Source: an uncultured virus (IMG/VR IMGVR_UViG_2695420571_000019) (Duplodnaviria; Heunggongvirae; Uroviricota; Caudoviricetes). Taken from it: a stretch of DNA of 64,000 nucleotides. The notes under the pieces are model-generated. The model did not search any database. It had not been told where the DNA came from and worked only from the letters and a program-made list of their open reading frames with translations. This document shows positions 1 through 64,000 of the stretch, in pieces; the first letter of the stretch is position 1, and each line of letters starts with the position of its first letter. A program made the position numbers and the translations under genes. Where the stretch lies: IMG/VR virus record IMGVR_UViG_2695420571_000019; one strand, given 5' to 3'.

Positions 1-1047
1 ATGTCCGCAAATAGAACAGGAAAACGCGTTAAAAAGGAACGTACGTTACGAAAGACAACGAGCAATCTCGATGTGCTTTTCGTCCAATTTCGCGCAATCA
101 AGAAATCGGAGGGACGGGCAGAATCTACCCTCGGCCAATACGAAGACAACTATGGCTTCTTTCTCGAATTTCTAGACCGAAAGGGAATCGCGCGATCCAT
201 TCACGAAATGAACCGGGATGTGATTCGGAAGTATATCGTCTATATGCAAGACGAATGGGTTAAATTCGAGGATCATTACTTTAAGAAGGACGAGCATATG
301 ACGAAAGGACTTGCGCCTGGCACGATTAACACGCGACTGAAAACATTACGCGTTTTCTTTAAGACGCTTTATGACGAAGGACTTATCGAACATAATCCGA
401 TGCACGGCATAAAGAACGTCAGAGAGCCCGAAGAGGAAATCGTGATCTTAGACGAGGACGAGCTTCGGATGTTATTTGCTGCGCCAAATCAACGTGAGTA
501 TGCCGATTTTAGGGACTACGTTTTAATGAACGTTTTATTAGACGGTATGATGCGTATTTCGGAAGCGCTTGGACTTAAGCAGGAAAACTTCGACTTTGCA
601 GCGCGCACTCTTTATATTCCGGCTACCATTGCGAAAAACAGACGAGCTCGTACGGTTCCTATCGAGTTTGGTACAGCGAAAATGCTAAACGAGTTAATAG
701 TAGAAAATCGTGCGGATTTTGAGAGCGAATATATTTTTCTCGCAAACTATGGCGAACGATTAACTCGTGATCATTTCCGCAAACGGCTCGTTGAATATGC
801 GAAAGAGGTTGGCATAAAGAAACGGGTGCATCCACATTTATTCCGACATACGGCAGCGACTATGTATTTAGAAAGCGGCGGAGATATTCGTCACTTACAA
901 ATGTTATTGGGACATAGTGATTTACGGATGGTCCAAAGATACACACACCTATCCGGAAGCTCGCTGACGGCTCAACACGAAAAATACTCCGCAATAAATA
1001 AGGTGCGCGGAAAACTAAATAAGCAGCGTAAAATAAATCGGAGATGA
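1..1047 (+). CDS. int: tyrosine recombinase / phage integrase
   Basis: Catalytic motifs MRISE, HPHLFRHT, LGHS and RYTH; N-terminal SAM-like binding region. Confidence 0.93.
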   Translation: MSANRTGKRVKKERTLRKTTSNLDVLFVQFRAIKKSEGRAESTLGQYEDNYGFFLEFLDRKGIARSIHEMNRDVIRKYIVYMQDEWVKFEDHYFKKDEHMTKGLAPGTINTRLKTLRVFFKTLYDEGLIEHNPMHGIKNVREPEEEIVILDEDELRMLFAAPNQREYADFRDYVLMNVLLDGMMRISEALGLKQENFDFAARTLYIPATIAKNRRARTVPIEFGTAKMLNELIVENRADFESEYIFLANYGERLTRDHFRKRLVEYAKEVGIKKRVHPHLFRHTAATMYLESGGDIRHLQMLLGHSDLRMVQRYTHLSGSSLTAQHEKYSAINKVRGKLNKQRKINRR

Positions 1048-1075
1048 CTCGGCTTAACGGCCGGGTTATTTTTTT
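1047..1075 (+). terminator. rho-independent terminator after integrase
   Basis: ACTCGGC-TTAACG-GCCGGGT stem followed by TATTTTTTT. Confidence 0.75.
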
Positions 1076-1196
1076 GTCCATTTCCCGAAGTCCCTACGCA
1101 TCTTAAGTGGCAGCCGAAAAAAAGTTACGTAATCTATGTCGCAAAATCTAAGGTAGCCTACCCATTATATAAGTGTAGGGATAAAAACAAGAAAAA

Positions 1197-1277
1197 GTGT
1201 CCGTTTTGGGAAGTTCCTTTGCAGTTATTAATGAAAAGGTTGCGCCAATCCGGAAGTCGATACGCAGTTACTAATGA
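1197..1277 (+). promoter_or_regulatory. tandem phage-specific promoter-like motifs upstream of the replication operon
   Basis: GTGTCCGTTTTGG-N10-TGCAGTTATTAATGA (1197-1234) and GCCAATCCG-N10-CGCAGTTA (1244-1270); both recur at 12845 and/or 27650-27734. Confidence 0.65.
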
Positions 1278-1348
1278 TGGGAGAATATTACGCTGAATTG
1301 TGCGGTTTGTAAAAGTCGCGGGCATTATCTATTGAGGGAGGCTTAGTA

Positions 1349-2221
1349 ATGAAAAATGAAATATCTTCTTTTAAATATGAACAACTTGATAAAACGACGT
1401 CCGAATTTCTAAGATCAAAGGAAAATAATATGCGCGAGATTGTAGGAAAAGCATATACCGATTTGGGGCGTGAGTTAAAAGAAGCTCAAGAACATCTTGC
1501 AAAAAACGGATGCGGATGCTTTCAGACGTGGGCTGAGTCAATAGGTTTCAAAAGAAATAAGGCATATGATCTAATTCGTAGGTATGAAATGATCGTCCGA
1601 ATTTCGGATGGACAGCAGATCAGTATTCTCGAAGATCTTCCCGTCTCCTTAACGTATGAAATCGCACGCCCATCCGCAGAGTCAACCGAACCTAAACGCC
1701 AAGCCAAACAAGCGGTCCTCAACGGTGAGGTAAAGACGTTAAAGGAATACCGAGAGTTATTGGCGGAAAAAGAGGCGGCCGAGGCTGCGCTTAAACAAGT
1801 GGAATCACAACGCACCTTGGCGGAACAAGAAGCGGATATACTGCGCGAAAAGTTAGAGCGGGCCGAAGAAGTGGAGCCAGAAGTTCGGACGGAATACGTT
1901 GAAGTTCCGATATCCGATCCGAAAATAGTTGCAGAAAATGAGCGCTATAAAGAACTTTTCGGAGACGTTTCGATGTACGAAGGCAAAACAACGCGTGTAA
2001 CTAACGGGGATGCAATTACGTATACCGTTCGCGAGTTCTCAGAAGACGTTAGAAAATTCGTTGAAAAATACGGACATCTAACGCACTTCGCACAAGAGTT
2101 CAACGGAATGATTGACGAAGGAAAAGTCGAGTATGGAAAAGCCATTCACGCAATGCAGACGTTCTTGAATTCGATGAGACGCGTAATGAACGAAAAAGAA
2201 GCAGTGATTATAAACGGATAA
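1349..2221 (+). CDS. phage protein, DUF3102-like N-terminus with coiled coil
   Basis: 290 aa with GGAGG RBS; 'LGRELKEAQEHLA...FQTWAESIGF' pattern. Confidence 0.6.
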   Translation: MKNEISSFKYEQLDKTTSEFLRSKENNMREIVGKAYTDLGRELKEAQEHLAKNGCGCFQTWAESIGFKRNKAYDLIRRYEMIVRISDGQQISILEDLPVSLTYEIARPSAESTEPKRQAKQAVLNGEVKTLKEYRELLAEKEAAEAALKQVESQRTLAEQEADILREKLERAEEVEPEVRTEYVEVPISDPKIVAENERYKELFGDVSMYEGKTTRVTNGDAITYTVREFSEDVRKFVEKYGHLTHFAQEFNGMIDEGKVEYGKAIHAMQTFLNSMRRVMNEKEAVIING

Positions 2222-2234
2222 AGGAGAGATTTTA

Positions 2235-2720
2235 ATGTTAACGATTAAAAACGTAAAAGATGGTGGAGTTGCTTATATTTTCGGAGCAGAATACGCAGGG
2301 GTTGCGAAAGCGTTATTTCCTCAGTTTGCACAACGGTTACTAGGAGCGCCTAATCATCAGGTGGATACGCCTAAATTGAATGACATCTACGAAAAAGTAG
2401 AACGGGCGATAGACGCCCCGAATAAGACAGCGGCAACCAACACCCGCCTAAATGGTCTTTCACACGAAAAGGCTGCCAGTGAAATTATCTCGTCCTTGTA
2501 TGAAAAGATGGGCGATACTATCCCGCAACAATTACGAGCTTTCTATACGGAAGTGGAAGCACGTCTTGGTATTCAGTTTTCCAGACTTCATAAAGAACGC
2601 GTACGTGCAGCGAAAGGGAGCGCGGGTAAGTATCCATACCGTAAGATGGATACGATTCTTTTACATGCTAGTCGAGAGGCGGTCCTCGAAATTGCCGATA
2701 ATTTTACCTTCAAGGGGTGA
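2235..2720 (+). CDS. hypothetical phage protein
   Basis: 161 aa ORF with AAGGAG RBS. Confidence 0.7.
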   Translation: MLTIKNVKDGGVAYIFGAEYAGVAKALFPQFAQRLLGAPNHQVDTPKLNDIYEKVERAIDAPNKTAATNTRLNGLSHEKAASEIISSLYEKMGDTIPQQLRAFYTEVEARLGIQFSRLHKERVRAAKGSAGKYPYRKMDTILLHASREAVLEIADNFTFKG

Positions 2721-2726
2721 TAACGA

Positions 2727-3104
2727 ATGACAAATGCAAAGCGCCCGATTGACTTTCATGACCACAGATTCGTACGTGTTACGAAGTCGGTTATCGCAGA
2801 CGAAACGTATTTAGATAAGCCGGTACAGAAACTCGTATACGCCGTACTTTGTTTCCACGCAGACAATACGAGTAAGAAGTCGCATCCAAGCGTCCAAACG
2901 ATCGCGGATAAATGCCGATGTTCAACGAATACGGTGCGGTCAGCGTTACGTAGGCTGAAGGAACTCGAACTTATTGACGTCAAAGAACGCAAAAATGGTA
3001 ACGGTCAGACTTCTAATGAATACACGCTATGGGAGCCTCCGGATTGGTTCGTGGTGGGCGGCACTTCAAAAAACGATAGTAGCCCCCTGCAAGATTTGAA
3101 GTAA
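2727..3104 (+). CDS. winged-HTH replication initiator-like protein (short)
   Basis: 'SHPSVQTIADKCRCSTNTVRSALRRLKELELI...SNEYTL' is typical of phage/plasmid initiator N-termini. Confidence 0.75.
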   Translation: MTNAKRPIDFHDHRFVRVTKSVIADETYLDKPVQKLVYAVLCFHADNTSKKSHPSVQTIADKCRCSTNTVRSALRRLKELELIDVKERKNGNGQTSNEYTLWEPPDWFVVGGTSKNDSSPLQDLK

Positions 3105-3270
3105 GGTACTTCACAGTTTGAAGACGAACTAAACTCATTTAACTAGACTTATTTAACTAAACTAATAATAGCGCTCAATTAAAAACCTTTCGCGCAGATA
3201 TTCATTAATTAATAGAATCTTATCGCGATAAAGAATATTTGCAAGAGTGAGCGAAAGCGAACGATTGCTA
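3060..3270. promoter_or_regulatory. candidate replication origin 1
   Basis: ACTTCA and TTTGAAG repeats at the initiator 3' end, AT-rich ATTTAACTA repeats, palindrome TTATCGCGATAA (3220-3231). Confidence 0.45.
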
Positions 3271-3300
3271 GGTCTATTAAATAACGAATGGAGTGCGAAT

Positions 3301-3474
3301 ATGTACGGAAGTAACTCAACTTTATCTGAAGAACAGGCGCGGAAAATTCTTGAAACTGTCCCGATTAAATTGCCGAAATCCCAGCGCGAAAAAGAAGAAC
3401 TTGAAAAGGCCCGAAAGATCCTCGAATCGCGACGACTAATTAACGAAAGGAGTAACGATAACCATGGCGATTAA
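3301..3474 (+). CDS. hypothetical protein
   Basis: ATG at 3301 after GGAG; overlaps the next gene. Confidence 0.55.
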   Translation: MYGSNSTLSEEQARKILETVPIKLPKSQREKEELEKARKILESRRLINERSNDNHGD

Positions 3475-3787
3475 CATTCCGGTCTCACCCGATTATCACC
3501 TAACGTCAGACGAACGAAACATCATCGTAAAGGAGCGCTACTTCAGCGACCCAACGAAAGCGCCGAACTGGGCGAAGCGGCTAGCCGAAAATCCGGACGC
3601 CGACCCAACGCCGCAGGAAAAGTGGCGCGAGGTAGCGTTTCACTCGACGGTCGAACGCGCGCTTATGGACGTAATGAATCGGCGGTTGAGGTCTTCGGAT
3701 GCGCAATCGCTGGCGGAATTAGCACGATTAATACGGGAATTTCGCGGCGAATTAGCGGCGTTACTGACGGTCGAGGGCATTCGGTAG
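3464..3787 (+). CDS. hypothetical phage protein (DUF5405-like)
   Basis: 107 aa with AAGGAG RBS. Confidence 0.6.
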   Translation: MAINIPVSPDYHLTSDERNIIVKERYFSDPTKAPNWAKRLAENPDADPTPQEKWREVAFHSTVERALMDVMNRRLRSSDAQSLAELARLIREFRGELAALLTVEGIR

Positions 3788-3831
3788 GGTAGACGATAAA
3801 ACGCGAAAATACACGGAGTGGAGGCGTTAAA

Positions 3832-4434
3832 TTGACACGTAGAACTTGGCGAAAAGGCGACCTGTTGATTTCGTACGGAAGTCCGGTGATAACCACGTTT
3901 GGTGGTGACGATGAGAAAATCGAAAGTATGCGGGATGTAATTTATTTTTACTACGACATTACAATTTTACACGGAAAGAAAACGATATTCTCAGCGAGCA
4001 CACACGACTTTCCGAAGGTTCCAAGCTTGCCGGCTTTCCTCGAACATATTCTAACGTTCGATATGACGAAAGGATACGCGCTCGAACGAACCGTAGATGG
4101 CGGATTTATTAGGAACGTAGACTATGCGCAAATTGTTCTCGAAGATGCCATCGGAATGGCTAACGAATACTATTACAAAATTGAACGCTACGACTACTCG
4201 GTAAAGCAAGCAGACGAAGAATCTCCGAAAAAGTGGTCGGAGTATACGTTGACGATCGGAAGAGCGTTACTTGGTCGAGACGATGATGGCGTATTTAGAG
4301 AAGATTTCGGAGAAGCAATCGTTATTAAGTATTTGACTGCGGAGGAACTTATCGCGTTGAAAAAGACGGCAGAGGCGTTTTGTGGTGCGGCTATCTGTGA
4401 CTATAACGAAAGTTTAGAGGAGGGCAAGCGATGA
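3832..4434 (+). CDS. hypothetical protein
   Basis: 200 aa, TTG start after GGAGG. Confidence 0.7.
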   Translation: MTRRTWRKGDLLISYGSPVITTFGGDDEKIESMRDVIYFYYDITILHGKKTIFSASTHDFPKVPSLPAFLEHILTFDMTKGYALERTVDGGFIRNVDYAQIVLEDAIGMANEYYYKIERYDYSVKQADEESPKKWSEYTLTIGRALLGRDDDGVFREDFGEAIVIKYLTAEELIALKKTAEAFCGAAICDYNESLEEGKR

Positions 4435-4613
4435 CCGAAGAAGTTAAACGATTGCGGTGTGCTGTGGCGGATTTGATTGGCGAGAATGAGCGGTTGACGG
4501 CGGCGTTGAGGGTGATCGAAATAAAGTCGCAGTTACCCGAAGAAAGCGTCGATTTGGTTCCGGTTACTGCGCTATACGAAATTAATTTACACGCAAAGGA
4601 GGCGCTAAAATGA
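4431..4613 (+). CDS. hypothetical protein
   Basis: ATGA overlap with the upstream gene, GGAGG RBS. Confidence 0.65.
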   Translation: MTEEVKRLRCAVADLIGENERLTAALRVIEIKSQLPEESVDLVPVTALYEINLHAKEALK

Positions 4614-4963
4614 AGCCGACAATCACGAAGGAACAGGCGGGGGCTATTCAGATATTTATGGATGGCGACAAGGAGAAATCCGACTTACTACGAATTCACG
4701 CAAAGGATCGATGGATCGAAGAGTTTTCGTGTCTAAATGAACTCGACATCATGACGCTAGCGGCCGCATTGGTCAACGGATACGAAGTCGGAAAGACGCC
4801 GGAGGAAGAGGTGCGGGAGTATTACGAATGGTTGAAAAGATCACGAGATGAGCGACATTTAGCGGGTGATGTAGAAGGTAATCGGTTTATAGCCGGATTA
4901 TTACAAGGAGTACTCAACACCCTCGATTACCTCGGAATCAAAATCGAAGGAGTGAACGCTTGA
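4610..4963 (+). CDS. hypothetical phage protein
   Basis: 117 aa, translationally coupled. Confidence 0.7.
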   Translation: MKPTITKEQAGAIQIFMDGDKEKSDLLRIHAKDRWIEEFSCLNELDIMTLAAALVNGYEVGKTPEEEVREYYEWLKRSRDERHLAGDVEGNRFIAGLLQGVLNTLDYLGIKIEGVNA

Positions 4964-5205
4964 TGCTCCGCCTGGATCGCGCCGTTGTCCGGTTGGTTGG
5001 AACGTCGTATAAAGAGGCGTCCGAGTTAATCGCAAAGGGCGGCGTAAGAATAAACGGACGTGTAGATTCAAGGTCGTGGCGTTTCTTAAACAGCAGATAT
5101 TACTTCGTTAAGGTTCACGGACACGGACGTTATAAATTTGCGGTAAAGGGCGGAAATCTTACGAAAATAAAACGAAAGGTTGGCGTTAAGTATGACAACG
5201 TATGA
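4960..5205 (+). CDS. S4-like RNA-binding domain protein
   Basis: 'RLDRAVVRLVGTSYKEASELIAKGGVRINGR' fits the S4 pattern RLD..S...A..LI..G.V.ING. Confidence 0.65.
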   Translation: MMLRLDRAVVRLVGTSYKEASELIAKGGVRINGRVDSRSWRFLNSRYYFVKVHGHGRYKFAVKGGNLTKIKRKVGVKYDNV

Positions 5206-5542
5206 ATCAAAGCCGGTCGCCAAGTGGAATACGCGCGATTTTATCGGCTACCTGCACGCCAAGCACAAAGAAACTTACGGAATTCCATACGTAACGAACA
5301 ACCGCGGCATGGAGGCGAAGAACTTAAAACTGATGATCGACGAGCAAGGCTCCGAGGTTACGCGGAGATTCATCGATAAATGTTTCGCGGAGAAAAAGCC
5401 GACGCTGAAGTATCCGGGCTGTAACTTTGCGTTTATGTTCTCGTACATGCGCGAAAGTGTTTTATCGCGTGTGCTTACGGAAGTCAAGGCCGAACAGCAA
5501 AGAGCCGAGCGCAATGAAGGCGTAGATAATACGTGGTTTTGA
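5192..5542 (+). CDS. conserved phage replication-region protein
   Basis: ATG at 5192; lies upstream of the DnaC-like gene. Confidence 0.6.
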   Translation: MTTYESKPVAKWNTRDFIGYLHAKHKETYGIPYVTNNRGMEAKNLKLMIDEQGSEVTRRFIDKCFAEKKPTLKYPGCNFAFMFSYMRESVLSRVLTEVKAEQQRAERNEGVDNTWF

Positions 5543-5571
5543 CGCAAACAAAAACGAGGAGGGGTTGCGGA

Positions 5572-5952
5572 ATGGTATGTCGATTATGTAAGGAACGCGG
5601 AAAGACGTGGTACGGCTCCGATCCAGTTTGCGCATTTGAAAATGGCGTCTTTTCACCGGATAACTGGGCGTGCGCAACGATGGGGAAACTGCGCAGGTTA
5701 TCGGAGGAACTCGGACATTCCGATCGCGACGATGATTCTTGCGGGTCTATAGGATACGTGCCTTTAAACGATAATTATGCGCCTGATACTTACGGAGGGT
5801 TTGGTGGCTATATCGTAATGATGTGGTACAAAGAGCGCGGAAGGGTTGGAAACGCGGTATTTATGACGGACGATGGTACGGAACCTTTGACGCTTGAGCA
5901 CGCAGAGATCGCGATTAAAACAGCGGAAAAATGGTTGCGAGTAAGTGAATAG
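5572..5952 (+). CDS. Cys-rich hypothetical protein
   Basis: ATG after GAGGAGG; CxxC plus further cysteines. Confidence 0.65.
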   Translation: MVCRLCKERGKTWYGSDPVCAFENGVFSPDNWACATMGKLRRLSEELGHSDRDDDSCGSIGYVPLNDNYAPDTYGGFGGYIVMMWYKERGRVGNAVFMTDDGTEPLTLEHAEIAIKTAEKWLRVSE

Positions 5953-6619
5953 CGAAGTTAAATACGAGGAGGCTGACGAAATGAAAATCGATTTGAACGC
6001 AATGGGATACGACGAGCTAATGGCGCACGGAGACGCGGTAATGGAGGCGATTAAAAAGCGCACATTTCAAGAAGGATTTCGAGCGGCTAAACAAGTTCAG
6101 CGAAAGTTAGCGAAAATGAATGCCGAGAAAAGCGCCCAAGCCCGCCGTGATGAAATCGTTGAGCAGGCGAAGGCGTACGCTGAGGAACTGACTAATTACG
6201 GTGATGAAGTGCGATATGAGCCGGATATGTGGTCCTTTGCAACGAGCGACGTGGAGTTCGTAGTTAATCGAGATAAACGAACGGTTGTTGCGCTATTAAA
6301 AGGCGCCCGCACCGGTAAAGTCTACGCCAAAGGAATCGCCAAAGCCGCCCCTGACGACTGCTTCAACGTTCATATCGGTAAAGCAATTGCGCTAAGACGT
6401 GCGCTAGGCCTGGTGGTGCCAGACGAATACTTAAACGCGCCTCAGCCGACTGAGGTTCGTGTGGGAGACGTTGTTTCGAACCCGCCGGAATGGACGGGAG
6501 CAGTTATTGCAGACGATGGTTGGCCGCTTCTTAACGGAAGATGTGTGCGGTTAAAGGATGCACGAAAGTACGGACTCGAAATAATCGACGACTCGCGTGA
6601 AGAGATGGGCGGTGAGTGA
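5945..6619 (+). CDS. conserved phage protein
   Basis: 'DDCFNVHIGKAIALRRAL' motif common in Firmicute phages. Confidence 0.7.
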   Translation: MNSEVKYEEADEMKIDLNAMGYDELMAHGDAVMEAIKKRTFQEGFRAAKQVQRKLAKMNAEKSAQARRDEIVEQAKAYAEELTNYGDEVRYEPDMWSFATSDVEFVVNRDKRTVVALLKGARTGKVYAKGIAKAAPDDCFNVHIGKAIALRRALGLVVPDEYLNAPQPTEVRVGDVVSNPPEWTGAVIADDGWPLLNGRCVRLKDARKYGLEIIDDSREEMGGE

Positions 6620-6795
6620 CGTACCACAGACGCCTGAAGACGACGGTGTTTAAAAAGTATAGCGGATATGACTGGACTTACGATGCGATGTATCCGGAAC
6701 CGCGAGTGAAGGGCGCAGATAAACGAATGCGCTCGAAGCATGAAAGAACGATAAGAAAACGAATTGATCGGAAGGAGGTCCGCGAATATGACTAA
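6616..6795 (+). CDS. small basic hypothetical protein (59 aa, not in ORF track)
   Basis: GTG start overlaps the upstream stop; MTYHRRLKTT...EVREYD fills the gap to the DnaC-like gene. Confidence 0.5.
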   Translation: MTYHRRLKTTVFKKYSGYDWTYDAMYPEPRVKGADKRMRSKHERTIRKRIDRKEVREYD

Positions 6796-7588
6796 CGAAA
6801 ATAATTGCGTACTTGCTAACGGATGTAAAGCGGCGGGCTCCGGCGCCTGTACGCAACACTGTCCGTATTTCATCGCAATGCACGGCGCATCAGGCGAAGG
6901 TGGGCGATCAGGGGCGGCAGGGCTTCCGCGTGAATACCGGCTGGTGACGCTTCAGAATTCGCCGGCACGCGGGGCGATTTATATAAAGGAACGGAAGCCG
7001 TCCGTTATAAAAGAAAGCGTAACGACTATGGCGGAAGCTTACGTTAAATCTTTCGATCGTCAATTCGATCAGGAAGCTGGAATGATCTCGCCAGTTGAGC
7101 GCATTAAATCGCTATATCTCGTAAGCGAATCGCCCGGAACAGGCAAGACGACGACAGCAGCGGCGCTTCTTAACGAATGGCTACGCGTCCATTATAGCGG
7201 CTCCTTGCGCCGGGGGTTAACGCCTTTACAGCGTCCAGCATATTTCCTCGATATGAACGAATGGCAGACGGAGTTTAACTTGGCGACGATGGCGAATGAC
7301 GACGAAGGCATGGCGGAATTTCAACGGAAGATGAAGCTAGCAATGACGACACCATTTGCGGTCCTAGACGATATAGGGGTACGAGACTGCACGCCTGCAT
7401 TTCGTGGATATCTACACGCCGTAATAAACGCAAGGGTAACAAATCAATTACCGACTATCTATACGAGCAACATTGCACTTGGATCGCTGGCGACAGTATT
7501 CGGAGAAAAGCGGCTGGCCGACCGTATTGGCGACCTGTGCCGCGAGATTGAATTCATAGGTGAATCGAAAAGGGGGACGCGTAGATGA
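6788..7588 (+). CDS. DnaC/IstB-like AAA+ helicase loader
   Basis: Walker A-like SPGTGKT, Walker B VLDDIG, 'PTIYTSN', 'RLADRI'. Confidence 0.85.
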   Translation: MTNENNCVLANGCKAAGSGACTQHCPYFIAMHGASGEGGRSGAAGLPREYRLVTLQNSPARGAIYIKERKPSVIKESVTTMAEAYVKSFDRQFDQEAGMISPVERIKSLYLVSESPGTGKTTTAAALLNEWLRVHYSGSLRRGLTPLQRPAYFLDMNEWQTEFNLATMANDDEGMAEFQRKMKLAMTTPFAVLDDIGVRDCTPAFRGYLHAVINARVTNQLPTIYTSNIALGSLATVFGEKRLADRIGDLCREIEFIGESKRGTRR

Positions 7589-8097
7589 AGCCGAAATTCG
7601 CTATCGGAGATATCGTCGCAGTAGACGGATACAAAGATCGGATTTTCTACGTTGATTGCTGGCGCGAAGTCACACAGCACGAAGAAAATGGCGCCTTTGA
7701 TTACGTTGAGTACGACTTGACCGACGCGATTAACGGTGAGTGGCTGGAAGCCGATAGCGATGACCTGCGTTTGGTCTGTCGGGAGGCGGCGTCGGAAGAT
7801 TTCTTGATGACGTATGACATGACGAACTATCCGGAGCCGGTGGGCACTGAGATTCATATTGCAGACATTTTTCCGACATTACCAAGCGTAGAAAGCGTCG
7901 CGGAGATAGGAAAAGGACTCAAAAAGGTGGCGAGTGATATGGCGAAAAAGAAAGCGAAGGAAGAGGCGAAGCTAATCGACGGACTGCTAGACGAATATAA
8001 CGATTACATGCGCCTTTACGAAACGTTTGGAGACGCGGAATATAAAACGAAGGCTGACGGTGTGATGACGAAATTAAGACGGGAGGCGGGCGAATGA
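7585..8097 (+). CDS. hypothetical phage protein
   Basis: 170 aa, coupled to neighbours. Confidence 0.7.
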   Translation: MKPKFAIGDIVAVDGYKDRIFYVDCWREVTQHEENGAFDYVEYDLTDAINGEWLEADSDDLRLVCREAASEDFLMTYDMTNYPEPVGTEIHIADIFPTLPSVESVAEIGKGLKKVASDMAKKKAKEEAKLIDGLLDEYNDYMRLYETFGDAEYKTKADGVMTKLRREAGE

Positions 8098-8318
8098 AGC
8101 GCAGAATTAGATACGTTTATACGGACGCTGAATGGGCTAGAAAGACCTGCATTACAGCCGCAATTAACTACGTTTTAATGCCAATACATCTACCGTTGTA
8201 CGCAATATATTTAATCGGATTAGGTGCGGATTATTTAATGAAAGCTATCGGAAAACTTGTTGACAAAGCGGTCGAATCGATTGTTTTTCGTAAAAATCGA
8301 AGGGAGGGAGACGAATGA
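8094..8318 (+). CDS. small membrane protein
   Basis: Hydrophobic central segment. Confidence 0.6.
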   Translation: MKRRIRYVYTDAEWARKTCITAAINYVLMPIHLPLYAIYLIGLGADYLMKAIGKLVDKAVESIVFRKNRREGDE

Positions 8319-8485
8319 CCGACGTAAACAGGTGGAATAACCTCGGGTTATATTTGCGCGAAACTGAGGTCGTCGAATGCCCTTACTGCGGAAGTAAAGA
8401 GAGGTTTCCGAGAAGCGAAGTTCCCAAATACGTTTACTGCGAAGGCTGTTATCGAAAATACGCAAGCGAGGGTGATCTCTTATGA
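8315..8485 (+). CDS. zinc-ribbon protein (56 aa, not in ORF track)
   Basis: CPYC...CEGC; overlaps both neighbours; GGAGGGAG RBS. Confidence 0.6.
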   Translation: MTDVNRWNNLGLYLRETEVVECPYCGSKERFPRSEVPKYVYCEGCYRKYASEGDLL

Positions 8486-9876
8486 ACTACGGAACTTTGC
8501 TAATATCGAAAGCCGTCGAAGCGAACGACCCGAACGCTCTATTGCGTTTTAACATCGCTGAAAACGACCTACCAACGCAAGGCGAACGCAAAGCCTTCCG
8601 GTATCTCATGCAATACGCGGAGCAGCACCGGGGCCAAGCGCCGACCGCCGAAATGGTTACGAATGAAGTTCCGGAATTCGAACCGGACTTTAGTATCGAA
8701 GCCAGTTGGGATTACCTCGCGAAAAACCTTAAGGACCGGGCGGCAGAACGCCAATTTATCGAGCTTGTTAGCGGTCGTATCGATCCGGAAACTGGACGCC
8801 AAGTGCAGGAGCCGCAACTCGAAAAACGATTTATTGAAGCGCAAAAAAGCGGCGATATGGGAAGTTTCTTCGAGTGGTTGACAGAGCAGGCCGAAAGTCT
8901 TAAAATGAGAACAAACGTTCGAAATTCGGTTGGGACGGACATCAAGCGCGACATCGATAAATTCAAAGCCGAATACGAAAATCGAAAGGCCGGCGAGTCT
9001 TTCCGGATCTGGCGGAGCAAGTTCGACTTTATTAATCGGGCTATGGGCGGATATGTTTCGTCTAACGTCTACGTTATTTACGGAAAGTCTGGGCGCGGTA
9101 AGTCGGCCATTGCGTTGGAGGAAGTCGTTAACTGTGCGATGCAGGGCGCGAACGTTCTTATTTGGTCGATGGAAATGGGATGGTACGAAGTCCTGGTGCG
9201 CCTGTACGTTTCAATTTCCGGAAGCCTGGGCGTTACGACTGCGACTCTTAACGGCGTCAATATGGAAGCCGGCTTTAATTCGCGAGACGTCCGCCAGGGA
9301 AACCTAAACGAAGAATTCGAAGCGGGCTTTATGGAATTCCTCGGACGGCTAAACGATATACTGCCGGGAAACATTACGGTTCGTGGCGTAGATGACGAAG
9401 ACTTTGGCTCCCGTACATTGCGCGATCTGAAGTCGGACATTATCGAAACGAAAGCCGACGTCGTGCTCGTAGATCCCTTTTATTATCTCGACTATGAAGC
9501 CAATACGTCAAAGACTGCGGGCGGGGATGCGGCTAATACTTCGCAAAAACTGCGCCGTCTGGCCGGGCATACGAAAGCGACTATCTTCGCGCTGACACAG
9601 GCGGACGAAGAAGACGAAAAGGCGGGCGAAGATGGTGAGCGGGAACTTAAATTGCCGCAACGTAAAGACGTTAAGAAAACGAAAGCCCTTCTCGAAGATG
9701 CTGCGTTATTAATCGCGGTTGATACGAACGCAAAGGAAGGGCGCGGCATGATCGGCTTAAATAAAGGGCGTGACGGCGGCGAAGGAGAGTCCGCGGAGAT
9801 TATCTACTTGCCGCAAATCGGCGTTGTGAAGCAGCCGGAAGCCGGAGAAGCAGCGGCAGCCCAGTTCGATTTCTAA
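8482..9876 (+). CDS. DnaB-like replicative helicase
   Basis: GKSGRGKS Walker A, 'WSMEM', 'VLVDP', 'FALTQ', 'KGRDG'. Confidence 0.9.
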   Translation: MNYGTLLISKAVEANDPNALLRFNIAENDLPTQGERKAFRYLMQYAEQHRGQAPTAEMVTNEVPEFEPDFSIEASWDYLAKNLKDRAAERQFIELVSGRIDPETGRQVQEPQLEKRFIEAQKSGDMGSFFEWLTEQAESLKMRTNVRNSVGTDIKRDIDKFKAEYENRKAGESFRIWRSKFDFINRAMGGYVSSNVYVIYGKSGRGKSAIALEEVVNCAMQGANVLIWSMEMGWYEVLVRLYVSISGSLGVTTATLNGVNMEAGFNSRDVRQGNLNEEFEAGFMEFLGRLNDILPGNITVRGVDDEDFGSRTLRDLKSDIIETKADVVLVDPFYYLDYEANTSKTAGGDAANTSQKLRRLAGHTKATIFALTQADEEDEKAGEDGERELKLPQRKDVKKTKALLEDAALLIAVDTNAKEGRGMIGLNKGRDGGEGESAEIIYLPQIGVVKQPEAGEAAAAQFDF

Positions 9877-9986
9877 GTCGGAAAGAATTTCATATAAAAT
9901 TCTGAATAGTTTCGACAAAAACCGACTGTATAAAATGTAACATTCGTGTAATATTCTTTACAAATACATCTTTTGGAGGTGTTCAC

Positions 9987-11000
9987 ATGCCGACTTTAAC
10001 ACTAAACGGACGCCACGTCGATGTAGATATCCGATATGAACTCGAACAATTCGAATGGACTCGACCTACCTGGACGGAAGACCGGTTGCTCGCAGCCAGT
10101 CCGTTCCGTTACGATCGAACGCCAAGCTTCTACGTATATCTCGAAGATACAGCGTCCGCAAAGGCCGGCTACTGGGGCGATTCAGGCGCTTATGATGCCG
10201 AGTTTGCGCGCGGCGGGTTCGTTAAATTACTCGCTTTCCTGCGCGCTGAAACCGAAGACGAAACTGTCGATTATTTATTGGACGCGTATGCACCGATGGC
10301 TAAAGACGGACGCCTAACGCTTCGCCTTCCGAAACTTAAAGCCGTAGCAAAACCAGAACCTTTGCCGGAATCTATGCTGGCGGACGTTCAGGCCGGACCT
10401 AACGACTATCTAACCGGACGCGGCATATCGGCTGAAGTACAGCGCGAGGCTGACGTGGGTCTTGTCGGAAATGCGGTCGCGATTCCGTGGCGTCTGCCTA
10501 ACGGGCGACTCGCTAACGTGAAATATCGATCAACGTGCGGCAAGGCTTTTTGGTACGTAAAAGGCGGATGGCCTATTCGCGATTTAGTCTACGGAATGGA
10601 CCTCGTTTATGCCAGGCGGCTAAGGCACGCGGTCATTTGCGAGGCGGAAATCGATGCTATGGCGTGGCGTTCGGTCGGGGTTCCGGCGATTGGAACCGGC
10701 GGCAGCGCATTTAATTTGAAAAAGGCGGACATAATTACGCAGTCACCTATCGAATATTTAACGGTGGTTACAGATAACGACAAAGCTGGCGATAAATTAC
10801 GTGCGGCGATTGAGCGTTATTTAAACGGAAAGGTGCGGCTTGCGCACGGTTATATAACGGAGGTGAAAGACGCTAATGAGCTTCTAGTGGCGCGCGGTGC
10901 AGAGGCGTTGAGAAACGTTTATGATCGTGCGGAGGGCGTACGTACTGTATTACGTGTCGGTTCGGGAATTTCCGAACTTCAGGTCGGCCGGAGGTTCTAG
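9987..11000 (+). CDS. DNA primase (Toprim)
   Basis: 'ICEAEIDAM', 'TDNDKAG', 'KDANE'. Confidence 0.88.
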   Translation: MPTLTLNGRHVDVDIRYELEQFEWTRPTWTEDRLLAASPFRYDRTPSFYVYLEDTASAKAGYWGDSGAYDAEFARGGFVKLLAFLRAETEDETVDYLLDAYAPMAKDGRLTLRLPKLKAVAKPEPLPESMLADVQAGPNDYLTGRGISAEVQREADVGLVGNAVAIPWRLPNGRLANVKYRSTCGKAFWYVKGGWPIRDLVYGMDLVYARRLRHAVICEAEIDAMAWRSVGVPAIGTGGSAFNLKKADIITQSPIEYLTVVTDNDKAGDKLRAAIERYLNGKVRLAHGYITEVKDANELLVARGAEALRNVYDRAEGVRTVLRVGSGISELQVGRRF

Positions 11001-11242
11001 CCCTCCGTTTCGTCGCCGGATACCTCTACCCACTCGTATAAGTCTTCGAGTCTACAGCCGAGTGCACGAGCGATATTATAGGCGAGCTCGATATTCGGTA
11101 TATTGCGAAGACTGGCGTAATCAGAAATACGCGATTTATCTAGTCCGACCTTGGCTGCGAGTTGCGCGTGTTCAATTCCGATATCTTTGCATAATTCGGG
11201 TATCCGGCATTTGCCGACCTTAAACGTAATAAACACCTCCAT
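10997..11242 (-). CDS. XRE/Cro-family HTH regulator, divergent from aimR
   Basis: 'HAQLAAKVGLDKSRISDYASLRNIPNIELAYNIARALGCRLEDLY'. Confidence 0.8.
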   Translation of the reverse strand: MEVFITFKVGKCRIPELCKDIGIEHAQLAAKVGLDKSRISDYASLRNIPNIELAYNIARALGCRLEDLYEWVEVSGDETEG

Positions 11243-11310
11243 TTCGTAAAGGTGTCTTATACATTGTATATTATTGTCTTCTCAATTTCCATAATTACAG
11301 AAAAAAATTA

Positions 11311-11340
11311 TTGACTTATCGATAAAGAGATAATTATAAT
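11311..11340 (+). promoter_or_regulatory. sigma-A promoter of aimR
   Basis: TTGACT-N18-TATAAT; palindrome TTATCGATAA at 11316-11325. Confidence 0.7.
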
Positions 11341-11407
11341 TAGGGTAAGAGAAATCACCAAAGATAATCTTCATTACACTCGATATGTAGAGGGGGGTCT
11401 TTACATA

Positions 11408-12634
11408 ATGAAAGACGCAAAGGCTTTTTTGTTTGATAAAATAGAAGATAGAGACGATTTAACTAATGAAACGTTGCTGAGGGTATTGGATGTAAGTTCG
11501 AGGCAACTTACTTATTTAAGAAACGGACAGAGGAACCTTACCTTTCACCATATGCTTAAAATTTGTATGCTTGTCGAACCGTCTGACTACAAAAGTTTAA
11601 TGCGCGAGCTGTGCCCATCACTTTCCACAGACAACTGCATCAAGAATTCATTTGAATATGCTGCCGTTACAAGAGATTTAGTTTTACTTGAGAGGCTTTT
11701 AGAAGTTCACGCAAATGAAAGGGGTACTGTCGGCGAGTATGTTCGATTTTATTCTTTCTTATTCAAGTATATGAAAGGCGAGATAAAGTTTTATATGCTA
11801 AAAGAAAGCCTTTTCGAATTCCGAAAATCAAGTGCACCTACTCTTAGAATACTAGTTGATATTTATGATTGTCTGGCAGACTTAATAGAAGGAGACTGTC
11901 TCGATGTTCTTGAAAAGTCAAAAGCTATTGGTGAAAGCATAAGAATGCTGAATAATAGAAATTACCCCTTAATGAAAGAGTTTTATGCTTACCGTCTATC
12001 TGAAATACTTGCCCACTCCCACCTACAACTAAACAATCTAGAGTCAGCAAGAAAATACGCTAACATTCTTATACACGCAAACATAAATAAGAGGATTGAG
12101 TCAGATTCTTTTTATGTCTTAGGAATGTCCTATTTATTAAACGATCAGGAAAAGTGTTTACTATTTTTGAATAAAAGTTATTCTATAGCAAAGGAACTCG
12201 GAGGGATTTATGAGTCACTAGGACACTTCAATCTAAATTTTGCAAAATTACTTCTGAAAAACGAACTCGATGAAGGATCTCACCTCTCACTAGTAGCGTT
12301 ACAAAAATTAATCAACGGAGAAAGTTCGTTCCATAACGAATATTCCAACCTGATCAGTATTAAAGATCCTCAATTCATTCAGTATGCGGAAAGTTATAGA
12401 AGTAAAGAAGACAGAATAAATAAATTTCTTGATTTTGTGTCCAAATCTCAATATTACTTTGCAGTTATTATTGTAAGAGATATTATAAACACGGGGGAAG
12501 ACTCCCAGTTTGTAACTTCTCTTATAAATCTTAAAAATAACAGAGAAGAAAAAGGAGATGTTTTGTTTGAAGAAGATTTTATTCGGAGTTTTAGGGTTGG
12601 TAGCGATTATCAGCATAGGATTGTTTGGCGTTGA
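11408..12634 (+). CDS. aimR: arbitrium peptide receptor AimR-like (RRNPP family, HTH + TPR)
   Basis: 408 aa, AT-rich, N-terminal HTH-like region, 'IKNSFEYAA' and TPR-like helices; its 3' end overlaps a signal-peptide microgene. Confidence 0.85.
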   Translation: MKDAKAFLFDKIEDRDDLTNETLLRVLDVSSRQLTYLRNGQRNLTFHHMLKICMLVEPSDYKSLMRELCPSLSTDNCIKNSFEYAAVTRDLVLLERLLEVHANERGTVGEYVRFYSFLFKYMKGEIKFYMLKESLFEFRKSSAPTLRILVDIYDCLADLIEGDCLDVLEKSKAIGESIRMLNNRNYPLMKEFYAYRLSEILAHSHLQLNNLESARKYANILIHANINKRIESDSFYVLGMSYLLNDQEKCLLFLNKSYSIAKELGGIYESLGHFNLNFAKLLLKNELDEGSHLSLVALQKLINGESSFHNEYSNLISIKDPQFIQYAESYRSKEDRINKFLDFVSKSQYYFAVIIVRDIINTGEDSQFVTSLINLKNNREEKGDVLFEEDFIRSFRVGSDYQHRIVWR

Positions 12635-12686
12635 GATGGTAGACAGTTCGTCAGTAGAAACAGCAGCGAATCAACTTGGAGGATAA
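12567..12686 (+). CDS. aimP: arbitrium pre-pro-peptide AimP (39 aa; predicted mature peptide ANQLGG)
   Basis: AAAGGAG RBS, TTG start, MKKILFGVLGLVAIISIGLFGVEMVDSSSVETAANQLGG*; signal peptide, acidic pro-region and VETA|hexapeptide. Confidence 0.85.
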   Translation: MKKILFGVLGLVAIISIGLFGVEMVDSSSVETAANQLGG

Positions 12687-12695
12687 TATGAGACA

Positions 12696-12732
12696 AGACA
12701 CGACCCAAAGGTCGTGTCTATTTATTATCTTT
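12696..12732 (+). terminator. terminator after aimP
   Basis: Perfect 10-bp stem AGACACGACC-CAAA-GGTCGTGTCT followed by an AT/T-rich tail. Confidence 0.75.
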
Positions 12733-12844
12733 CGTATCGGAACAATCAGGAATTTTATTGGGTTTGTTCATTTTTGAAAAATACTGAATCTTTCATGTTA
12801 GTATTCAATTAAGAAATAAAAACAAAAAAAAATCTTCAATTTAT

Positions 12845-12882
12845 GTGTCCGTTTTGGAATGAGTATGTGCAGTTATATATGA
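12845..12882 (+). promoter_or_regulatory. phage-specific promoter-like motif upstream of the sigma-like gene
   Basis: GTGTCCGTTTTGG-N10-TGCAGTTATATATGA. Confidence 0.65.
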
Positions 12883-12885
12883 GAG

Positions 12886-13530
12886 GTGATTTTGTTGAAA
12901 ACAAACAAAAACTTAATAGTACTTATCGAGAAATATCAAGAGACAGGAGACTCGTGTTATTTCGACCAGGTATTTGATCATTTCCAGTATTTGATGAGAG
13001 GTATTGCATTGAAATATACCCGCGATTGTCAACTGTTGTACGATGATCTGATAAGTGTTCTATATGAAAAGATGTGGGAATGTCTTAAAAATTTTGACTC
13101 AAGAAGGACAGGCAATCTAGAAAACCACTTAAAAGTTCGACTATTTAGAAGTGCTATAAATTTTACACAAAGTAAGCAGTTGACGTATATAAAAAAGAGA
13201 ATACCAATGGATACAACTGCGGAAGAGAATGCTGCAACATTCGAATCCGGCGAAGCTATCCGAATTGAGGATTACGTGGTTTCTAGAGTAGACGGAGAAA
13301 TAAAAACGGACCAAGATAAGCTGCAACTTATCAAGGCCCTAACAGTAAATTCCGATGCCGTAACGACTGCAATCGTTAATGAGCATCTTTCGAGTGAGCG
13401 ACCTACATACGCTTCGATCGGCAGTAAGGTAGGCGTTCACTACAAAAAAGTAGAACGTGTGATCAAAGGTTTAGCGAAAAATTACGACGCTTCTCAACAC
13501 GGCGAACTTAACGCTTTTCTATCTGTATAA
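12886..13530 (+). CDS. sigma-70-like phage transcription factor
   Basis: Region-2-like 'YDDLISVLYEKMWECLKNFD' and C-terminal HTH 'TYASIGSKVGVHYKKVERVI'; true start may be TTG at 12892 or 12895. Confidence 0.7.
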   Translation: MILLKTNKNLIVLIEKYQETGDSCYFDQVFDHFQYLMRGIALKYTRDCQLLYDDLISVLYEKMWECLKNFDSRRTGNLENHLKVRLFRSAINFTQSKQLTYIKKRIPMDTTAEENAATFESGEAIRIEDYVVSRVDGEIKTDQDKLQLIKALTVNSDAVTTAIVNEHLSSERPTYASIGSKVGVHYKKVERVIKGLAKNYDASQHGELNAFLSV

Positions 13531-13672
13531 CACGCTATACGTAACTAGGTCCGAGGACGTTCGTTACTCCTCTATAATACAATTCGTTGCCAACGGAATC
13601 AAGCGAACACTTTACGAACGCATCCCCGCGACCTAGTACGATAATCTCAATTAAAACGGAGGCTAACGTACT

Positions 13673-13828
13673 ATGACTACTTTAAATTTACCCAATCTTA
13701 ACGAAATCCAAACGTTAATCGCGCTAGATGAGCGCAAACTTACCGAAGTTATTTATCAAGGCGCATGGCCGCACGACGAAGATCCGGCCGATTACTATCC
13801 GGCCATTAAGGCGGTGCGCGTCGGATGA
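13673..13828 (+). CDS. hypothetical protein (51 aa, not in ORF track)
   Basis: GGAGG RBS, MTTLNLPNL...AVRVG, ATGA overlap with the next gene. Confidence 0.6.
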   Translation: MTTLNLPNLNEIQTLIALDERKLTEVIYQGAWPHDEDPADYYPAIKAVRVG

Positions 13829-14391
13829 AACATTACGAGGTCACAAAGCACGCTGTTGACCGCGCTGTAGAACGATTAGGGATAAGTCGCCCACAAGCCG
13901 CCGGACATATTCGGCAACTAATGCAAACGGCTTTCTATGTAGGCGATCTTAACAACGAATATGGTCATCGAACAAAAGCGTTCGATCATATTAAATCAAG
14001 AACACGATTGATCGTCGATGGTATTCGCGTAGTGACCGTTTACAAAATGGCCGATCCTTTGGCGCCAGTCGAAGATAACCCGACCGCAAGTACACCGCCA
14101 ATTACCGAACTTCCTGACGAACTCAAGACGGTACTTAAACGCAAGTCTGACGCTTTGGTTGTCCGTCGTAATCGCGAATTACGAACTCTTACGATTCAGC
14201 TTGCGGAAAAGAATCTCGAAATCGCCCAACTCGAATTGAATCGCGCTAGAGCAAGAGCGCATAAGATTATCGCTGTTATCGACGCGAAAATAGACGTTGC
14301 GAAGAAAGAACACGCAGTCATTAACGAAAAAGTTAACGCGATTAAATACGAAATCAATTCGATTGAAAAAGGAGTGGCGGCCTATGTCTGA
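13825..14391 (+). CDS. hypothetical protein with coiled coil
   Basis: 'TKHAVDRAVERLG' N-terminus, coiled-coil C-terminus. Confidence 0.7.
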   Translation: MKHYEVTKHAVDRAVERLGISRPQAAGHIRQLMQTAFYVGDLNNEYGHRTKAFDHIKSRTRLIVDGIRVVTVYKMADPLAPVEDNPTASTPPITELPDELKTVLKRKSDALVVRRNRELRTLTIQLAEKNLEIAQLELNRARARAHKIIAVIDAKIDVAKKEHAVINEKVNAIKYEINSIEKGVAAYV

Positions 14392-14488
14392 CGCTGTATG
14401 GATCGTTCCTATTGTCGTGATTATCAGCGCGGTCATTATCGGCGGCATGTGGACGCAAATAAACGAAGACGAAAAGAAGACGCAGTAA
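14384..14488 (+). CDS. small membrane protein (34 aa)
   Basis: AAGGAG RBS, one TM segment. Confidence 0.5.
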   Translation: MSDAVWIVPIVVIISAVIIGGMWTQINEDEKKTQ

Positions 14489-14635
14489 GGGCGCCAGGCC
14501 CTCGGAGAATGTCGGGGTGGCCGTTAAGTAATTCGGGTCGCGTCGCTACTGCCAAGCGCTGGCGGCGTTTCGGGCGCAGATACCGGCATTTTGCGAGGGC
14601 TTAACGCTCAATATTAAAACGTAGGGGGAAAACGA

Positions 14636-15442
14636 ATGACACAATTTCAAACAGGCGCAGAGGCACTCGGTTCATTAATCGGAGGTAACGGTGGCGGTAG
14701 TTCGAAAAAGGATAAGGTCGACTTTACGAAGCTAGGCAGTGAGCCGATTAAAGTCCGCGTAAAATCGCCGTTTGACTTAATGCGCTACTTTGCTTATGGA
14801 GTACACGGTAAAGTAAACACGTTTATTGCGAAGAATCCTCCGACTTACAACGATAAAGGGTTCGCAAGCGGAAATTTGACGCCTTGGGATAAAGCTTCTG
14901 ATTATTACTATAAATTAGCGCAAAAAGAACCGGATAAATCAGCGAAACGGCAAGAACTTTCTACACTCGGATATAGGTTCCGTGCTAAACCGCGATATAT
15001 TATGGGCTTCTACGATTTAGAGTCCGGCAAAGATATTATCGTCGATTTCACGAAGAAACAAGCCGAAGCCGTTTACTCGACTATTTTGGAATATGTGGAG
15101 ACGGATGAAGACGGAAAAATTATCGAAGACGGAGAACACGATATCTACAACATGGCGTTCAAGCTATCGAAAAAGGGTGAGAGCACCAATACAGTGGGAT
15201 CACTTGCGCCAATCATTAACCTTTCGAAAGGTTTGACGGCAGAAGAACAAGCGAATCTTGAATCTTCCGCAGGCCAGCCGTTCGATACTTCGATGTTCGA
15301 GGGCGTTCTATACGAAATGGACGAAGAGGAAATGATTAAGTCGCTCGTCAAAGCGGACTTCGATATCAGCATTCTCGGCTTAACGATCGGCGGAAACGCG
15401 GCAGAATCTAACGAGCCAACTTCCGAAGAACTACCGTTCTAA
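14636..15442 (+). CDS. putative single-stranded DNA-binding protein
   Basis: Acidic C-terminus ending EELPF; located before the polymerase cluster. Confidence 0.6.
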   Translation: MTQFQTGAEALGSLIGGNGGGSSKKDKVDFTKLGSEPIKVRVKSPFDLMRYFAYGVHGKVNTFIAKNPPTYNDKGFASGNLTPWDKASDYYYKLAQKEPDKSAKRQELSTLGYRFRAKPRYIMGFYDLESGKDIIVDFTKKQAEAVYSTILEYVETDEDGKIIEDGEHDIYNMAFKLSKKGESTNTVGSLAPIINLSKGLTAEEQANLESSAGQPFDTSMFEGVLYEMDEEEMIKSLVKADFDISILGLTIGGNAAESNEPTSEELPF

Positions 15443-15475
15443 TCACGCATAACCAAACGAAAAGGAGGCGCTCAT

Positions 15476-15913
15476 ATGGCGCATAGAACAGAAGATACCG
15501 GCAAATATTCGGAACTGATCGCTCGTGCTGCGCTGCTGGCTAGCGGCTGGCAGGCGGTCAGTACGTCCGAAACGGAAGAATCATTCGATATTAGCGCGAA
15601 AGACCCGTTGAGCGGCGAGTGGAAAACGTTCCAGGTGAAGACGATTATTGTACGTGAAAAGCGCGGCGGCAAGCGGATCGTCCAGGCGCGGAAGAACGAC
15701 GGCACGCCTTATACGCTTGATGAAGTCGATTACTTTATCGGCGTCGAGGTCGGTACGGGTCCGGCGCCCGCCGTTTGGATGTTCGAGAATCGCGAGCTGA
15801 CCGAATATTGGGGGCCGCAGTCGAAGGAAGGCAAGCGATGGGTACGGATGGACTTGGCGTTCAGTCGCGAAGACGTAGAGTTTATGGAAATTAACGAAGC
15901 GGAGGCGGTATAA
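15476..15913 (+). CDS. PD-(D/E)XK nuclease
   Basis: 'GKYSELIA...FDI...FQVKT...VDYFIGV'. Confidence 0.7.
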   Translation: MAHRTEDTGKYSELIARAALLASGWQAVSTSETEESFDISAKDPLSGEWKTFQVKTIIVREKRGGKRIVQARKNDGTPYTLDEVDYFIGVEVGTGPAPAVWMFENRELTEYWGPQSKEGKRWVRMDLAFSREDVEFMEINEAEAV

Positions 15914-16120
15914 ATGGGATACATCGTTAGGGTACACGTTGGAGACAGCCATAAGACAGGCGTTTTAACTAGGCCGATATTGGCGGGACAGCCGGAGCAC
16001 GAGCCGTGGGTTTTCGAATATCGTGATGATGCCGCGATGAAGGCTCGTAAATTACGTGAGGGAAGTTCTATCAACGTATGGTGCACGATCGAGGAATATA
16101 ACGATACGGAGGCGGTTTGA
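15914..16120 (+). CDS. hypothetical protein
   Basis: 68 aa, GGAGG RBS. Confidence 0.6.
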   Translation: MGYIVRVHVGDSHKTGVLTRPILAGQPEHEPWVFEYRDDAAMKARKLREGSSINVWCTIEEYNDTEAV

Positions 16121-17356
16121 TTGGCGAAATTAGAAGGCGTTAAGACACTCGATATGGTGAACGGTGAAATTACGAAGGTTGAGTATAACTGTGCGACTTA
16201 CGAGCGTGTGGACGGCGAAGCGAAAGCGGGGGATATCGGACTACGTATAGACAAACCGACTTCCTACGCTACAGTTGGCGCATTTTATCAATTCGTATAT
16301 GATCTTGGTGGTCTAAGTTTTATTGACGATGTCGGAGATAAACCGTATGTGGCGGGGAACCATTTTGCAATATTCCGCAAAGTCGCCGCCAGCACCAATC
16401 CGTCCGTAGAAGAACGCGTAGCAAAGGCGGAAGGCGAGATCGAATCGTTAAAATCCGACGTGGCTGCCTTGAAGGGTGGAGCGGAATATAAGCGAATTGC
16501 CAAAAGCGAAGCGCGAGCGGGCGATTACGTAAAGTTCGATGATCCTCCGAGCTATCTAACTGATAAGGAATATTACGAAATTAAAGAATTTTATGACGGA
16601 GACCCCATAATTATTGACGATGATAACGATGAATACGACACCTACGCTTACAATTTCGAATTTTACCGCAAAGTCAGCGCCTCAAGCGTAGAGACCGAGC
16701 CGAAGCCTGAGCGTCTGAAGGTCGGTGATTATGCGAAGGTGGTCCGTGAGGAATTCGGCCACCTGTTTGATACCGATGACATAATCGAGTTAATTGGGGT
16801 GGGAAACAACCCGAATTTTATAGCGCGAAGTCTCTTAGACGGGGAAGTTTGGTACGTCGCTGCATCGGAAGTTGTACGCGCCACTGACGAAGAAGTTGCC
16901 GAAGCTAAAGACGCAGTAGCACGCGCTAAATTCAAAAGAGGCGATAAGGTGCGGTTGAAGTCGGGCGGTGAAAAGTTTCCTTTGAGTGGGTTTAGTGACG
17001 GTGGGGTTTATACGGTTATGTATAATGACTTCAATCACTTACTTGGTAAGCGTATTCGAATCGCTGACGGTACCGAAAGGTTCGGTTATGCAACGCCAGA
17101 CCAACTCGAAATGTTATCCGAAGAGGAAGCCGCCGAACGCAAGAAATGGGCGGAAATCGGACGCGAGGTTGGCGAGTATAAGGTCGGTGATATATTCCGC
17201 CGCAATTACGACGGAGATTTGTTCGAGATCACTCGCATAGATGACCGATTGCAATATCCGATCAGATTCACGGATTTAACGGGCGATGAGAACGGATGCA
17301 AGTACGAAGCGAATCTAACGCTAGTCACGCCAGTTGAGGCGCGCTTTGACCGCTAA
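16121..17356 (+). CDS. modular phage protein with repeated small beta domains
   Basis: Repeated (K/R)xGD.V modules plus a coiled coil. Confidence 0.7.
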   Translation: MAKLEGVKTLDMVNGEITKVEYNCATYERVDGEAKAGDIGLRIDKPTSYATVGAFYQFVYDLGGLSFIDDVGDKPYVAGNHFAIFRKVAASTNPSVEERVAKAEGEIESLKSDVAALKGGAEYKRIAKSEARAGDYVKFDDPPSYLTDKEYYEIKEFYDGDPIIIDDDNDEYDTYAYNFEFYRKVSASSVETEPKPERLKVGDYAKVVREEFGHLFDTDDIIELIGVGNNPNFIARSLLDGEVWYVAASEVVRATDEEVAEAKDAVARAKFKRGDKVRLKSGGEKFPLSGFSDGGVYTVMYNDFNHLLGKRIRIADGTERFGYATPDQLEMLSEEEAAERKKWAEIGREVGEYKVGDIFRRNYDGDLFEITRIDDRLQYPIRFTDLTGDENGCKYEANLTLVTPVEARFDR

Positions 17357-17525
17357 AGCCGCCGCCGTCTGCGCCAATTGCAACGCTAACCTCTACGAAG
17401 GGCGATCCGCCATTTATGATTCGCTCTTCGAGGTATATGCGTGCGACGCGACGTGTTGGTCGGAATGGTATGCGGAAAACGAACCGGAATATAAACGGAG
17501 ATGGACGGAGGCGGTCGATCTGTAA
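17334..17525 (+). CDS. small Cys-rich (zinc-finger) protein
   Basis: CANC...CDATC. Confidence 0.55.
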   Translation: MRRALTAKAAAVCANCNANLYEGRSAIYDSLFEVYACDATCWSEWYAENEPEYKRRWTEAVDL

Positions 17526-17546
17526 AACGCGAAAGGAGGACGACAG

Positions 17547-19793
17547 ATGGAAGGCTTACGGTTAAACTTGAACGCGCTTAAGCCGGCGGCACCGAAAACG
17601 GAGGCGGTCCAGGCGACGGCCAAGCGGAAGGCGAAAGCCAAGACCGCCGAGCCGATCGAGGAAAGCTGGCGCAAGATATTCGCGATGAAGCTATCGGATG
17701 CCGACCGCAAACGGCTAACCGAAGTCAAGGCGGCCATGGATGCGGGCAAGTTAGCGCGAGATCCGGCTGACTGCGTTAATAAGGCCGGCAATCCTAAAGC
17801 GTTCAGCAAGGCGGAGGCGCTCCGGCTATGGAAGACGCTACAGGAAGCCCAGCGCGAAGAAACCTTGCGGCAGATGGTCGAGAACACGCCGGATAATTAT
17901 TGGCTGATAACGGACGCCGAACGTTTCAATGAATTCCTGGCGTTGCTGGATAACGAAGAAGAAATCGTATTTGACGTAGAGACGACGGGTACAGACGTAT
18001 GGAACGACTATATTGTTGGCCATGTAATTACGGCCATTAAAGCGGACGTACATGCGTATATACCAACGAAGCATAAAACGGATCATCCTCAATTAGACAA
18101 CGAATATGTGCTCGAAAAGTTGCGTCCGTACTATGAAGAAGAATCGATCGGTAAGCTCGCCCATAACGCCAAGTTCGATATACACATGCTGGACCGCGAA
18201 GGTATTAAGCTGCGCGGACTAACGTGGGATACACAGGAAGCTATGCGGTTGCTTAACGAAAATGAGCCGTCCTTTGCGCTGAAGAATCTCGTTACTAAGT
18301 ACCTGCGGATTAAATCGGATACCTACGGAGACTTATTCGGAAAGATCGGCTTTGACGAAATCAGCGACTTGAAAATTGCGCTTGCCTATGCTGCAAAAGA
18401 CGGTGATGTTACGCGTAAACTTCGAGATTTCCAACGTTATCAGCTTACGAAATTCCCGGAGATCCTTCGTTATTATGAAACGATAGAAGTTCCATTGATT
18501 AGTGTCGTGCAGAAACTGGAGTCGACCGGATTCGATATCGACTTAGATTTCGCGAAGGAATACGGTAAGGAAATCAAAGCGGAGATTGACCGTTTATATG
18601 AGGAGATTATCGACGAGTTAGGCGATATTAACATTAACTCGCCGGCGCAGCTTAAGCCAGCGTTAGAGGAAGCGACGGGGGAAAAACTAGCATCAACTGA
18701 TGCGAAGAAAGTGTTGAAACCACTCGCGAAAAAGTATCCGATTATCAAGAAGCTTCTCGAATATAAAGAACTATTCAAACTCTATTCAACGTACATCAAC
18801 GCTTTACCGGAATTGATTGACCGCAAGACCGGAAAGCTTTACACGAACTTTAATCAAAACGGCGCAAAAACTGGACGCTTTTCATCCGGAGGTACCGGCG
18901 TTAACCTTCAGAATCAGCCGAAGGAAGCGCGTAAGTTATTCGTTGCTCCTAAAGGTTACGTGATACTTGGCGGAGACTGGAGCCAGCAAGAATACCGGTG
19001 CCTGGCGTACTTTACACAAGATCCGAAGCTAGTCGATAATTACTTGCAAGGAAACGACTTATACGCGTCGATTGCTTCCGAGGTTTTTAACAAGCCGATA
19101 GAAGAGTGCGGAGACGGATCGGTATATCGCAAACAAGCAAAAGTTATCATGCTCGCGGTTGCTTACGGTGGTGGCGCTAACATGCTTAAAGATGCGATCG
19201 GAATTACGAAGCAGGAAGCGCAAAAGTTCCTCGATAACTTCTTCGAAAGGTTTCCGGTGGTTAAGAAGTGGGTCGAATCGAATCAAGCTTTCGTTAAAAA
19301 ACACGGCTACGTATGGATGGATCACTGCCAGCGAAAGAGACGTTTGCCGGACGCAAAGGATCGGAATGCCAAAGGGCACTATTCGGCTGTGTATACGCAG
19401 TCAACAAACGCTAGAGTTCAGGGGTCAGCAGCCATTCAGACTAAAGCGACAATGATTGCGCTGCAAGAGTTGTGTGATAGGAAGACGGCTGAAGGCCGTG
19501 GTATATGGCGGCCGTGGTGCGTAGTGCATGACGAAGACCTGTTGTTAGTTCCGGAAACAATTACGAGAGAAGACGTAAAAGCTTTCGAAGACGTTATGGT
19601 AAATACATACGTTTTCGGAAATATCCCGAATAAAACTGATATTGAGATCAGTCGCAGATGGGGCGAAGGGATGAAAGTAACCGAATTTTTCACTGGCGAA
19701 GTCAAACGCGATGATTACCCTAAAGAGGCTGATTACGAAAAACAAAAACGGATTGTTAGCGAAGGCTGGCAAGGAAAAACGGAGGCGGTTTAA
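17547..19793 (+). CDS. polA: family A DNA polymerase with 3'-5' exonuclease domain
   Basis: DVETTG, HNAKFD, TGRFSS, DWSQQEYR, KVIMLAVAYG, VQGSAA, VHDE. Confidence 0.93.
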   Translation: MEGLRLNLNALKPAAPKTEAVQATAKRKAKAKTAEPIEESWRKIFAMKLSDADRKRLTEVKAAMDAGKLARDPADCVNKAGNPKAFSKAEALRLWKTLQEAQREETLRQMVENTPDNYWLITDAERFNEFLALLDNEEEIVFDVETTGTDVWNDYIVGHVITAIKADVHAYIPTKHKTDHPQLDNEYVLEKLRPYYEEESIGKLAHNAKFDIHMLDREGIKLRGLTWDTQEAMRLLNENEPSFALKNLVTKYLRIKSDTYGDLFGKIGFDEISDLKIALAYAAKDGDVTRKLRDFQRYQLTKFPEILRYYETIEVPLISVVQKLESTGFDIDLDFAKEYGKEIKAEIDRLYEEIIDELGDININSPAQLKPALEEATGEKLASTDAKKVLKPLAKKYPIIKKLLEYKELFKLYSTYINALPELIDRKTGKLYTNFNQNGAKTGRFSSGGTGVNLQNQPKEARKLFVAPKGYVILGGDWSQQEYRCLAYFTQDPKLVDNYLQGNDLYASIASEVFNKPIEECGDGSVYRKQAKVIMLAVAYGGGANMLKDAIGITKQEAQKFLDNFFERFPVVKKWVESNQAFVKKHGYVWMDHCQRKRRLPDAKDRNAKGHYSAVYTQSTNARVQGSAAIQTKATMIALQELCDRKTAEGRGIWRPWCVVHDEDLLLVPETITREDVKAFEDVMVNTYVFGNIPNKTDIEISRRWGEGMKVTEFFTGEVKRDDYPKEADYEKQKRIVSEGWQGKTEAV

Positions 19794-19794
19794 T

Positions 19795-20499
19795 ATGGCG
19801 AAAACTTACGTTGTACTCGACTTAGAAACGACAGGACTCGATTATAAGTCCGAACAAATTACGGAAATTGGTGCGATTAAGATTGACGAAGGTTTTAACG
19901 AAATTGATCGCTTTCATACGATGGTTGCGTTAGAGGAAGGGCGCGAGCTGCCGGAATTCATTACAAAACTAACCGGCATCACAGCGGCCGATCTCGAAGG
20001 GGCGCCGACTGAAACCGAAGCGCTCGAAAAGCTGAACGAATTTATCAGTGACTCAATCGTAGTTGCGCAAAACGCTCCGTTCGATCTGTCGTTTATCAGT
20101 CGAGGCCGAATCGAGCCTGAACGGTTCTATTGTACACGAGCTATGGCGCGTTTTGTGGAGCCGGAATTGTCTTCGAGCCTTAAGGACGTTGCTAAACGCA
20201 ATGGTATTTCGCTTGAAGGACATCACCGAGCGCTTAACGACGTAGAGGCGACGATCGAAGTCTTTAAGCGCTACCTACCGCATGTAAGGTCGCAATATAA
20301 CGAGTTCGAAAACATCGTTCAAGACTCCGCAGACCGTCCATTGAAGTTTAAGCCAAAGAACGCTATTGTCCGCACAGTTCATATGGTCGCGTTGGATAAT
20401 GCGGACTTAATTCGTTTGGTTAGAGCTTTTCCGGAAGATCACGATATGTTTACCAAGCTGGGTAGTATTATCGGCCGTACGATGAAAGGACGTGATTAA
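19795..20499 (+). CDS. DnaQ/DEDDh 3'-5' exonuclease
   Basis: DLETTG, AQNAPFD, HRALNDV. Confidence 0.9.
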   Translation: MAKTYVVLDLETTGLDYKSEQITEIGAIKIDEGFNEIDRFHTMVALEEGRELPEFITKLTGITAADLEGAPTETEALEKLNEFISDSIVVAQNAPFDLSFISRGRIEPERFYCTRAMARFVEPELSSSLKDVAKRNGISLEGHHRALNDVEATIEVFKRYLPHVRSQYNEFENIVQDSADRPLKFKPKNAIVRTVHMVALDNADLIRLVRAFPEDHDMFTKLGSIIGRTMKGRD

Positions 20500-21561
20500 T
20501 TGACGAACCCAAACGCACGATCAGCCGCAAATTCACTGCGCGCCCAATTAGCGCCGGCGCCGTCCGAGCCGACCACATACGCGCAGCAGATTGCGGATGA
20601 ACTCATCGAATATTTAAACGAATGGCACTCGCTGCCCGAAACGTGGGATAACGATTTAGACGCGCGGATACACCGATGGTACGCAGATGCTCCGAAAGTA
20701 TTTCCGAAGAAGCCGTATTTTTCGCCGTCATCTGCAAACGCATGTCCGCGCGAGCTCTACCACAAAGCGATCGGATCACCGAAAGACGAAACGCGAAAGC
20801 CTCCGTATCAAGGACGATGGACGCGCATCGGAACGGCGATTGGCGATATGATCCAGCGTGATTTGCTCTTTATGGAAAAACACTTCGAAAAGAAAACCGG
20901 CCGGCCCTGCCCGTTCAGCTTCGAACGCAACGAAGACGGTACGCCGGTGTTCGAGGACTTCGCCAAGCGGAACCATAAGATCGAGCACGCCGGCAAGACG
21001 TTTCATCTGTATGGAACATGCGACGGCATCATGCGCTATGTCACCGAGGATGGCGAAGTATTGCGCGTAGGCCTCGAAATCAAATCGAAGCAAACGAGCG
21101 CAGCCCGTACGTCTTTCTATTCGCTGAAGAAGCCGGATGAAAAGCACGTTAAGCAGTGCGTCGCTTATGCGGAGATGTATGGCGTCGACTTATACGTAAT
21201 CCTCTACGTAAACGCATCGAAGAAGGCGTGGGAGTACGAAGAAGGCGAATTCGAAAAGTCGCCGGACATCCGGGCGTTCGGCCTCGAAATCGGACGCGAA
21301 GAAATCGACGTGCTGCTCGATAGATTCGTAGAAATTCAGAATTCGATTGACGACGGCAAGCCGATGGCGGTAGACCTTAACGGCTGGACATTCAACGGAT
21401 ACAAAACGGCTATTGCGCAATCGCTTACGGCGGCCGAACTGGAAGCCATTCGTGATAAGGTTTCGCGAGTCAAGCGGTCGAACGTCTTTGATTCCACGAA
21501 AAGGCAGTACGCCGGGGCCCTTGAGTTTATCGAAAAAGTACGCAAAGGGGAGGCGGTTTGA
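20500..21561 (+). CDS. PD-(D/E)XK (Cas4/RecB-like) exonuclease
   Basis: 'SPSSANACPR', 'GTCDG', 'LEIKS', 'QCVAY'. Confidence 0.75.
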   Translation: MTNPNARSAANSLRAQLAPAPSEPTTYAQQIADELIEYLNEWHSLPETWDNDLDARIHRWYADAPKVFPKKPYFSPSSANACPRELYHKAIGSPKDETRKPPYQGRWTRIGTAIGDMIQRDLLFMEKHFEKKTGRPCPFSFERNEDGTPVFEDFAKRNHKIEHAGKTFHLYGTCDGIMRYVTEDGEVLRVGLEIKSKQTSAARTSFYSLKKPDEKHVKQCVAYAEMYGVDLYVILYVNASKKAWEYEEGEFEKSPDIRAFGLEIGREEIDVLLDRFVEIQNSIDDGKPMAVDLNGWTFNGYKTAIAQSLTAAELEAIRDKVSRVKRSNVFDSTKRQYAGALEFIEKVRKGEAV

Positions 21562-21719
21562 TGACCTTCTTAGCTTATCGCCAAATTATCTTGGACTACG
21601 AAATGCATGTCATCTATCGAACTAGGAGCGGGCTAATTGACAACGAAAAATCAACACGCCTTCTCGATAAATTAGACGAATGGAATAAAACCGGGTGTGA
21701 GGTTCTTTCGTATGATTAG
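21561..21719 (+). CDS. hypothetical protein (52 aa, not in ORF track)
   Basis: TGATG coupling; fills the gap before the RuvC-like gene. Confidence 0.5.
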   Translation: MTFLAYRQIILDYEMHVIYRTRSGLIDNEKSTRLLDKLDEWNKTGCEVLSYD

Positions 21720-22245
21720 CGCCAAGCCTATCCGCATCCTAGCGTTAGACATATCGACTAATCCCGGCTTCGCGGTCCTCGAAGTCAAACGGCTGAAGTC
21801 AGGTCCGCGCGTGAATCTCGTACACGTAACGTCTGTCAGCACGACGAGCCAGTCGCCGGACAGTCACCGGTATTCCTATATCGAGGCAGCGGCAACGATG
21901 GTTCTGCACGAACATGGACCGTTCGACGTTGTTGTCCGGGAGCATTACACGAAAGGGCGCAATAGGCGATCGACCCAAACGGTGTTTGGTGCGTGGGCCG
22001 TCATCGACTTAGCGCTTGGTAAATACGGCTATAAGGCGGATGTGGAGATCACGCCGACAACGGTTAAAAAGGACGTAACCGGAAAAGGTAGCGCATCAAA
22101 AGACGAAGTAGAGGCGGGAGTACGGCGGATACTTTCGCTCCCAGCCGACTTTACATTTCGGACAGATGACGAATCGGATGCGGTGGCGATTGGGCTTTCG
22201 TATCTTGTTCGCGAGAAGATTATAAAACCGGAGGAGGGCGAATAA
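21712..22245 (+). CDS. ruvC: RuvC-like Holliday junction resolvase
   Basis: 'ILALDIS', 'VVREH', 'KKDVTGKGSASKDEV', 'DESDAVAI'. Confidence 0.85.
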   Translation: MISAKPIRILALDISTNPGFAVLEVKRLKSGPRVNLVHVTSVSTTSQSPDSHRYSYIEAAATMVLHEHGPFDVVVREHYTKGRNRRSTQTVFGAWAVIDLALGKYGYKADVEITPTTVKKDVTGKGSASKDEVEAGVRRILSLPADFTFRTDDESDAVAIGLSYLVREKIIKPEEGE

Positions 22246-22443
22246 ATGGATCAAGAATATTTTTTAATCGCAGGGAAAACGGAGGGGTTTAGTTATGCGG
22301 ATGCTAAAGTTCTTCGCTGCCGCTCCGAAATCGATGCGGAGAGCCTTGTTAACTCACTTAGACACAAGGGCTATTCGATCTTTTACGTCACTAAAACCGT
22401 CTATCGAATCGATGATAACGCGACTATCGGGGAGGCGAAATAA
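22246..22443 (+). CDS. hypothetical protein
   Basis: GGAGG RBS, coupled. Confidence 0.6.
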   Translation: MDQEYFLIAGKTEGFSYADAKVLRCRSEIDAESLVNSLRHKGYSIFYVTKTVYRIDDNATIGEAK

Positions 22444-22805
22444 TGGACCGCATAATAAAGTGGGGGACGATCGCAGTAATCGCATTGTTCGTATTTGTTT
22501 TCGTGGTAGCGGCGCCGGCATACACGATTGCGTCTTACCATAACGAAAACACTTACGTAATAAAGGTAACGGATAAAGAAACGAAAACGTCTGACGATTC
22601 CTCGAAGTATCTGATTTTCGGAGATGACGAGAAAGGTAACGCAAAAGTGTTCGAAAATACCGACGCAATATTTGCGCGGAAGTTTAATTCCAGCGATCTG
22701 TACGCGGAGATCGAAATCGGTAAGACGTACGAATTCAAGACGGTCGGCTTCCGGATTCCATTTATGTCGAGCTACGAAAACATAATGACGGTAAAGGAGA
22801 AGTGA
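22443..22805 (+). CDS. membrane-anchored/secreted phage protein
   Basis: N-terminal TM segment; 'VFENTD...KFNSSD...GFRIPF'. Confidence 0.7.
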   Translation: MDRIIKWGTIAVIALFVFVFVVAAPAYTIASYHNENTYVIKVTDKETKTSDDSSKYLIFGDDEKGNAKVFENTDAIFARKFNSSDLYAEIEIGKTYEFKTVGFRIPFMSSYENIMTVKEK

Positions 22806-22809
22806 TCGG

Positions 22810-23055
22810 ATGTTTAAGCGGAGATTATACGAAACGCTTTCGTGGATACTTACGGGCGCAATGTTCTTTCTGTTGATTAGATTTCTGGTATGGGCGATAG
22901 CATCTCCCGTAGCAAAAGCGATCTTCGCGATTGCACTCGTATTCGGCCTGCTTTTCGTCGGGCTTTACGGAATCGTCCGGTTTATCTTATGGCTGATCGT
23001 CGAACCCTACCGCGCGTATAAACGCGAGCGCGAAACGGAGGGAACGGCCGAATGA
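22810..23055 (+). CDS. two-TM membrane protein
   Basis: Two hydrophobic segments. Confidence 0.65.
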   Translation: MFKRRLYETLSWILTGAMFFLLIRFLVWAIASPVAKAIFAIALVFGLLFVGLYGIVRFILWLIVEPYRAYKRERETEGTAE

Positions 23056-23237
23056 TTCACGGAGCAACTGACGAAGGTTTGCGTAATATGAGACGCTGGC
23101 TTAACGAAAAACTGATCGAAAGTGATACCGCCATCAGCTTCCACGACCGGAAACTGATCGAGGAGCGTATCGAGCGAGAACGGACACAGGCGCGGCTGGA
23201 CGAAGTGGAGGCTGAAATTGAGAGACGGAAGGGGTGA
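23052..23237 (+). CDS. hypothetical coiled-coil protein
   Basis: Coupled, GGAGG RBS. Confidence 0.6.
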   Translation: MIHGATDEGLRNMRRWLNEKLIESDTAISFHDRKLIEERIERERTQARLDEVEAEIERRKG

Positions 23238-23241
23238 GCGT

Positions 23242-23595
23242 ATGCTAATCGCCTATTACTCGCTGACCGGAAACGTCCGCAGATTTGTCGCTAAGACCGG
23301 CCTAGCAACCGTCGAAATTAAGCCGGGCCTGATGCTCGCCGAACCGTTCGTTTGCGTGACTGGGACGTACGGCTTCGGTCAGGTGGCGCGGCCGGTTGCG
23401 GATTTCCTTGCGGCTAATAGCGCGTACTTGGCGGGCGTGGCTGCGTCGGGCAATCGCAATTGGGGCGGTAATTACGCAAAGGCGGCGGATATAATTGCGG
23501 CGCAATATGGCGTGCCGATAGTCGGACGCTTTGAATTGGTGGGCACGGACGCAGATGTACGACATTTTATCGAAAGGGTGAATGCGCTTGGGTAA
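23242..23595 (+). CDS. nrdI: class Ib RNR flavodoxin NrdI
   Basis: 'YYSLTGNVRRF', 'GVAASGNRNWG'. Confidence 0.9.
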   Translation: MLIAYYSLTGNVRRFVAKTGLATVEIKPGLMLAEPFVCVTGTYGFGQVARPVADFLAANSAYLAGVAASGNRNWGGNYAKAADIIAAQYGVPIVGRFELVGTDADVRHFIERVNALG

Positions 23596-24355
23596 AGAGA
23601 TGATCGGAGAACTAGAATTAAATCGGATATATCAGCGTGATTGTATTGAAGGGATGCGGTTAATACCGGATAAGTCGATCGATATGATCCTTTGCGATTT
23701 ACCTTACGGCACAACGCGCAATAAGTGGGATACCGTTATACCTTTCGAACCTTTGTGGGAGCAGTATGAGAGAGTAATTAAGGATAACGGAGCTATCGTT
23801 TTAACCGCGGCACAGCCATTCAGTTCATCACTTGTGATGAGTAACCCAAAGCTTTTTAAATACGAATGGATATGGAAAAAGAGCAACGCGACCGGCCATT
23901 TAAATGCTAAGAGAATGCCCATGAGAGAGCATGAAAGTATCATGGTTTTTTATAAGAAGCAGCCAACATATTTCCCTCAAGGTCTATATCCGTTTAACAA
24001 GATTACCAAGAGAGGGAAAAATGGAAGCAACTATAACCAATCCTCGACTGAGAATTTTCAGGAATATACAAATTATCCAAGGACCATTCAAGAGTTTCCA
24101 TACGATAAAGAAAAATATCATCCGACTCAAAAGCCTGTTGCGTTGTTTGAGTATCTTATAAAAACCTATACAAAAGAGAGTGAGAAAATTCTCGATAACT
24201 GCATAGGTTCGGGTACAACCGCTGTCGCAGCGTCACAATTAAACCGTAATTTTATAGGCTTTGAGATTGAACCAGAATATGTACAAATCGCGAATCAGCG
24301 TTTAGAAGCTATCGAACGCGGATCATCACTAAAGGAGGACGCCAATGACGAATAA
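23582..24355 (+). CDS. N4-C/N6-A DNA methyltransferase (beta class), orphan
   Basis: 'DLPY', 'HPTQKP', 'LDNCIGSGTT'. Confidence 0.9.
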   Translation: MRLGKEMIGELELNRIYQRDCIEGMRLIPDKSIDMILCDLPYGTTRNKWDTVIPFEPLWEQYERVIKDNGAIVLTAAQPFSSSLVMSNPKLFKYEWIWKKSNATGHLNAKRMPMREHESIMVFYKKQPTYFPQGLYPFNKITKRGKNGSNYNQSSTENFQEYTNYPRTIQEFPYDKEKYHPTQKPVALFEYLIKTYTKESEKILDNCIGSGTTAVAASQLNRNFIGFEIEPEYVQIANQRLEAIERGSSLKEDANDE

Positions 24356-26444
24356 ACACGCAAGTTATATCGAACTTAATAACGAAATTATGCTACAGAA
24401 GGACGGCCGATTCCAATTCGAAAAGGATCTCGAAGCCGTCCGCGCTTATTTTATTGACTACGTAAATCAAAACACCGTATTTTTCCACGACCTTCGCGAA
24501 AAGCTCGACTATCTACGCGATAACGATTATTACGAAACCGAATTCCTGGACGCCTATACGTTCGAGGAAATCAAGGCGGTCTATAAAGCGGCCTATGCGC
24601 ACAAATTCCGATTCCCTTCGTTTATGAGCGCGTTCAAATTCTATAACGACTATGCGTTGAAGACGAACGACGGCAAAAAGATTCTCGAACGCTACGAAGA
24701 CCGGGTCGCTTGCTGTGCGTTATTCTTTGCGGAAGGCGACGCAGCCAAAGCGATCGAGTACGTCGATTTAATGATGCGCCAGGAATATCAGCCGTCAACG
24801 CCGACGTTCTTGAATGCGGGCCGTAAACGCCGCGGCGAATTAGTTTCGTGTTTCCTGCTCGAAGTGGGTGACTCATTGAATGACATCGAAAGAGCCGTTG
24901 GAATCTCGATGCAGCTTTCGAAAGTAGGCGGAGGCGTGTCGTTGAATTTATCTAAGATTCGCGCAAAGGGTGAATCGATTAAGGACATCGAGAATGTAAC
25001 GAAAGGCGTCGTCGGAGTTATGAAGCTCCTCGATAATGCATTCCGGTATGCGGATCAACAGGGTGCAAGAAGTGGCGCGGGCGCAGCGTATCTTAACGTA
25101 TTCCATGCGGATATTAACGATTTCTTAGATACCAAAAAAATCTCAGCTGATGAAGACGTACGCGTCAAAACGTTATCCATCGGCGTTGTCATTCCGGATA
25201 AATTCATCGAGTTAGCGCGAGAAGATCGGCCGGCTTACGTATTTTATCCGCACACCGTCTATAAAGCGTATGGCCAACACCTAGACGAAATGGATATCGG
25301 CCATATGTACGATAAGCTCGTCGACAATCCGGCGGTCCGTAAAGAAAAGATCAACCCGCGGAAATTACTCGAAAAGATCGCCATGTTGCGCTTCGAATCG
25401 GGATATCCGTACATCATGTTCGGAGGTAACGTTAACGCCCAGCACGCGAACAATCATATTTCGAAGGTTAAGTTTTCGAACCTCTGTAGCGAAGTTCTTC
25501 AGGCGTCACAAGTATCGGAGTACACCGACTACGGCGAACCGGACGAAATCGGTCTCGATATTTCGTGCAACCTCGGATCACTCAACGTTGCAAACGTAAT
25601 GAAAAATGGCGACTTCGAATCTATCGTCAAGCTATCCGTTGATGCTCTAACGCGAGTCTCGGAAACTTCGAATATCAAGAACGCGCCAGCCGTCGCAAGA
25701 GCTAACCGCGAGATGCGTTCGATCGGACTCGGCGCGATGAATCTGCACGGTTATTTAGCGCAAAACGGTATCGCATATGAATCGGAGGAAGCGCGGGATT
25801 TCGCTAACGTATTCTTCGCGCTGGTGAATTATTGGTCGCTTGTGCGGTCGATGGAGATTGCAAAAGAAACCGGCAGCACGTACGAGGGGTACGAGGGATC
25901 GACGTATGCAGATGGTAGCTACTTCGATAAATACGTCGCAGGAGATTTCCGCCCTAAAACGGAGAAGGTTGCGCGTCTATTTGAAGGCGTTGAAATTCCG
26001 AAGCGCATCGATTGGGCTCGGCTGGAAGACAGCGTACGCAAATACGGACTTTACCATTCGTACAGACTTGCGATTGCGCCAACGGGATCTATTTCGTATG
26101 TGCAGTCGGCTACGGCTTCGGTCATGCCGATCATGGAGCGCATCGAAGAGCGTACGTATGGCAATTCGAAGACGTATTATCCGATGCCGGGGTTATCGCC
26201 GCAGAATTGGTTCTTCTACAAGGAAGCGTACGACATGGATATGTTTAAAGTCGTCGATATGATCGCAACGATTCAGCAGCACGTCGACCAAGGCATCTCA
26301 TTTACGCTGTTCTTGAAAGATACGATGACGACGCGCGATCTGAACCGGATTGATTTATACGCTCATCATAAGGGGATTAAAACGCTGTATTATGCGCGAA
26401 CAAAGGATACAGGCCAAGATTCGTGCTTGAGTTGCGTAGTTTAA
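24345..26444 (+). CDS. nrdE: ribonucleotide reductase class Ib alpha subunit
   Basis: 'PSTPTF', 'VSCFL', 'SNLCSE', 'APTGSIS', C-terminal CxxC. Confidence 0.95.
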   Translation: MTNKHASYIELNNEIMLQKDGRFQFEKDLEAVRAYFIDYVNQNTVFFHDLREKLDYLRDNDYYETEFLDAYTFEEIKAVYKAAYAHKFRFPSFMSAFKFYNDYALKTNDGKKILERYEDRVACCALFFAEGDAAKAIEYVDLMMRQEYQPSTPTFLNAGRKRRGELVSCFLLEVGDSLNDIERAVGISMQLSKVGGGVSLNLSKIRAKGESIKDIENVTKGVVGVMKLLDNAFRYADQQGARSGAGAAYLNVFHADINDFLDTKKISADEDVRVKTLSIGVVIPDKFIELAREDRPAYVFYPHTVYKAYGQHLDEMDIGHMYDKLVDNPAVRKEKINPRKLLEKIAMLRFESGYPYIMFGGNVNAQHANNHISKVKFSNLCSEVLQASQVSEYTDYGEPDEIGLDISCNLGSLNVANVMKNGDFESIVKLSVDALTRVSETSNIKNAPAVARANREMRSIGLGAMNLHGYLAQNGIAYESEEARDFANVFFALVNYWSLVRSMEIAKETGSTYEGYEGSTYADGSYFDKYVAGDFRPKTEKVARLFEGVEIPKRIDWARLEDSVRKYGLYHSYRLAIAPTGSISYVQSATASVMPIMERIEERTYGNSKTYYPMPGLSPQNWFFYKEAYDMDMFKVVDMIATIQQHVDQGISFTLFLKDTMTTRDLNRIDLYAHHKGIKTLYYARTKDTGQDSCLSCVV

Positions 26445-26463
26445 ACGAAGGGGAGTGCGGTGT

Positions 26464-26622
26464 ATGTTTAATTTTCCGATAATCAAACGCCTAAAGCAAG
26501 CGCTCTGTCAGCATAACTACTTTCCAGTTGCTATTGCGAAAATGGAAAACGAAGATTCTAACTTACTTTACGAGTGCAAGAACTGCGGACATATGCAGAT
26601 ACCGAGGAGGACGAATAATTGA
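26464..26622 (+). CDS. small zinc-binding protein (52 aa, not in ORF track)
   Basis: CQH...CKNCG between nrdE and nrdF. Confidence 0.55.
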
Positions 26623-27602
26623 CGAATTCAAACGCAATCCACACGGCGGCCGATTGGTCGCGCCACGAAGACGACTTTACGCAAATGTTCTACGCGCAGA
26701 ACGTTAAGCAATTCTGGCTTCCGGAAGAGATTTCGCTAAACGGCGACCTCTTAACGTGGAAGTCACTGAGCCCGACCGAACAAGCGACCTATATGCGCGT
26801 ACTAGCCGGCCTGACGCTCTTGGACACCGAACAAGGCAACGTAGGCATGCCGACCATCGCGCAACATATCGACGGACACCAACGCAAAGCCGTCCTTAAT
26901 TTCATGGCGATGATGGAGAACGCTGTCCATGCGAAATCCTATTCGAATATTTTCATGACGCTCGCGCCTACCGAAACAATTAACGAAGTTTTCGACTGGG
27001 TTAAGGAAAACCCGTACTTGCAGCGGAAGGCGGCGCGGATCGTCGGCCTGTACAACGCGATTGATCCGGGCGATGATGTTTCGCTGTATAAGGCGCTGGT
27101 CGCTTCGGTGTATCTCGAAAGCTTTTTGTTCTACAGCGGCTTTTACTATCCGTTGTACTTTTACGGACAAGGGCGTCTAATGCAATCCGGTGAAATTATT
27201 AACTTAATTATTCGAGATGAAGCGATTCACGGTGTTTATACCGGCTTGCTCGCGCAGGAAGTATATAACCGTCAAGCTCATAGCGTGCAGTCAGAGTTGC
27301 GCGACTTTGCCGTCGATCTACTGACGGAGCTATACGATAATGAGGTTAAATATACCGAAGACCTTTACGATGATCTCGGATTGACTCACGATGTTAAAAA
27401 GTTCTTACAATATAACGCGAACAAAGCGTTGCAAAACCTTGCCTTCGATCCGTATTTCGAAGATGAAACGCCGAATCCGATCGTGATGAACGGACTTAGT
27501 ACGAAGACCAAGTCGCACGACTTCTTTTCGATGAAAGGCGTGGGGTATAAGAAAGCGACGGTCGAGGCGCTTAAAGATTCGGATTTTTATTTCGGGGAAT
27601 AA
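26619..27602 (+). CDS. nrdF: ribonucleotide reductase class Ib beta subunit
   Basis: 'FWLPEE', 'ENAVHAKSY', 'RDEAIHG', 'HDFFS'. Confidence 0.95.
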
Positions 27603-27649
27603 GCGTCCAGGCTACGAACTTTATACGCATCTATTTATGAGGAAAACGT

Positions 27650-27737
27650 GCCAATCCGATACCTAACCTCGCAGTTATATATGAGGACGGAAAAATGTGT
27701 CCGATTTGGCGGCTGACCTTGCAGTTATATATGAGGA
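27650..27737 (+). promoter_or_regulatory. tandem phage-specific promoter-like motifs before dut/thyX
   Basis: GCAGTTATATATGAGGAC occurs twice, preceded by GCCAATCCG and GTGTCCGATTTGG respectively. Confidence 0.65.
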
Positions 27738-27758
27738 CATTACGAAGGAGGAAACGAA

Positions 27759-28331
27759 ATGAACGTAAATATAAAACGCTTATCACCGGACGCTCAAATA
27801 CCGGCCTACGCTCACGCAACGGACGCTGGCTTCGATCTAGTCGCGGCGGCCGACGTAATTATCGAACCGGGCGCTACCGCGTGTGTGCCGACAGGCTTGG
27901 CGTTCGAGATTCCGGAAGGCTTTGAAATGCAGATTCGACCGCGATCCGGCATTACGTTGAAAACTAAATTGCGCGTGCAGCTCGGTACTGTAGATTGCGG
28001 GTATACGGGAGAAGTCGGAGTGATTGTCGATAATATAGCGCCATTACATACGGAACTACCTTCCGACTACGGTCCGGTGATGATTTCGGGTGATATTTAC
28101 CGGATGACCGGCGACTTACCGAAGTTTTCGTACATCATCCGTAAAGGCGATCGTATCGCCCAAGCCGTAATCAAGCCGGTCGAGCAGGCGGTGTTTACGG
28201 AAGTTGATACGCTCGGCGATAGCGATCGTGGTGCGGGCGGCTTCGGGAGTAGCGGGGTTATTGCGAAGGAGGAAGAAACGCATTTAAAATCCAGCGGACT
28301 AACCTTTGATTTGCCGAAGGAAGACGCTTAG
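27759..28331 (+). CDS. dut: trimeric dUTPase
   Basis: AGFDL, RSG, GTVDCGYTGE, RIAQ, RGAGGFGSSG. Confidence 0.93.
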   Translation: MNVNIKRLSPDAQIPAYAHATDAGFDLVAAADVIIEPGATACVPTGLAFEIPEGFEMQIRPRSGITLKTKLRVQLGTVDCGYTGEVGVIVDNIAPLHTELPSDYGPVMISGDIYRMTGDLPKFSYIIRKGDRIAQAVIKPVEQAVFTEVDTLGDSDRGAGGFGSSGVIAKEEETHLKSSGLTFDLPKEDA

Positions 28332-28553
28332 ATGACGCAAATATATGCGTGCTTTCTGAACGGTAAGCTATACGGATGCGGCGACATCGAGTATATGAAC
28401 GATCTATTCCGCGATTACGTCGTTAACTGTGGGATGTACGGAAAAGACGACTGCACATTTCGAATAACTACGAAGGAGAAAGCTCGGAGATTATTAATTA
28501 ACGAAACTATTCGAGAAAACGGCGAAGCATTAAAACGATTGGAGGACGAATAA
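28332..28553 (+). CDS. hypothetical protein
   Basis: 73 aa ORF in operon. Confidence 0.6.
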   Translation: MTQIYACFLNGKLYGCGDIEYMNDLFRDYVVNCGMYGKDDCTFRITTKEKARRLLINETIRENGEALKRLEDE

Positions 28554-29375
28554 GTGGCGGAAACCAAAATGAACGTACAGCTACTCGCACATACGCAATT
28601 GAGCGAAAAGTTTTATCGCTCTCTCAATTACGGAAATTATGATGTTATTCTCGGATGTTTTGACGGTAATCACGTCGAAGATCACGATGTAACCGACGGC
28701 CAAGCGGTCGCCTTAACCGCAATCAGATCGTGCTACAGCGCCAACAAACCGACCGAAATCGTCTCAAAGGAAGGCGCCAAGTATTTCGGCTCCAAAGCGT
28801 CAGATGGCGGCGCAGGCACGGACGCCGACCGGTTATTCCGACATATCGTCCGTTCGGGCCATTCGTCGACCCTTGAGCATATCTCGTTCACCTTTGCGAT
28901 TGAAGGCGTCAGCCGGGCGTTATTGGCGCAACTTACGCGGCATCGCGCAGGTTTTAGCTTCAGCGTCCAGTCACAGCGCTACGTACGAATGGGAAGCGAT
29001 GATAAGATCGGCGGGTTCGATTATGTATTGCCGGATAAGGTTAAGACCTGCACGAAAGAATTAGATTTATTCGGAGGAGGCGACGCCCCGTTTAACGCGA
29101 GAGAGATATTCGAAAATGCTCTACGTGATATACAGGATGCTTACGATCACTTACGCGAAATGGGCGTTCCAGCAGAAGACGCGAGAGCCGTCCTACCGAA
29201 CGCAGCCGCAACCAATCTCGTAATGACTGCGAATCTGACCGCGTTGCTTTCGTTCTATTCTAAGCGGAAACCCGGAAAAGGCGCACAGGCGGAAATTACC
29301 GAATTAGCCGAAGCGCTAAGACGCGAAGTGGTCGACGTGGAACCGTGGACTTCGCAGTTTTTCGAGGAGGTGTAA
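28554..29375 (+). CDS. thyX: FAD-dependent thymidylate synthase
   Basis: 'GHSSTLEH', 'RHRAGFSFSVQSQRY', 'EDARAVLP'. Confidence 0.93.
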   Translation: MAETKMNVQLLAHTQLSEKFYRSLNYGNYDVILGCFDGNHVEDHDVTDGQAVALTAIRSCYSANKPTEIVSKEGAKYFGSKASDGGAGTDADRLFRHIVRSGHSSTLEHISFTFAIEGVSRALLAQLTRHRAGFSFSVQSQRYVRMGSDDKIGGFDYVLPDKVKTCTKELDLFGGGDAPFNAREIFENALRDIQDAYDHLREMGVPAEDARAVLPNAAATNLVMTANLTALLSFYSKRKPGKGAQAEITELAEALRREVVDVEPWTSQFFEEV

Positions 29376-29377
29376 GC

Positions 29378-29947
29378 ATCGGTATACTAACGAATCTAGC
29401 GATGTCAACGCAATTACTTACGAACCCGACCGTCAAGCCACCGGAACCACCGCCGCCAGCCCCACCGCGCATCACCGAAGAAGAGGCGGCGTTGCAAAAG
29501 GCGGACGCGCACATCAAGGCGCTTGAGGATGAAGTGGCAGCGTTGAAGGCGGAGGCCAAAGCGAAGCCCAAGGTGCGACCAAAACCGAAGGTAAATAACG
29601 AAAATGTTAACGAAGCGCAACCAGCGCCAGAACCCGCATGGCAAACGTTCGAGGCTTCGGCTTATACGGCTGATTGCCCCGAAGGATGTACCGGAACAAC
29701 AGCGACCGGCCTCGACGTCAGCCATACGATCTATCACGCAGGCAAGCGCATTATAGCGGTCGATCCGTCAGTGATTGCGTTGGGTTCGACGGTCGAAATA
29801 AAACAGGCGGACGGCACAACGTTTGAAGCCGTGTCGCTTGATACTGGAGGCGCAATTAAGGGCGCCAAGATTGACGTACTAGTTGCGAATGAAGCCGACG
29901 CAGTACAGTTCGGACGGCAGTCGGTTCAGGTTCGCGTAATAAATTAA
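29378..29947 (+). CDS. 3D-domain cell-wall hydrolase-like protein (probable ATC start)
   Basis: 'ASAYT', 'IAVDP', 'DTGGAIKGAKIDV'; GAGGAGGTG then ATC at 29378. Confidence 0.8.
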   Translation: MGILTNLAMSTQLLTNPTVKPPEPPPPAPPRITEEEAALQKADAHIKALEDEVAALKAEAKAKPKVRPKPKVNNENVNEAQPAPEPAWQTFEASAYTADCPEGCTGTTATGLDVSHTIYHAGKRIIAVDPSVIALGSTVEIKQADGTTFEAVSLDTGGAIKGAKIDVLVANEADAVQFGRQSVQVRVIN

Positions 29948-29962
29948 CGGGAGGCGGAATAA

Positions 29963-30877
29963 ATGGCGGAAACTAATGTTAACGCAAATGCAAAGATCCA
30001 CGTGCTGGCTGACGAAACACTTGGCGGCATCAAGCGCGAATACGTAGAGGTCGATCGGAAGGCGGAGGTTGGCGAGAGGATCGTAATTGTTGAGAAAGCG
30101 GATTGCGAAGAGGGGTATAAAAACGGCGATGTTTTTACGGTAGACCGAGAGTACCGACCAAAAGATGGAGATGTTGAATGCGATGTAGCCTCATCTGATA
30201 GTAACTGCGACGGTCTTATCTATCGCGAAGAATATCACGTACTCGAACCGACCGATATCGTCCACATTGATACGCAACGCTACGAATTAACCGATCGCAA
30301 GGCGGAAGCGGGCGAGAAGGTTATTTACAACGGGAACATCGCTACGGTTAAAAGTGTTAGCGGAGGATTCGTTAAAGTGGAGGACTATGAGGACGCTAAG
30401 GGAGATGTAATAGGCGGATTCTCACACGGTTTATATCGCGTACTCGTCCCGGTAGAAACCTCCGAAGCCGACGAACCACAGCCGGCCGACCTAATCGACG
30501 TCGTCGCAAACTTAGCGAAAGAAGTTGCGGAATTAAAACGGGAAAATAACGAGCGAGACGACGCAATCAAAAAGATTCTTTCCGGTATGTACGACAAAAC
30601 TAAACGCCTTGAAAACGAAATCGACACGCTGCACAAAGACAACCGGACGCTCGGCGAGGAATTGGCGCGGTTGAAAGAGGCGAAGGATGACGAAACCAAT
30701 TACGAAGATGCTGCGTTAGTTTTTATTCAACGTAAGCTCGCCGGTAGAGTTGAAGTGTATCAAGACGGAAAGAGGATGCACGGGGTGTTGTCCGTAAATA
30801 TAAACGCTAAAGTTGGTGAACTTACAACGCATACAATCGAATTCGGAACGGGGAATACGGCGGGTGAACGCCTATGA
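29963..30877 (+). CDS. modular phage protein (repeated beta modules plus coiled coil)
   Basis: 'DRKAEVGERI' and 'DRKAEAGEKV' repeats. Confidence 0.7.
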   Translation: MAETNVNANAKIHVLADETLGGIKREYVEVDRKAEVGERIVIVEKADCEEGYKNGDVFTVDREYRPKDGDVECDVASSDSNCDGLIYREEYHVLEPTDIVHIDTQRYELTDRKAEAGEKVIYNGNIATVKSVSGGFVKVEDYEDAKGDVIGGFSHGLYRVLVPVETSEADEPQPADLIDVVANLAKEVAELKRENNERDDAIKKILSGMYDKTKRLENEIDTLHKDNRTLGEELARLKEAKDDETNYEDAALVFIQRKLAGRVEVYQDGKRMHGVLSVNINAKVGELTTHTIEFGTGNTAGERL

Positions 30878-31431
30878 AGCTCGCCTTTACTGGCCGCATT
30901 GCATCCGGAAAAGACGCCGCAACAAATTACATCGTTACTATGCACGAATTTCAACCGTTCACCTTTTCTTCGAAGGGAAAGTCGCTCTTTTACGATCTAT
31001 TTCCGGAGATGCAATACGAACATAAACCACGGCAACCTATGCGTGACTTTATTAACGGAATAACGAAGCTTCCGGTTCCTGGCGCTGAATCGGTATGGGT
31101 CGACTATGAGTTCCGAAAAATCAACGACTATATAAAGCGTCAGTGTTGCCGTCCCGCAAACGTATTAATTACCGATATAAGAAAGCCGATAGAATACGAT
31201 CGTGTTCGCGCAGAAGGCTTTAAGATAGTCCGCATAGTCGCGCCGGAATCCTTACGCATCGAACGCGCTAAAAAACGTGGCGATAAGTTTGATGCGGCCG
31301 ACCTAGAACATGCGACAGAAACAGCGGTCGATGATTTCGAAGTTGATTACGAAATTACAAACGACGGCACGATCGATGAATTATACGCGAATCTGGACGC
31401 GTTGATGGCGGACTTAGGCGTCAGCGTCTAA
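30874..31431 (+). CDS. dNMP/adenylate kinase-like P-loop protein
   Basis: GRIASGKD, 'ITDIR', 'HATE', 'NDGT'. Confidence 0.8.
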   Translation: MKLAFTGRIASGKDAATNYIVTMHEFQPFTFSSKGKSLFYDLFPEMQYEHKPRQPMRDFINGITKLPVPGAESVWVDYEFRKINDYIKRQCCRPANVLITDIRKPIEYDRVRAEGFKIVRIVAPESLRIERAKKRGDKFDAADLEHATETAVDDFEVDYEITNDGTIDELYANLDALMADLGVSV

Positions 31432-31809
31432 CTGAAACGCATATGTATGCGAAGGATACGCCAAATACGGCTGCTTGGACGCCTCGCCATCGCCGATCAA
31501 GTAATAGCGCTGCGGTAGGCTGTCGAAATCAATACCGACCTTACGCAAAAACGGAATGGCTGATACGTTGCCGCGCTTATCGAACTTGAACGGCTTAACG
31601 TCCGGTTGGTTTACTAATTCGGGCTTGCCGACCACGATGCGCCGGGACTCCGGTTCATATGCGACCGTCAGATAAAACGGACCGTCCGTAGGCAGGCCGA
31701 TTACACGGCGCGCTCCAGTCGAAACAAACAGGCGCCGCTGTTTTTCGATAGTTATGTAAGCTTTAAGTTTACGTTCAACAGGATCGTTAGATACCCATGT
31801 AAGAACCAT
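31414..31809 (-). CDS. hypothetical protein, possibly AbrB-like, with its own promoter
   Basis: AAAGGAG RBS; TTGACT-N17-TATGAT on the minus strand at 31870-31842. Confidence 0.7.
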   Translation of the reverse strand: MVLTWVSNDPVERKLKAYITIEKQRRLFVSTGARRVIGLPTDGPFYLTVAYEPESRRIVVGKPELVNQPDVKPFKFDKRGNVSAIPFLRKVGIDFDSLPQRYYLIGDGEASKQPYLAYPSHTYAFQLDADA

Positions 31810-31888
31810 TAACGAAACTCCTTTCGAAAACGTTTACGCTAATCATAAACGAAATTAACGAAGGAGTCAACGAAAGGGGACGATTAAC

Positions 31889-32278
31889 ATCGGGAAAGTC
31901 AAAGTCGATCTACACCGAAAGGAACGCGAATTCGACGCAACCTATGCGCTCGATAACGCAGAAGGCGTCAAGTTGTTGCTCGCCGATTATCAGAAGTTCG
32001 TTAGCCGGAAGCGTTGCGGAGATTATGACGCGGCGACGATTCTTATCGATATTCACAAAGCGCTTGATTTAGCGAATTTAACGAACCGCCAGCGCCAGGC
32101 GATAGAGCTCGTTTATTTCGGTGAACTAACGCAAGCCGAGGCGGGCGAACGGATGGGTATTACGCAAAAGAATGTTAACGAGACGCTAGATCGATCAGTT
32201 GAAAAGATTGCGGATATTTACTACTACTGGGCGAGCCATAACGAAGGGTACACGATAGGAGGGCGAAACGTTGGATAA
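31889..32278 (+). CDS. sigma-70 region-4 HTH protein (candidate late regulator; probable ATC start)
   Basis: 'LTNRQRQAIELVYFGELTQAEAGERMGITQ'; frame open back to ATC 31889 after GAAAGGGG. Confidence 0.75.
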   Translation: MGKVKVDLHRKEREFDATYALDNAEGVKLLLADYQKFVSRKRCGDYDAATILIDIHKALDLANLTNRQRQAIELVYFGELTQAEAGERMGITQKNVNETLDRSVEKIADIYYYWASHNEGYTIGGRNVG

Positions 32279-32792
32279 AGCGTTGTTGCACGAAACAATT
32301 ACGGAAATATACAAACGAACTAAGGCCGGAAAGCTGGCGCGCCAGGAACGTATCGAAGAAACTATGGCGTTAGTAAACGCTTATTATGACTCTACCGGAG
32401 AACAGCCGGACGTTACCGCGCTTGATCGAATGGCTAATCTTATAATTTACGAAGAACTCTCTGACTCACACCCGGATAAAGTTACGCGAACTGAATACCC
32501 AATAATGAGTGATGAGCAACTAGCTAGACGAAAGGAGGGGAAGCATCGCAAGAAAAATGATAACCCACGTATAGAGGTCCCATTGTCGATCGGTCAGAAT
32601 TTCGGAACAGACGGGAAAAACCACTCGTACCCAGTTAGAAGGCAGAGAAGTGAGAGAGAGTCCGCATATGTGGATAAGGCGTCTCTTTCGCAGAACAAGA
32701 GCAGGCGAAGAAAGTACCGCAAGTTCATAAGTGGAAAGTCGCCAGGGCAATTCACCGTAAATATCGCTACGGGCGAAAAAACATATCACTAG
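32271..32792 (+). CDS. conserved phage protein
   Basis: TTG start after GGAGG. Confidence 0.7.
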   Translation: MDKALLHETITEIYKRTKAGKLARQERIEETMALVNAYYDSTGEQPDVTALDRMANLIIYEELSDSHPDKVTRTEYPIMSDEQLARRKEGKHRKKNDNPRIEVPLSIGQNFGTDGKNHSYPVRRQRSERESAYVDKASLSQNKSRRRKYRKFISGKSPGQFTVNIATGEKTYH

Positions 32793-32856
32793 TTGTCTAT
32801 AAGTTATGAGAGCGCTTATATAGCGCTTTTTATTTTACTGAAAAGGGGACGTTTAT

Positions 32857-33660
32857 ATGAGTAGAAAACTACGAGTTGTGAACACGGAAACAGGCGAGGA
32901 TCTATCGGAAAACTATACGCTGAGACACCGAAACCAAGACGAAGCCTTCCGCCAGCAACAAGAAAAGACGACCGATCGGCGTGACTTCTCTAATGCGAAT
33001 ATGTCTAATATTCACGAAGTCTATAACGCTCTTACGACGGCGCAATGCGGGTATTTAATGCTTCTCCAGTGCTACGTCGACTATAACGGTGTTCTCGTTA
33101 AATCTAGCCGCAACAAAGCACCGATGACAACATCCGACATGATGGACGTTTTGCAGCTCGGCAAGAAGCCTCGGACATTTTACGATTTCTTAGCGGCATG
33201 CATTGAACGCGACATTATACGGGAAGCCGACGACGGTTATAGCGTAAATGAACGCTACCACTTCAAAGGAAACTTCGGTAGCCAGTACGTTGTAAAGCTA
33301 TATACTGCGAAAATTAAACGCGTGTACAGCGAAGTGAAGGCGACGGATATTGGGCTTATTTATCGTATGCTCCCGTTCATACATTTCGAGACGAACGCTC
33401 TTTGCGAAAATCCTTTCGAAAAGAATCCGAAGCGTATCCGATGGTTCAACAAGAAAGAGCTTGCGGAGGCAATCGGAGTAACGCCTGATACGCTAGGCCG
33501 CCGTCTTAAGCAGATGAAATTCGACGGTGAGTACGTTGTTGCGCGTATTAAAGTCGGCACAGAGCCTGAGCGATTTACGTTTAACCCTAACGTTTTCTAT
33601 CGACAGTCAAAGACGCCGGACAAAACGTTGATTGCGCTGTTTAACGTTAAGAAGGTATAA
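32857..33660 (+). CDS. plasmid Rep-like winged-HTH protein
   Basis: 'VVNTETGE' N-terminus, two HTH-like regions, 'FTFNPNVFY' end reminiscent of RepL-type proteins. Confidence 0.55.
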   Translation: MSRKLRVVNTETGEDLSENYTLRHRNQDEAFRQQQEKTTDRRDFSNANMSNIHEVYNALTTAQCGYLMLLQCYVDYNGVLVKSSRNKAPMTTSDMMDVLQLGKKPRTFYDFLAACIERDIIREADDGYSVNERYHFKGNFGSQYVVKLYTAKIKRVYSEVKATDIGLIYRMLPFIHFETNALCENPFEKNPKRIRWFNKKELAEAIGVTPDTLGRRLKQMKFDGEYVVARIKVGTEPERFTFNPNVFYRQSKTPDKTLIALFNVKKV

Positions 33661-33743
33661 TTTTACTATATCGGAGGTGAGGCGAATGGGGATGCCGCGA
33701 GGAGCTAGTCCGTTAGAGGGTATCGTTAGAGGAGCATAAAACG

Positions 33744-33776
33744 AAAAAGGACGCCCGTTAAGGCGTCTTTATTTTT
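33744..33776. terminator. bidirectional terminator
   Basis: A-tract, GGACGCC-CGTTAA-GGCGTCT stem, T-tract, between convergent genes. Confidence 0.75.
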
Positions 33777-33780
33777 GCGT

Positions 33781-33960
33781 TTAAATATTCTTTTTCATTC
33801 CGCAACGTCGGCACTCCCGAAGAAACTTTCCGCTCTTCACCGAGCTTTTGAAAAGCGTATAGTCGCAGTTATCGCAACGTCCTGCGCGCTTGTCCGGAAA
33901 TTCCTTGTATTCGTAAGTGATCGACGTATCAATGCCGTTAGTCTCGTATTTTTCCTCCAT
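33781..33960 (-). CDS. zinc-ribbon protein (59 aa, not in ORF track)
   Basis: CDNC...CRRC; extended -10 TGGTATAAT at about 34009-34001. Confidence 0.65.
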   Translation of the reverse strand: MEEKYETNGIDTSITYEYKEFPDKRAGRCDNCDYTLFKSSVKSGKFLRECRRCGMKKNI

Positions 33961-34091
33961 TTTCGCTGTACCTCAGTGTCCTACATCGTTGTATAGAACG
34001 ATTATACCACGAAATTACAATGAGAGAGCCGCTTCAGACGCGTTCAGGTACGATAGGGTATCCGAAAGCTTGAAACGGCTCATTTCGTTCA

Positions 34092-34529
34092 TTATTTAAC
34101 GTTGAATTTCGCTGACTCAAACGTGCCGACGTAGTTGCGCTTGGCTGAATCCGAATAGCAGTCGATCTGAATAACGTATGTTCCTTTGCCGGTCTTGCTG
34201 CGGATCGACTTTACGCTAAACGACTTCATAGGCGTTGCGGTCTTAAAGCTTCCGCGCTGCACTAAACCCGTATCTGTCAGCCCGCCACCTGAGCGCTTTT
34301 TATAAACGCCAGCCGTATAGTAAAGCGTCGCCGCGCCTTTCTTTTCGGCCTTCCAATCGACCGTCTTTGCGCTGCTTGTGTACGTAGTTGCATCCGTATA
34401 GACGCGCGCTTTATGTCCGAACTTCTCCGTCTGCCAGCCCGACCATGCTGCGTCTGCTTGTGGCGCCAAAGCGATAGTACTCGTCAATAAAGCCGCGGTG
34501 ATTACGATTGATTTAAATAAACGTTTCAT
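34092..34529 (-). CDS. secreted protein of unknown function (moron)
   Basis: GAGGAGG RBS; signal peptide MKRLFKS...QADA|AW. Confidence 0.75.
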   Translation of the reverse strand: MKRLFKSIVITAALLTSTIALAPQADAAWSGWQTEKFGHKARVYTDATTYTSSAKTVDWKAEKKGAATLYYTAGVYKKRSGGGLTDTGLVQRGSFKTATPMKSFSVKSIRSKTGKGTYVIQIDCYSDSAKRNYVGTFESAKFNVK

Positions 34530-34634
34530 ACGATTTCCTCCTCGACCTGCAGGCGCGCTCCACACGTCGGGCAGCACGCGTCAGGCTCTATTTTTACGTC
34601 AAGTCTTGCGTAATTACATTCGTTACAAGCGTAT

Positions 34635-34829
34635 TCAATCATCGTTCATAGCCTCCGTTTCGATTAGATATCCGAGGTATGTCAGCGCCGTGTTAAATCC
34701 GATCTGGTACGCGTTCCCGCAGTTATCGAAGTGAGCGGCGGGTCTTTCGTATAGATCGAGTATCTGCGCTTCTTGTTTCGGGGTTAATGGCGGCGTATCC
34801 GCCCATAGCTTGCGAATTTTAAGCATCAT
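34635..34829 (-). CDS. hypothetical protein
   Basis: GAAAGGCGG RBS; overlaps the upstream small gene. Confidence 0.55.
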   Translation of the reverse strand: MMLKIRKLWADTPPLTPKQEAQILDLYERPAAHFDNCGNAYQIGFNTALTYLGYLIETEAMNDD

Positions 34830-34992
34830 CCTCAACACCGCCTTTCCATCGTAATAGCTGAAGTAGTGCGAATACGACAGCCGATGCTATTCCGATATAG
34901 TCTAACGCGGAAAGTTTGGCGAAATTCATACTCGCGATCCAAGAAACGAGGACAACGATTAACAAAATTTCCGTGGTATTAATCCGTTTCAT
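34819..34992 (-). CDS. small two-TM membrane protein (57 aa, not in ORF track)
   Basis: MKRINTTEILLIVVLVSW...; no SD seen. Confidence 0.55.
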   Translation of the reverse strand: MKRINTTEILLIVVLVSWIASMNFAKLSALDYIGIASAVVFALLQLLRWKGGVEDDA

Positions 34993-35035
34993 ACGTGGTA
35001 TAATTGATTGACGAGGGGCTTTCGCCCCCGTTGAG

Positions 35036-35185
35036 TTATGTGCGGCGACGGTGTTTCTTGGTCGGAATCCGTCGCTGTTCTTTGCTTTTCCGTTCCGTTC
35101 GCATATTGCGTAGTTCTAGCGAAAGTTTTAAGATCGCTAACCAAGTCGCAAGAAGAGCGGAAAGCTTTACGATGATGTCAATCAA
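35036..35185 (-). CDS. small TM peptide with basic tail (49 aa; type I toxin-like)
   Basis: Near-perfect SD GAAAGGAGGTG, TTG start, MIDIIVKLSALLATWLAILKL...KKHRRRT. Confidence 0.65.
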   Translation of the reverse strand: MIDIIVKLSALLATWLAILKLSLELRNMRTERKSKEQRRIPTKKHRRRT

Positions 35186-35300
35186 TCTACCGTTCACCTC
35201 CTTTCGTTAATTTGATTATATCGTATAAACGTTATAACGTCAATACGTTATTGATAAAAATATCGTATTTGCGTTATAATATTCGCAGGAGGTGGCGGAA

Positions 35301-35531
35301 ATGATCGCAAAGATAAAAGTAGGCGAGGCCTTGAAGCGCGCAGGTAAGACGCAGGCCGAGCTCGCAGAACTGACCGGAATCCGTCCGAATGCAATCAGTG
35401 AACTATGCCGCGGACATAGAGAACGTATCCAACTCGATCACATCAGTCGGATTGCGGCGGCGTTGAATATAAAAGACATACGAGAACTGATCGACTTGAT
35501 AGACGAAGAAGACGGAGGCGCTGGCGAATAG
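35301..35531 (+). CDS. XRE-family HTH regulator
   Basis: 'TQAELAELTGIRPNAISELC'; divergent from the minus-strand cluster. Confidence 0.85.
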   Translation: MIAKIKVGEALKRAGKTQAELAELTGIRPNAISELCRGHRERIQLDHISRIAAALNIKDIRELIDLIDEEDGGAGE

Positions 35532-35570
35532 CTGGCGTCTTTCTCAATTACGGAAAACTAATTGATAATG

Positions 35571-35622
35571 AACACGACTTTATTCGCACAAATCGGCGAA
35601 AAACACGACTTTATTCGCACAA
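35571..35622. repeat. 21-bp direct repeat (iteron-like)
   Basis: AACACGACTTTATTCGCACAA at 35571-35591 and 35602-35622. Confidence 0.85.
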
Positions 35623-35959
35623 CCGAAAAGTGGGTTCGCGCTTAGAGCCGCAAGGGATACAGCGATTTTAGACGCTCAATCACTTCTTAGTCTTGTGAAT
35701 CACAAGCCTCTGGAACTCCGTTTCACTTCGTCCAGTATTATCGCGATCAAGTACTTATTAATTAATATCTGCGCGTATGTAGGGAACGAAGTGACCGGAA
35801 TTAGCGCTATGTTTAAATACATACGGAAAGGACTTCGTTAATCTAGCGAAATTAATAACGTTAACTTAACGATAATACCGTATAATTTCCCCCGTTAGTT
35901 ATCTATGTATTATAGAAGGACGTAAAGCTACGTAAAACTTAACGGAAAGGAGGGCGGAA

Positions 35960-36346
35960 ATGGCTCGGAAACTTAGCGAAAAACAAATCGCTGCTATCGA
36001 ATTTTTATCGCAGCCGAACAGAGGCGGAATGACTTACGATCAGATTGCCGATGCAGTAGGCGTTACAAGACAGACGTTGCATAACTGGCGAAACAACGAT
36101 GATTTTTACGAAGAATTAAAACGCAGAATTAAGAAGCAATCGGCCGAAAGAATGCCGGATATCATAGCGTCAATACCCGATCATATTATTAACGATGGAA
36201 ATGCCGCAATGCTACGGACGTATATGCAATGGCACGATATGCTGACGGAGAGAACGGAAGTAGACGTTAAGAATGACGGTAATAACATAGCGGATATCAA
36301 GGCGGAAATAGAGCGTCTGAGGGCGCAACGTAAAACGGAAGAATAG
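35960..36346 (+). CDS. phBC6A51-like HTH protein, candidate terminase small subunit
   Basis: 'LSEKQIAAIE...TYDQIADAVGVTRQTLHNWR'; upstream of terminase large subunit. Confidence 0.7.
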   Translation: MARKLSEKQIAAIEFLSQPNRGGMTYDQIADAVGVTRQTLHNWRNNDDFYEELKRRIKKQSAERMPDIIASIPDHIINDGNAAMLRTYMQWHDMLTERTEVDVKNDGNNIADIKAEIERLRAQRKTEE

Positions 36347-36785
36347 ACGGACAGTAATATATGAAGCGTTCTGATAGCGGTAGGTTACGCCGTTTGACGG
36401 GCGCTTTTATTTTATCAGCCGAGGCTCCTTGGCGCGCGACCCTTCGATCACTTTCGGAATAGGCCCCACAAATATACAGTATCTTATACATATCGCGCTA
36501 TCCCTACCGTATATATAAACGTTGATATATCGCGGTTCATACGATGCATAAATAAAACGTAATACATAACGCAATACAAACACGAATGAATGCCGTCATA
36601 TCAACGACCATACCACCCACCCACTGTAACTTAATCCGATAATGTTACACTCGATATACAAAACGGTGCATACCGTATGAAAAACGAAAAGGGGGCGGGG
36701 GAGGAAAAACGAAAAGCCCGGGCGCCAGGCACATTTTAAACGCGCATTTCAAAAATTCACTTTGACTAAACGGAGGTGTTCACGA

Positions 36786-36950
36786 ATGAAGTACGTAGTA
36801 TTTAGCGATTCTATTATCGATCCGGCGCCGTGCACATACGACACCTACGAAGAAGCGCTCGCGGATCTTAATGATCGCGAAGAAGACGATTACTGGGACG
36901 AAACGGACATATACATTTGCGAAGTCATAAGCGTTAGAAAAGCGAAATAA
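36786..36950 (+). CDS. small acidic hypothetical protein
   Basis: GGAGGTG RBS. Confidence 0.6.
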   Translation: MKYVVFSDSIIDPAPCTYDTYEEALADLNDREEDDYWDETDIYICEVISVRKAK

Positions 36951-37044
36951 GCGCGTCACAGCCGTTTTAATCCAGCCGGAGGGTATTTACTTCGCTCGTT
37001 AATATACGGGCAAATCACGCATATATAATGCGATTCAATCACGA

Positions 37045-37121
37045 ATGCGGTGGCGGAATAGGTAGACGCAGACAAGCCGGAGGGCCGTAAACTTATGCGA
37101 GGTGCAAATCCTCGTCCGCAT
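37045..37121 (+). ncRNA. tRNA-like element with aberrant anticodon region
   Basis: ATGCGG/CCGCAT acceptor-like stem, Leu-type D-arm GGCGGAATAGGTAGACGC, T-arm CGAGG-TGCAAAT-CCTCG; no canonical anticodon stem-loop and no encoded CCA. Confidence 0.55.
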
Positions 37122-37537
37122 ATCCGATAGCGACGTCGGACTCTCCGCCGGTGGGGACGTTAAATACGAACCGGAAAGCGTGTAATATTGTCGCGTATAT
37201 TTGCGATAGGTAGCTTCGCATTCCCTCGTCTTAGGGACGCTAAAATAATAAAGACGCTATACCCGTCCTGACTGCGGATAGATATAAAGCAGTCGGCTAC
37301 CAAACGCAATCAGAACGAGGCTTCCGCACCCTACGGCGGCGGTCTTTTTGTGCTTGCGTACTCCGGCGGAAAACGGAGCTGCACACACTGTCTCACCGTA
37401 TAGGATCGCAACCTGTACGCAGATCTACCGTTTTTACTGTACGTTCCGCAAACAGGACGAGGCTGCCAACGATTTTGGCGGTCTTTTCGTGCTTGCGTTA
37501 AAGCGAGCGAATAAGAAACGAAAAGGAGACGATGTGA

Positions 37538-37996
37538 ATGGCGGACAAACGCGTATCAATCAAAACGGTACAAATTGACCACGGTAATGACGTAGTAGAG
37601 TCGATTGCAGTAAGGGGCGAAGAGGAAACGGCTGATATTCTCCGCGCTGCATTAGCGTCTGTAGAAGCGCCGACGATCGAGGTGACAAAAGACTCTAAGA
37701 CGGAGATCACAGCGACGCTAAACGTAGAGGTATCCGAAGCCATAACCGGCCTCAAGGCGCTTCAGCGCGAAGCAAAGGCGGCGACCAAGGCGTTGGCTGA
37801 ATTACGGGAGGAGCGGCGTGATCTGAATATCGAGGGAGTGGCGGAAGTCCTAGGAAAATTTCTCGAAAGCCCCAAGGTTGATACGCTTAAGTTGAAAGAT
37901 GCGTTGGGGATTCTTACTCCTACCGAAAGACATCGCTTAATACACGAAGACGTCCGAGGTTCTCGTAAAGCGGAAAACACTGGGGGCGAACTCTGA
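37538..37996 (+). CDS. hypothetical protein
   Basis: AAGGAG RBS, 152 aa. Confidence 0.7.
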   Translation: MADKRVSIKTVQIDHGNDVVESIAVRGEEETADILRAALASVEAPTIEVTKDSKTEITATLNVEVSEAITGLKALQREAKAATKALAELREERRDLNIEGVAEVLGKFLESPKVDTLKLKDALGILTPTERHRLIHEDVRGSRKAENTGGEL

Positions 37997-38196
37997 TGGG
38001 CGAGAAGGTAGGAATAAGCATTGAAGAAGCTGCGCGATCCCTCGAAAAGGCTCTCGGAGATACTAAGGTAGATGTGTCTCAGTTAGCGGATGCACTTCGG
38101 GTATTCATCCCTACCGAAGTTTGTCGTGTTAGTGCGCAAGAAGCCGGGGAATCTTTGCGGAAACTTTTTAATGAAATCGACGCAGGGGAGCGTTAG
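37996..38196 (+). CDS. hypothetical protein, partial paralog of the upstream gene
   Basis: TGATG coupling; shares a KVD...DAL...PTE segment. Confidence 0.6.
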   Translation: MGEKVGISIEEAARSLEKALGDTKVDVSQLADALRVFIPTEVCRVSAQEAGESLRKLFNEIDAGER

Positions 38197-38198
38197 AG

Positions 38199-38519
38199 AT
38201 GAGCAATGATTTTTCATGGTCATGCGTTGGTCTAACGTGTATCGCGAAAGGGATTCGCAAAGAGGAAGCGATGTGGTACATCGAAAAGGCAGGCGATCAA
38301 ATGGGCTATATTGAAGCAACGACTTCCCTCCGAGCATTACTACATCGTTCATATTTCGAAGACTGCCGGAGTATCGCGGATTTCATTTCGAAAGTAAAAC
38401 GAGATACGGACGGTTTGGAAAGAGAATCTTGTTTTCGCTTTTTGAATGAAAATGTCGGAGCTTTGGCGATTAGGTTCGTGTGGATTCTGATGAACAACGA
38501 AAAAGCACCGCAGTCTTAA
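38199..38519 (+). CDS. hypothetical protein
   Basis: GGGGAG RBS, 106 aa. Confidence 0.55.
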   Translation: MSNDFSWSCVGLTCIAKGIRKEEAMWYIEKAGDQMGYIEATTSLRALLHRSYFEDCRSIADFISKVKRDTDGLERESCFRFLNENVGALAIRFVWILMNNEKAPQS

Positions 38520-39067
38520 ACCTCGATGCTTTCATAAGCTTCCGATATTTCATCGGCCGTTATTCCGATGTATCTCAGCGTTTCGCGCTCGCTTGAGTGT
38601 CCGAGTATAGACATAATACGCGTAATATCAACGCCGTTTTCGTGTAGCCGATAGCCGAACGTCTTACGGAGCGAATGTGTTCCTATCGCGCCGATTTTAT
38701 CCGCAATGCCGGTCCGTTCGGCAGCGTCGTTGAGTATCCGGTACGCTTGAACGCGGCTTATCGGCTTGCCGCCGCCTTGACGGCTGGCAAATACGTAGTC
38801 TTTATCGTCAGCGTCACTTAGATACGTCTTGATTTCGCGCAACACGGACGAACTAAACGTAATCTTACGCTTTTTCTTGCGTTTCTGCTCCGTAATGACT
38901 AGCGAATCTTGGCCGCGAAGATCCCCGACCTTAAGCGTTAATAAGTCGCTGATACGCAGTCCAAAAGCGGTGCCGAGAGTCAATAACAGACGGTTGCGGC
39001 CGTTTAGTGCGTTCTTCAGTTTATTAAAATCGCGCTTAGATTTAATCGGGAATACTTCGTTAGCCAT
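38516..39067 (-). CDS. small tyrosine recombinase (catalytic domain only, 183 aa)
   Basis: GLRISD, HSLRKT, LGHS, RYIG; promoter TTGACT-N17-TATTAT at 39138-39110. Confidence 0.9.
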   Translation of the reverse strand: MANEVFPIKSKRDFNKLKNALNGRNRLLLTLGTAFGLRISDLLTLKVGDLRGQDSLVITEQKRKKKRKITFSSSVLREIKTYLSDADDKDYVFASRQGGGKPISRVQAYRILNDAAERTGIADKIGAIGTHSLRKTFGYRLHENGVDITRIMSILGHSSERETLRYIGITADEISEAYESIEV

Positions 39068-39167
39068 TTCGCTCACTCTCCGTAACTTAAATTTTAATTT
39101 GTTACACTCATAATAACGAAAATGGTAACGAAAGTCAAACGAAATCAACGAAAAGGAGGCGATCTTT

Positions 39168-40919
39168 ATCGCATGGGTTGACGGACGCTGGCTCAAACCG
39201 GCTGAGCGCGCTGAATTAATCAACGTTCTAACTGAATACTTAGACGCGCTAGATGAAGCGTACGGCGACGACATTCCTGCGTCAGAGATCGCCGATTATT
39301 ACGAAAAAGCGACCGAACTTGAACGGCTTAAACGGATTCATCGATGCGAAGGCAATTTGCTCGAGTTCTCAATCGAATATTTCTCGGATGCACGAAACCC
39401 GGATAACGACGGCAACTGGGACGGATTCGATGTTACGGATGTGAGCGAAGCGCCAGATTTCCACGTAGAGATTTGCGACATTATGAACGTCGTGTCTTCC
39501 GAAAAGGTTAACGAAAAGATAGCGGCAGCGGCGCCACGTTCGCACGCAAAGTCGACTTATTTATCGAAAGCCTTTCCGGTTCACGAAATCGTTTATCGGC
39601 GACGGAAATACACGATCATCATTTCGGAAACGCCTTCGGTATCGAAAGCGAATATGGAATGGATTCGGAATCAGCTTAAGTTTAACAAGAAGCTGCGCGC
39701 CGACTTCGGACCGTTATTGTCGCCGCAAGACCAAGCGAATATCATCGATAACTCCGAATCATTCATTGCGTGGCATCCAGACGGAGACAGTCGAAAACAG
39801 CTCGCTTTAGTCCAGGCTGCATCTACCGGCCAGGCGTTGCGTGGACGTAACTGGAACGGCACGCGGCCGGATCTTATTATCTGCGACGATTTAGAGGATG
39901 CGCGCCCAGGCGGAAACGCCAGCACGCCCGAACAGCGAAATAGTCTCCGGAACTGGTTCTCGCAAACGGTCATGCCGTTAGGTGATCCGAAAGGAAAGCG
40001 GACGGCCTTCGTCTACATGGGAACGACGGTCCACATGGACGCGCTTTTAATGCACGTTCTATATAAGCGGTCGGACTTCGTTACGAAAGTTTATCGCGCC
40101 ATTATCAAACAGCCGGAACGTCTCGATCTTTGGGAAAAATGCCGGCTTATTTATGTTGATCGCGAAAATCCGAACCGATTAGCTGACGCAGAACGGTTTT
40201 ATAGAGAAAATGAAGCCGAATTATTGCGCGGCAGCCGAGTTTTATGGCCGGAAGTCCAGCCTTTGTTTAAATTAATGCGCTGGAAATGGGATAACGGCTC
40301 TAAAGCGTTCAACACCGAGTACATGAACCACCCAATCGACGAAGAATCGATGATTTTTAATCCGGAAAAGTTCACGTACCACAACAGTAATATCGATTAC
40401 ATGAAATATGACGTTTCCCTTGCGGTGGATTTCGCGATGGGGAAAGAACGCGGAGACTACTCTGCAATTACGACGGTCGCTATCGATAAGATTAGCGGCT
40501 CTATTTACGTTATTGATGCGTTCGGTCAGCGTTTGAAGCCGGACGAGTTTATGAAAGTCATCGTCGAGAAGGTCGTTCAGTATCAACCGACTGTAATTGC
40601 GGCCGAAGCGCAGGCAGCGCAAGAGTTTTTCGTCGATGAGCTTAAGAAGCAGCTAACGAAAGCGGGCTATCCGGCAGATACTCGCGTTAAGAAGATAAAA
40701 CACCGTAGCCGTAAAGAGCTCCGTATCGAAGCGTTATTGCCTTCGATCGAGAACGGAACAATCCAATTTGACCGGAGGCATGCGCTATTACTTGAGCAAT
40801 TCGAACAGTACGGGACCGGAGCTCACGACGACGTTATCGATGCGTTAGAAATGGCGGTTTCTGCTGCGGCTAAATCGCGTAGACGCAAAGGCGGCAATGT
40901 CGGTAATTACCGTTACTAA
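39168..40919 (+). CDS. terL: terminase large subunit (probable ATC start)
   Basis: 'APRSHAKS' Walker A, 'IICDDLED', 'AVDFA', 'HDDVIDAL'; frame open back to ATC 39168, 8 nt after AAAAGGAGG. Confidence 0.9.
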   Translation: MAWVDGRWLKPAERAELINVLTEYLDALDEAYGDDIPASEIADYYEKATELERLKRIHRCEGNLLEFSIEYFSDARNPDNDGNWDGFDVTDVSEAPDFHVEICDIMNVVSSEKVNEKIAAAAPRSHAKSTYLSKAFPVHEIVYRRRKYTIIISETPSVSKANMEWIRNQLKFNKKLRADFGPLLSPQDQANIIDNSESFIAWHPDGDSRKQLALVQAASTGQALRGRNWNGTRPDLIICDDLEDARPGGNASTPEQRNSLRNWFSQTVMPLGDPKGKRTAFVYMGTTVHMDALLMHVLYKRSDFVTKVYRAIIKQPERLDLWEKCRLIYVDRENPNRLADAERFYRENEAELLRGSRVLWPEVQPLFKLMRWKWDNGSKAFNTEYMNHPIDEESMIFNPEKFTYHNSNIDYMKYDVSLAVDFAMGKERGDYSAITTVAIDKISGSIYVIDAFGQRLKPDEFMKVIVEKVVQYQPTVIAAEAQAAQEFFVDELKKQLTKAGYPADTRVKKIKHRSRKELRIEALLPSIENGTIQFDRRHALLLEQFEQYGTGAHDDVIDALEMAVSAAAKSRRRKGGNVGNYRY

Positions 40920-40938
40920 ACGAAAGGAGGCGTTTTAA

Positions 40939-42519
40939 ATCGTAATTGTTGATCGTAATTTTATTAATCCGTTTCAATTCGTGATACCTATCGAAGAAGC
41001 AATCGGTTCACGCGAATTCCAGCGTATTTGCGACGAAATTAAGCTTTACCGGCGCTATGAAGGCAGTCTAAACGTTTGGTCCGACTATATTAAGCCAGAC
41101 AATATTGCATATGAACCGACTACACTTTCGATGAACTACCCACGAAAGTTAATCGATACTATGGCGGCTTGGCAATTTGAGAAAGAGCCTAAAGTATTAG
41201 TACCGCCTGATGTAATCGACGATCCAGCGCAAATGATGCAGCCAGGTTACGAGCCAAGTGCGGAACAGCAGGCGGAAAATAGTCGTGCTAAAGCGAAAGA
41301 ACGGTTACTAAAGTGGGTTTGGGACGACAACCGGATGCACGAAAAGCTACTCGCGGCAGCTAAAGATCGCGCTATCAGTCGTACGGGCGTATACGCAAGA
41401 CTCCATTACGATACACGTCGCGGCGAAATTAAAATCCTTTGGCACCCTTCGACGGAAGTAATCGCAGTTCATAACGAATGGGACGCCGACCAATTAGACG
41501 CTGTTCATTTTGTAGCGTGGCTTGACGAAGAGCAGACGCGTCTTTGGAAGCTCTCGTACTATCTCGTATGGAAAGGCGATGAAGAAACCGGCGTCTATGA
41601 TTGCGAGATTGAGGAAGCCGTTTATGACGACGGATTGTCCTTGCGCGATCAGCGAGTCGAAAGAAAATCGATGGGACTCGATTTTATTCCGGTTGTTCAT
41701 ATCCCGACGGACAAACTTACGGGACACAGCGAAGGGTACAGTGAGATCGAGAAACTGATCGATACGGCGGATGAGATTGACCGCAAAATATCGGATTACT
41801 CCGATGCGCTTCGGTTTGAAATGTTCGCGATTACGTTGCTAACTGACGTAGATTACGATCCGAAAAAGCCATTTCAAGTCTCGCCTAGTGCGATTTGGGA
41901 TCTCGGAGAGTCAAGCCAAGATGGCGGAGGGACGCCGGACGCGAAGAAGCTTGAAAGCGGCTTTAAGTTTAAAGAGGCGATTGAAGCGTACCTTGACCGG
42001 ATGCAGAAACGGCTCCACGAAATCAGCGAAGTTCCGATGGTCAATACGGCCGACATGAATACCGGCGGTATTAACGATATGGCACTGAAGCTGTTATACG
42101 GATCGATCATCTCGAAAACGCAGCGGGCTTGGATCGTTTGGCAGTCCCGTTTACAAACGTTGAACGAATATATCTTGCGTTATATGAAAGCGCGCCAAGA
42201 ACATCCGCGATTCAAATACGATAGTAAGCTTCTATCGCAAGTCGATGAGTATTACGATAACAAGATTATCTTCGGACTTCCTTTACCGGAAGATCAAGCA
42301 GCGCTGATTACGCAGTTAGGCGAAGAAATTTCTAACGAAATGGAATCCGTAAAGGGTGCTATCGCTCGAAGCGGAAAAGAAAATCCGGAAGCTAAATTTA
42401 TGGAGATTTTACAGGAGCGCAATCTTAAAATGCAGTCGCAAGACCCTTACGGTGAGTCTACAAACGGCGGATCGCCGGAAGATGAAACAGAAGAAGACGA
42501 CGAAGATCCTAACGCATAA
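40939..42519 (+). CDS. portal protein (probable ATC start)
   Basis: Follows terL, about 525 aa, acidic tail; ATC 40939 lies 8 nt after GAAAGGAGG. Confidence 0.8.
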   Translation: MVIVDRNFINPFQFVIPIEEAIGSREFQRICDEIKLYRRYEGSLNVWSDYIKPDNIAYEPTTLSMNYPRKLIDTMAAWQFEKEPKVLVPPDVIDDPAQMMQPGYEPSAEQQAENSRAKAKERLLKWVWDDNRMHEKLLAAAKDRAISRTGVYARLHYDTRRGEIKILWHPSTEVIAVHNEWDADQLDAVHFVAWLDEEQTRLWKLSYYLVWKGDEETGVYDCEIEEAVYDDGLSLRDQRVERKSMGLDFIPVVHIPTDKLTGHSEGYSEIEKLIDTADEIDRKISDYSDALRFEMFAITLLTDVDYDPKKPFQVSPSAIWDLGESSQDGGGTPDAKKLESGFKFKEAIEAYLDRMQKRLHEISEVPMVNTADMNTGGINDMALKLLYGSIISKTQRAWIVWQSRLQTLNEYILRYMKARQEHPRFKYDSKLLSQVDEYYDNKIIFGLPLPEDQAALITQLGEEISNEMESVKGAIARSGKENPEAKFMEILQERNLKMQSQDPYGESTNGGSPEDETEEDDEDPNA

Positions 42520-42606
42520 CAACGTTTGACCTACGATATGTCGTTAAACTATCGGTTGTTGTTTTGCGTAATCCATAGCCGACGGGCTTTAAACGGAGGT
42601 ATACGA

Positions 42607-43338
42607 ATGGATGTACAACGAAAGTTATTGCGTTTAAACCTACAATTTTTCGCGGAACAGGAACCGGAAGAAACAAACGCTCAAACTACGGCTGGGGAGC
42701 CGGAACCAACACCGACTGAGCAAACACAACAGCCGGAAAAGACGTTCACGCAGGCCGAACTTGACGAGATTTTAAATAAACGGCTTGAGCGCGAGAAAAA
42801 GAAGCAGGCGGAAGTAGAGGAGCAGCTTAAACGGTTAAAAGCGTACGAGGAAGCGGAAGAAGAACGCAAAAAGGCGGAAATGTCCGAAGCTGAACGCTTA
42901 AGAGTCGAAAAAGAAGAAGCGGCCAAGAAAGCGGAAGAGGCTACGGAAGCAGCTAAAAAAGCTCAAGAAACGGCTAATCAACGCATTATTAACACGGAGC
43001 TTCGCGCTATCGCTCGATCACTTAACGCAAACGATCCGAATCAAGTTCTCGCGCTACTCGATAAGTCAGCGGTACAGATTGACGAAGAAGGAAACGTAGT
43101 TGGAGCCGAAGAAGCGGTCGCTGCATTTAAGGCGTCAAGCCCGTGGATGTTTAAACAACCGATCGGAGCAGACGCAGCGGGCGGAAGCAATCCTTCGACT
43201 AACAACACCCAGACCGAATTAGCTGCGAAAGAGAAAGAGCTCGCAGAACTACAGGAAAAGGCGCTTAAGGATTCGCGATTTATGGGAAAAGTCACGAAGG
43301 TCTACAACGAAATACTCGGTTTGAAAAACAAACGGTAA
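42607..43338 (+). CDS. capsid scaffolding protein
   Basis: 'LNLQFFAE' leader, 'KTFTQAELD', charged coiled coil. Confidence 0.85.
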   Translation: MDVQRKLLRLNLQFFAEQEPEETNAQTTAGEPEPTPTEQTQQPEKTFTQAELDEILNKRLEREKKKQAEVEEQLKRLKAYEEAEEERKKAEMSEAERLRVEKEEAAKKAEEATEAAKKAQETANQRIINTELRAIARSLNANDPNQVLALLDKSAVQIDEEGNVVGAEEAVAAFKASSPWMFKQPIGADAAGGSNPSTNNTQTELAAKEKELAELQEKALKDSRFMGKVTKVYNEILGLKNKR

Positions 43339-43394
43339 TTCAGTCGCCTTCTGGCGGCTTTTTTAATTACAAAAACTATTAGGGGGATTAACAC

Positions 43395-44516
43395 ATGGTA
43401 GCAACTAGCTATGATTTCCAGCAACAGGTTCGCCAAATGAAAGCGAACGTAGATTTAATTCTAACGAAGGCTCCGGTTCTATTCGGGCTTATCGGCACAG
43501 GGGAAGGTCTCACGCAAACTAAATTCGAATGGCAGAACGATTATTTAAACAGTGATACTGGTGTTGTTAAAACAGCGGCTGCGGCTGATGCGACTGAGAT
43601 CGTTTTGGAAGCCGGAGAAGCACAAAAGTTTACAGTTAATGCATTGGTTCAAAACGGTTTAGAAGTATTCCGTGTAACTGCGGTTGATGAAGCGGCTGAT
43701 AAAATCACTGTTCAACGGGGATACGACGCTACAACACCAGAAGCGATTGAAGCCGAAGGAGAGCTAAAGGTGATTTCGCGTCCACGTCCTGAAGGTGAAG
43801 ACGTTTTTAGAAAGAATGAGATTAACGACCGTATTGTGTCGTTCAACTACTCGCAAATTTTCTCTCGCTACGCTTCCGTATCACGGACACAACAGCAAGT
43901 TAATACTTACGGGGTTTCTGATGAGCTCGACTATCAGGTTAATTTGCGCTTGCAAGAGATGGTCCGCGAGATGAATAACTCGTTAATTTTTGGCCGTAAA
44001 TACCAAGGGTCAGCGGCTCAGCCTCGTTCTACCGGCGGATTATTCGCTTTCGCACAAGAGCAAGGCTCCAATACTCAAGATTTTGGCGGTTCAGAGATCA
44101 GTGCTAAGAAACTGAATGATGCCGTAGAAGAAACGTTTAAACGAGGCGGTCGAGTAGATACAATCCTTTGCGCTCCGAACGTTGCTCGTCAGATCACGAA
44201 GCTTGCCGGTGACACAATCCGTACGACTCGTGGAGAGGGTCAAGTAGGTCATCAAATCGTTTCATTCATGAGCGACTTACCTGGCGGTGCTGTGTCTAAA
44301 GTTGTTGTCGATCAGAATATGCCTAAAGATCGCGCACTCCTACTGGATCTTAACAACATCAAAGCTCGCTACCTTACTCCGGTATATGATCAAGACGCTA
44401 CGCCTAACGGAGCAGATTATTTCTCTCGTGTTATCCGCGGTGAGCTTGGTTTTGAAATCAAAAACGCTAAGGAATCAGTTGCGGTTCTTTCTGGAATCTC
44501 TAAAACTATTTCCTAA
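43395..44516 (+). CDS. major capsid protein
   Basis: 373 aa after scaffold; flanked by terminator-like hairpins (43342-43364, 44522-44539). Confidence 0.85.
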   Translation: MVATSYDFQQQVRQMKANVDLILTKAPVLFGLIGTGEGLTQTKFEWQNDYLNSDTGVVKTAAAADATEIVLEAGEAQKFTVNALVQNGLEVFRVTAVDEAADKITVQRGYDATTPEAIEAEGELKVISRPRPEGEDVFRKNEINDRIVSFNYSQIFSRYASVSRTQQQVNTYGVSDELDYQVNLRLQEMVREMNNSLIFGRKYQGSAAQPRSTGGLFAFAQEQGSNTQDFGGSEISAKKLNDAVEETFKRGGRVDTILCAPNVARQITKLAGDTIRTTRGEGQVGHQIVSFMSDLPGGAVSKVVVDQNMPKDRALLLDLNNIKARYLTPVYDQDATPNGADYFSRVIRGELGFEIKNAKESVAVLSGISKTIS

Positions 44517-44567
44517 CATAAAGGAGGCTTCGGCCTCCTATTAATTTTCGAAAGGAGCGCGATATAC

Positions 44568-44906
44568 TTGGCACTAAGCGTAAACGATATTAAACGATTA
44601 AATGAGTCGATGCCTGTTGCGAACGATCTTAAGTTAGGCGATCTATTAGCGAAACTAGAAACGAGCTCAGGCGCAACAGTAGAAATAAAATGGGCGGATG
44701 TCGCAGGAAAACCATCGACTTTCCCGCCATCATCACATACGCATACAATCGCGAATGTAACGAATTTACAGACTACACTGGACGGTAAATTGACTGCGTC
44801 AAAGGCGGCAGCTCAAGCGAACAGCACAGCGACAGACGTTGCCGGTCTAGTAACGGATTTTAACGCATTACTTGCGAAACTAAAAGCGGCTGGATTGATG
44901 GCGTAA
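44568..44906 (+). CDS. head fiber/decoration protein
   Basis: 'ATDVAGLVTDFNALLAKLKAAGLM' head-fiber-type C-terminus. Confidence 0.75.
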   Translation: MALSVNDIKRLNESMPVANDLKLGDLLAKLETSSGATVEIKWADVAGKPSTFPPSSHTHTIANVTNLQTTLDGKLTASKAAAQANSTATDVAGLVTDFNALLAKLKAAGLMA

Positions 44907-45094
44907 TGGCGGAGTATAAGACGTTACCAAACTACGAATTTATGAGAGATGGTTTGTATCTCGTTTTTAACGGATACGGCGTATATAAAACGAATGTCGA
45001 GAAGGAAATCAAAGCGCTTGATGCGGCTTCACCGTTTATTCAGCGCGTAGATGAGCCGGCGCCTAAACCTAAAGCTGCTAAAGCGAAAAAATAA
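44906..45094 (+). CDS. small virion-associated protein
   Basis: Coupled gene in the head module. Confidence 0.6.
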   Translation: MAEYKTLPNYEFMRDGLYLVFNGYGVYKTNVEKEIKALDAASPFIQRVDEPAPKPKAAKAKK

Positions 45095-45099
45095 CGGAG

Positions 45100-45447
45100 G
45101 TGAGTCATGTGGCGGTATCAAGTCGACTAGCAACGCGATTAAGTAGAGTGGAAGGTGTCACAGCGGACGATATTGCCGCATGGATCGCCGAAGCCGAAGC
45201 TGAGTCCGGTCTAACTGCGGAAGAAAACGAAAATGCAGTCCTATTTTTGGCGCTGGCAATCGCATATGAAACTATCGCGAGTGATGCGGCGAGGTTCTTT
45301 AGTTTTCAAGACGGAGAAGAATCGGTAGACAAAACGAACATTTTCGCTAATTATATGCAACTCGGAAAAGACGCCCGAAAAGATTATCGCAAAGCTTATC
45401 GGAGAAGCGGCGGCCAGATGCATCCGAAACGAGCTGATGATCGATGA
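45100..45447 (+). CDS. head-tail adaptor (putative)
   Basis: Position and size. Confidence 0.6.
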   Translation: MSHVAVSSRLATRLSRVEGVTADDIAAWIAEAEAESGLTAEENENAVLFLALAIAYETIASDAARFFSFQDGEESVDKTNIFANYMQLGKDARKDYRKAYRRSGGQMHPKRADDR

Positions 45448-46253
45448 GCAACCAAGCGGAGCTAGACCGCCAGCTTAAAAAGGTTTCGATGCAATATCGC
45501 AAGTTGAACGCGAGCCAACAAGAATACGCGATAAAGGAGATCGGACGAATCCGACTTGAGATCGTTGACTTACTTACGGAGTACAGCGGCAGCGACGGAA
45601 AAATTAAAAGGCAGCGCTTGAACAAACTACTTCGCGAGTTAGATACGCTTGAAAAGCTCGTACGAACTACCGGTATGAACGCCTTCGAGAAAATATTCGA
45701 CGACACAGCCTCGACGACTTCAGGAGCAATAAAAACGGCGTTCATGGATTCGGTAGGCACCGCAGCTATATCCGGAGTTGCTTTCGATAAGATCAATAAA
45801 AACGTTGTTCGTTACATTGTAAATCGGATAGGCGACGATGGTTTAGTATTGTCCGACCGCGTATGGCGATTCGCCGGCGATCAGCGCGACGAGCTTTCGA
45901 AAGTTATTCGGACGGGAATTATAACAGGCCAGTCCGTTAGTGAAATTAGCGCTAATGTACGTAAAGTGCACGAAAACGACGCATGGAAAATTAGGCGTTT
46001 GGTTGTAACGGAAGGAAATACGGCGCATAGGGTAGCGGCATCTTATATCGGGCAGCAAAGCCGAGTCGTTAAAGCAATGCGTGTTCATCGAGGTAAGGCT
46101 AACCGTCCAGATCACCGATGTACACAGCTTGAGCTCGAAGACCGTTACGGAATGGGCGCCGGACTGTACAAACCGGATGATCCGGAAATTTATATGATGC
46201 ACATAAATTGTACCGGCTATTTAACGTATGAACTATATGACAAATACAAATAG
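45444..46253 (+). CDS. minor capsid protein (MuF/gp7-like)
   Basis: 'LSDRVW', 'RRLVVTEGN', 'HINC'. Confidence 0.7.
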   Translation: MSNQAELDRQLKKVSMQYRKLNASQQEYAIKEIGRIRLEIVDLLTEYSGSDGKIKRQRLNKLLRELDTLEKLVRTTGMNAFEKIFDDTASTTSGAIKTAFMDSVGTAAISGVAFDKINKNVVRYIVNRIGDDGLVLSDRVWRFAGDQRDELSKVIRTGIITGQSVSEISANVRKVHENDAWKIRRLVVTEGNTAHRVAASYIGQQSRVVKAMRVHRGKANRPDHRCTQLELEDRYGMGAGLYKPDDPEIYMMHINCTGYLTYELYDKYK

Positions 46254-46264
46254 GAGGTGACTGC

Positions 46265-46660
46265 GTGATAACACCGGAAGATGTCGCGTTTATGAAGCAT
46301 GCGCGAAAAGAGGTTATTCAGGGACGTACCCATGATGTTGTTTTATTTTACGAAGGAGAAGTCGTACGCGATCCGATAACAAACGAGCCCTTACCGCAAA
46401 AAGAACCGCCAAAACGAACTGTTCCCTCCGTAGTCACCGAAATAAGTTCGCAGGTTAAGATCGATAAGTATCTAGCGGACGGAATCGAAGTTCAATCCGG
46501 AGACATTTGGTTCTCGATTGCTATCGAACTGATCGAAGATATTTACGAGTCTCTTAAAAGCGTAATCTATGACGAAAAGACCTACGAGATATTATCCGTA
46601 GATAAAAAAGGAATCGGAGCTAGAAACCGCGCCGAGATCGTTGGGAGGCTGAGAAGATGA
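46265..46660 (+). CDS. head closure protein (putative)
   Basis: Position and size. Confidence 0.6.
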   Translation: MITPEDVAFMKHARKEVIQGRTHDVVLFYEGEVVRDPITNEPLPQKEPPKRTVPSVVTEISSQVKIDKYLADGIEVQSGDIWFSIAIELIEDIYESLKSVIYDEKTYEILSVDKKGIGARNRAEIVGRLRR

Positions 46661-47013
46661 GTCGATCCCAGGTACGTATTTCAGTCGAAGGCCTTAATCG
46701 AGTTGTGCGAGGACTTGACGCAACGCAATTCGTACAAGAAGTAGACGAAGTAACCGAGGCTCAAACGCTTTTGATGGCGAATGAATCTGCTGAAAGGGCT
46801 CCTGTGAAAACGGGGAAACTTCGAAACAGTATCGTCGCCAGTCCGGAAAAGATTGCACCGGCACTGTGGGAATATGGATCGGACGTAGATTATGCGAAGA
46901 TCCAAGAATATACGCACAAAACTCAAAGCGGATTTATTCGGGATGTTGTATGGAGCAATGAACGTGTCTATCGCGGGAAAATACTTCGCTTGGTACGAGG
47001 GTTAGGTCGATGA
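46657..47013 (+). CDS. HK97 gp10-like neck protein
   Basis: 'APVKTGKLRNSI...YAKIQEY'. Confidence 0.75.
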   Translation: MSRSQVRISVEGLNRVVRGLDATQFVQEVDEVTEAQTLLMANESAERAPVKTGKLRNSIVASPEKIAPALWEYGSDVDYAKIQEYTHKTQSGFIRDVVWSNERVYRGKILRLVRGLGR

Positions 47014-47438
47014 GGCAAATCGATGTTCAATATTCGATTATCCAACATCTCGCTAAGAAAACCGGATTTGAGGTCGTGTGGGTCTATGATGGCGTTGTAT
47101 TACCGGAGACTAAGCCGTTTATTACGGTCCAGCAGAGGCAAAACACTCCGACAGTTGTTTCGAAACAACGGGAATCTGTGCGAATGGTTTACCGATTTCA
47201 AATCGGACTTCACACAAACACCGCAACAGACCGAGCAACCGTACAGGAGCAGATTAAACGGATATTCCTATTTGATAAAATAGCGCTTATTAACGCAAAT
47301 GAACCGAGCCAAACGCTCGGTCTTTTTTATGTCAATTTAACGGCGGAGGTTCCATTGCCTGCGGAGGAAGTAGCAGATAAGACGCAGTATCATCGCGTTT
47401 ATTTTGACATCGAGATAGATACGACATTGAACGCATAA
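47010..47438 (+). CDS. tail terminator protein (putative)
   Basis: Directly before the major tail protein. Confidence 0.6.
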   Translation: MRQIDVQYSIIQHLAKKTGFEVVWVYDGVVLPETKPFITVQQRQNTPTVVSKQRESVRMVYRFQIGLHTNTATDRATVQEQIKRIFLFDKIALINANEPSQTLGLFYVNLTAEVPLPAEEVADKTQYHRVYFDIEIDTTLNA

Positions 47439-47455
47439 CAAAAGGGGGACTTAAT

Positions 47456-47941
47456 TTGGCGGTAGAATATCGCGGAGAAGAGATTTTATACGCAGCGGTA
47501 ATCGAAACGGATGCGGGCGAAAAGATGATCCGTCCGTTTAACCAAACGAGCGGAACAACTAGCATCGAAGCAGATTCGATCGACTTGGATACGAAAGATA
47601 AAACCGGAAGTGACTACGGAAAGGTAACGCAATCAGTCTCGCTTGAGGGCGTTATTACAGAAGGCGATCCGTTTATTAAGGCGATGAAAAAGAAAATCCG
47701 AAATAAAGAGTTCGTCAAAATTTACGAAATCGATACTCGGACTAAAGAGGCGGAAAGTGGTATGTATATGATTTCTTCGTTCGAACGCGAGTTTGGGAAC
47801 GGAGATTTCGCAACATACTCACTCGAAGGCTCATTGAACGGGGACGTCACGGAGGAAACTCTAACGGAAATTCCGGCAGGAGCACCGTCTTCATCAGCGC
47901 CAGCTAGCGGAGATACAGGCACAGGAACGACTACACCTTAA
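47456..47941 (+). CDS. major tail protein (TP901-1-like)
   Basis: 'QTSGTTSIEADSIDLDTKD'; followed by a terminator at 47941-47970. Confidence 0.8.
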   Translation: MAVEYRGEEILYAAVIETDAGEKMIRPFNQTSGTTSIEADSIDLDTKDKTGSDYGKVTQSVSLEGVITEGDPFIKAMKKKIRNKEFVKIYEIDTRTKEAESGMYMISSFEREFGNGDFATYSLEGSLNGDVTEETLTEIPAGAPSSSAPASGDTGTGTTTP

Positions 47942-48003
47942 GGCATCGCTTAATCGCGGTGTCTTTTTTACTTAACGAATAAAAACGAGAAGGAGACGAT
48001 TAT

Positions 48004-48369
48004 ATGGCACGTTTTGAAATCGAAGGAGAAGAGTACGAATTAAAGTTAACGTTTAAGAGTGTTAAACACCTTGATGGTTTATACAAAGGCGGCTCATTCG
48101 AATTAATCGGTAAAGCACTTGTCGGTGATTTGGAGACGTTTGTAAACGTAGTACATGCGGGGCTTTTTCACACCGGTAAGAATATTTCAATTTCTAAGGT
48201 TAGGACAGCTATCGAAGAAGGAGTCGAGAAAGAAGATCTCGATATGGATACGATTCTTAAAATCACGAACGAGGTTGTATCGAACAGTTTTTTCTACAAG
48301 AAAACAGCGGAAAAGCTTCTGAAGAAAGATCCGAAAGCGGCGGAAATGCTGGCGGGGATTTTGGAATAG
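48004..48369 (+). CDS. tail assembly chaperone (gpG-like)
   Basis: Between major tail and tape measure genes. Confidence 0.8.
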   Translation: MARFEIEGEEYELKLTFKSVKHLDGLYKGGSFELIGKALVGDLETFVNVVHAGLFHTGKNISISKVRTAIEEGVEKEDLDMDTILKITNEVVSNSFFYKKTAEKLLKKDPKAAEMLAGILE

Positions 48370-48671
48370 ATCAAGTACTGCGCGATGCCTGGCGGTACTT
48401 ATCGTTAAAGCCTGACGAAGTTTACGCACTGACACCGCGGGAGTACTACCTCTTAATCCAAGCGCAGCAAGACAAGAAGTTCGATCAATATGACGACTTA
48501 GCTTCACTCGCGATGATGATCGGAAAAGTTCGTTCAGCTAAGAAAAGCATTAAGCAATCCGATTTATTCAAGCGACCTAAAACAGCGGATGATGAGGCCA
48601 ATATCCCGCAAGAAGTTATTGCAAAGCAGCAGCAGGCCTCCGAATGGCTATCGCAATTTGACATCAAATAA
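48357..48671 (+). CDS. tail chaperone C-terminal extension (gpT-like), likely made by -1 frameshift
   Basis: Open -1 frame DFGIDQVLRDAWRYLSLKPDEVYALTPREY...FDIK* without its own SD/start. Confidence 0.65.
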   Translation, partial: DFGIDQVLRDAWRYLSLKPDEVYALTPREYYLLIQAQQDKKFDQYDDLASLAMMIGKVRSAKKSIKQSDLFKRPKTADDEANIPQEVIAKQQQASEWLSQFDIK

Positions 48672-48686
48672 GGAAGGAGGGTCTAT

Positions 48687-51600
48687 ATGGCGGATCAATC
48701 GATTATCGTCCGGATTGGCGCCGATATTTCCAACCTAACTACGGAATTGCAACGATCGCAGAGCTCGCCTAGAGACTTCGGTTCGCAGCTTCAGAGTATG
48801 GGCCAATCTATTGCGTTAGGATTCGGAGCAGTCGCGGCGGGTGTAGGCGCTGGGTTAGGATCTGCGGTTAATAAAGCGATGGACTTCGAGGCGCAAATGT
48901 CTAACGTTAAGGCGGTATCTGGCGCAACCGGCGATACGATGGAAAAACTTACGGATTTAGCAATCGATATGGGCGCGAAGACGAAATTCAGTTCGTTAGA
49001 AGCCGGTCAGGGAATCGAGGAACTTATTAAAGCTGGCGTTTCGTTAGAGGACATCATGGGCGGCGGTCTAGCGGGTGCGCTCGACTTAGCGGTTGCCGGC
49101 GAATTAGATCTCGGAGAGGCGGCTGAAATCGCTTCGACTGCGCTAAACGCTTTTAAGAAAGACGGCCTTTCAGTTACGCAGGCTGCGAATATGCTGGCAG
49201 GCGCGGCTAACGCATCAGCGACGGACGTTCACGAATTAAAGTACGGCCTATCTATGGTATCGGCGGTTGCTTCAGGCGTCGGGTTGTCGTTCAAAGATAC
49301 GTCTACAGCACTCGCTATATTCGCGCAAAACGGACTTAAAGGTTCGGATGCCGGTACGTCACTTAAGACGATGCTATTGAATTTAACGCCGAGCTCAAAC
49401 GAAGCTTTCGAAACAATGAAAGAGCTCGGATTGGCTACGGACGACGGCGCTAATGCGTTCTATGACGCTGAAGGTAACGTTAAGTCGTTCGCAGAAATAT
49501 CGCAAGTTCTTCAGGACAAACTTAAAGGGCTTACGTCGCAACAACAACAGGCTGCGCTAAAAACGATGTTTGGTACTGACGCTATCCGGGCTGCAAACAT
49601 CATGATGAAAGAGGGCGCAAAAGGCGCCGAGGAAATGTGGAAGGAAATGTCTAAGGTCACTGCGGCAGAAGTTGCGGCGGAGAAGATGAACAACCTTAGA
49701 GGCCAGATCGAGGAGCTCAGCGGAGCCTTTGAAACGGCACAAATCTCCGTTGGTAATGCGTTACTGCCAGCACTGTCTAAGCTCGTTGGTATTGTGCAGT
49801 CGATAGTCGATGGGTTTAATAAACTCTCACCAGGGATGCAGAAATTTGTAGCGTATGCCGGAGCGGCAATCGCGGTTATCGCTCTTTTTGGTACAGGATT
49901 GGGCGCTGTTTTAATATTTATAGGTGCAGTAGTGTCCGCCGTCGGAACATTGGTAGCGGCCTTTGGCGGGGTTGCAGCGGCGTTGGGCGTTACAAGTTCG
50001 ACGCTTCTTCTTATCATCGCTCATGTAGGTCTCTTAGTAGGAGCCATCGTAGCGGCGGTCGCAGCCATCGCGTTATTAATTAAAAACAACGAAGCCATCC
50101 GTACTAAGCTCGAAGCCTTGGCGAACACGATCGGCGCAAAGCTCGCTCCAGCCATTGCGACATTGAAAACGCTCTTCAGCGGACTAGCAACGGTTCTAAC
50201 GGGCGACTTCGCTAGCGGTGCCGATAAGTTGCGTCAGATTCTTCCGGAACCAGTCGTCCAGCTAATCATCGCCGGCGCTACGGCCGTACAGAACGCGATT
50301 ACGAATTTGATAAGCGCCGTCAACAAAGCGTTTCAGGGCGACTTCAGTTCCATCGCGCAGTACATTCCGACAATCGTAGGTATGCTGGTTGGAGGACTTC
50401 CCGGCCTAATTATTGCAGGAACACGATTCTTGCCGGCAATCGAGCAAGGCCTACAGACGTACCTGCCGACGTTCCTCAACGGATTTGTTAATCTCGTAAC
50501 TTCTGTCGTAAACGCGATTACTACGAATCTACCGATGCTTGCGCAGGCTGGCGTTCAAATCATAACGGGCCTTCTAACGGGATTTACGCAGGCGCTTCCG
50601 AATATTCTAACGGCGATTACGCAGGTCATAACGACGCTGATCCAATCGATCACGACGCTTTTGCCGATGATTCTTGGCGCTGGAATTTTAATCATCACGT
50701 CGCTGATTCAAGGAATTGTTTCGGCACTACCGGCAATCATTACGGCGGCAACGCAATTACTGACGATGTTGATTAATACGATTGTTACGTTATTGCCGAT
50801 GATCATTGAGGCCGGCATCCAGATTTTGAACGCGCTGATTAACGGAATTATCCAGGTTCTTCCGCAATTAATCGAGGCGGCGCTGCAGCTTATTATGGCG
50901 CTCATTGATGCGCTTGTGACGAATCTACCGTTAATACTCGAAGCCGGCATTCAGATTCTTACGGCTTTGGTCGACGGAATTATTACGATGCTTCCGCAAC
51001 TCATTGAAATGGCGCTTTTCTTAATCGTCAGCTTGGTCCAAGCGCTGATCGATAATTTACCGAAAATCATTGACGCGGGCGTCCGTTTAATTATTGCGCT
51101 CGTAAATGGATTGATTAAGGCACTTCCGCAATTAGTTTCGGCAGCAATTACGTTACTTACGCGATTAGTCGATACGATCATCCGATTTATGCCGCAGCTA
51201 ATCGATCTTGGAATCAAGTTATTAGTCGCGCTCGTAAACGGTTTGATCCAAGCCGCGCCTAAGCTCCTGCAGATGGGCGTAAAAATCGTTACTGATTTGG
51301 CAGGCGCAATCGGCGATAACGTGAGTAAAGTGTTCGACGCCGGGGTTGATTTGATTAAGGGTTTATGGAACGGAATCAACTCCGTAAAGGACTGGATTCT
51401 CGGAAAACTTGGCGACTTTGCCGACAGCGTTACGAGCGGAATCAAAAAATTCTTCGGCATTCACTCGCCTTCTCGCGTATTCCGTGACGAAGTCGGTAAG
51501 TTCTTACCGTTAGGTTTAGCGGTCGGTATCGAACGTAATATCGGAGCGGTTCAGTCGGCAGCAGACGCAATGGCAAACGCTGCCATGATTGACGCACAGG

Positions 51601-51818
51601 ATTACGCGTACAATCCGTCGATGGCGCTGAAAGGTGGCAAGATGGCGAAGGTCAAACACGCCTTCGAAGCTTCAGTTGCGGAGCCGAACGTCGGACAGCC
51701 GATGCACATCGAGCTTGTAACCGTAATGGATAGCGAAGAGATCGGGCGACGCACCGAGCGTGTTGTGAGTGCGGAACAAGGGCGGAAAATTTCGATTAAA
51801 AATCTGATGCAGGGGTGA
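48687..51818 (+). CDS. tail tape measure protein
   Basis: 1043 aa, TP901-type core 'AMDFEAQMSNVKAVSGA', periodic amphipathic repeats, 'GIHSPSRVF'. Confidence 0.92.
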   Translation: MADQSIIVRIGADISNLTTELQRSQSSPRDFGSQLQSMGQSIALGFGAVAAGVGAGLGSAVNKAMDFEAQMSNVKAVSGATGDTMEKLTDLAIDMGAKTKFSSLEAGQGIEELIKAGVSLEDIMGGGLAGALDLAVAGELDLGEAAEIASTALNAFKKDGLSVTQAANMLAGAANASATDVHELKYGLSMVSAVASGVGLSFKDTSTALAIFAQNGLKGSDAGTSLKTMLLNLTPSSNEAFETMKELGLATDDGANAFYDAEGNVKSFAEISQVLQDKLKGLTSQQQQAALKTMFGTDAIRAANIMMKEGAKGAEEMWKEMSKVTAAEVAAEKMNNLRGQIEELSGAFETAQISVGNALLPALSKLVGIVQSIVDGFNKLSPGMQKFVAYAGAAIAVIALFGTGLGAVLIFIGAVVSAVGTLVAAFGGVAAALGVTSSTLLLIIAHVGLLVGAIVAAVAAIALLIKNNEAIRTKLEALANTIGAKLAPAIATLKTLFSGLATVLTGDFASGADKLRQILPEPVVQLIIAGATAVQNAITNLISAVNKAFQGDFSSIAQYIPTIVGMLVGGLPGLIIAGTRFLPAIEQGLQTYLPTFLNGFVNLVTSVVNAITTNLPMLAQAGVQIITGLLTGFTQALPNILTAITQVITTLIQSITTLLPMILGAGILIITSLIQGIVSALPAIITAATQLLTMLINTIVTLLPMIIEAGIQILNALINGIIQVLPQLIEAALQLIMALIDALVTNLPLILEAGIQILTALVDGIITMLPQLIEMALFLIVSLVQALIDNLPKIIDAGVRLIIALVNGLIKALPQLVSAAITLLTRLVDTIIRFMPQLIDLGIKLLVALVNGLIQAAPKLLQMGVKIVTDLAGAIGDNVSKVFDAGVDLIKGLWNGINSVKDWILGKLGDFADSVTSGIKKFFGIHSPSRVFRDEVGKFLPLGLAVGIERNIGAVQSAADAMANAAMIDAQDYAYNPSMALKGGKMAKVKHAFEASVAEPNVGQPMHIELVTVMDSEEIGRRTERVVSAEQGRKISIKNLMQG

Positions 51819-52642
51819 TGGAGCGGTTGTTAAATCTGACTATAACGAAACTCAACGGAACTACTTACGATTTAGAAGCGTTAGGAATAACACTCAAAGA
51901 ATTTAAGCCGCGTTCTCCATCGCCTATCCACTCTTCGGAAAGTATTGAAGGCGCGCAAGGCGAAGTAGATTTAGGAACAGTTTATGGTCCGCGCATCATC
52001 GACTGTTCCTTTTATATGAAAGCGGCGGATCTAACCGATTATCATCTTATGCGCGATGAGGTTTTCGCTCTATTCGATTCGCGACAAGCTTTTTATATTA
52101 CTGACGGATATAATCCAGGCAAGCGTTGGTTTGTAAAAACGAATCAAGAGTATTCTATCGATCAGAACCGGATATACGGATTTTTTGACATCTCATTCGT
52201 ATCGTTTAAGCCGTTTTCTGAATCGATCGGAACTACGTTAAGCCCGTTCACCTTCGATTCTGATCTCTGGCAAATTGGCGAAGGCTTAACCGATGAAGAT
52301 TACAAGTATTCGTTCAAAACTAATACTTTCCGAATCTTTAACGCAGGTACTGAAGAAATAGATCCGAGAGAGTTGCCGTTGATTATTACGTATAAAGGGG
52401 CTTCCAATAAATTAACGATCACAAATAAAACGATGGGAGACGTGTTTACGTACAACGGAACGACTAGCGCCACGGACGTTCTTTCTTTAAATAGGGTTAA
52501 AGTTACAAAGAATAACGTCAGTGTTTTCGGACAAACAAACCGGAAAGTAATTCGATTAGCCCCCGGATGGAATGACTTTAATATGACAGGAACAAGCGGA
52601 AGCTTCGAAATAAAGTTTGACTTCCGTTTTTATTATTTATAA
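51815..52642 (+). CDS. distal tail protein (Dit)
   Basis: Follows the tape measure gene; 'LAPGWN' C-terminal motif. Confidence 0.8.
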   Translation: MMERLLNLTITKLNGTTYDLEALGITLKEFKPRSPSPIHSSESIEGAQGEVDLGTVYGPRIIDCSFYMKAADLTDYHLMRDEVFALFDSRQAFYITDGYNPGKRWFVKTNQEYSIDQNRIYGFFDISFVSFKPFSESIGTTLSPFTFDSDLWQIGEGLTDEDYKYSFKTNTFRIFNAGTEEIDPRELPLIITYKGASNKLTITNKTMGDVFTYNGTTSATDVLSLNRVKVTKNNVSVFGQTNRKVIRLAPGWNDFNMTGTSGSFEIKFDFRFYYL

Positions 52643-52654
52643 GGGAGGCCCGGT

Positions 52655-54532
52655 ATGAGTAGCGCCAGCTTTATTAAGGAAATCGCCCCGGATGCGCAGA
52701 AGATTTTCGTTAAATATAAAATACTTGCGAGCCTCATTATTGCGCAGGGTTGCCTTGAAAGTGCCTACGGAACTAGCGGCCTCGCAGTCAACGGAAAAAA
52801 CCTTTTCGGCGTAAAGGGCGAGTATAACGGTCAGTACGTAATTATGAAGACGTGGGAAGTTATCGACGGTAGAAGCGTACAAGTGGACGCAAAGTTTCGG
52901 AAGTACCCTTCGTGGTATGAGTCGATGCAGGACCTCGCTAAGCTTTACGTTAACGGAACGAGCTGGGACCCGAACCACTATAAAGCCGTCGTTGGTGAGA
53001 CCGACTATAAAAAAGCCACAGCCGCATTAGTAAAAGCCGGTTACGCAACCGATCCATCGTACGCGACTAAGCTAAACAGCATTATATCAACGTATAAACT
53101 AACGCAGTATGATACGGCCTCTAGTGATATTAGTCCGGTAATTCCTGCGACTCCAACAACGGTACCTTACGAAGACGAAGTGAGCACGGATCTGTTCGTA
53201 CATTCTCTTACGGGCGCGGTTGAATTGCTCGCGGGATTTAGTGTAACTCGAAACAGCGGCATAAACAACGAAAAAACGATAAGCGTTTCGGGTGTAAGAA
53301 CTGACGTAAACGAACATGCGGTTGCTTTAATTAAGAACGACAATATATTCGAATACAAATCGGAACTTTACGTTATAAAGAAGCTTAATACTAAGCCCAT
53401 CGGTGAATCTATTAAAATCGAAGCTACTGCGGTTCATAAGATGTTTATAGATTTGCGCGATAACTATATTTACGATACACAAAAAGGCGAAAAGGCATAC
53501 CGCCCAGAGACTGCGTTAGAGATCGCATTATCCGGTACACCTTACGCCTATAGTGTTGATACGACCGGACTTCCGACATCGGTAACTATCGAGAATTTCG
53601 GCGATGCTAATTCGCTCTCACTGCTGGAGGATATCGTGGAGAAATTCGGAGCAGAATTCGAATGTGTGCAAAACGTGATATTTGTCGCCAAAGAAATCGC
53701 ACGCGTTACCGATAATCAAATCCGGTATAAATTTAACGTTCAAGATCCGCAACAGGAAATTGATACGAGCGACATAAAAACCTATATCCGAGGTTTCGGT
53801 AAGGGGATAGAAGCGGAGTACACGAGTCCACTAGCGTCGGTTCTCGGAATAAGGCACGCTGATCCGGTACGAGATGATCGTTACACTATTAAAGCGGATC
53901 TACTTGAGCGGATAAAAAGCGAATTATACGATCGCATCGATATCTCTATTACGTTAACTTACGTCGAGCTCCTCGATATGGGCATTCAGGACATCCGCAA
54001 AGGTGACTACGTTTGGTGCATTCTCGATCCTTTCGGCATAGACGTTCAGCTTCGCGTGACCGAAAAAGAGGATTATTCGGACCCGAGTAAGTCTCCGAAA
54101 TATACGCTCGGAACGCTCACGAAAAGCTCAACCGACATTGTTTCCGAGTTTAACCGAACTAAAAAGGTCATCGGAAAGGTTATCGATGGTACCACTGGAA
54201 AGATAAAAAGCAGCGCTGTTACGATCGGTCAATTTACGCAATTCGAGACCGGATATGATCCGTCTCAGATACCACGATATTCGCTCGCAAGCGCAACGAC
54301 TGACGGATTAATGAGTTCGGCGGACTTTACGAAATTAGCTAGTATCGTTTTAGGTCCAGACGGCCAGGTATCTATCGCGCTAGCTTCTGAAACAAATAAC
54401 GGCCTTATGAGCGCAGCAGACTTTACGAAATTAAAGCACATAAAGGTCGGTACCGAAACCGTTGATATCTCTACTTTACCGCAGCAACTGGAATCCATAA
54501 ACCAACGGCTAACAGCGCTAGAAAATAAATAA
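52655..54532 (+). CDS. tail-associated lysin (Tal): glucosaminidase plus tail endopeptidase-like domain
   Basis: 'AQGCLESAYG', 'NLFGVKG', 'GYATDPSY'; C-terminal GLMS.ADFTKL repeats. Confidence 0.85.
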   Translation: MSSASFIKEIAPDAQKIFVKYKILASLIIAQGCLESAYGTSGLAVNGKNLFGVKGEYNGQYVIMKTWEVIDGRSVQVDAKFRKYPSWYESMQDLAKLYVNGTSWDPNHYKAVVGETDYKKATAALVKAGYATDPSYATKLNSIISTYKLTQYDTASSDISPVIPATPTTVPYEDEVSTDLFVHSLTGAVELLAGFSVTRNSGINNEKTISVSGVRTDVNEHAVALIKNDNIFEYKSELYVIKKLNTKPIGESIKIEATAVHKMFIDLRDNYIYDTQKGEKAYRPETALEIALSGTPYAYSVDTTGLPTSVTIENFGDANSLSLLEDIVEKFGAEFECVQNVIFVAKEIARVTDNQIRYKFNVQDPQQEIDTSDIKTYIRGFGKGIEAEYTSPLASVLGIRHADPVRDDRYTIKADLLERIKSELYDRIDISITLTYVELLDMGIQDIRKGDYVWCILDPFGIDVQLRVTEKEDYSDPSKSPKYTLGTLTKSSTDIVSEFNRTKKVIGKVIDGTTGKIKSSAVTIGQFTQFETGYDPSQIPRYSLASATTDGLMSSADFTKLASIVLGPDGQVSIALASETNNGLMSAADFTKLKHIKVGTETVDISTLPQQLESINQRLTALENK

Positions 54533-54546
54533 CGAGGAGGAATAGA

Positions 54547-57111
54547 ATGCCGAAATATCCGTACAGAAAAGCGGGATCGGGATGGGATCGTGTTTTTCGT
54601 AATAACCACAACCAAAACCTCGATGATATTGCGGATGACATTAAAGGATCATACAACGAGATTACCACACATAAGAACGCAGAAACCGCCCACACGTCGG
54701 ATCAAATCGACCATGGCGGTTTTTCTTTGCGCACATACGTGGACAGTCTTTATAACCGCATGAAAAACCTGATTCTTAACGCGGACGGTACCAACGTAAA
54801 AGAGGTCGTAGATTCGCGCGTAGGAACTGACGGTGAAGTATTTCCGTTACTAAAAGAACGGCTTGATCGCGAATACCTTAAGCTTCTACAGAAGATCAAA
54901 CGGACGGTTAACGTTGATGATTTCGGAGCAGATCCGACCGGCGTTAACGATAGTACAGAAGCGTTTCAGAGGGCGATTGGTACAGGTAAAGTCCGTGTTA
55001 ATTTATCTGCGGGCACATATATCGTAAAGGGCGTTAAACTGCCGTCGTGGACTTATATGGTCGGCCAAGGTATCGGAGTTACAACGTTGAAGCTCCACGA
55101 AGACACGCCGGCTAGCGAATGGGTGGTCACTAACGCGGACCATGACGGCGGTAACCGAAATATCACCGTCGAAGGCATGACGCTAGATTGGAATCCGGAA
55201 CGTCAAGGTGGCCTTGGAGCAACGGGCGGTTTACATTCGAGCGGCCTGACACTCGCGCAAGTTAAGTTCGGTATCGTACGCGAAGTGGAAAGTATTAATC
55301 CGGGGCTTCATAGCTTTGATGCTTCAGCGCCAACTTACGATATCAGCGCAACGGATTATACGCAACAAGGTTGCCGATATATTTGGTTCGATCGCTGCGT
55401 CGGCTCTGGATACGGGGATGACGGGATCTCTACGCATTATAGCGAGTACATTTTTATCACGAATTGCGTTATGACGAATCCGAGAGGAACTGCGCACGAA
55501 GACGGAAGAGCTAACTCGAACGGTATCGAAATTGATGACGGTTCTAAAAACGTATGGGTAATCGACTGTTATACCGAAGGGAACGTAAGAGGCGTAGAAG
55601 TAAAAGCGCACGCGGCTTGGCCGGCTTCCCAAAACGTACACATACGCGGACATGAATCTTACCGTGATATTAGGGCGTACGACTTGCGCCACATCGGTCA
55701 TCACTTAGCGAGCGAACCGTGGAGTGAGACGGCGCGAGACGTTACTTTGATCGACTGTACAGCGCGAGAGCCGATTTATAACGATCTATACGCCGGTCTT
55801 GCTCCAAAGGCGCTCGTTATTTCGGCGTACCAACGGGTCCTCGTTTCAGATTTCCGAGCTATTGGCGATCCTACCTACGATTATAAAGGTACGGACATTA
55901 TCGCGTTTCAGTATAAGAGCCGGAAGATAAATGTCAACGGCTTGCAGATGTACGGATTCGCGACAGCAGGGTCAGACGTTCATATTTACGGCGGAGATCA
56001 GCGAACAGATGACGTTTATATATCTAACTTTACGATCCATGATTCGGCGCCTGTAGGTATCGGGATCGGAGGCGGCGTCTATTACGTTACGTTGAGCAAC
56101 GGTATTGTTCACACTAGAGGCGGAACAGCCGGGATCACTTCTCCGAACAACCAGGCCACTATTATTGCGGTTCGTGCGGTGGGTTACACAGACGCAGCAG
56201 TATTAGCCGGACAAAAGTACAAGGTGGTTCCAAACAACCTGAAAGGCGGCTTTAGAGCGGCGGCTTCCTCCGGTTCTCCTCTAACGGACACAAGCGCTAT
56301 CATCGCTGGCTCAGGGACGATTATCGCGAAAGGTGAACGGAATTTCATTGCTGGCGTAGCGGGCGGCGCGACAACGGAAGGTTCGCGGAATGGTGTTTTG
56401 TATTCGTGGAATTCGCATACGAAAGGTGAGAGCGGTTCCTCGGCAGTAATTGCGTCTAAAAACGTAGTAAACACGAAAGAATACACCGTTGCTTTGGGAC
56501 ATGGCGATGGCGACCCGTCGGAAGCGAATAAGAAAATCGAGATTGACGCGATGGGTGGACGAGTTCGAGCTACGGGCGCAATCGAAAGTGCTTCGAATCT
56601 ACAAGACTTCGGAGAATACTTCGAATCAATCGACGGACAAAAAATCGATGCTTCGTATCTCGTAACGTTGGAAGGCGATAAGATTCGTAAAGCTAATGCG
56701 GGCGATAAAATTCTCGGCGTCGTATCAAAAACGGCCGGTCTGGTTCTCGGTGGGGCTGCGTTTTACTGGAACGACCGTTATTTGCGCGATGAATTCGGCG
56801 AACTTATTTATCGTGAAATTTACGAAGATGGCCGCCTCGTTACAGTTCCTGCGGAGAATCCGGACTATGATCCGACGGTTGAGTATACACCGCGAGAGGG
56901 AAGGGACGAGTGGCACGTTATCGGCCTTATCGGTCAGGTACTCGTTCGTATCGACTCTACTGTCGCAGTAGGCGACAGCGTAACTGCTATCGACGGAATC
57001 GCAACAAAGGCGGAATCGGACGGCTATGGAACGGTCATGAAAATAAAAACGCCTTATGACGCAGAAAAAGGCTATGGCGTAGCGCAAATGATCGTTACGC
57101 CGCAGCACTAG
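54547..57111 (+). CDS. beta-helix tailspike / pre-neck appendage with peptidase G2-like chaperone domain
   Basis: 'NVDDFGADPTGVNDST' pectate-lyase-like start; 'DFGEYFES' autocleavage motif. Confidence 0.85.
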   Translation: MPKYPYRKAGSGWDRVFRNNHNQNLDDIADDIKGSYNEITTHKNAETAHTSDQIDHGGFSLRTYVDSLYNRMKNLILNADGTNVKEVVDSRVGTDGEVFPLLKERLDREYLKLLQKIKRTVNVDDFGADPTGVNDSTEAFQRAIGTGKVRVNLSAGTYIVKGVKLPSWTYMVGQGIGVTTLKLHEDTPASEWVVTNADHDGGNRNITVEGMTLDWNPERQGGLGATGGLHSSGLTLAQVKFGIVREVESINPGLHSFDASAPTYDISATDYTQQGCRYIWFDRCVGSGYGDDGISTHYSEYIFITNCVMTNPRGTAHEDGRANSNGIEIDDGSKNVWVIDCYTEGNVRGVEVKAHAAWPASQNVHIRGHESYRDIRAYDLRHIGHHLASEPWSETARDVTLIDCTAREPIYNDLYAGLAPKALVISAYQRVLVSDFRAIGDPTYDYKGTDIIAFQYKSRKINVNGLQMYGFATAGSDVHIYGGDQRTDDVYISNFTIHDSAPVGIGIGGGVYYVTLSNGIVHTRGGTAGITSPNNQATIIAVRAVGYTDAAVLAGQKYKVVPNNLKGGFRAAASSGSPLTDTSAIIAGSGTIIAKGERNFIAGVAGGATTEGSRNGVLYSWNSHTKGESGSSAVIASKNVVNTKEYTVALGHGDGDPSEANKKIEIDAMGGRVRATGAIESASNLQDFGEYFESIDGQKIDASYLVTLEGDKIRKANAGDKILGVVSKTAGLVLGGAAFYWNDRYLRDEFGELIYREIYEDGRLVTVPAENPDYDPTVEYTPREGRDEWHVIGLIGQVLVRIDSTVAVGDSVTAIDGIATKAESDGYGTVMKIKTPYDAEKGYGVAQMIVTPQH

Positions 57112-57122
57112 GAGGTTCGATA

Positions 57123-58490
57123 ATGATTTATAACGATGCGGAACAGTCGTTTGAAATTACCGCCTCAACCAAACGAAAAGTAACTACCGGAATTCAATTT
57201 AGTACGCAAGATATCGGGACGGCAAAAATAACGTTCAGACTGACGAAGGACGGCGAACCTTTGCCGATCTCAAACGCAACACACGGTAAGCTATTTATGC
57301 GGATGGCTGACGGCAGTGAGTTTTACGTTAATACGGAAGTCGAGGACGCTTTGGAGGGCGTCCTTTTTTACATCCTTACCGACGATCAAATTAAGCACGC
57401 CGGAACAGTAGCGGCAGAGCTTTACGTTAATTATGACAACGGACAGAGTCTAAGCGTTCATAAATTTTCGTTCGAGATCGATAAGGCACTCATCGATGCC
57501 AATATCGCTCCACTTGCGGAATACTATATCGAAGATTTCGAAGACCTGAAGACGGATATCAACAAAACTACGGATGAGATCAACCAGACTCTCAACGAAA
57601 TAAAAGCGAAGTTTGATGAATTCGAGAACATCGAAACAAAGACCGGTTCTCAAGAGAAAGCGAATGCAGCGGAAGCGAACGCAAAAGCTTACACGGACCA
57701 ACACGCAGGTAAAACGGACAATCCGCATAAGGTTACGAAAGCGCAAGTCGGCCTGACTAACGTTGATAACGTAAAACAGGCGGCCAAAACGGATTTTGAT
57801 ACTCATGTTGGAGATAACGTGCGGCATATTACGGCCGATGAGCGAACAAAGTGGAACGGTAGTCAGTTACTTAAAATAACGAATGATGTCGGAAACGTTC
57901 TTGTCTCAGCGGGAGACACTGACGATTTTTATACGAAGATTACTCAAAGCGGGAGACGGTTCGGCACTTTTTATTCCACGGGTAAGGCAACAAACGCACC
58001 TTCTACCAACTCTACACGAGGATTTTTTCATATGACTGCAACCGATAGTAATGGGTTAGGTACGTTTGGCTACGTTATAGCGGTTGATTGGCAAAATAAC
58101 ATGTTTACGAATTATTTAAATATGGACACAGGATGGCAAGGGTGGCGTCGCGTTTTATCTTCGTCTGACTTATCGCCGATATGGAATAACGTAACCCTTA
58201 TAAACGGAGCGAAACAGGATTCGGTTTATCCATTCAAATTCTCCGTCAGCAATAACGTTCTATGGTTACGGGGGTCATTTGGAACACTTCCTGCTGTCGG
58301 AACATCTGTCGCGAAATTCACGAATAAACCGACGCAGTTGGTCGACTTTGTTGTACCGACGATCGGATCTTACGGAACTGCTCGATTCTCCCTAACGACT
58401 GATGGCGATTTAAGATACGATGGTATGACGGCAAACGATAACTCAAGCGTGTCGCGAGTCTCATTTAACATCGGAATTCCACTATGGTAA
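57123..58490 (+). CDS. BppU-like baseplate / receptor-binding protein
   Basis: N-terminal 'FSTQDIGTAKI'; 'NPHKVTKAQVGLTNVDN' fiber motif. Confidence 0.8.
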   Translation: MIYNDAEQSFEITASTKRKVTTGIQFSTQDIGTAKITFRLTKDGEPLPISNATHGKLFMRMADGSEFYVNTEVEDALEGVLFYILTDDQIKHAGTVAAELYVNYDNGQSLSVHKFSFEIDKALIDANIAPLAEYYIEDFEDLKTDINKTTDEINQTLNEIKAKFDEFENIETKTGSQEKANAAEANAKAYTDQHAGKTDNPHKVTKAQVGLTNVDNVKQAAKTDFDTHVGDNVRHITADERTKWNGSQLLKITNDVGNVLVSAGDTDDFYTKITQSGRRFGTFYSTGKATNAPSTNSTRGFFHMTATDSNGLGTFGYVIAVDWQNNMFTNYLNMDTGWQGWRRVLSSSDLSPIWNNVTLINGAKQDSVYPFKFSVSNNVLWLRGSFGTLPAVGTSVAKFTNKPTQLVDFVVPTIGSYGTARFSLTTDGDLRYDGMTANDNSSVSRVSFNIGIPLW

Positions 58491-58504
58491 TGGAGGCGAT
58501 GAAT

Positions 58505-58789
58505 ATGCACGTCCTTTTCTACGATGATAATTTCAAATATGACGGTGAAGCCGATATCGAAATAAATACGGAGGAAGGCGAGGAACTGCCGCCTAATTGT
58601 ACAACAGCTTTAATTCCCGCTGGGCTTTACGATCCAAAGTATGATCCGAAAAAAGGCGTTTGGATTGAGTCGGCAACGCAAGAATATATAGACAGTGTGA
58701 AACCGCCTGCGCCGAAGCCGAGCGAAATAGAAGTCCTGTCTCAACAGGTCGCAGATCTATACTATCTAATTGCGATGGGAGGAGCGTAA
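58505..58789 (+). CDS. tail fiber assembly-type small protein
   Basis: Position before the XkdX-like gene. Confidence 0.65.
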   Translation: MHVLFYDDNFKYDGEADIEINTEEGEELPPNCTTALIPAGLYDPKYDPKKGVWIESATQEYIDSVKPPAPKPSEIEVLSQQVADLYYLIAMGGA

Positions 58790-58790
58790 T

Positions 58791-58988
58791 GTGATAGATT
58801 GGTTCGAGTACATCAAAGGATTTTATGAAACAGGTCGGTGGACGAAAAAACAAGTTTACGATGTTGTTGCCGTCGGCCGCATCACGCCGGAACAATACGA
58901 AGAAATTACCGGAGAACCGTATGATCCCAATACGCCTCCCAGCGAAGGGCCTTCTGAGGCGACTGACGGATCTACTGGGGCTGAGTAA
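58791..58988 (+). CDS. XkdX family protein
   Basis: 'GRITPEQYEEITGE'. Confidence 0.8.
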   Translation: MIDWFEYIKGFYETGRWTKKQVYDVVAVGRITPEQYEEITGEPYDPNTPPSEGPSEATDGSTGAE

Positions 58989-59010
58989 ATAACGGAAAGG
59001 AGGCGGCCCA

Positions 59011-59274
59011 ATGCCGGAACCGAACATACACGAATTTAACGATAAGTTAGCCGAAGTTCGCGAATGGCTTGTTCGGATAGACACCAAGGTCGATTATTTT
59101 AACGATGTAAAAACGACAGCCGAGAGAGCTGACGAAAAAGCCGATGAAGCATTGTCGTTGGCGAAAGAAAACCGCGCAGATATAGCGGATATGAAAGCAA
59201 ATACGAAATGGATTTGGGGCGTAATGATCGGCGTCGCTGGCTTAGCGATATCGGGAGTTGCGCTATTTTTATAA
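59011..59274 (+). CDS. XhlA-like lysis protein
   Basis: Coiled coil, 'NTKWIW', C-terminal TM segment. Confidence 0.75.
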   Translation: MPEPNIHEFNDKLAEVREWLVRIDTKVDYFNDVKTTAERADEKADEALSLAKENRADIADMKANTKWIWGVMIGVAGLAISGVALFL

Positions 59275-59346
59275 CCAAATAAACGCAATACGCCCGTCAG
59301 GTGAGAGTCCCGGCGGGCTTTTTTAATTTCGAAAGGAGACGATAAA

Positions 59347-60291
59347 ATGGCGATTTCAGTACGAAAAAACTTGGTGGCGGAAAGTAAGCGCAAATTAAAA
59401 TGTCCGTATTCAATGGATGCGAAGTACATTACGTTCCACAATACGGCTAATGACGCTTCAGCAGCGAATGAGGTTTCGTATATGATCGGAAACACAAGTG
59501 TAACAAGCTTTCATTTCGCGGTGGACGATAAGGAAGTCGTACAAGGTATTCCGACAGACCGAAACGCGTTTCACTGCGGCGATGGTAGCGGCGTGAATTC
59601 CGGAAACCGTACGTCTATTGGCGTAGAGGTATGCTATTCGAAGTCAGGCGGCGCCAAGTACAAAGCGGCCGAGAAACTGGCGATTAAATTTATCGCGCAA
59701 TTATTGAAAGAGCGTGGCTGGGGCGTTGACCGCGTTCGTAAGCACCAAGACTGGTCCGGTAAATATTGTCCGCACAGGGTTCTCGCCGAGGATCGTTGGG
59801 AAGAAGTAAAAGCAGGTATTGCCGCGGAACTTAAAGCACTCGGCGGTGAATCAACGTCATCTTCGTCTACGAAGAAATCAGCGCCTAAAGCTTCCGGATC
59901 TACCTATACCGTCAAGAAAGGCGACACACTTTCCGAAATTGCGGAGAAAACAGGCGTAAGTGTGGCAAAGCTTCAATCGTACAACGGCATCAAAAACGCA
60001 AATAAAATTACGGTTGGCCAGGTGCTCAAGCTTAAAGGCGGTTCCACGTCGACCTCTAAAGGAAAGAAATACGTTTATCTTCCGGCATCTGCCGATTCTT
60101 GGCGCATCTATCCGACTAACAAAGCGCCGGTTAAAGGAAATGAATGCGGCTACTTGCGTCCTAAGAAATTCGGCGGCCTGAAATACGAAGTCCTTGCGAA
60201 CCCACAAACGGACGTCTATACAATCAAAACGGATCAGTTCGGAAAAGTAAATATCTACGCTGCGAAATCAACTGGCGCAACAGTAAAATAA
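59347..60291 (+). CDS. endolysin, N-acetylmuramoyl-L-alanine amidase with LysM
   Basis: 'HNTANDASA', 'HQDWSGKYCPH', LysM 'YTVKKGDTLSEIA'. Confidence 0.92.
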   Translation: MAISVRKNLVAESKRKLKCPYSMDAKYITFHNTANDASAANEVSYMIGNTSVTSFHFAVDDKEVVQGIPTDRNAFHCGDGSGVNSGNRTSIGVEVCYSKSGGAKYKAAEKLAIKFIAQLLKERGWGVDRVRKHQDWSGKYCPHRVLAEDRWEEVKAGIAAELKALGGESTSSSSTKKSAPKASGSTYTVKKGDTLSEIAEKTGVSVAKLQSYNGIKNANKITVGQVLKLKGGSTSTSKGKKYVYLPASADSWRIYPTNKAPVKGNECGYLRPKKFGGLKYEVLANPQTDVYTIKTDQFGKVNIYAAKSTGATVK

Positions 60292-60309
60292 CGAAAGGGA
60301 GACGATACT

Positions 60310-60567
60310 ATGCAAGACGTTTTAATTTTCGCGACTGTACTGGCGCCTATTTTAACGGCGCTTGTTCAACTCGTTAAGAAAACGGTTAAGCTTCCGACTA
60401 ATGTAATCCCGGCGTTAAGTTTTGTGATCGGTATCGGACTAGGCGCGGTTGCTTATCCGTTTACTGACCTCGACTTGGTGCTGCGATTATGGGCCGGCGG
60501 CTTTGCGGGATTAGCTGCGACAGGTCTTTTTGAACTCGGAGCCAAACGCGAAGGTACAACGAAATAA
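60310..60567 (+). CDS. holin
   Basis: 85 aa, hydrophobic, 'GLAATGLFE'. Confidence 0.85.
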   Translation: MQDVLIFATVLAPILTALVQLVKKTVKLPTNVIPALSFVIGIGLGAVAYPFTDLDLVLRLWAGGFAGLAATGLFELGAKREGTTK

Positions 60568-60691
60568 CGAAACTTTTAGCGAGCGCTTACGTATAATAAC
60601 GTAGGTGCTCGCGTACATAAAAACTCATTGCGGATAAGTTTGGCGGCGTAGTATAATTTTACTAACTCATATAAAGGACGGGTGAATTAAC

Positions 60692-60997
60692 GTGGAATAT
60701 AAAACGGTGACTGTGGCGAAGAAAAAGTTCGGCTTTGGTAGGATTATTAGTTTGTGCGTTGGATCGTTTATAATGTTGATTTCGGTACTCTTATGTCTCA
60801 CAATTATCGGTATTCTTCCGGGCTTAGGTCTCGCATTCTTCAGTCTTCCGTTTTTCGCAATCGCGTTAGGAGGCGCACGGTACTCTTGTCCGAATTGCGG
60901 ACACGATAAAAACTTCGTAACGAGCGGAAAGGTTAACGATAGCTGCCGTCGTTGTAAACAGAATATAGCGGTCGACTGGGTAAAAAACGTCGGCTAA
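60692..60997 (+). CDS. membrane protein with zinc ribbon (moron)
   Basis: Two TM segments, CPNC/CRRC; upstream TATAAT; terminator at 61005-61036. Confidence 0.7.
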   Translation: MEYKTVTVAKKKFGFGRIISLCVGSFIMLISVLLCLTIIGILPGLGLAFFSLPFFAIALGGARYSCPNCGHDKNFVTSGKVNDSCRRCKQNIAVDWVKNVG

Positions 60998-61014
60998 CGA
61001 AAACAGCCCCATCC

Positions 61015-61350
61015 TTAACCGGATGGGGCGTTTTTTACGTTTATGATATCCGCAAACCTCACGAAATTAGTATCGCCTTTGGCGTCCTTCACGCGAAACT
61101 CCTTCCGTATGTGGTCCACGTAATGTACTGCGCCAATTACCTCGCGTATGTATCCATCGTCGTATAGTTCGAATGCAAGCGACGCGCCGACCTCCATCGA
61201 CTGTGCGACCGTTATTTCCATGTCCTCGATCTGCTGCGTATCCAGTTGCGGCTTCTCAACCTTCCGTTTCTCTTCGGCTTGGCGCGCTAGGCCGGCTCTG
61301 TGCTCCGGTAATATAATGCGCATCGCCCACCGTTTATCCTCGATCTCCAT
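61015..61350 (-). CDS. YolD-like protein
   Basis: 'KRWAMRIILPEH...KPQLD' YolD pattern; GGAGG RBS. Confidence 0.8.
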   Translation of the reverse strand: MEIEDKRWAMRIILPEHRAGLARQAEEKRKVEKPQLDTQQIEDMEITVAQSMEVGASLAFELYDDGYIREVIGAVHYVDHIRKEFRVKDAKGDTNFVRFADIINVKNAPSG

Positions 61351-61369
61351 GGCGAACACCTCCGCATTT

Positions 61370-61399
61370 ATTATATGCGAATATGTGTTCGGTTATCAA
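61370..61399 (-). promoter_or_regulatory. sigma-A promoter containing a LexA (SOS) box
   Basis: TTGATA-N18-TATAAT with CGAACACATATTCG (61391-61378) in the spacer. Confidence 0.7.
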
Positions 61400-61620
61400 C
61401 AGTCAAAATAATCCTCTCGATCGACTTCGTATCCCAGCGACCTTAAAGCGCGCTGTACTTTTACCCACGTTGAAATACGCGGCGCATAATCGCGATCATT
61501 ACACATGCTCGTCATTGTGCCGTGACCTATGCCGGCCTTCCGGCGAACCTCTTCTTGCGCGATTCCTTCTCGATCTAAAAAGCGGCCGAATCGGCTACGT
61601 CGTTTACCTAGTCCAAACAT
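61396..61620 (-). CDS. XRE-like HTH protein
   Basis: 'IAQEEVRRKAGIGHGTMTSMC'; AGGAGGTG RBS. Confidence 0.75.
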   Translation of the reverse strand: MFGLGKRRSRFGRFLDREGIAQEEVRRKAGIGHGTMTSMCNDRDYAPRISTWVKVQRALRSLGYEVDREDYFDC

Positions 61621-61900
61621 CGGACAACACCTCCTAAAATCAGCGTGTCCAAAAAATCGGAAAGTTAAACGCAGGCAAAAAACTGTGATATTGGACGATC
61701 CGTAGCGCGTAACGTTTATTAAACGGCAACTACACGGCAGCTAAACGGTAGGGTGCGGGTAGGTTCAGCAGAGTTGCGAAAAGGTTACCGCACTTAGCGA
61801 CGAATTCCGTAACGGTTATTACCGTGTTAACCTACCGCACTTTATCGCGTTTAACGCCCGTAACGAAGCCGTTTACGAAATTTGTTAAGGAGTGAGAGAG

Positions 61901-62188
61901 ATGAGCGAAGCGAGACGAAGGAACGACAGGGCGGGGCTCACACGAGCGTTTTCGTTCGTGCCCGGCGGATTCACAGCGGCAGGATTTTTCGATATGTCAC
62001 CTGAGGTAGTCGGCTTGTACGCGTTAGTGGGCGGCGCGGGCTTGGTCTGCATTGGAGCGGCTTGGCTAGAAGGGCGCTTGTTCGGCGGCAAATTTGCGTA
62101 TATTGGAGACGCAGTAAACGGGCTCTTACGGTTCGTCCTGCCGGCGGGGTATGCCGTGTTGCTACTGCGTTTTTTAAACGCGATATGA
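61901..62188 (+). CDS. small membrane protein
   Basis: Two TM segments; AAGGAG RBS. Confidence 0.65.
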   Translation: MSEARRRNDRAGLTRAFSFVPGGFTAAGFFDMSPEVVGLYALVGGAGLVCIGAAWLEGRLFGGKFAYIGDAVNGLLRFVLPAGYAVLLLRFLNAI

Positions 62189-63339
62189 AACGGTTCTTGC
62201 GCAACTTACACGCCAAGCAGACGCTAAAGTACGCCTTTGATGCCGCAGGCCTGTACGCAGCCAAGCGCTTGTCTAACGGAAAAGAAGCGCGCCGATATCC
62301 GAAAATCCATGACGTTGATATTAACGAAGAAAGAACGCGATATGTATTTACGTTACTTAACGGAATGGACCCGAAAGAAATCGCGAAAAAGGAATTTGTG
62401 TTCCGGCAAGTATTCGGACGCAACGTGGAACTAAGCGGCGATCTAAAACGCTATGTATTAACGGTTTATAGCGCCGAGATGCCGGCCGTATTGCGCTATA
62501 ACTTTGCGGAGATTCAACCGGTCATTGAGCGTCACAATCTCGGCATTATCGCGGGCAAAGATCGCCACGGTCGGTATGTTAGCTTCGATTTGTTGACGCA
62601 ACCACATATTCTTATTGCGGGCGAAACGGGAAGCGGAAAGTCAACGCAGCTACGATCGATCCTAACAACGCTGATAAAACAGAACCGGCCCGACCGGCTG
62701 CAGTTATACCTTGCGGACTGTAAGAAATCGGAGTTCCACGTATTCCGGAAAGTCGAGCATGTACAGTGCGTTCTAACGAGCGCAGAAGATATCCGAAGAA
62801 TGTTACGAAGCATAAAACGCGAATTAGATGAGCGCAGCAACCTTACGGAGCAGTTCGAAATAAGCCATATCGATGAGCTCCCGGATGACCGTAAACGACC
62901 GTATATAGTCGTCTGTATTGATGAGTTTCTTCTATTAAGAAAAGACGCCGAGATCATGGACGTATTAGCGGAGCTCGTCGCGATAGGTCGGACGCTAGGA
63001 GTATTCGCGATTCTTTCGATGCAACGGCCGAATGCCAAAACGCTTGATACGACTATTCGCGCAAATCTAACCGTAAGCATGGGCTTTAAGCTGCGCGATA
63101 TAACGGAGGCCCGAATCGTCAATACGCCAGGCGCCGAGAAGCTGGACGTAAGCGGGCGGTTCATAATGGCGGCCGACAAAACCTACGAACTACAGGCGCC
63201 GTATCTCGAAATGAACGAGGCGAAGGCGCTGCTGAATCCGTATTGCGTAATGAAATCACCGACCAAAGACGTAACGCCACCGGCAGCCGAGCCGGAAATC
63301 TTAACGGAAAAGGACGTGTTTATCGATGGCCCTTACTAA
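62185..63339 (+). CDS. FtsK/SpoIIIE-family ATPase
   Basis: 'PHILIAGETGSGKS', 'CIDEF', 'MQRP'. Confidence 0.88.
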   Translation: MKRFLRNLHAKQTLKYAFDAAGLYAAKRLSNGKEARRYPKIHDVDINEERTRYVFTLLNGMDPKEIAKKEFVFRQVFGRNVELSGDLKRYVLTVYSAEMPAVLRYNFAEIQPVIERHNLGIIAGKDRHGRYVSFDLLTQPHILIAGETGSGKSTQLRSILTTLIKQNRPDRLQLYLADCKKSEFHVFRKVEHVQCVLTSAEDIRRMLRSIKRELDERSNLTEQFEISHIDELPDDRKRPYIVVCIDEFLLLRKDAEIMDVLAELVAIGRTLGVFAILSMQRPNAKTLDTTIRANLTVSMGFKLRDITEARIVNTPGAEKLDVSGRFIMAADKTYELQAPYLEMNEAKALLNPYCVMKSPTKDVTPPAAEPEILTEKDVFIDGPY

Positions 63340-63958
63340 CCGAGATAAAGCGATCATTGCGGATCTTAATAAATTTCGCGTAATGGATCGTGATACGATT
63401 GCCGAGCTGCATTTCGGAAATTTGCGCAGACCAAAATACGCAGCCAATAACGTTCTGCTGCGGTTGCTTAGGGACGGACATATTCAGCGATCGACGGCGC
63501 GCCAGCCTTACGTTTACTTTGGCGGCGAAACAACGATGAAAAAGAACAGCGCCAAGATCGATCATTTTCTTGCGATAGGTAACGTTTATAAAGAGATGCG
63601 AGGCCAGTCGTTGGAGTCGTTCTTGGTGGAGCCGAAGTACGGAGAAAAGGGAACGGTCGAGCCGGACATATTTGCGCTATACCGGCGGACGCCTTTCTTT
63701 ATCGAGGTGCAGCGGTCAGTCTATTCGGAAAAACAGATGCGCGAAAAGTTAGACCGGTATGAAGCGTTTTTCCAGTCGGGCATTATTGCGCTGGAAGCGT
63801 GGCAGAATCCCGAGCGGATAATGTTTCCGCACGTACTGATTCTATCGGACACGCGATACGGACTGCCTTCGTTTCCGTTTAAGGTATTCCAGGCGCCGAC
63901 CTTTACTGCGTTTATTCAGTCGATAACAAAGCCGAAAGAAAAGACGCCCGCGAATTAA
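63326..63958 (+). CDS. replication-relaxation family protein
   Basis: 'LTNRD', 'IDHFL', 'EPD...FFIEVQ' pattern; follows FtsK. Confidence 0.75.
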   Translation: MALTNRDKAIIADLNKFRVMDRDTIAELHFGNLRRPKYAANNVLLRLLRDGHIQRSTARQPYVYFGGETTMKKNSAKIDHFLAIGNVYKEMRGQSLESFLVEPKYGEKGTVEPDIFALYRRTPFFIEVQRSVYSEKQMREKLDRYEAFFQSGIIALEAWQNPERIMFPHVLILSDTRYGLPSFPFKVFQAPTFTAFIQSITKPKEKTPAN

Positions 63959-64000
63959 TCGTGGGCTTAATCGCGTAACTCAAACAATTCGTTCATATCC

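Follow-up and report, generated by a model that had tools for sequence, protein, structure and literature searches.

In the window, i.e., the 64,000-nucleotide stretch of an uncultured virus that was analysed as a whole (IMG/VR record IMGVR_UViG_2695420571_000019), an arbitrium receptor gene (aimR) and an overlapping gene for its signal precursor (aimP) are followed by a gene for a sigma-70-like protein. Sequence analysis identifies the receptor, the peptide gene, the gene order and a series of regulatory sites together with their conservation (Table 1). Taking these together, we lean towards a complete circuit in which arbitrium has a phage sigma factor as its output, which would amplify itself and be damped by an antisense RNA. 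The unusual part of the locus, which the original prediction passed over, is the route from AimR to the sigma gene with the regulatory sites around it; the receptor itself is already catalogued. The described arbitrium outputs are an RNA (SPbeta), a MazE-like antitoxin (phi3T) and a small antirepressor (about 75% of systems) (Kabel et al., 10.1101/2025.11.23.689978), and the circuit proposed here differs from all three. It was found in no paper: at the level of titles and abstract openings, the publications searched report nothing on the present layout that pairs arbitrium with sigma or antisense RNA, and the word "sigma" is absent from the five main texts scanned for it. For the "generic RP" systems, which are concentrated in clades 2 and 3a, the accessible text of the Kabel et al. 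survey gives no mechanism; the present locus offers a specific answer for such systems, with exact sites to mutate. A sigma output held down by antisense RNA would, as it appears, be an undescribed switch between lysis and dormancy.

The window represents a temperate phage, with an integrase gene at 1-1047 and with replication, head, tail and lysis genes, and the record closest to it (G001) has been classified as a provirus. Its relatives are the Bacillus phages 268TH002, 268TH007 and phi18-2 (89-91% identity over 44-55% of a 19-kb stretch), and it is a 268TH002/phi18-2-like temperate Bacillus phage. The aimR-aimP locus is situated in the replication module, 3' of the primase gene and away from the integrase. 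The small XRE/Cro-type HTH gene that diverges from aimR has the same position in phi18-2 and 268TH002; it is a repressor candidate and may add repression. Four LexA-like boxes occur within the window, none of them at the locus (11000-13700), and an Rfam search gave no match anywhere in the window, the predicted antisense RNA included.

Table 1. Features of the arbitrium-sigma locus and related promoter sites, in window coordinates
Feature	Position	Strand	Basis or details
Five stacked sigma-type promoter variants	1074..1331	+	After integrase, before early/replication operon
Small XRE/Cro-type HTH gene	10997..11242	-	PF01381 36.3 bits, cut-off 23; divergent from aimR
SigA-like aimR promoter, TTGACT-18-TATAAT	11311..11340	+	11/12 consensus positions; consensus match only
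aimR, arbitrium receptor, 408 aa	11408..12634	+	NF038310, PF22871, fold and profile searches
Phage-sigma-type promoter inside aimR, GTGTCCA-14-TTTGCAGTTATT	12437..12469	+	Top window match, covariation
aimP Shine-Dalgarno, AAAGGAG	12551..12557	+	Sequence, alignment, homologues' upstream sequences
aimP, 39-aa pre-peptide, TTG start	12567..12686	+	Sequence, homologues; weak Phr_nterm
Predicted mature signal ANQLGG, codons	12666..12683	+	Synonymous-only changes vs L002; length inferred
Intrinsic terminator after aimP	12696..12719	+	10 pairs, loop 4, T-rich tail
Candidate AimR operator, GAACAA-N18-TTGTTC	12740..12769	+	Single window match, arms conserved
Candidate AimR-dependent SigA promoter	12774..12804	+	Weak -35 TTGAAA, 19 nt, extended -10 TG-t-TAGTAT
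Phage-sigma-type promoter immediately before sigma-like gene	12845..12877	+	Matrix, covariation; autoregulation candidate
Sigma-70-like gene, 211 aa, TTG start, aimX position	12895..13530	+	Sub-cut-off sigma scores, fold
Intrinsic terminator inside sigma ORF	13299..13339	-	-17.3 kcal/mol, T tail
Predicted antisense RNA, about 270 nt	13299..13567	-	Promoter, terminator, fold, RNA contigs
SigA-like antisense promoter, TTGATT-17-TATTAT	13574..13602	-	Consensus scan, conservation
Three stacked sigma-type promoter variants	27603..27729	+	Before dUTPase gene

The original prediction had proposed an arbitrium-type pair on the strength of an AT-rich, HTH/TPR-like ORF of 408 aa and an unannotated small gene at its 3' end, and it is almost certain that a genuine AimR-AimP pair is carried by this temperate phage. 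The base composition of the ORF is 34.5% GC, compared with 47.4% for the window, and its product matches NCBIfam lysogeny_AimR NF038310 (166.8 bits, cut-off 70) and Pfam AimR PF22871 (67.9, cut-off 26.7). A fold search with the structure model (pLDDT 87.6) placed AimR structures first and Rap proteins far lower, each of the 15 listed matches with E<1e-5 being either a crystal structure of AimR or the corresponding apo entry; a profile built from 13 homologues returned AimR in ten of ten matches to the PDB. The HMM and structure comparison on which the prediction had staked itself thus groups the receptor with AimR and leaves Rap far behind. Among the peptide-anchoring residues reported for the Katmira AimR and the solved clade 2 receptors (R228, N273 and N202; PMC9232636), the first two are kept in the alignment to the PDB match as R229 and N275, and N202 is replaced by His204; N275 is invariant in all 13 AimR homologues.

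The choice of phi3T and SPbeta as the point of comparison proved to be mistaken: the receptor is distant from them (best PDB match by sequence, E 1e-6), and its place is among receptors of the Wbeta type. A tree built from 60 receptors, in which L078, L079 and L055 bear sigma-type labels without a sigma gene shown, was used for placement only; in it, the window receptor falls within the same 100/99 branch as the Wbeta-type receptors, across from the DPPVGM loci (phi106-type) and a single SPbeta-type row. Because receptors of the B. subtilis group belong to clades 1, 2 and 3 (10.1101/2021.09.20.460909), the window receptor is, by elimination, likely a member of clade 3a of Kabel et al., which is described there as subtilis-dominated and of non-extended layout.

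The small gene was found as predicted, with AAAGGAG and, nine bases further on, the TTG start at 12567; it overlaps the 3' end of aimR by 68 nt, and its 39 codons specify MKK, a hydrophobic stretch, an acidic spacer and the C-terminal VETA-ANQLGG. An alternative in-frame ATG at 12558, the start used by the mechanical ORF list (42 aa), abuts the Shine-Dalgarno sequence, which is itself encoded by the conserved AimR motif KG-x-V-x-FE. The precursor starts 59-68 nt inside aimR in 39 of the 42 distinct precursors from related AimR loci and, as judged from such comparisons, the overlapping aimP is a conserved gene and more than a chance reading frame. Its product matches Phr_nterm with 14.9 bits, under the cut-off of 25, and would be a secreted pre-peptide to judge from its basic N-terminus, hydrophobic core and conservation. 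No gene is annotated at the corresponding place in the GenBank records of phi18-2 and 268TH002. In Data Set S1 of PMC9765709, a receptor with three differences from the window's over the 400 residues shown (WP_088110562, compared by eye) is listed with no propeptide given. The propeptide search of that survey went no further than 50 nt inside the gene for the receptor, and receptors without a propeptide were counted as possible eavesdroppers; the position of the aimP start therefore explains the published gap.

Between the window and locus L002 (AimR 84% identical), the last ten aimP codons show three synonymous and no amino-acid changes, and codons 24-29 carry five amino-acid changes. The precursors of the closest relatives end in EVA-INAIGG, ELA-INIIGG and EMA-INKIGG, so that each of the four peptide types in the window's subclade has E-x-A just before its final six residues; in the receptor's group as a whole, 13 of 24 distinct hexapeptides are preceded by Ala in at least one precursor. 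Since the relatives end similarly after E-x-A and the tested Wbeta signal, EIKPGG, corresponds to the last six precursor residues (PMC8878798), ANQLGG remains the best guess, as originally proposed, and is probably the exact mature peptide; a seven-residue form (AANQLGG) may be the mature signal instead. Its missing RG core had been taken as a sign of a separate channel. A channel separate from that of SPbeta is likely but ordinary, and the sign itself did not hold: RGA is a signature of clade 2 only, occurring in 74% of clade 2 peptides (PMC13220667), and in the receptor's group 19 of 24 hexapeptides end in GG and none has RG at positions 4-5, so the absence is to be expected. A peptide without RG was accordingly rejected as the mark of a new channel, being the norm for this group. 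Cross-talk of ANQLGG with the INAIGG, INIIGG or INKIGG systems may occur. When viral contigs were searched for the coding pattern of the peptide, just the two known contigs were returned. ANQLGG is absent from the literature searched and from the supplements searched of PMC10075063 and PMC9765709; in that literature, INAIGG and INIIGG occur in unrelated papers only and INKIGG nowhere. Stokar-Avihail 2019 or the supplement of Kabel et al. may already list the signal and the gene order, the latter because their survey, which admitted overlapping genes, assigned an aimP to 99% of receptors.

Of the known systems, Wbeta is similar in its AimR (34% identical), in the TTG start of aimP about 65 nt inside aimR, in a peptide ending in GG and in an N18 palindrome after the terminator; however, it has the extended aimR-aimP-aimX-aimC-aimL module described by Kabel et al., whereas the window locus has a sigma-like gene in place of a small antirepressor, an antisense aimC repressor and aimL, and lies behind the primase gene rather than beside the integrase. 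SPbeta and phi3T (clade 2) share the fold (TM about 0.6-0.7), the Ala before the C-terminal hexapeptide, the terminator, a long-spacer palindrome and the equivalents of R228 and N273, but identity is only about 15-20%, the window peptide is without RGA, its palindrome has a spacer of 18 bp instead of 25 bp, and neither a MazE-like AimX nor sro genes lie downstream. With phi106 and phiW23 (clade 1, DPPVGM) the window has in common the host group, the AimR family and a terminator and palindrome after aimP, but these receptors form a separate branch and their loci have aimC-aimL downstream and a LexA box ahead of aimX. 268TH002, 268TH007 and phi18-2 are alike in phage family and gene order (AimR 41% identical), and in the two records inspected, phi18-2 and 268TH002, an unannotated aimP ends in INAIGG; the peptide and the sigma promoter variant differ from those of the window. 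The main text of the announcement PMC9476937 makes no mention of arbitrium.

The 10-bp hairpin that had been noticed behind the peptide gene is present, and a hairpin with a T tail follows aimP in relatives too, with differing sequences. The candidate operator starts 20 nt past it. A 6-bp palindrome with a long spacer downstream of aimP is the published design of AimR operators (PMC9232636), and the succession found here, a terminator and then such a palindrome, is in form that of arbitrium loci. With at most one mismatch allowed, the pattern has a single match in the window, with 0.14 expected, and it was present in 13 of 100 shuffles, so that uniqueness in itself says little. Across nine loci the arms are kept and the spacer varies, and a related GTAAAC-type palindrome with the same spacing stands behind the aimP of Wbeta, where the output differs; the palindrome therefore appears to go with the receptor. 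A second palindrome, AATACT-N14-AGTATT at 12780, was set aside, being present only in the window and L001. Behind the operator, an extended -10 element (TGnTAnnnT) recurs at a near-fixed distance in relatives, which suggests that AimR activates the weak SigA promoter beside the palindrome, a promoter that was missed by the consensus scan. The main rival to promoter activation is antitermination, with AimR acting at the hairpin after aimP such that the aimR-aimP transcript runs into the sigma gene. We consider this unlikely: although antitermination is stated for phi3T (10.1101/2025.11.23.689978, 10.1101/2025.10.13.681967) and the short distance from hairpin to palindrome would suit it, the conserved extended -10 at near-fixed distance has the geometry of an activated promoter. 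The two mechanisms need not exclude each other.

The protein encoded behind aimP has both sigma regions, 2 and 4, the latter with an HTH, and its sigma scores lie under every curated cut-off: 23.1 for Pfam Sigma70_r2 PF04542 (cut-off 24) and 29.2 for TIGR02937, the ECF superfamily model (cut-off 42.9). Among 23 members of its family, TIGR02937 matched 15 at E 0.002 or better, none over the cut-off, and four short-type members matched no sigma model. The family profile matches RpoE (E 0.006) and, with a weak structure model (pLDDT 68, pTM 0.43), the top matches of a fold search were all sigma factors (best E 2.7e-3). The distribution of the gene was assessed in 38 related viral records chosen by dUTPase, of which 28 hold AimR above the cut-off, giving 29 loci for analysis. 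With a profile from our own alignment, a sigma-like homologue was detected directly behind aimP in 25 of these loci, the remaining four having SPbeta-type peptides, which makes the association a general one in this family of phages; a near-family profile matched 18 of the 38 records and missed divergent members. In the 65 AimR rows of L001-L066, 40 have a sigma-like gene (32 distinct records, with 11 of the 40 rows fetched using the sigma protein itself), 24 an aimC-like layout and one neither.

Downstream of aimP in the window, there is no aimC-aimL pair, no aimX antirepressor and no SPbeta sro gene, and the stretch from the operator to the sigma-like gene showed no terminator. We regard the sigma gene with good confidence as the direct output of AimR, as far as gene order and sites can tell. 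The opposing view, that it is a mere neighbour, with the divergent HTH gene or some small ORF or RNA within 12688-12890 as the target of AimR and lysogeny left to a conventional repressor, is quite improbable. It could draw on a 29-codon ORF at 12688-12777 that has a ribosome site, on the several small HTH genes of the phage and on L078 and L079, which have a related aimR-aimP and no sigma gene behind it. However, this ORF extends across the terminator, and outside the closest relatives of the window it is not called, L002 carrying an unrelated ORF at its place and others none, and we rejected it as AimX because it is not conserved; the antisense HTH pair is likewise absent downstream, and transcription from the operator would meet no detected terminator before the sigma gene.

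Upstream of the sigma gene, a two-box motif occurs in the window and also in relatives. A first, broader matrix with an AT-rich background gave 17 matches at score 13 against a shuffle mean of 10.4 and was dropped as noisy and poorly separated from shuffles. The final matrix, for which 12 sites in six other loci served as the training set, gave seven window matches with a score above 15, whereas 50 shuffles averaged 0.26 and never exceeded one. The six best (12437, 27603, 27697, 1197, 1074 and 12845) are all on the plus strand and the seventh is at 29329; in the two stacks, the copies at 1197 and 27697 are of the window's own sigma type, and those at 1074, 27603 and 27647 are non-cognate. The top match lies within aimR, with the aimP start about 97 nt further downstream. 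Over seven types, the box inside aimR and its cognate box upstream of the sigma gene differ at four positions in total, compared with 3.3 mismatches per non-cognate pair, and one of 5040 permutations does equally well, a figure that overstates independence because the motif patterns were tuned on sequences already seen and the seven types are related. AimR amino acids change along with the internal box (F/Y, V/S/T, S/A), the -35 variant tracks the helix type of sigma region 4, and it is the sigma type, not the AimR type, that the box variant follows (L195 vs L196, L083 vs L208). The internal promoter is a feature of the near subclade only; in more distant sigma-type loci it was not found (scores of 9.2 or below). 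From these patterns, the promoter inside aimR is very likely driven by the phage sigma and would boost aimP. That the 211-aa protein has a sigma-like fold but acts as a DNA-binding regulator, with the two-box motifs as its operators rather than as promoters, is the least probable reading, since the sub-threshold scores and the low-confidence model that would permit it stand against the presence of regions 2 and 4, fold matches headed by sigma factors throughout, and boxes that have -35/-10 spacing with the best copies facing downstream genes.

B. subtilis has Rap-Phr cassettes in which a SigH promoter for phr lies inside rap. The window locus is comparable in that the peptide gene overlaps the receptor gene and would be boosted by an alternative sigma from within the receptor coding sequence, but its sigma is phage-encoded and apparently the receptor's own output, which would close a loop.

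On the opposite strand, a SigA-like promoter (13602-13574) predicts an RNA that starts at 13567 and runs over the 3' end of the sigma gene. Its TTG and TA..AT are invariant in all eight aligned loci, a promoter score of at least 9 is reached in 31 of 33 loci compared with 18% of shuffles, and in 29 of the 33 the start falls 30-48 nt beyond the stop codon of the sigma gene. The terminator inside the sigma ORF was equalled in strength by none of 40 synonymous recodings; among the loci, a minus-strand hairpin with a T tail takes three unrelated sequence forms, and in the recoding control on 15 of the 33 loci, 14 were matched by at most one of 40 recodings, with L188 failing. The predicted RNA folds with a z of -4.1 (0 of 200 shuffles), and compensatory changes are seen in its 5' hairpin. 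Contigs from RNA libraries, two runs of one study, cover 13328-13567 within the sigma gene (222 of 246 and 98 of 117 records at least 99% alike), a further contig, at 13384-13562, comes from a run of another study, and one 185-nt contig spans 12531-12709, aimP up to the terminator. As these contigs, mainly from one study, carry no strand, ends or level, they serve as a lead only, and differences in coverage, the uncovered parts including most of aimR, are not measurements. Independently of them, the promoter and terminator support an antisense RNA; we hold its existence to be very probable and consider it fairly likely that it damps sigma.

In the proposed course of events, every binding and activation step is an inference, and the direction in which each acts follows the examples of SPbeta, phi3T and Wbeta together with the geometry of the sites. 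The genes aimR and aimP would be transcribed up to the hairpin behind aimP, and AimP would be exported, trimmed to ANQLGG and taken back up. Without peptide, AimR would bind the palindrome and activate the adjoining weak promoter of the sigma-like gene. The sigma factor would then read its own promoter, as positive feedback, together with the promoters of the early/replication and nucleotide-metabolism operons, which would commit the cell to lysis, and the promoter buried in aimR, which would yield more aimP. Lytic cells would in this way broadcast a signal that shuts AimR down in their neighbours, a negative feedback. An antisense RNA driven by host SigA would absorb leaky sigma mRNA, set a threshold and keep lysogens quiet; at high peptide, AimR would be off, the antisense RNA would clear the leak and lysogeny would be maintained.

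More tentatively, the proposal may extend to a whole large family of 60-75 kb Bacillus prophages, which would choose between lysis and lysogeny by an activator circuit and without a repressor-antirepressor pair. In such an activator circuit, AimR would trigger a self-amplifying phage sigma, which would in turn drive the signal gene; the sigma promoter being written into the receptor coding sequence, receptor residues would vary in step with sigma specificity. The threshold for firing would be set by a conserved antisense RNA, and the stacked promoter variants would let early operons answer the sigmas of relatives or tolerate cassette swapping. Phages of the same layout that infect B. subtilis have already been isolated.

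The window has two stacks of sigma-type promoters, in which copies of the phage's own type stand together with copies corresponding to the sigma promoters found in other members of this phage family. The variant mix of these stacks differs in the isolated phage phi18-2 and other relatives. Such mixed stacks could permit cross-activation by the sigma factor of a relative, or could make swapping of the cassette easier.

The related loci L188, L189 and L198 carry long glycine-rich peptides and an aimP without aimR overlap, and here, too, a sigma-like gene lies behind the receptor; thus, more than a single kind of peptide goes with this output. The precursors of L044/L066 and L047 carry the signal twice (SDKVGG repeated). 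Split genes occur as well, aimR in L007 and L057 and the sigma gene in L015 and L061; either decay or sequencing error may be the cause. Four related proviruses of 64-78 kb, each with a completeness of 97% or more (G056, G058, G075 and G076), gave no match to AimR or to the near-family sigma profile, which misses divergent family members.

Around the candidate AimR operator, many relatives have a third half-site, TGTTY, of which the window keeps only a degenerate form; it is located after the aimP terminator, 8 bp before the GAACA of the operator, in L003, L008, L010, L025, L047, L188, L189 and L198. In L010, L013, L054 and L189, words similar to TTTTCAGAAAAT share bases with the -35 region of the promoter after the operator, and the window matches these words poorly. 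The words look similar to the CodY box.

Downstream of the sigma gene, the complementary arms around the antisense promoter appear to be conserved, paired changes included. The 5' hairpin of the predicted antisense RNA overlaps one arm and may therefore have a second role in controlling the SSB/DNA polymerase operon that follows. The GTTCG repeat pair is a possible protein binding site.

Features of the window outside the receptor and sigma genes
Feature	Window position	Strand	Remarks
Promoter stacks	1074-1331; 27603-27729
HTH gene	10997-11242
Long complementary arms	13544-13650		Between sigma gene and 51-aa ORF
Two GTTCG repeats, 11 bp apart	13604-13620		Just upstream of antisense -35 box; kept in near family
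Second, stand-alone Sigma70_r4 protein	32036-32278		Near late region; 43.7 bits vs cut-off 24.1
Second, short tyrosine recombinase	among features at 38519-39067 and 62062-63958	minus	Before terminase
FtsK + replication-relaxation pair	among features at 38519-39067 and 62062-63958

The HTH gene lacks a Shine-Dalgarno sequence ahead of its first ATG and has GGAGGTG just inside the gene; therefore, judging by sequence, its true start may be non-standard. It is covered by RNA-library contigs, which give no strand, ends or level. The Sigma70_r4 protein is a possible late activator. The short tyrosine recombinase and the FtsK/replication-relaxation pair agree with the description of Bacillus phage 268TH007 in PMC9476937.
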